10,704 nucleotides of DNA from an uncultured Nitrososphaeria archaeon (lineage in GTDB: Archaea; Thermoproteota; Nitrososphaeria_A; Caldarchaeales; Calditenuaceae). The notes below the pieces were generated by a model that saw only the letters and a list, made by a program, of their open reading frames with translations, did not search any database and had not been told where the DNA came from. Shown piece by piece: positions 1 to 10,704 of the stretch. Position numbers and translations under genes: made by a program. The stretch is from NCBI GenBank assembly GCA_964440295.1, contig CAYTRT010000029.1, positions 4,278-14,981 of the forward strand. Direction: 5' to 3'. The stretch's first letter is position 1, and every line of letters begins with the position of its first letter.

Positions 1-806
1 ATTAGCAGTAGGACTATGATTCCGGCTGATGCTAGCTCCCTGAACTCGAGTTGTGGCCGACTTATCCAGTTATATAGCAGGAGGGGCATGACGGTGAATC
101 TATCGAGGGGCGACGCGGGGACCTCCCTTATAAAAAGTAAACCACTAATAACGAGGATGGGCGCGGCCTCACCCATCGCTCTGCTGGTGGCTAAGATGCT
201 TCCCGTCAGCATCATGGGTAGGGCTCTCGGAAGAACGATGGACTTGATTACTTCCCACCTCGTCGCTCCCAAGGCGTATCCACCGAACCTAAGGTCATCT
301 GGGACTGCCTTCAGGGCCTCAAGCGCTGAGACCGTAACGAGAGGCAGAGTAAGAAATGCTAGTACTATTGCGCCTACTAGGATGCTTCTTCCAAGTCCCA
401 GCACATATGATAAGAATCCGAGGCCCACCACGCCGAATATCACTGATGGTACTCCGGCCAGACTGTTCAGGTTGATCTGTAGGAAAGACCTAAGCTTCTC
501 CATTCCTGAATACTCGTTAAGATAGATCGCCGTCGCTATTCCCAAAGGGAAGGACATTAGGGTAGATAACCCTACTGTCCATAGCGTGCCGTAGATCGCC
601 GGAAGCATTCCTGCCTCTCGGGGATTTGATGAGGGGAAATTAGTCAACAGGCTCCAGCTGAGCCTGTGGCTGCCAGTAGCGACGATGTATAGAAGAAGCG
701 AGCCGATGAATACTATCGCTACGAATAGACCCAGCGAGTAGACTACCGGCATGTATCGATCAACTATGACCTTTCTCCTGCTAGTGGCTAATACCTGATT
801 GCCCAT
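1..806 (-). CDS. pstA: Phosphate ABC transporter permease PstA, N-terminal ~268 aa; the C-terminus lies beyond the left edge
   Basis: My minus-strand translation is open from ATG (revcomp of 804-806) to position 1, with an in-frame TAA just upstream of that ATG. It reads MGNQVLATSRRKVIVDRYMPVVYSLGLFVAIVFIGSLLLYIV...AIYLNEYSGMEKLRSFLQINLNSLAGVPSVIFG...GYALGATRWEVIKSIVLPRALPMMLTGSILATSRAMGEAAPILV, which is a typical PstA/MalFG-type EAA-loop permease. The start overlaps the pstC stop by 19 nt, and a GGGTG Shine-Dalgarno-like element (revcomp of 815-819) lies 8 nt upstream. The listed + ORF 16..525 is its antisense shadow. Confidence 0.85.
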   Translation of the reverse strand, partial: MGNQVLATSRRKVIVDRYMPVVYSLGLFVAIVFIGSLLLYIVATGSHRLSWSLLTNFPSSNPREAGMLPAIYGTLWTVGLSTLMSFPLGIATAIYLNEYSGMEKLRSFLQINLNSLAGVPSVIFGVVGLGFLSYVLGLGRSILVGAIVLAFLTLPLVTVSALEALKAVPDDLRFGGYALGATRWEVIKSIVLPRALPMMLTGSILATSRAMGEAAPILVISGLLFIREVPASPLDRFTVMPLLLYNWISRPQLEFRELASAGIIVLLL

Positions 807-1702
807 CTCTTAAGCACCCTTAACGCTATGAGATTAAGGGGATACGTCATTAACAGGAGCGTCAAGCCTACAGCAAACAGCGAACTGTACTCTATCGTTC
901 CATAGGGGGCGTCGCCTGTCGCGACTTGGGCTATAAACCCAGTCATCGTCTCCATTGATTCCTTGACGTTGTACGATAGTATCGGCCTGAATCCCGCGGC
1001 TATGGCAACGATCATCGTCTCACCCATGGCTCTACCAAAAGCGAGGATGATGGAGGCGAAGATTCCTGATAAGGCAGCAGGGAGGACGATCTTCAATACT
1101 ACCTCGAATTTCCTCGCACCGACGGCGTAGGCAGCCAGCCTCAAGTCCAGCGGCACGGATCGGATAGCGTCCTCGCTTATCGAGGCAACTATCGGAATTA
1201 TTAAGAAGCCAATCATCAACCCAGCTGCCAGAATATTATTTATCTGAATGTCTGGCAGGAGGAGCCGCAATAACTGGGGCGTGACAAAGTAAAGGGCGAA
1301 GTATCCATAAACCACTGTTGGGATGCCGGCCAGCAGCTCGACCATCGGCTTAAAAATATTCTTAACCCTAGTGCTTGCATATTCTCCGAGATAGATGGCG
1401 ATGGCCAGTCCGACGGGCACTGCCAGTCCGAGCGCTATGAGGGAGCTGAGAAGCGTGGCGTTCAGCAAGGGCAGTATCCCGAATTTCTTATCCTCGAAGA
1501 GGACTGTCCACTGAGTCCCAGTTAGATACTCAAGTATGTTTACCTCCGCGAAGAACTGTAATGACTCATTAAGTAATGTAACCAAAATTATTAATACTGC
1601 CACGGTCGAGGCGGAGGCAGCGATAAAAGTAATGTTCTGAACAATTGATGAGATCAACCTCCTCTTCTTCAGGATCTTTGAATTAGATATTAGAATACTC
1701 AT
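788..1702 (-). CDS. pstC: Phosphate ABC transporter permease PstC
   Basis: 304-aa polytopic membrane protein with an ATG start and TAG stop. It carries the ABC permease EAA region (DLRLAAYAVGARKFEVVLKIVLPAALSGIFASIILAFGRAMGETM). It sits between pstS and pstA in the canonical pstSCA order, 10 nt after the pstS stop. Confidence 0.9.
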   Translation of the reverse strand: MSILISNSKILKKRRLISSIVQNITFIAASASTVAVLIILVTLLNESLQFFAEVNILEYLTGTQWTVLFEDKKFGILPLLNATLLSSLIALGLAVPVGLAIAIYLGEYASTRVKNIFKPMVELLAGIPTVVYGYFALYFVTPQLLRLLLPDIQINNILAAGLMIGFLIIPIVASISEDAIRSVPLDLRLAAYAVGARKFEVVLKIVLPAALSGIFASIILAFGRAMGETMIVAIAAGFRPILSYNVKESMETMTGFIAQVATGDAPYGTIEYSSLFAVGLTLLLMTYPLNLIALRVLKRWAIRY

Positions 1703-1712
1703 ACCCCTGCCT

Positions 1713-2801
1713 TCACGAAGGCCCCAGGTCTTTCCCCTTTATGAGTGTTAATTCATAAAGTCCGTTCGTTATTCCACTCTTCAGGGCGGCAATTGCCAAT
1801 CGGTAATAATTGTCAGATAGCGGGACATAGTGGACAGTCTTGACGATGTTCGCTCCATTCTCAAGGTAGAAGTAGACGAACTCTCTTAACTCTGTTTTCT
1901 TCTCAAATTTCTCCCTGTTTACATAGATAAAGAGCGGTCTCGCTAGTGGATATGTAAATGTAGTTATTGTCTCTTCATCAGGCAAGATACATTCCGAACT
2001 TGGGACGGCGTCGTCTCTAATCTTCACGACTTTTAGCCTATCTTTATTATTCACGTAGTATGCATACCCAAAGTATCCGAGTGCGTATTTCTCGCTCTCC
2101 ACGCTGGCGACAAGGACGTTGTCATCCTCAGAAGCCACGTAGTCGGTCCTGCTCGACTTAAGCTTACCCACTACTCTCTCCGTGAAGTAATCAAAGGTTC
2201 CGGAGTCAGGTCCAGGTCCGTAGAGCCTTATGGGCTCCTTTGGCCACTCGGGCCTAACGTCGCTCCAGAACTTCACACTGCTGTCAGGTCTCCATATCTC
2301 CCTCAGCTCAGAAATCGTGAGACAATCAACAAAATCATTTTCAGGATTTACAACCACTGCCAATCCATCAATCGCTATGGGAATCTCTATCCATCCCACT
2401 CCATTTTTGGCAGCTGTCTCAGCCTCTGTTTTCAGGATTGGCCTGGATGCATCGTTGATGTCTGTCTCGCCTGAGACAAACCTTTTGAAGCCTCCTCCCG
2501 TTCCCGAGATCCCGACGGTGACTCTGACATTTGGATGCAGCTTCATAAATTCCTCAGCAACCGCCTCTGTTATTGGGTATACCGTGCTTGAGCCATCGAT
2601 CTCGACGCTGCCAGATAATTGTGCCGTGGACGTGCCTATCCCGATGGTCTCGGTAATGTAAAATGTAACAGTAGTGGCGACTGCCTGACCTGAGCTTGAA
2701 GAGGACATGAAAAACCCAGCAAAGCCACCAATAAACAGCATGGCTATGCATAGCAATACCGTGAATAAATTCAGGCTCAACCCACTGCCTAATTTGTCCA
2801 A
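1713..2801 (-). CDS. pstS: Phosphate-binding protein PstS, membrane-anchored substrate-binding component
   Basis: The 362-aa product has PstS family signatures: [38 protein letters not shown] and GYFGYAYY. Its N-terminus is a hydrophobic anchor ([22 protein letters not shown]) followed by a Ser-rich linker (SSSSSGQ), as is usual for archaeal binding proteins. The ORF begins at a TTG (2799-2801). The only in-frame ATGs lie inside or after the anchor, so TTG is plausible but unproven. Confidence 0.85.
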
Positions 2802-2830
2802 ACTACATCGGTAAAAAGAAATCTGCAGGA

Positions 2831-2840
2831 TAATATATAC
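2831..2840 (-). promoter_or_regulatory. Candidate TATA box for pstSCA
   Basis: The minus strand reads GTATATATTA. Its centre is about 34 nt upstream of the TTG at 2801, implying a very short leader. The region is AT-rich and holds other TATA-like strings, so the assignment is weak. Confidence 0.3.
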
Positions 2841-2928
2841 CTGGAGTAAAATGTATGTATAATTTCATATAGTCTATATAGAATCCATAACAAACTCCGA
2901 GACCAGAAACTGTTTTAAAATAATTTGC

Positions 2929-2938
2929 AAAATAAAAA
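2929..2938 (-). terminator. Oligo-T terminator downstream of the tRNA
   Basis: The minus strand reads GATTTTTATTTT about 25 nt after the tRNA 3' end. Archaeal RNA polymerase terminates at T-runs. Confidence 0.4.
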
Positions 2939-2963
2939 TCGTTCACACTATTCAGATTAATGT

Positions 2964-3037
2964 GCCGGCGGTGGGATTTGAACCCACAACGACGGGATTA
3001 TGAGCCCCGCGCTCTGCCAGGTTGAGCTACGCCGGCA
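2964..3037 (-). tRNA. tRNA with CAT anticodon: elongator tRNA-Met, or tRNA-Ile2 if C34 is agmatidinylated
   Basis: The hand-folded cloverleaf on the minus strand is GCCGGCG-TA-GCTC-AACCTGGCA-GAGC-G-CGGGG-CT CAT AA-TCCCG-TCGTT-GTGGG-TTCAAAT-CCCAC-CGCCGGC-A. It has a 7-bp acceptor, 4-bp D stem, 5-bp anticodon stem (one G.U pair), 5-nt variable loop, a T-loop reading TTCAAAT and discriminator A. It is 74 nt, has no intron and no encoded CCA. The G1:C72 pair argues against an archaeal initiator, which has A1:U72. Confidence 0.9.
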
Positions 3038-3061
3038 GCTCTGGCCAGTCCCACCTACCGG

Positions 3062-3069
3062 ACATAAAC
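3062..3069 (-). promoter_or_regulatory. Candidate TATA box for the tRNA gene
   Basis: The minus strand reads GTTTATGT. Its centre is about 28 nt upstream of tRNA position 1 (3037), matching the archaeal TATA-to-TSS spacing. Confidence 0.45.
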
Positions 3070-3112
3070 TAGACCCACTCAGGATTATTTATCCTTAACA
3101 CGTTAAAAGTTC

Positions 3113-3118
3113 AAAAAA
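3113..3118 (-). terminator. Oligo-T (T6) terminator candidate downstream of the USP-like gene
   Basis: The minus strand reads ATTATTTTTTGAACTTTT about 57 nt after the TAA stop at 3175-3177. Confidence 0.35.
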
Positions 3119-3174
3119 TAATAGATTCTAGCTTTTGTTTGGTAGATTTCTTGGGTCGAGGGTCGTCTCGTAAT

Positions 3175-3672
3175 TTATGGTATTATCGTCAACGGGCAGG
3201 GTAGGTTCTCTAGGTACTTCTTCTGGCTTCTGAATAATCCCTTTGTGGCCTTTCTGAGTTCCTCTACTCCGATGACGATCTTTGCTGGGCATATGTTGTT
3301 TGCAAGTGCGGCTATCCTCTTCATGGAGTTCTCCAGCTCGATCACTTTATCGTACTCTATGCCTTCCCTTCTAAGAGTCTCTTCAAACGGCATTAATAGT
3401 TGTTCCGCAAACATTGTCTTGTAGACATAGTTTGGATCAGCGTTTATCTTCTCAGTAAGCACATAGTTGTTGAACTCGAAGGGTGGCTTTACACCCTCGT
3501 CAACCACTGCAGCAAGTATTATCTTTCCATCTGCCTCCTTCGCCATCTGAACAGCCGCCTCAAAGACCTTCCTAGACTCCTCACTATCATTGATTACGAC
3601 TAATATCGCCTGCTTGGTCTTTTCTACCTGTTCTTCTACCTCTTTAGTGATTCCCAACACTGCCATTTTCAT
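3175..3672 (-). CDS. Universal stress protein (USP/adenine-nucleotide alpha-hydrolase fold)-like protein, divergent
   Basis: The strand-helix-strand pattern is typical of USPs: AILVVINDSEESRKVFEAAVQMAKEADGKIILAAVVDE, then SMKRIAALANNICPAKIVIG, with a C-terminal LPCPLTIIP resembling the USP CPVLVV ending. The canonical G-x2-G-x9-G(S/T) ATP motif is not evident. The track ORF starts at TTG 3693. I prefer ATG 3670-3672 (MKMAVLG) because the TATA box at 3699-3706 lies only about 10 nt from the TTG but about 30 nt from the ATG. GTG 3675 is also possible. Confidence 0.55.
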   Translation of the reverse strand: MKMAVLGITKEVEEQVEKTKQAILVVINDSEESRKVFEAAVQMAKEADGKIILAAVVDEGVKPPFEFNNYVLTEKINADPNYVYKTMFAEQLLMPFEETLRREGIEYDKVIELENSMKRIAALANNICPAKIVIGVEELRKATKGLFRSQKKYLENLPCPLTIIP

Positions 3673-3698
3673 CACCAGCTGTATGGTGAGCAACCTGA

Positions 3699-3706
3699 AT
3701 TATAAA
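3699..3706 (-). promoter_or_regulatory. Candidate TATA box for the USP-like gene
   Basis: The minus strand reads TTTATAAT. Its centre is about 27-31 nt upstream of GTG 3675 and ATG 3672, a leaderless arrangement. Confidence 0.45.
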
Positions 3707-3947
3707 CATGTTATAATAATTGTTAGTAATCAGCATTACACGTATATACGGCTATATTGAAAAAATACCCAAAAACTCAATTAAATAGACCAAGAAACAC
3801 CTAAAGGGCTAAGTTGCCCAATAAATCAGTTATAAAATAATAATACGGCCGTCATGATTGAGCACTAAAATTATTTTGACGTGAGAATTGCTTTGTATTT
3901 TCTATATGAACTTGATTACATTATCAGACCTTTTTGGGTTTATCTAT

Positions 3948-4781
3948 TCAGCTCTTAATAGATCTGTACTTGTAAATTATGGTCGGTAACGCTACTAATA
4001 AGTAAGATGCATGTAGAATAACTCTGAGCCACTCTGCCTTTACGGTATATCCAACCATGACTGCAAATATCGAGCCTATGGCTCCCTTATGATGGAGTGG
4101 ATCGCTTTGCTGAATTGGCAATGAATAAGCAATTTCCGACAGCCAGCCCAGCTCTATTCCTGACTCCTCCGCATATTCGACAAACTCATGTGCACCGTAT
4201 CCCGCGAGTCCTCCGGCTATAAGTATTAACAATACTGCAGTCATGTAAAAAAATCGGCTCATGCTTAGCCTCACTCCAATCGCGAATATTACATACGCCA
4301 GTACTAGCGCGGCTATTACCCCCATAATTACGCCTATGGACGAGGCCAGCGGAGTAATGATGAAAAAGGGCGTAAGGAATAGGACTGTCTCTAATGCTTC
4401 TCTAGAAACAGCTATGAACGCAAAGGCTCCGAGGCCGATTGCCTCTCCTTTGCTTATGTAGGCTGCGACCCTCCGTTCTATGTCCTGCTTCAAATAAGGC
4501 GCCTTCGTAGTCATCCAATAGATGACTGATGATAATACTGCGGTTGCAGTCCATGCTGATGCAAACTCAAATAGCAGCTGAGTAGATCTTGACAACGAGC
4601 CATATACCAGCCAGACAGATATGCCAGCAAACAGGCCCGACAACACGGCCAAGAATGATCCATACCATAAATACCACGCATAGATATGACCGCCCGCCTT
4701 CCTTAGGTATGAATATGCTATCGATATGATCAAGGCGGCCTCGAAAGCCTCGCGGAGAGCTATTAGAAACTCGCCTATCAT
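3948..4781 (-). CDS. FTR1/EfeU-family high-affinity iron (Fe2+/Pb2+) permease
   Basis: 277-aa polytopic membrane protein with an ATG start and TGA stop. It carries the two family-defining REXXE motifs in hydrophobic segments: ALREAFEAALII near the N-terminus and VSREALETVLFL mid-protein. Confidence 0.85.
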   Translation of the reverse strand: MIGEFLIALREAFEAALIISIAYSYLRKAGGHIYAWYLWYGSFLAVLSGLFAGISVWLVYGSLSRSTQLLFEFASAWTATAVLSSVIYWMTTKAPYLKQDIERRVAAYISKGEAIGLGAFAFIAVSREALETVLFLTPFFIITPLASSIGVIMGVIAALVLAYVIFAIGVRLSMSRFFYMTAVLLILIAGGLAGYGAHEFVEYAEESGIELGWLSEIAYSLPIQQSDPLHHKGAIGSIFAVMVGYTVKAEWLRVILHASYLLVALPTIIYKYRSIKS

Positions 4782-4794
4782 GCGTCATAATAAC

Positions 4795-4807
4795 ATAACG
4801 GCGTTAT
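4795..4807. promoter_or_regulatory. Perfect 6-1-6 palindrome ATAACG-G-CGTTAT between the TATA box and the FTR1 start; candidate operator
   Basis: Read directly: 4795-4800 ATAACG, 4801 G, 4802-4807 CGTTAT. It overlaps the promoter-proximal edge of the TATA box by 3 nt and lies 14 nt upstream of the ATG, a position typical for archaeal repressors that block TBP/TFB or RNA polymerase. Confidence 0.3.
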
Positions 4808-4812
4808 ATAAA
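4805..4812 (-). promoter_or_regulatory. TATA box for the FTR1 permease gene
   Basis: The minus strand reads AGAAA-TTTATATA, a consensus TATA preceded by a purine-rich BRE-like sequence. Its centre is 27-28 nt upstream of the ATG at 4781, the classic leaderless geometry. Confidence 0.55.
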
Positions 4813-4820
4813 TTTCTATT

Positions 4821-4829
4821 AAAAACAAA
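4821..4829 (-). terminator. Oligo-T terminator candidate after the ACD-GNAT gene
   Basis: The minus strand reads CTTTGTTTTT about 55 nt after the TAG stop at 4883-4885 and just upstream of the FTR1 promoter. Confidence 0.35.
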
Positions 4830-4882
4830 GGACGTAAGTCAATGCTAACTCCAATTATGGTTGCCTACCAGTTCCGAGCAGG

Positions 4883-7654
4883 CTATTGAGGAATCTCTTC
4901 CTTCTCTAACGTCTCTTTCTTAGCCGGGGCGGTTGTTACGGCTGGCATTATGGTTTGTTCCGCTTTGACAGCTGCTCCTAGTTTGAGCTTTAACTCGACA
5001 TAGACCTCGTCTGTACCGTACTTAATGTCAAATCCGAGTTTTTTGCATAGCCCGATCATTTTTGTGTTTTCCGGGAGGACGATTCCGTAGATCGAGTCTA
5101 ATCCCTTCTCGAGCGCCACTTCGATTAACATGTCGGTGAGCTTTGTTCCAAGGCCTTTTCCTTGGAAGTCATCTGCAACGAGAACTGCAAACTCCCCTCT
5201 CTTCCTATCCGGCTCGATGATCAGTCTGCCAACGCCGACGTTTCTTCGCTTTCCATCCTGGTTATACTCAGCAATTATTGCCATCTCTCGGTCGTAGTCG
5301 ATGTTACAGAACCTTACGAGCATCTCGTGAGTGATATCCCTTATGACTTGGAAGAACCTGAACCTGCTGGACTCTTCGGATAAGCCCTTGATGAGCTCGT
5401 ACTCGAGCGGCTCGTCCTCAGGCCTGATTGGTCTTAAGAGGACCTCTCTTCCATCCCTGAGCCTCCAGAGCCTAATGTATTTTGTCGGATACGGCATAAT
5501 GACGAGGTGAGGATAAGGCTCATGCGAGTCAACACACTCAGGGTCTAAGACAATCCTAAAATCAACAGCATAGATCGAGTTGTCGGTGACTATTAATGGA
5601 TTTATGTCGGCCTCCTTAATCTCGGGAAAATCAACGATGAGGTTCGAGAACCTCACTATTATTTCTTCAAGCTTTTTCATGTCTGCCGGCGGCTTGCCCC
5701 TCATCCCATGCACCAAGGAGTCATAGATCTTCGTCTCCTCCATCAGTCTCCTTGCAAGCACTTGGTTGAGCGGCGGCAGCCCGATGGAAAAGTCCTTAAA
5801 CACCTCCGTAGCAATGCCCCCAGTCCCAAACATTATCACAGATCCGAAATCCGGATCCTTCTTTGATCCCAGTATTAGTTCATAGTTCGTGGGTCTTATC
5901 ATTTGCTGGACGTATACGCCCTTTATTTTTGCATCAGGCGCTTTTGACTTGACCGTATCTATTAGTTTAAGGAACGCGGTTCTCAGCTCGCTCTCTGACG
6001 ACACGTTTGTCACCACGCCTCCCACGTCGGTCTTATGAACTATGTCGTGCGATACGATCTTCAGCGCAACTGGATAGCCGATCTTCGAGGCTATCGAGAG
6101 CGCCTCGTTCAAGTTTGTCGCAAGCTCCCCTCTAGGCCTCGGGATGCCGTATGCGTCTAAGAACTTATCACTCTCATCAGGAGTCAGTATGACTCGTCCC
6201 TCGCTGAGGATCTTCTTTATCAGGATCTTCAAAAAGTTCTTGGGAGGTGAAGGGTCTATCGGCAGGTCTACGGGGGTCTCATAGAGGAGCTCCAAGTTTC
6301 TCTTATACTTGTACATGTATATGTATGTCTTGACTGCCTCCTCGGGAGTCTCGTAAGTAGGTATGTCGCTTTTATGGAAGAGCTGCCTAGCCTCCCATAC
6401 CTCGTCTCCACCCATCCACACAGTCAGGACAGGCTTAGCCCTCGCGCTCTCCCTGACTATCTCGACTATTTCCTCAGCGAGTTCAAGAGACCTAGCTGCT
6501 CCCTGCGGCGTGTAAATCACAACTATTCCATCTACGTTTGGGTCAGCCAAGCATACCTTTAGCGCGGTCGTGTATCTGTTAATATCCGCGTCTCCAAGCA
6601 CGTCAATCGGGTTTCCGTGGCTCCAGTATGGAGGAAGCAGTGCGTTGAGCGTCTCCATCGTTGTCTCAGATAGTTGAGCCAACACGCCTCCGTTCTCCGC
6701 CACTGCGTCAGCCGCTATCACTCCTGGCCCGCCTGCATTTGTTATTACAGCGAGCCGAGGACCTGCCGGGAGATGTCTAGAATCTAGGACGCTCGCACAG
6801 TTGAACAGGTCCTGAATCTCGTCGACCCTGACTACTCCTACTCTCCTAAAGGCGGCGCGGTAAACCTCAAAGCTGCCCGCCATCGATCCTGTATGGGATA
6901 GCGCTGCCTTCGCCCCTGTGGAGTATTTTCCAGGCTTTATGACTATTATGGGCTTGTTTCTAGCGAATCCTCTCGCGGCGCTCATGAATTTCCTTGCGTC
7001 GCCTACGCTCTCCATGTAGATCAGGATGCTCCTGGTGTATGGGTCTTGTCCGAGGAAGTCTATCAGATCTCCGAAGTCTATGTCTATCATCGAGCCCAGA
7101 GAGATGAACATGCTGAAGCCGATGTGGGCACTGACTGCCCAATCTAGTATTGCGGAGCCTAGCGCTCCACTCTGAGAAATGAAGGCTATCTGGCCAGGCT
7201 CTGGGTCTTTAAGAATGAAGGTCGAGTTTAGGCCCACCGGTGGCCTGATAAAGCCTAGGCAGTTGGGCCCAAGCACTCTTATGCCATATTTGCTCTTAAT
7301 TTTCTTTATCTCTTCCTCGAGCCTCCTGCCTTCCTCTCCAGTCTCCCTGAACCCGGCCGAGACTATGACTACTCCTTCCACGCCAGCCTCGCCGCACTCC
7401 TCTACGAGTTTGGGGACGGTCTTGGCCGGTGTCGCTATTATGGCTAGGTCTACGTGTTCTGGGACATCCTTTATTGAGGGATAGCATTTTAGCCCTAGTA
7501 CGCTCTCCCTGTTAGGGTTGACTGGATAGATCTCTCTATCGCCGTTGCCCTTTAGCAGGTTCTTAAGCAGGGCTAGGCCTACGCTGCCCTCTCTGTCCGT
7601 CGCGCCTATCAATGCCACAACCTTAGGGTTAAACATCCGTTCGAGGCTGCCCAA
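4883..7654 (-). CDS. Fused ADP-forming acetyl-CoA synthetase (ACD alpha+beta) with a C-terminal GNAT N-acetyltransferase domain (Pat-like architecture)
   Basis: The 923-aa product has four recognisable parts. First is a CoA-binding Rossmann region (KVVALIGATDREGSVG...YPVNP). Second is a CoA-ligase domain with SQSGALGSAILDW and the phosphohistidine loop ALSHTGSMAGS (His254, codon 6893-6895). Third is an ATP-grasp domain with IGYPVALKIVSHDIVHKTDVGGV (His540, codon 6035-6037). Fourth is a GNAT domain at about aa 726-880 (about 5015-5479) with acetyl-CoA motif A, FQGKGLGTKL. The start is either TTG 7654 or ATG 7636 (MFNPK). Confidence 0.9.
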   Translation of the reverse strand: MGSLERMFNPKVVALIGATDREGSVGLALLKNLLKGNGDREIYPVNPNRESVLGLKCYPSIKDVPEHVDLAIIATPAKTVPKLVEECGEAGVEGVVIVSAGFRETGEEGRRLEEEIKKIKSKYGIRVLGPNCLGFIRPPVGLNSTFILKDPEPGQIAFISQSGALGSAILDWAVSAHIGFSMFISLGSMIDIDFGDLIDFLGQDPYTRSILIYMESVGDARKFMSAARGFARNKPIIVIKPGKYSTGAKAALSHTGSMAGSFEVYRAAFRRVGVVRVDEIQDLFNCASVLDSRHLPAGPRLAVITNAGGPGVIAADAVAENGGVLAQLSETTMETLNALLPPYWSHGNPIDVLGDADINRYTTALKVCLADPNVDGIVVIYTPQGAARSLELAEEIVEIVRESARAKPVLTVWMGGDEVWEARQLFHKSDIPTYETPEEAVKTYIYMYKYKRNLELLYETPVDLPIDPSPPKNFLKILIKKILSEGRVILTPDESDKFLDAYGIPRPRGELATNLNEALSIASKIGYPVALKIVSHDIVHKTDVGGVVTNVSSESELRTAFLKLIDTVKSKAPDAKIKGVYVQQMIRPTNYELILGSKKDPDFGSVIMFGTGGIATEVFKDFSIGLPPLNQVLARRLMEETKIYDSLVHGMRGKPPADMKKLEEIIVRFSNLIVDFPEIKEADINPLIVTDNSIYAVDFRIVLDPECVDSHEPYPHLVIMPYPTKYIRLWRLRDGREVLLRPIRPEDEPLEYELIKGLSEESSRFRFFQVIRDITHEMLVRFCNIDYDREMAIIAEYNQDGKRRNVGVGRLIIEPDRKRGEFAVLVADDFQGKGLGTKLTDMLIEVALEKGLDSIYGIVLPENTKMIGLCKKLGFDIKYGTDEVYVELKLKLGAAVKAEQTIMPAVTTAPAKKETLEKEEIPQ

Positions 7655-7839
7655 ATTGTTCTCCAGTCATTCATGTCTAGCCGTAGTTTTTAGGTTTATT
7701 GCAAGTTTACTTTTCCTTTATACGATTGAATTTTGCTGCTTTGACATTTGTATTAGTGTGGATGTGTTTAGGTCTTGGTAGGAGTGATATTTTCTTATTT
7801 TTTAGTTGGGGTTTTGCTTTTTGTTGTGGTTTGTTATTG

Positions 7840-7847
7840 TTTATATA
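7840..7847 (+). promoter_or_regulatory. Candidate TATA box for sufB
   Basis: TTTATATA on the plus strand. Its centre is only about 20 nt before ATG 7863, shorter than the about 27 nt seen at other genes here. Either the TSS is at or next to the ATG, or translation begins slightly downstream, for example at the in-frame TTG 7878. Confidence 0.4.
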
Positions 7848-7862
7848 GGAGATGGTATAACA

Positions 7863-10340
7863 ATGTTATGGAGAAGCTTGACAGAAATAGCGTTCGACTA
7901 CTCTAAGTACAACTTTAGGGATGAGGTCGAGTACCGCTATGTGACTAGGCCAGGCCTCTCCGAGGAAGTTGTTGAGGAGATATCGAGGATAAAGAATGAG
8001 CCCGAATGGATGAGGAAGTTTAGGCTGGAGTCATACAGGATATTTCGGGAGAAGCCTCTCCCTACGTGGGGGGCAGACCTCTCTCGGCTAGACTTCGATA
8101 AGATTAGGTACTACATGAGCCCCACGGATAAGAAGTTCAGCAGCTGGGACGATGTTCCAGAATACATCAAGAGGACTTTTGACAGGCTCGGGATTCCAGA
8201 GGCTGAGAGAAAGTTTCTAGCAGGCGTCGGCGCTCAATACGACTCTGAGGTTGTCTACCACAATATTAGGAAGGAGCTCGAGAGTCTAGGCGTCGTCTTC
8301 GTTGACATGGACACTGGGCTCAGGGAGTATCCAGAGATTGTTAAGAAGTATTTCGGGACGGTCGTACCTCCGAGTGATAACAAGTTCGCCGCGCTTAACA
8401 GCGCTGTCTGGAGTGGTGGGAGCTTTATCTACGTGCCGAGCGACGTAGAGGTTGATTTTCCGCTCCAGGCATACTTCAGAATAAATGCCTCGAACATTGG
8501 CCAGTTTGAGAGGACTTTAATAATCGCTGAGCCTGGAAGTAAGGTACATTATATAGAAGGATGTTTGCCGAGAGGCGAGAAGGTTCTGAAAGGTGACAGC
8601 TTGGTGGCGATAGAAGAGATAGTTCCTGATGATATCGTACTCAATGGTGCGGGCGAAGAGACGTTAGTCCAAAGCGTTAGGGTAAGAGATTATGAGGGCG
8701 AGCTTGTCGAAATCACACCCCTGTCGCCTGCAAATTCCTTCAAGCTAACACCAGACCATCCCGTCCTTGCAGTCAAAAGAGAATGGGTTAGGACAAAGAG
8801 TAAGACACGTTATAGGCTACCTGAAACATCTACTGAAAAGCTCCGCCACGCCCAGCCTGAATTCATCCCAGCGGGACAGCTTGATGTGGGTGATTTTTTA
8901 GTCTATCCGGTGAATAAAGAAATTGAAGACTCAACTGTTCTGAACAAAGATGCATTGATTGTTCTTGGATACTATTTGGCAGAGGGGTCCGCGTTTATCC
9001 ATAAGAAGTTAAACGTCCCAGTAGTTGAGTTCTCTTTCGGTGCCGATGAAGACGAGTATGTGAAAGAGCTATCAGACTCTATAGAAAGGCTTACCGGCAA
9101 GAAGCCATCCATCATTCGCCAGTCGAGCCGTAATGCCATAACCGTTGTGACTTATTCTAAAGAGATTTACGAGCTCTGTGTAAGGCATATCAGTGGGCAT
9201 TCCCACGACAGACGGTTGAGTCCGAGAGTTATGAGGCTGCCGACTAATAAACAAAGGATACTTCTAGATGCATACTTGAAAGGTGATGGGAGCATCTACA
9301 GAAAGGGTAGAACGTTGGTCCGTTGTTCCACTACATCGGAGGCGCTAGCATTCCAGCTCCAAGAAATTCTGGCCAGGCTCGGTGTGTTTGCAAGCATAAT
9401 GGTCAGGCAGGGTGGTGAGGACATGTTATTTGGCAAAAGAATATTAAGGAAGAGACAGTATATCATTGCATTCTCTCCGAAAAAGAGGTGGAGTGAAGTC
9501 AGGCTGGTAGGGGATTACTTTTTAGTGCCTATTAGGAGGTTGAGGAGGATGTATTATAGTGGTAAGGTTTATAACTTTGAGGTTTTAGGCCGTCACAATT
9601 CGTATCTTGTTAGAGGCTTTGCTGTCCACAACTGCACTGCGCCTATCTATAGTACTGAGAGTCTGCACGCGGCTGTTGTTGAGATTATTGCTAAGAAGGG
9701 TGCCTATGTTAGGTATACTACGCTTCAGAACTGGAGTACTGATGTGTATAACTTGGTGACTAAGCGTGCTTTTGCCTATGAGGACGCGACGGTGGAGTGG
9801 GTTGATGCGAACATTGGCAGTAGGGTGACGATGAAGTATCCGAGTGTCTATCTATTGGGTAGGGGCGCTAGGGCCGAGGTTTTGTCAGTGGCTTTCGCTG
9901 GTCGGGGACAGCATCAGGATACTGGCGCAAAGGCTATTCATGTCGCACGAGACACTACGAGTAGAATCACCTCGAAATCTGTCTGCAAGGACGGAGGCAG
10001 GACGACCTATAGGGGACTGCTATACGTTGGTAGGGGTGCTAGAAATGTTAAGTCGAGCGTGAGGTGCGATGCCTTGATCCTCGACGACCTATCTAGAACT
10101 GATACTTATCCATACAACAATGTCTTGGAGGATGATGCGACTATCACGCATGAGGCGACGGTAGGCAAGATTGGCGAGGACCAGATATTCTACTTGATGA
10201 GTAGGGGTATACCCGAGCAGGAGGCGCTCAACATGATTGTCCTAGGCTTCTTGGAGGGCTTCACTAAGACGCTTCCAATGGAGTATGCCGTAGAGTTCAA
10301 CAGACTGATAGAACTCGAGATGTCAGGAAGTGTAGGATAA
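7863..10340 (+). CDS. sufB: Fe-S cluster assembly scaffold SufB precursor, interrupted in frame by an intein
   Basis: The N-extein (7863-8561, 233 aa) contains IKNEPEWMRKFRLESYRIFREKPLPTWG and FERTLIIAEPGSKVHYIEG. The C-extein (9633-10337, 235 aa) starts CTAPIYSTESLHAAVVEI and continues ...YPSVYLLGRGARAEVLSVAFAGRGQHQDTGAKAIH...EDQIFYLMSRGIPEQEALNMIVLGF. Joined, they give a SufB of about 468 aa with the contiguous conserved HYIEGCTAPIY motif. The 19 residues from TTG 7806 in the track ORF (GFCFLLWFVIVYIGDGIT) are translated low-complexity G/T-rich promoter DNA and are excluded. Confidence 0.9.
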   Translation: MLWRSLTEIAFDYSKYNFRDEVEYRYVTRPGLSEEVVEEISRIKNEPEWMRKFRLESYRIFREKPLPTWGADLSRLDFDKIRYYMSPTDKKFSSWDDVPEYIKRTFDRLGIPEAERKFLAGVGAQYDSEVVYHNIRKELESLGVVFVDMDTGLREYPEIVKKYFGTVVPPSDNKFAALNSAVWSGGSFIYVPSDVEVDFPLQAYFRINASNIGQFERTLIIAEPGSKVHYIEGCLPRGEKVLKGDSLVAIEEIVPDDIVLNGAGEETLVQSVRVRDYEGELVEITPLSPANSFKLTPDHPVLAVKREWVRTKSKTRYRLPETSTEKLRHAQPEFIPAGQLDVGDFLVYPVNKEIEDSTVLNKDALIVLGYYLAEGSAFIHKKLNVPVVEFSFGADEDEYVKELSDSIERLTGKKPSIIRQSSRNAITVVTYSKEIYELCVRHISGHSHDRRLSPRVMRLPTNKQRILLDAYLKGDGSIYRKGRTLVRCSTTSEALAFQLQEILARLGVFASIMVRQGGEDMLFGKRILRKRQYIIAFSPKKRWSEVRLVGDYFLVPIRRLRRMYYSGKVYNFEVLGRHNSYLVRGFAVHNCTAPIYSTESLHAAVVEIIAKKGAYVRYTTLQNWSTDVYNLVTKRAFAYEDATVEWVDANIGSRVTMKYPSVYLLGRGARAEVLSVAFAGRGQHQDTGAKAIHVARDTTSRITSKSVCKDGGRTTYRGLLYVGRGARNVKSSVRCDALILDDLSRTDTYPYNNVLEDDATITHEATVGKIGEDQIFYLMSRGIPEQEALNMIVLGFLEGFTKTLPMEYAVEFNRLIELEMSGSVG
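8562..9632 (+). mobile_element. SufB intein (357 aa) with a LAGLIDADG (dodecapeptide) homing endonuclease domain
   Basis: It begins with Cys1 (TGT 8562-8564; block A, CLPRGEKVL). Block B TxxH is present (LTPDHPVL). LAGLIDADG motif 1 is LGYYLAEGS (8964-8990) and motif 2 is LLDAYLKGDGS (9264-9293). Block F is VYNFEVLGRHNSYLV, and block G ends in His-Asn (FAVHN, 9618-9632) followed by the +1 Cys (TGC 9633-9635). The length is exactly 1071 nt, in frame, with no stop codons. Confidence 0.9.
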
Positions 10341-10352
10341 CAAGCGATAATT

Positions 10353-10704
10353 TTAGCTATTCATTAATTGGTTTAGGTGTTCCAGCAGTCTTCTTGCTCT
10401 TTCTTGATAGGTGTGTTTTGTTGATTGTTGTTTTGCGTTTTTTGCCAGTCTGTCAGCTAATTCTGGGTTGTTTTTGATCAGTTCTATCTTTTCTGCCAGG
10501 TCTTCGGGCGAGTTTTCATCGAATAGCAGGGCGTTCTCCCCATCCTTGAGGACTTCCTCTATCCAAGGCTGCCTAGGCGCTAGGATCGGCTTCCCAGCGG
10601 CCATGTATTCGAAGATCTTCAGCGGCGAGTAGGACTTCATCGGCCCAGTCGAGGGCGTATAATGAACTAGACAGTCAGCCGCAAGTAAGTATTTAGGAAC
10701 ATCT
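10353..10704 (-). CDS. Glycosyltransferase, GT-B fold family 1/GT4-like, C-terminal ~117 aa; the N-terminus lies beyond the right edge
   Basis: The minus-strand frame is open from the window edge: ...DVPKYLLAADCLVHYTPSTGPMKSYSPLKIFEYMAAGKPILAPRQPWIEEVLKDGENALLFDENSPEDLAEKIELI. This is the sugar-nucleotide-binding C-terminal region characteristic of group-1 glycosyltransferases (E-x7-E-like region, EYMAAGKPI). The TAA stop is at 10353-10355. The gene is convergent with sufB, with a 12-nt gap. Confidence 0.75.
   Translation of the reverse strand, partial: DVPKYLLAADCLVHYTPSTGPMKSYSPLKIFEYMAAGKPILAPRQPWIEEVLKDGENALLFDENSPEDLAEKIELIKNNPELADRLAKNAKQQSTKHTYQERARRLLEHLNQLMNS

Follow-up and report, generated by a model that had tools for sequence, protein, structure and literature searches.

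A SufB intein with a LAGLIDADG endonuclease domain in a Caldarchaeales archaeon and its likeness to the Mycobacterium tuberculosis SufB intein

The interrupted sufB gene

The window, i.e. the whole stretch of 10,704 nt that was analysed, derives from a Caldarchaeales ('Aigarchaeota') archaeon of the phylum Nitrososphaerota. An earlier sequence-only reading had called the host crenarchaeote-like, yet strictly speaking it is no crenarchaeote. ORF calling in the window gave 7806..10340 on the + strand as the sole long open reading frame in the region. Public assemblies place the start of sufB at the ATG at 7863; a TTG in the same frame, at 7878, is an alternative start which would fit the N-terminus of several relatives. 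The precursor has a predicted mass of 94.0 kDa. TIGR01980, the NCBIfam SufB equivalog, matches it in two stretches either side of an insert (2.4e-205), and its score of 682 bits against a cut-off of 346 identifies the host protein as SufB. Pfam SUFBD_core likewise falls into two separate stretches. The gene is solitary in the window, without neighbouring sufC or sufD. The predicted features are as follows.

7863..10340, + strand: sufB precursor ORF, 825 codons plus stop, TIGR01980 in two stretches
7863..8561, + strand: N-extein, 233 aa, last residues ...VHYIEG
8562..9632, + strand: intein, 1071 nt, 357 codons, in frame and stop-free
8562..8909, + strand: Hint domain, N-terminal portion (residues 1-116), with blocks A and B
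8562-8564, + strand: block A Cys1, invariant in family alignments
8748-8759, + strand: block B T63-P-D-H66, T63 and H66 invariant in family alignments
8910..9515, + strand: nested LAGLIDADG homing-endonuclease domain, residues 117-318
8964-8990, + strand: LAGLIDADG motif 1, LGYYLAEGS, with the acidic E141, invariant in the family
9258-9293, + strand: LAGLIDADG motif 2, ILLDAYLKGDGS, which includes LLDAYLKGDGS, with the acidic D242, almost invariant
9516..9632, + strand: Hint domain, C-terminal portion (residues 319-357), with blocks F and G
9627-9632, + strand: His356-Asn357, both invariant in family alignments
9633..10340, + strand: C-extein, 235 aa plus stop, first residue Cys+1 (alignment to E. 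coli SufB, PMC5571166)

The sequence-only reading had placed an interruption of 1071 nt at 8562-9632, and this is exact to the base. Translation across both junctions gives ...GSKVHYIEG-CLPRGEKV...RGFAVHN-CTAPIYSTESL (here and below hyphens mark the junctions). The in silico spliced SufB comprises 468 aa and aligns to E. coli SufB (PDB 5awf) with 4e-103. The alignment is gap-free at the ...YIEGC(T/S)AP... junction, as it is against intein-free relatives, so that excision indeed restores the SufB motif. The Cys+1 codon, TGC at 9633-9635, aligns with Cys254 of E. coli SufB, which bears out the proposal that the +1 nucleophile is the conserved SufB cysteine. The Cys254 equivalent is the persulfide acceptor of SufB (PMC5571166). 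The cysteine aligning with E. coli Cys405 is also kept in the C-extein.

Domains of the insert and the M. tuberculosis counterpart

The insert encodes 357 aa with 40.8 kDa and a pI of 9.5. All hallmarks of a class-1 intein that had been named for it (Cys1, TxxH, two LAGLIDADG motifs, HN and Cys+1) could be located. In alignments of 19-20 family members C1, T63, H66, H356, N357 and Cys+1 are invariant. E141 is invariant and D242 almost so across SufB and IscU family members. The limits between Hint and endonuclease domain were set by homology to Table S2 for the M. tuberculosis (Mtu) SufB intein. The C-terminal part of the Hint domain reads YFLVPI...VYNFEV...SYLVRGFAVHN, and residues ~72-100 form a family-specific excursion with lower model confidence.

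Several profiles recognise the insert. Pfam LAGLIDADG_3 (PF14528) matches in the endonuclease domain with 5.9e-9, and sequence-profile matches were obtained to PI-PkoII (2.3e-13) and the TliVMA intein (5e-11). TIGR01443 (intein_Cterm) scores 19.3 bits, above its cut-off of 15.6. Pfam Intein_splicing with 23 bits is below its gathering score of 35.8 and TIGR01445 (intein_Nterm) with 19 below its curated cut-off of 24.5. Hence the Hint assignment rests on the C-terminal model, on homology to the Mtu intein and on the fold match.

The AlphaFold2 model of the intein reaches a pLDDT of 90.1 and a pTM of 0.88, and its Hint fold matches solved inteins over both domains. In Foldseek the best PDB match is TliVMA (7qsu; E=1e-18, TM 0.70), followed by PI-SceI (1vde), PI-PfuI (1dq3), PI-TkoII (2cw7) and then I-DmoI. 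The four solved inteins TliVMA, PI-SceI, PI-PfuI and PI-TkoII share the two-domain architecture and fold (E 1e-18 to 7e-13, TM 0.60-0.70), but are just 11-16% identical and reside in other host proteins. Both LAGLIDADG motifs end with an acidic residue and the model matches the I-DmoI fold. Profiles, model and Foldseek matches thus uphold the call of a full-length intein with endonuclease.

The closest characterised counterpart is the SufB (Pps1, Rv1461) intein of M. tuberculosis. Its insertion site is identical, VHY(V/I)EG-C...HN-CTAPIY in both, the Mtu junctions reading ...VHYVEG-CLPAGE…GFAVHN-CTAPIY. BLASTP aligns the two inteins end to end with 37% identity and E=2e-64 (357 vs 354 readable residues). 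Together with the Foldseek value of 1e-18 this resemblance is far above chance. The inteins are 357 (window) and 359 aa (Mtu) long, and have in common the order Hint-N, LAGLIDADG, Hint-C as well as the chemistry of Cys1, His-Asn and Cys+1. The Mtu C-extein likewise measures 235 aa. A neighbour-joining tree puts both inteins into one clade. The sequence-only reading had regarded a shared site and an independent invasion as undecidable from sequence; the requested kind of alignment, with intein-free and Mtu SufB, shows a clean junction at the same site, and full-length homology adds to this. Judged by sequence comparison, the window intein is the known Mtu SufB allele and not an independent invasion of a new site. 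A literature search on the mycobacterial site nomenclature (PI-MgaI/pps1) gave nothing relevant.

The two systems also differ. The Mtu host is an actinobacterium, whereas the window belongs to a thermophile-type Caldarchaeales archaeon. Mtu sufB is described as part of a suf operon in PMC6034842, in contrast to the window gene with no adjoining sufC or sufD. His-5 and His-38 are found in the Mtu SufB N-extein, and His-38 is reported to aid splicing (PMC8891592). The histidine at -5 is common to both N-exteins, while position -38 is Glu in the window and His in Mtu SufB. Splicing data exist for the Mtu intein, demonstrated in vitro (PMC8891592), whereas the window copy is known from sequence and model. 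According to the account of Huet 2006 given in PMC8529194, Mtu SufB splicing is needed for SufBCD assembly. Ferroplasma, whose SufB precursor the sequence-only reading had named for comparison, is described as divergent (PMC8891592).

Distribution, empty sites and mobility

A scan of GTDB species genomes turned up at least 453 related loci. We read the best 80 of them, which spread over many bacterial and archaeal phyla. Both junctions lie at the SufB site and the frame is uninterrupted in 78; of the remaining two, one ends at a contig end (L011) and one is a 528-aa match with an additional insertion (L014). Same-site SufB inteins occur in several Thermoplasmata MAGs, in Ca. Calditenuis (L006), in a Nitrososphaerota MAG (L005), in Chloroflexota and in Armatimonadota, and those of other archaea and bacteria are 41-65% identical to the window intein. 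The sequence-only reading gave SufB inteins as known from mycobacteria and a few archaea. The allele is not confined to these and is widespread across both prokaryotic domains.

Among the best 80 loci the closest intein is that of Ca. Calditenuis sp. PSP.bin.8 (L006). Its identity to the window is 65% in the intein and ~89% in the exteins. Moreover an intein from the bacterial Bipolaricaulia (52%) is similarly close to the window intein as that of another Nitrososphaerota archaeon (54%). The low identity of the intein compared to the exteins and the closeness across domains suggest that the intein evolves rapidly, is transferred horizontally, or does both, as far as sequence comparison tells.

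The closest SufB relatives, 95% and 90% identical, carry no intein and read VHYIEG-CTAPIY unbroken, as expected of a mobile element. In the intein-free allele L003 the site reads GTTCACTACATTGAGGGC before and TGTACTGCGCCGATCTAT after the insertion point. A second SufB intein site is found in Ca. Caldarchaeum and Calditenuaceae HR02, VDANIG-C...HN-S(K/R)VTMKYP, ~62 residues downstream of the one described here. These inteins share host gene and archaeal order with the window and contain LAGLIDADG motifs, but their +1 residue is Ser instead of Cys and they form an unrelated lineage (mean distance 0.88, outgroup in the neighbour-joining tree). The window itself has no intein at this second site.

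Automatic annotation frequently splits or misnames SufB intein precursors. The product annotated at L005, for instance, is a 'SufD family' protein of 581 aa with its start within the intein. Surveys based on annotation hence under-count SufB inteins.

The age of the invasion was addressed by codon composition and by the intein flanks. GC3 of the intein is 0.485 and thus mildly lower than in the exteins (0.61 and 0.56). For the remaining codons of the window it is 0.57, and 3 of 10,000 resamples were as low as the intein. Yet the host gene FTR1 is equally low (0.482), making composition weak evidence for a recent invasion. Compared to L003, the wobble base is different in the Cys+1 codon and in each of the six codons that precede the insertion on its 5' side, and mismatches are most numerous in the 60-nt segment that contains the junction. 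A signature of co-conversion or homing-site immunity was nevertheless rejected, as these junction-flanking variants are missing from L005 and L006, the other intein-bearing Caldarchaeales alleles, and as such a run is not improbable where 33% of codons differ (rough chance ~0.2). A mild GC3 shift and intein flanks free of a co-conversion signature versus L003, L005 and L006 give no date for the invasion.

Proposed splicing, alternatives and the wider lineage

A SufB insertion domain that is lineage-specific and never excised would account for the in-frame insertion itself and for nothing further. The insert is missing from the SufB proteins with 95% and 90% identity, its catalytic residues and fold are those of inteins, and a homologous intein splices experimentally. 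Such a domain, which the sequence-only reading had envisaged as present in all relatives and without Hint similarity, is therefore extremely improbable. The metagenomic source may raise the thought of an assembly chimera or a sequencing artefact. The chance of this is minute: the 825-aa protein of the window recurs unchanged in two other public assemblies, ENA ERZ27245635 and Logan SRR5468562, whose gene copies show one synonymous difference each, which argues against an assembly artefact, and hundreds of genomes encode homologous precursors. It is possible, although we rather doubt it, that the intein is competent in splicing while its endonuclease no longer cuts, i.e. that it is immobile, vertically inherited and late in the homing cycle. 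Inactive endonucleases are common among inteins, the gap between intein and extein identity to the closest relative speaks for long evolution, and a co-conversion tract is not seen in the flanks. However, both metal-binding acidic residues, E141 and D242, are retained, the endonuclease domain is of full length and confidently folded in the model, the frame is intact in nearly all of the loci read, and empty sites in near relatives fit continued gain and loss.

A further alternative concerns function. The selfish intein might also act as a switch for conditional splicing, in which oxidation would lead to a Cys1-Cys+1 disulfide and an inactive precursor, as in Mtu. By analogy the shared site, the Cys1/Cys+1 pair and the homologous intein would fit, as would the role of the +1 cysteine as persulfide acceptor, and the summaries in PMC8529194 and PMC5874633 state that Mtu SufB splicing is inhibited by redox conditions. 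But the closest relatives manage without an intein, so that any such role is dispensable, and the N-extein of the window lacks His-38, a residue that tunes splicing in Mtu. We consider a switch unlikely here.

With high confidence we thus assign 8562-9632 as a canonical intein with nested LAGLIDADG homing endonuclease, the same allele as the Mtu SufB (Pps1) intein. Following the class-1 pathway, translation of the gene would yield a SufB precursor of 94 kDa. At Cys1 an N-S acyl shift would convert the Gly-Cys1 peptide bond to a thioester, which would be attacked by SufB Cys+1 (corresponding to E. coli Cys254), resulting in a branched intermediate. Asn357 would then cyclise with the help of His356 and free the 41-kDa intein. 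Finally an S-N shift would restore the Gly-Cys bond, and the resulting SufB of 53 kDa would contain the motif VHYIEGCTAPIY intact. Unspliced SufB is expected to be inactive, since the insert of 357 residues adjoins the persulfide-accepting cysteine. The endonuclease in turn would cut intein-free sufB across ...ATT GAG GGC-TGT ACT GCG..., and recombinational repair would copy the intein in.

In IscU and in a phage A-type carrier, ligand cysteines are occupied by sister clades of the window intein. The insertion sites are EG-CTAP in SufB, FG-C(G/V/A)AAIA in IscU and GGG-CAGFQY in the phage-encoded A-type carrier. One speculative explanation is that the lineage has passed from one Fe-S-cluster assembly protein to other, non-homologous ones and always entered just before a functional cysteine that serves as +1 nucleophile; we hold this to be doubtful.

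The window locus itself adds one host lineage, the Caldarchaeales, to a common and known allele. The Mtu SufB intein, which has drawn study both as a stress sensor and as a drug target, represents a single twig in a family that is very large and crosses domains, and thermophilic members such as the window intein could be robust material for comparative work and engineering. If the insertion sites reflect more than a resemblance of target sites (G before the junction, C-x-A after it), splicing could be a thiol/redox checkpoint on Fe-S biogenesis, and such a checkpoint would then reach beyond mycobacteria, to the thermophilic archaeon of the window.

An in-frame insertion in sufB

The gene sufB is located within a single long open reading frame on the forward strand (7806..10340). 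Public assemblies start it at the ATG at 7863, resulting in a protein of 825 aa. A TTTATATA box is found at 7840-7847, 15 nt upstream of this ATG. An in-frame TTG at 7878 would lead to the N-terminus MTEIAF... as called in P0067, an intein-free SufB, and in other relatives; depending on the start codon the N-extein thus comprises 233 aa (ATG 7863) or 228 aa (TTG 7878).

The precursor reads ...EPGSKVHYIEG/CLPRGEKV...SYLVRGFAVHN/CTAPIYSTESL... (junctions indicated by slashes) and consists of 233 + 357 + 235 aa for N-extein, intein and C-extein. The insert at 8562-9632 measures exactly 1071 nt, i.e. 357 codons in frame without a stop. Two matching stretches in the precursor are obtained with Pfam SUFBD_core as well as with the SufB equivalog NCBIfam TIGR01980 (2.4e-205), the latter on either side of the insert. 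Removal of the insert yields a SufB of 468 aa, which aligns to E. coli SufB (5awf, 4e-103) gap-free over the junction ...YIEGC(T/S)AP.... Counted along this alignment, the +1 Cys (first residue of the C-extein) falls on E. coli SufB Cys254 and the second conserved Cys on Cys405. The sequence-only reading, which had placed the insert at 8562-9632 and had equated the +1 nucleophile with Cys254, was right on the former because of the 357 in-frame codons, the flanking SufB matches and the gap-free alignment; the latter is borne out by the comparison with 5awf.

Neighbouring genes in the window are listed below. No sufC, sufD or sufS was found beside sufB in the window, in L003 (the locus of the intein-free SufB P0065) or in L005 (from a Nitrososphaerota MAG), the latter two being related Caldarchaeales loci.

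Genes around sufB
788-2801, - strand: periplasmic-binding protein and its permease
2962-3036, - strand: tRNA-Met (CAT), between the binding-protein and universal stress protein genes; ARAGORN and Rfam agree
3175-3693, - strand: universal stress protein
3948-4781, - strand: FTR1 iron permease
4883-7654, - strand: Pat-like fusion of ADP-forming acyl-CoA synthetase and GNAT acetyltransferase
10353 onward, - strand: glycosyltransferase

In L003 (363-1896) the FTR1 gene is shrunk to 116 aa and adjoins a TnpB/Cas12f-like gene (PF07282). Moreover, two genes that the window lacks, one for a KaiC-like ATPase and one an ORF of 180 aa, lie there between the acetyltransferase fusion and sufB (4942-6208).

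Intein features and the M. tuberculosis allele

The insert is matched by Pfam LAGLIDADG_3 (5.9e-9). TIGR01443, which models the intein C-terminus, scores over its cut-off; PF14890 and TIGR01445, for the N-terminal part of Hint, both match below threshold. Searching the PDB with the single sequence gave weak matches (VMA inteins at 2e-3); a profile built from 19 family members matched PI-PkoII (2.3e-13) and the TliVMA intein (5e-11). C1, T63, H66, E141, G142, G241, G243, H356 and N357 are invariant in the family alignment and D242 nearly so. This set comprises the residues with which blocks A, B and G take part in splicing and the acidic residue with which each LAGLIDADG motif binds metal. The AlphaFold2 model built on this alignment (mean pLDDT 90.1, pTM 0.88) has exclusively endonuclease-bearing inteins as top PDB matches, namely TliVMA (E=1e-18, TM 0.70), PI-SceI, PhoVMA, PI-PfuI and PI-TkoII, followed by free-standing monomeric LAGLIDADG enzymes, e.g. 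I-DmoI. Catalytic residues, LAGLIDADG_3, TIGR01443 and fold thus confirm the earlier call of an intein.

Block F of the family, M. tuberculosis SufB included, shows an invariant Asn (N338) in a VY-N motif (9570-9578; intein residues 337-339, VYNFEV). In many class-1 inteins the corresponding residue is Asp.

The M. tuberculosis SufB precursor consists of 252 + 359 + 235 aa, and its His at -5 is conserved (PMC8891592). Its N-extein ends ...EGSYVHYVEG, its intein reads CLPAGELI...SYLAYGFAVHN and its C-extein CTAPIYKSDSLH... (Supplementary Table S2 in PMC8891592). The window precursor shares the His at -5, the junction residues and the 235-aa C-extein; in contrast, it has Glu at -38, where M. tuberculosis has a His that tunes splicing. 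Both inteins are 37% identical across their entire length (BLASTP, E=2e-64), the M. tuberculosis sequence being machine-read from a PDF with 354/359 residues recovered. Owing to the same junctions and full-length homology, the insertion site is identical and the insert is the known allele. The sequence-only reading had left undecided between a shared site and an independent invasion and had proposed aligning the M. tuberculosis precursor, which settles the matter for the shared site. The insert is a canonical, widespread intein allele, already studied experimentally in M. tuberculosis.

Distribution, empty alleles and related inteins

With only the intein as query, a protein search retrieved SufB inteins from Nitrososphaerota, Pyrodictium, Thermoflexus, Dehalococcoidia, Methylothermus and Rokubacteria. 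When the family alignment was run against a single genome for each GTDB species, at least 453 loci were confirmed. Among the best 80 of these, 78 show both junctions EG/C...HN/C(T/S)A in SufB, and their intein frame runs unbroken for 349-366 aa; L011 ends at a contig end and L014 is a 528-aa match, evidently with an extra insertion. Hosts among the best 80 include Ca. Calditenuis, Bipolaricaulia, Chloroflexota, Armatimonadota, Eisenbacteria, several CPR groups, Steroidobacteraceae, Thermoplasmata, Nitrososphaerales, Nanoarchaeota and ARMAN-4. In these 80 the inteins are 41 to 65% identical to that of the window, values that poorly track extein identity: the closest among the loci listed is from Ca. 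Calditenuis (65%), and a bacterial intein (52%) is about as close as that of another Nitrososphaerota archaeon (54%).

L005 holds an intact precursor ORF of 823 aa (5275-7746), its annotated product P0001 (6001-7746) being only a 581-aa 'SufD family' protein starting inside the intein. Many other protein-search matches also begin inside the intein, some of which may simply be contig-truncated. Since called products often begin there, annotation-based counts of SufB inteins come out too low.

The proteins nearest to spliced SufB bear the labels Nitrososphaerota, Aigarchaeota, Calditenuaceae or Caldarchaeum; Ca. Calditenuis is a member of Ca. Caldarchaeales. The two closest, P0065 (95%, 468 aa) and P0067 (90%, 463 aa), are intein-free and read VHYIEG-CTAPIY. 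L003, encoding P0065, shares part of its gene order with the window. Over spliced sufB the two have 86.4% nucleotide identity, with 155 codons differing synonymously and 22 non-synonymously. As these near relatives carry empty alleles, the intein is sporadic among them, as expected of a mobile element gained and lost. A non-excised, lineage-specific SufB domain is ruled out by the empty alleles together with intein homology and fold, an assembly artefact by the independent assemblies L001 (ENA contig ERZ27245635) and L002 (Logan SRR5468562). L001 differs from the window at 26 of 10,704 positions, and each assembly differs by one synonymous base in the sufB gene.

The same intein lineage is present full length in IscU/NifU_N scaffolds (P0014-P0057, 34-40% identity). 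Like the SufB-site intein, these have ~357 aa, begin with CLP and end with GFAVHN. Their site, FG/C(G/V/A)AAIA, directly precedes a conserved Cys, the second one that ligates the cluster; one such intein, from a Hadarchaeota MAG, lies within an iscS-iscU gene pair (L086, 4001-5491). No paper describing IscU inteins was found by full-text literature search. A more distant relative (29% identity) occupies an A-type Fe-S carrier (PF01521) at GGG/CAGFQY (P0060; L087, 2525-3928). T4-like phage genes (gp13, gp19, baseplate) lie on this contig, and the gene at its end (7017-7928) contains another intein, which suggests phages as vehicles of the lineage. A neighbour-joining tree computed without support values groups 85 SufB-site inteins (those of the window and M. 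tuberculosis included) and 38 IscU-site inteins into two reciprocally monophyletic sister clades, with the carrier intein as the next branch.

SufB itself has a second site, VDANIG/C...HN/S(K/R)VTMKYP, ~62 residues downstream of the first (P0083, P0093, P0101). Its occupant in Ca. Caldarchaeum and Calditenuaceae HR02, both Caldarchaeales as well, is unrelated to the window intein. C-exteins of 494-1000 aa in several genomes (L013, L014, L015, L021, L022, L033, L046, L058, L065) imply two or more inteins within one SufB.

Predicted splicing and homing

Going by the conserved residues and the M. tuberculosis homologue, splicing would start with an N-S acyl shift at Cys1. Cys+1 would then carry out the trans-thioesterification, and Asn357 would cyclise with the help of His356 before a final S-N shift. 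The predicted products are SufB of 53.3 kDa and a basic intein of 40.8 kDa (pI 9.5). Homing endonuclease activity seems plausible, given that the domain is complete, well folded in the model and still has its two catalytic acids; an intein that splices with a dead endonuclease appears somewhat unlikely to us.

Work on M. tuberculosis, as summarised in PMC8529194 (Huet 2006 and Topilina 2015), describes a SufB precursor which, while unspliced, fails to assemble with SufC and SufD, as well as a Cys1-Cys+1 disulfide trapped by oxidants. An added role of the window intein as redox switch on SufB is an unlikely reading. Both this role and a dead endonuclease are refinements of the intein reading rather than alternatives to it. 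By analogy with M. tuberculosis, a non-assembling precursor or an oxidant-trapped disulfide may also apply to SufB of this archaeon.
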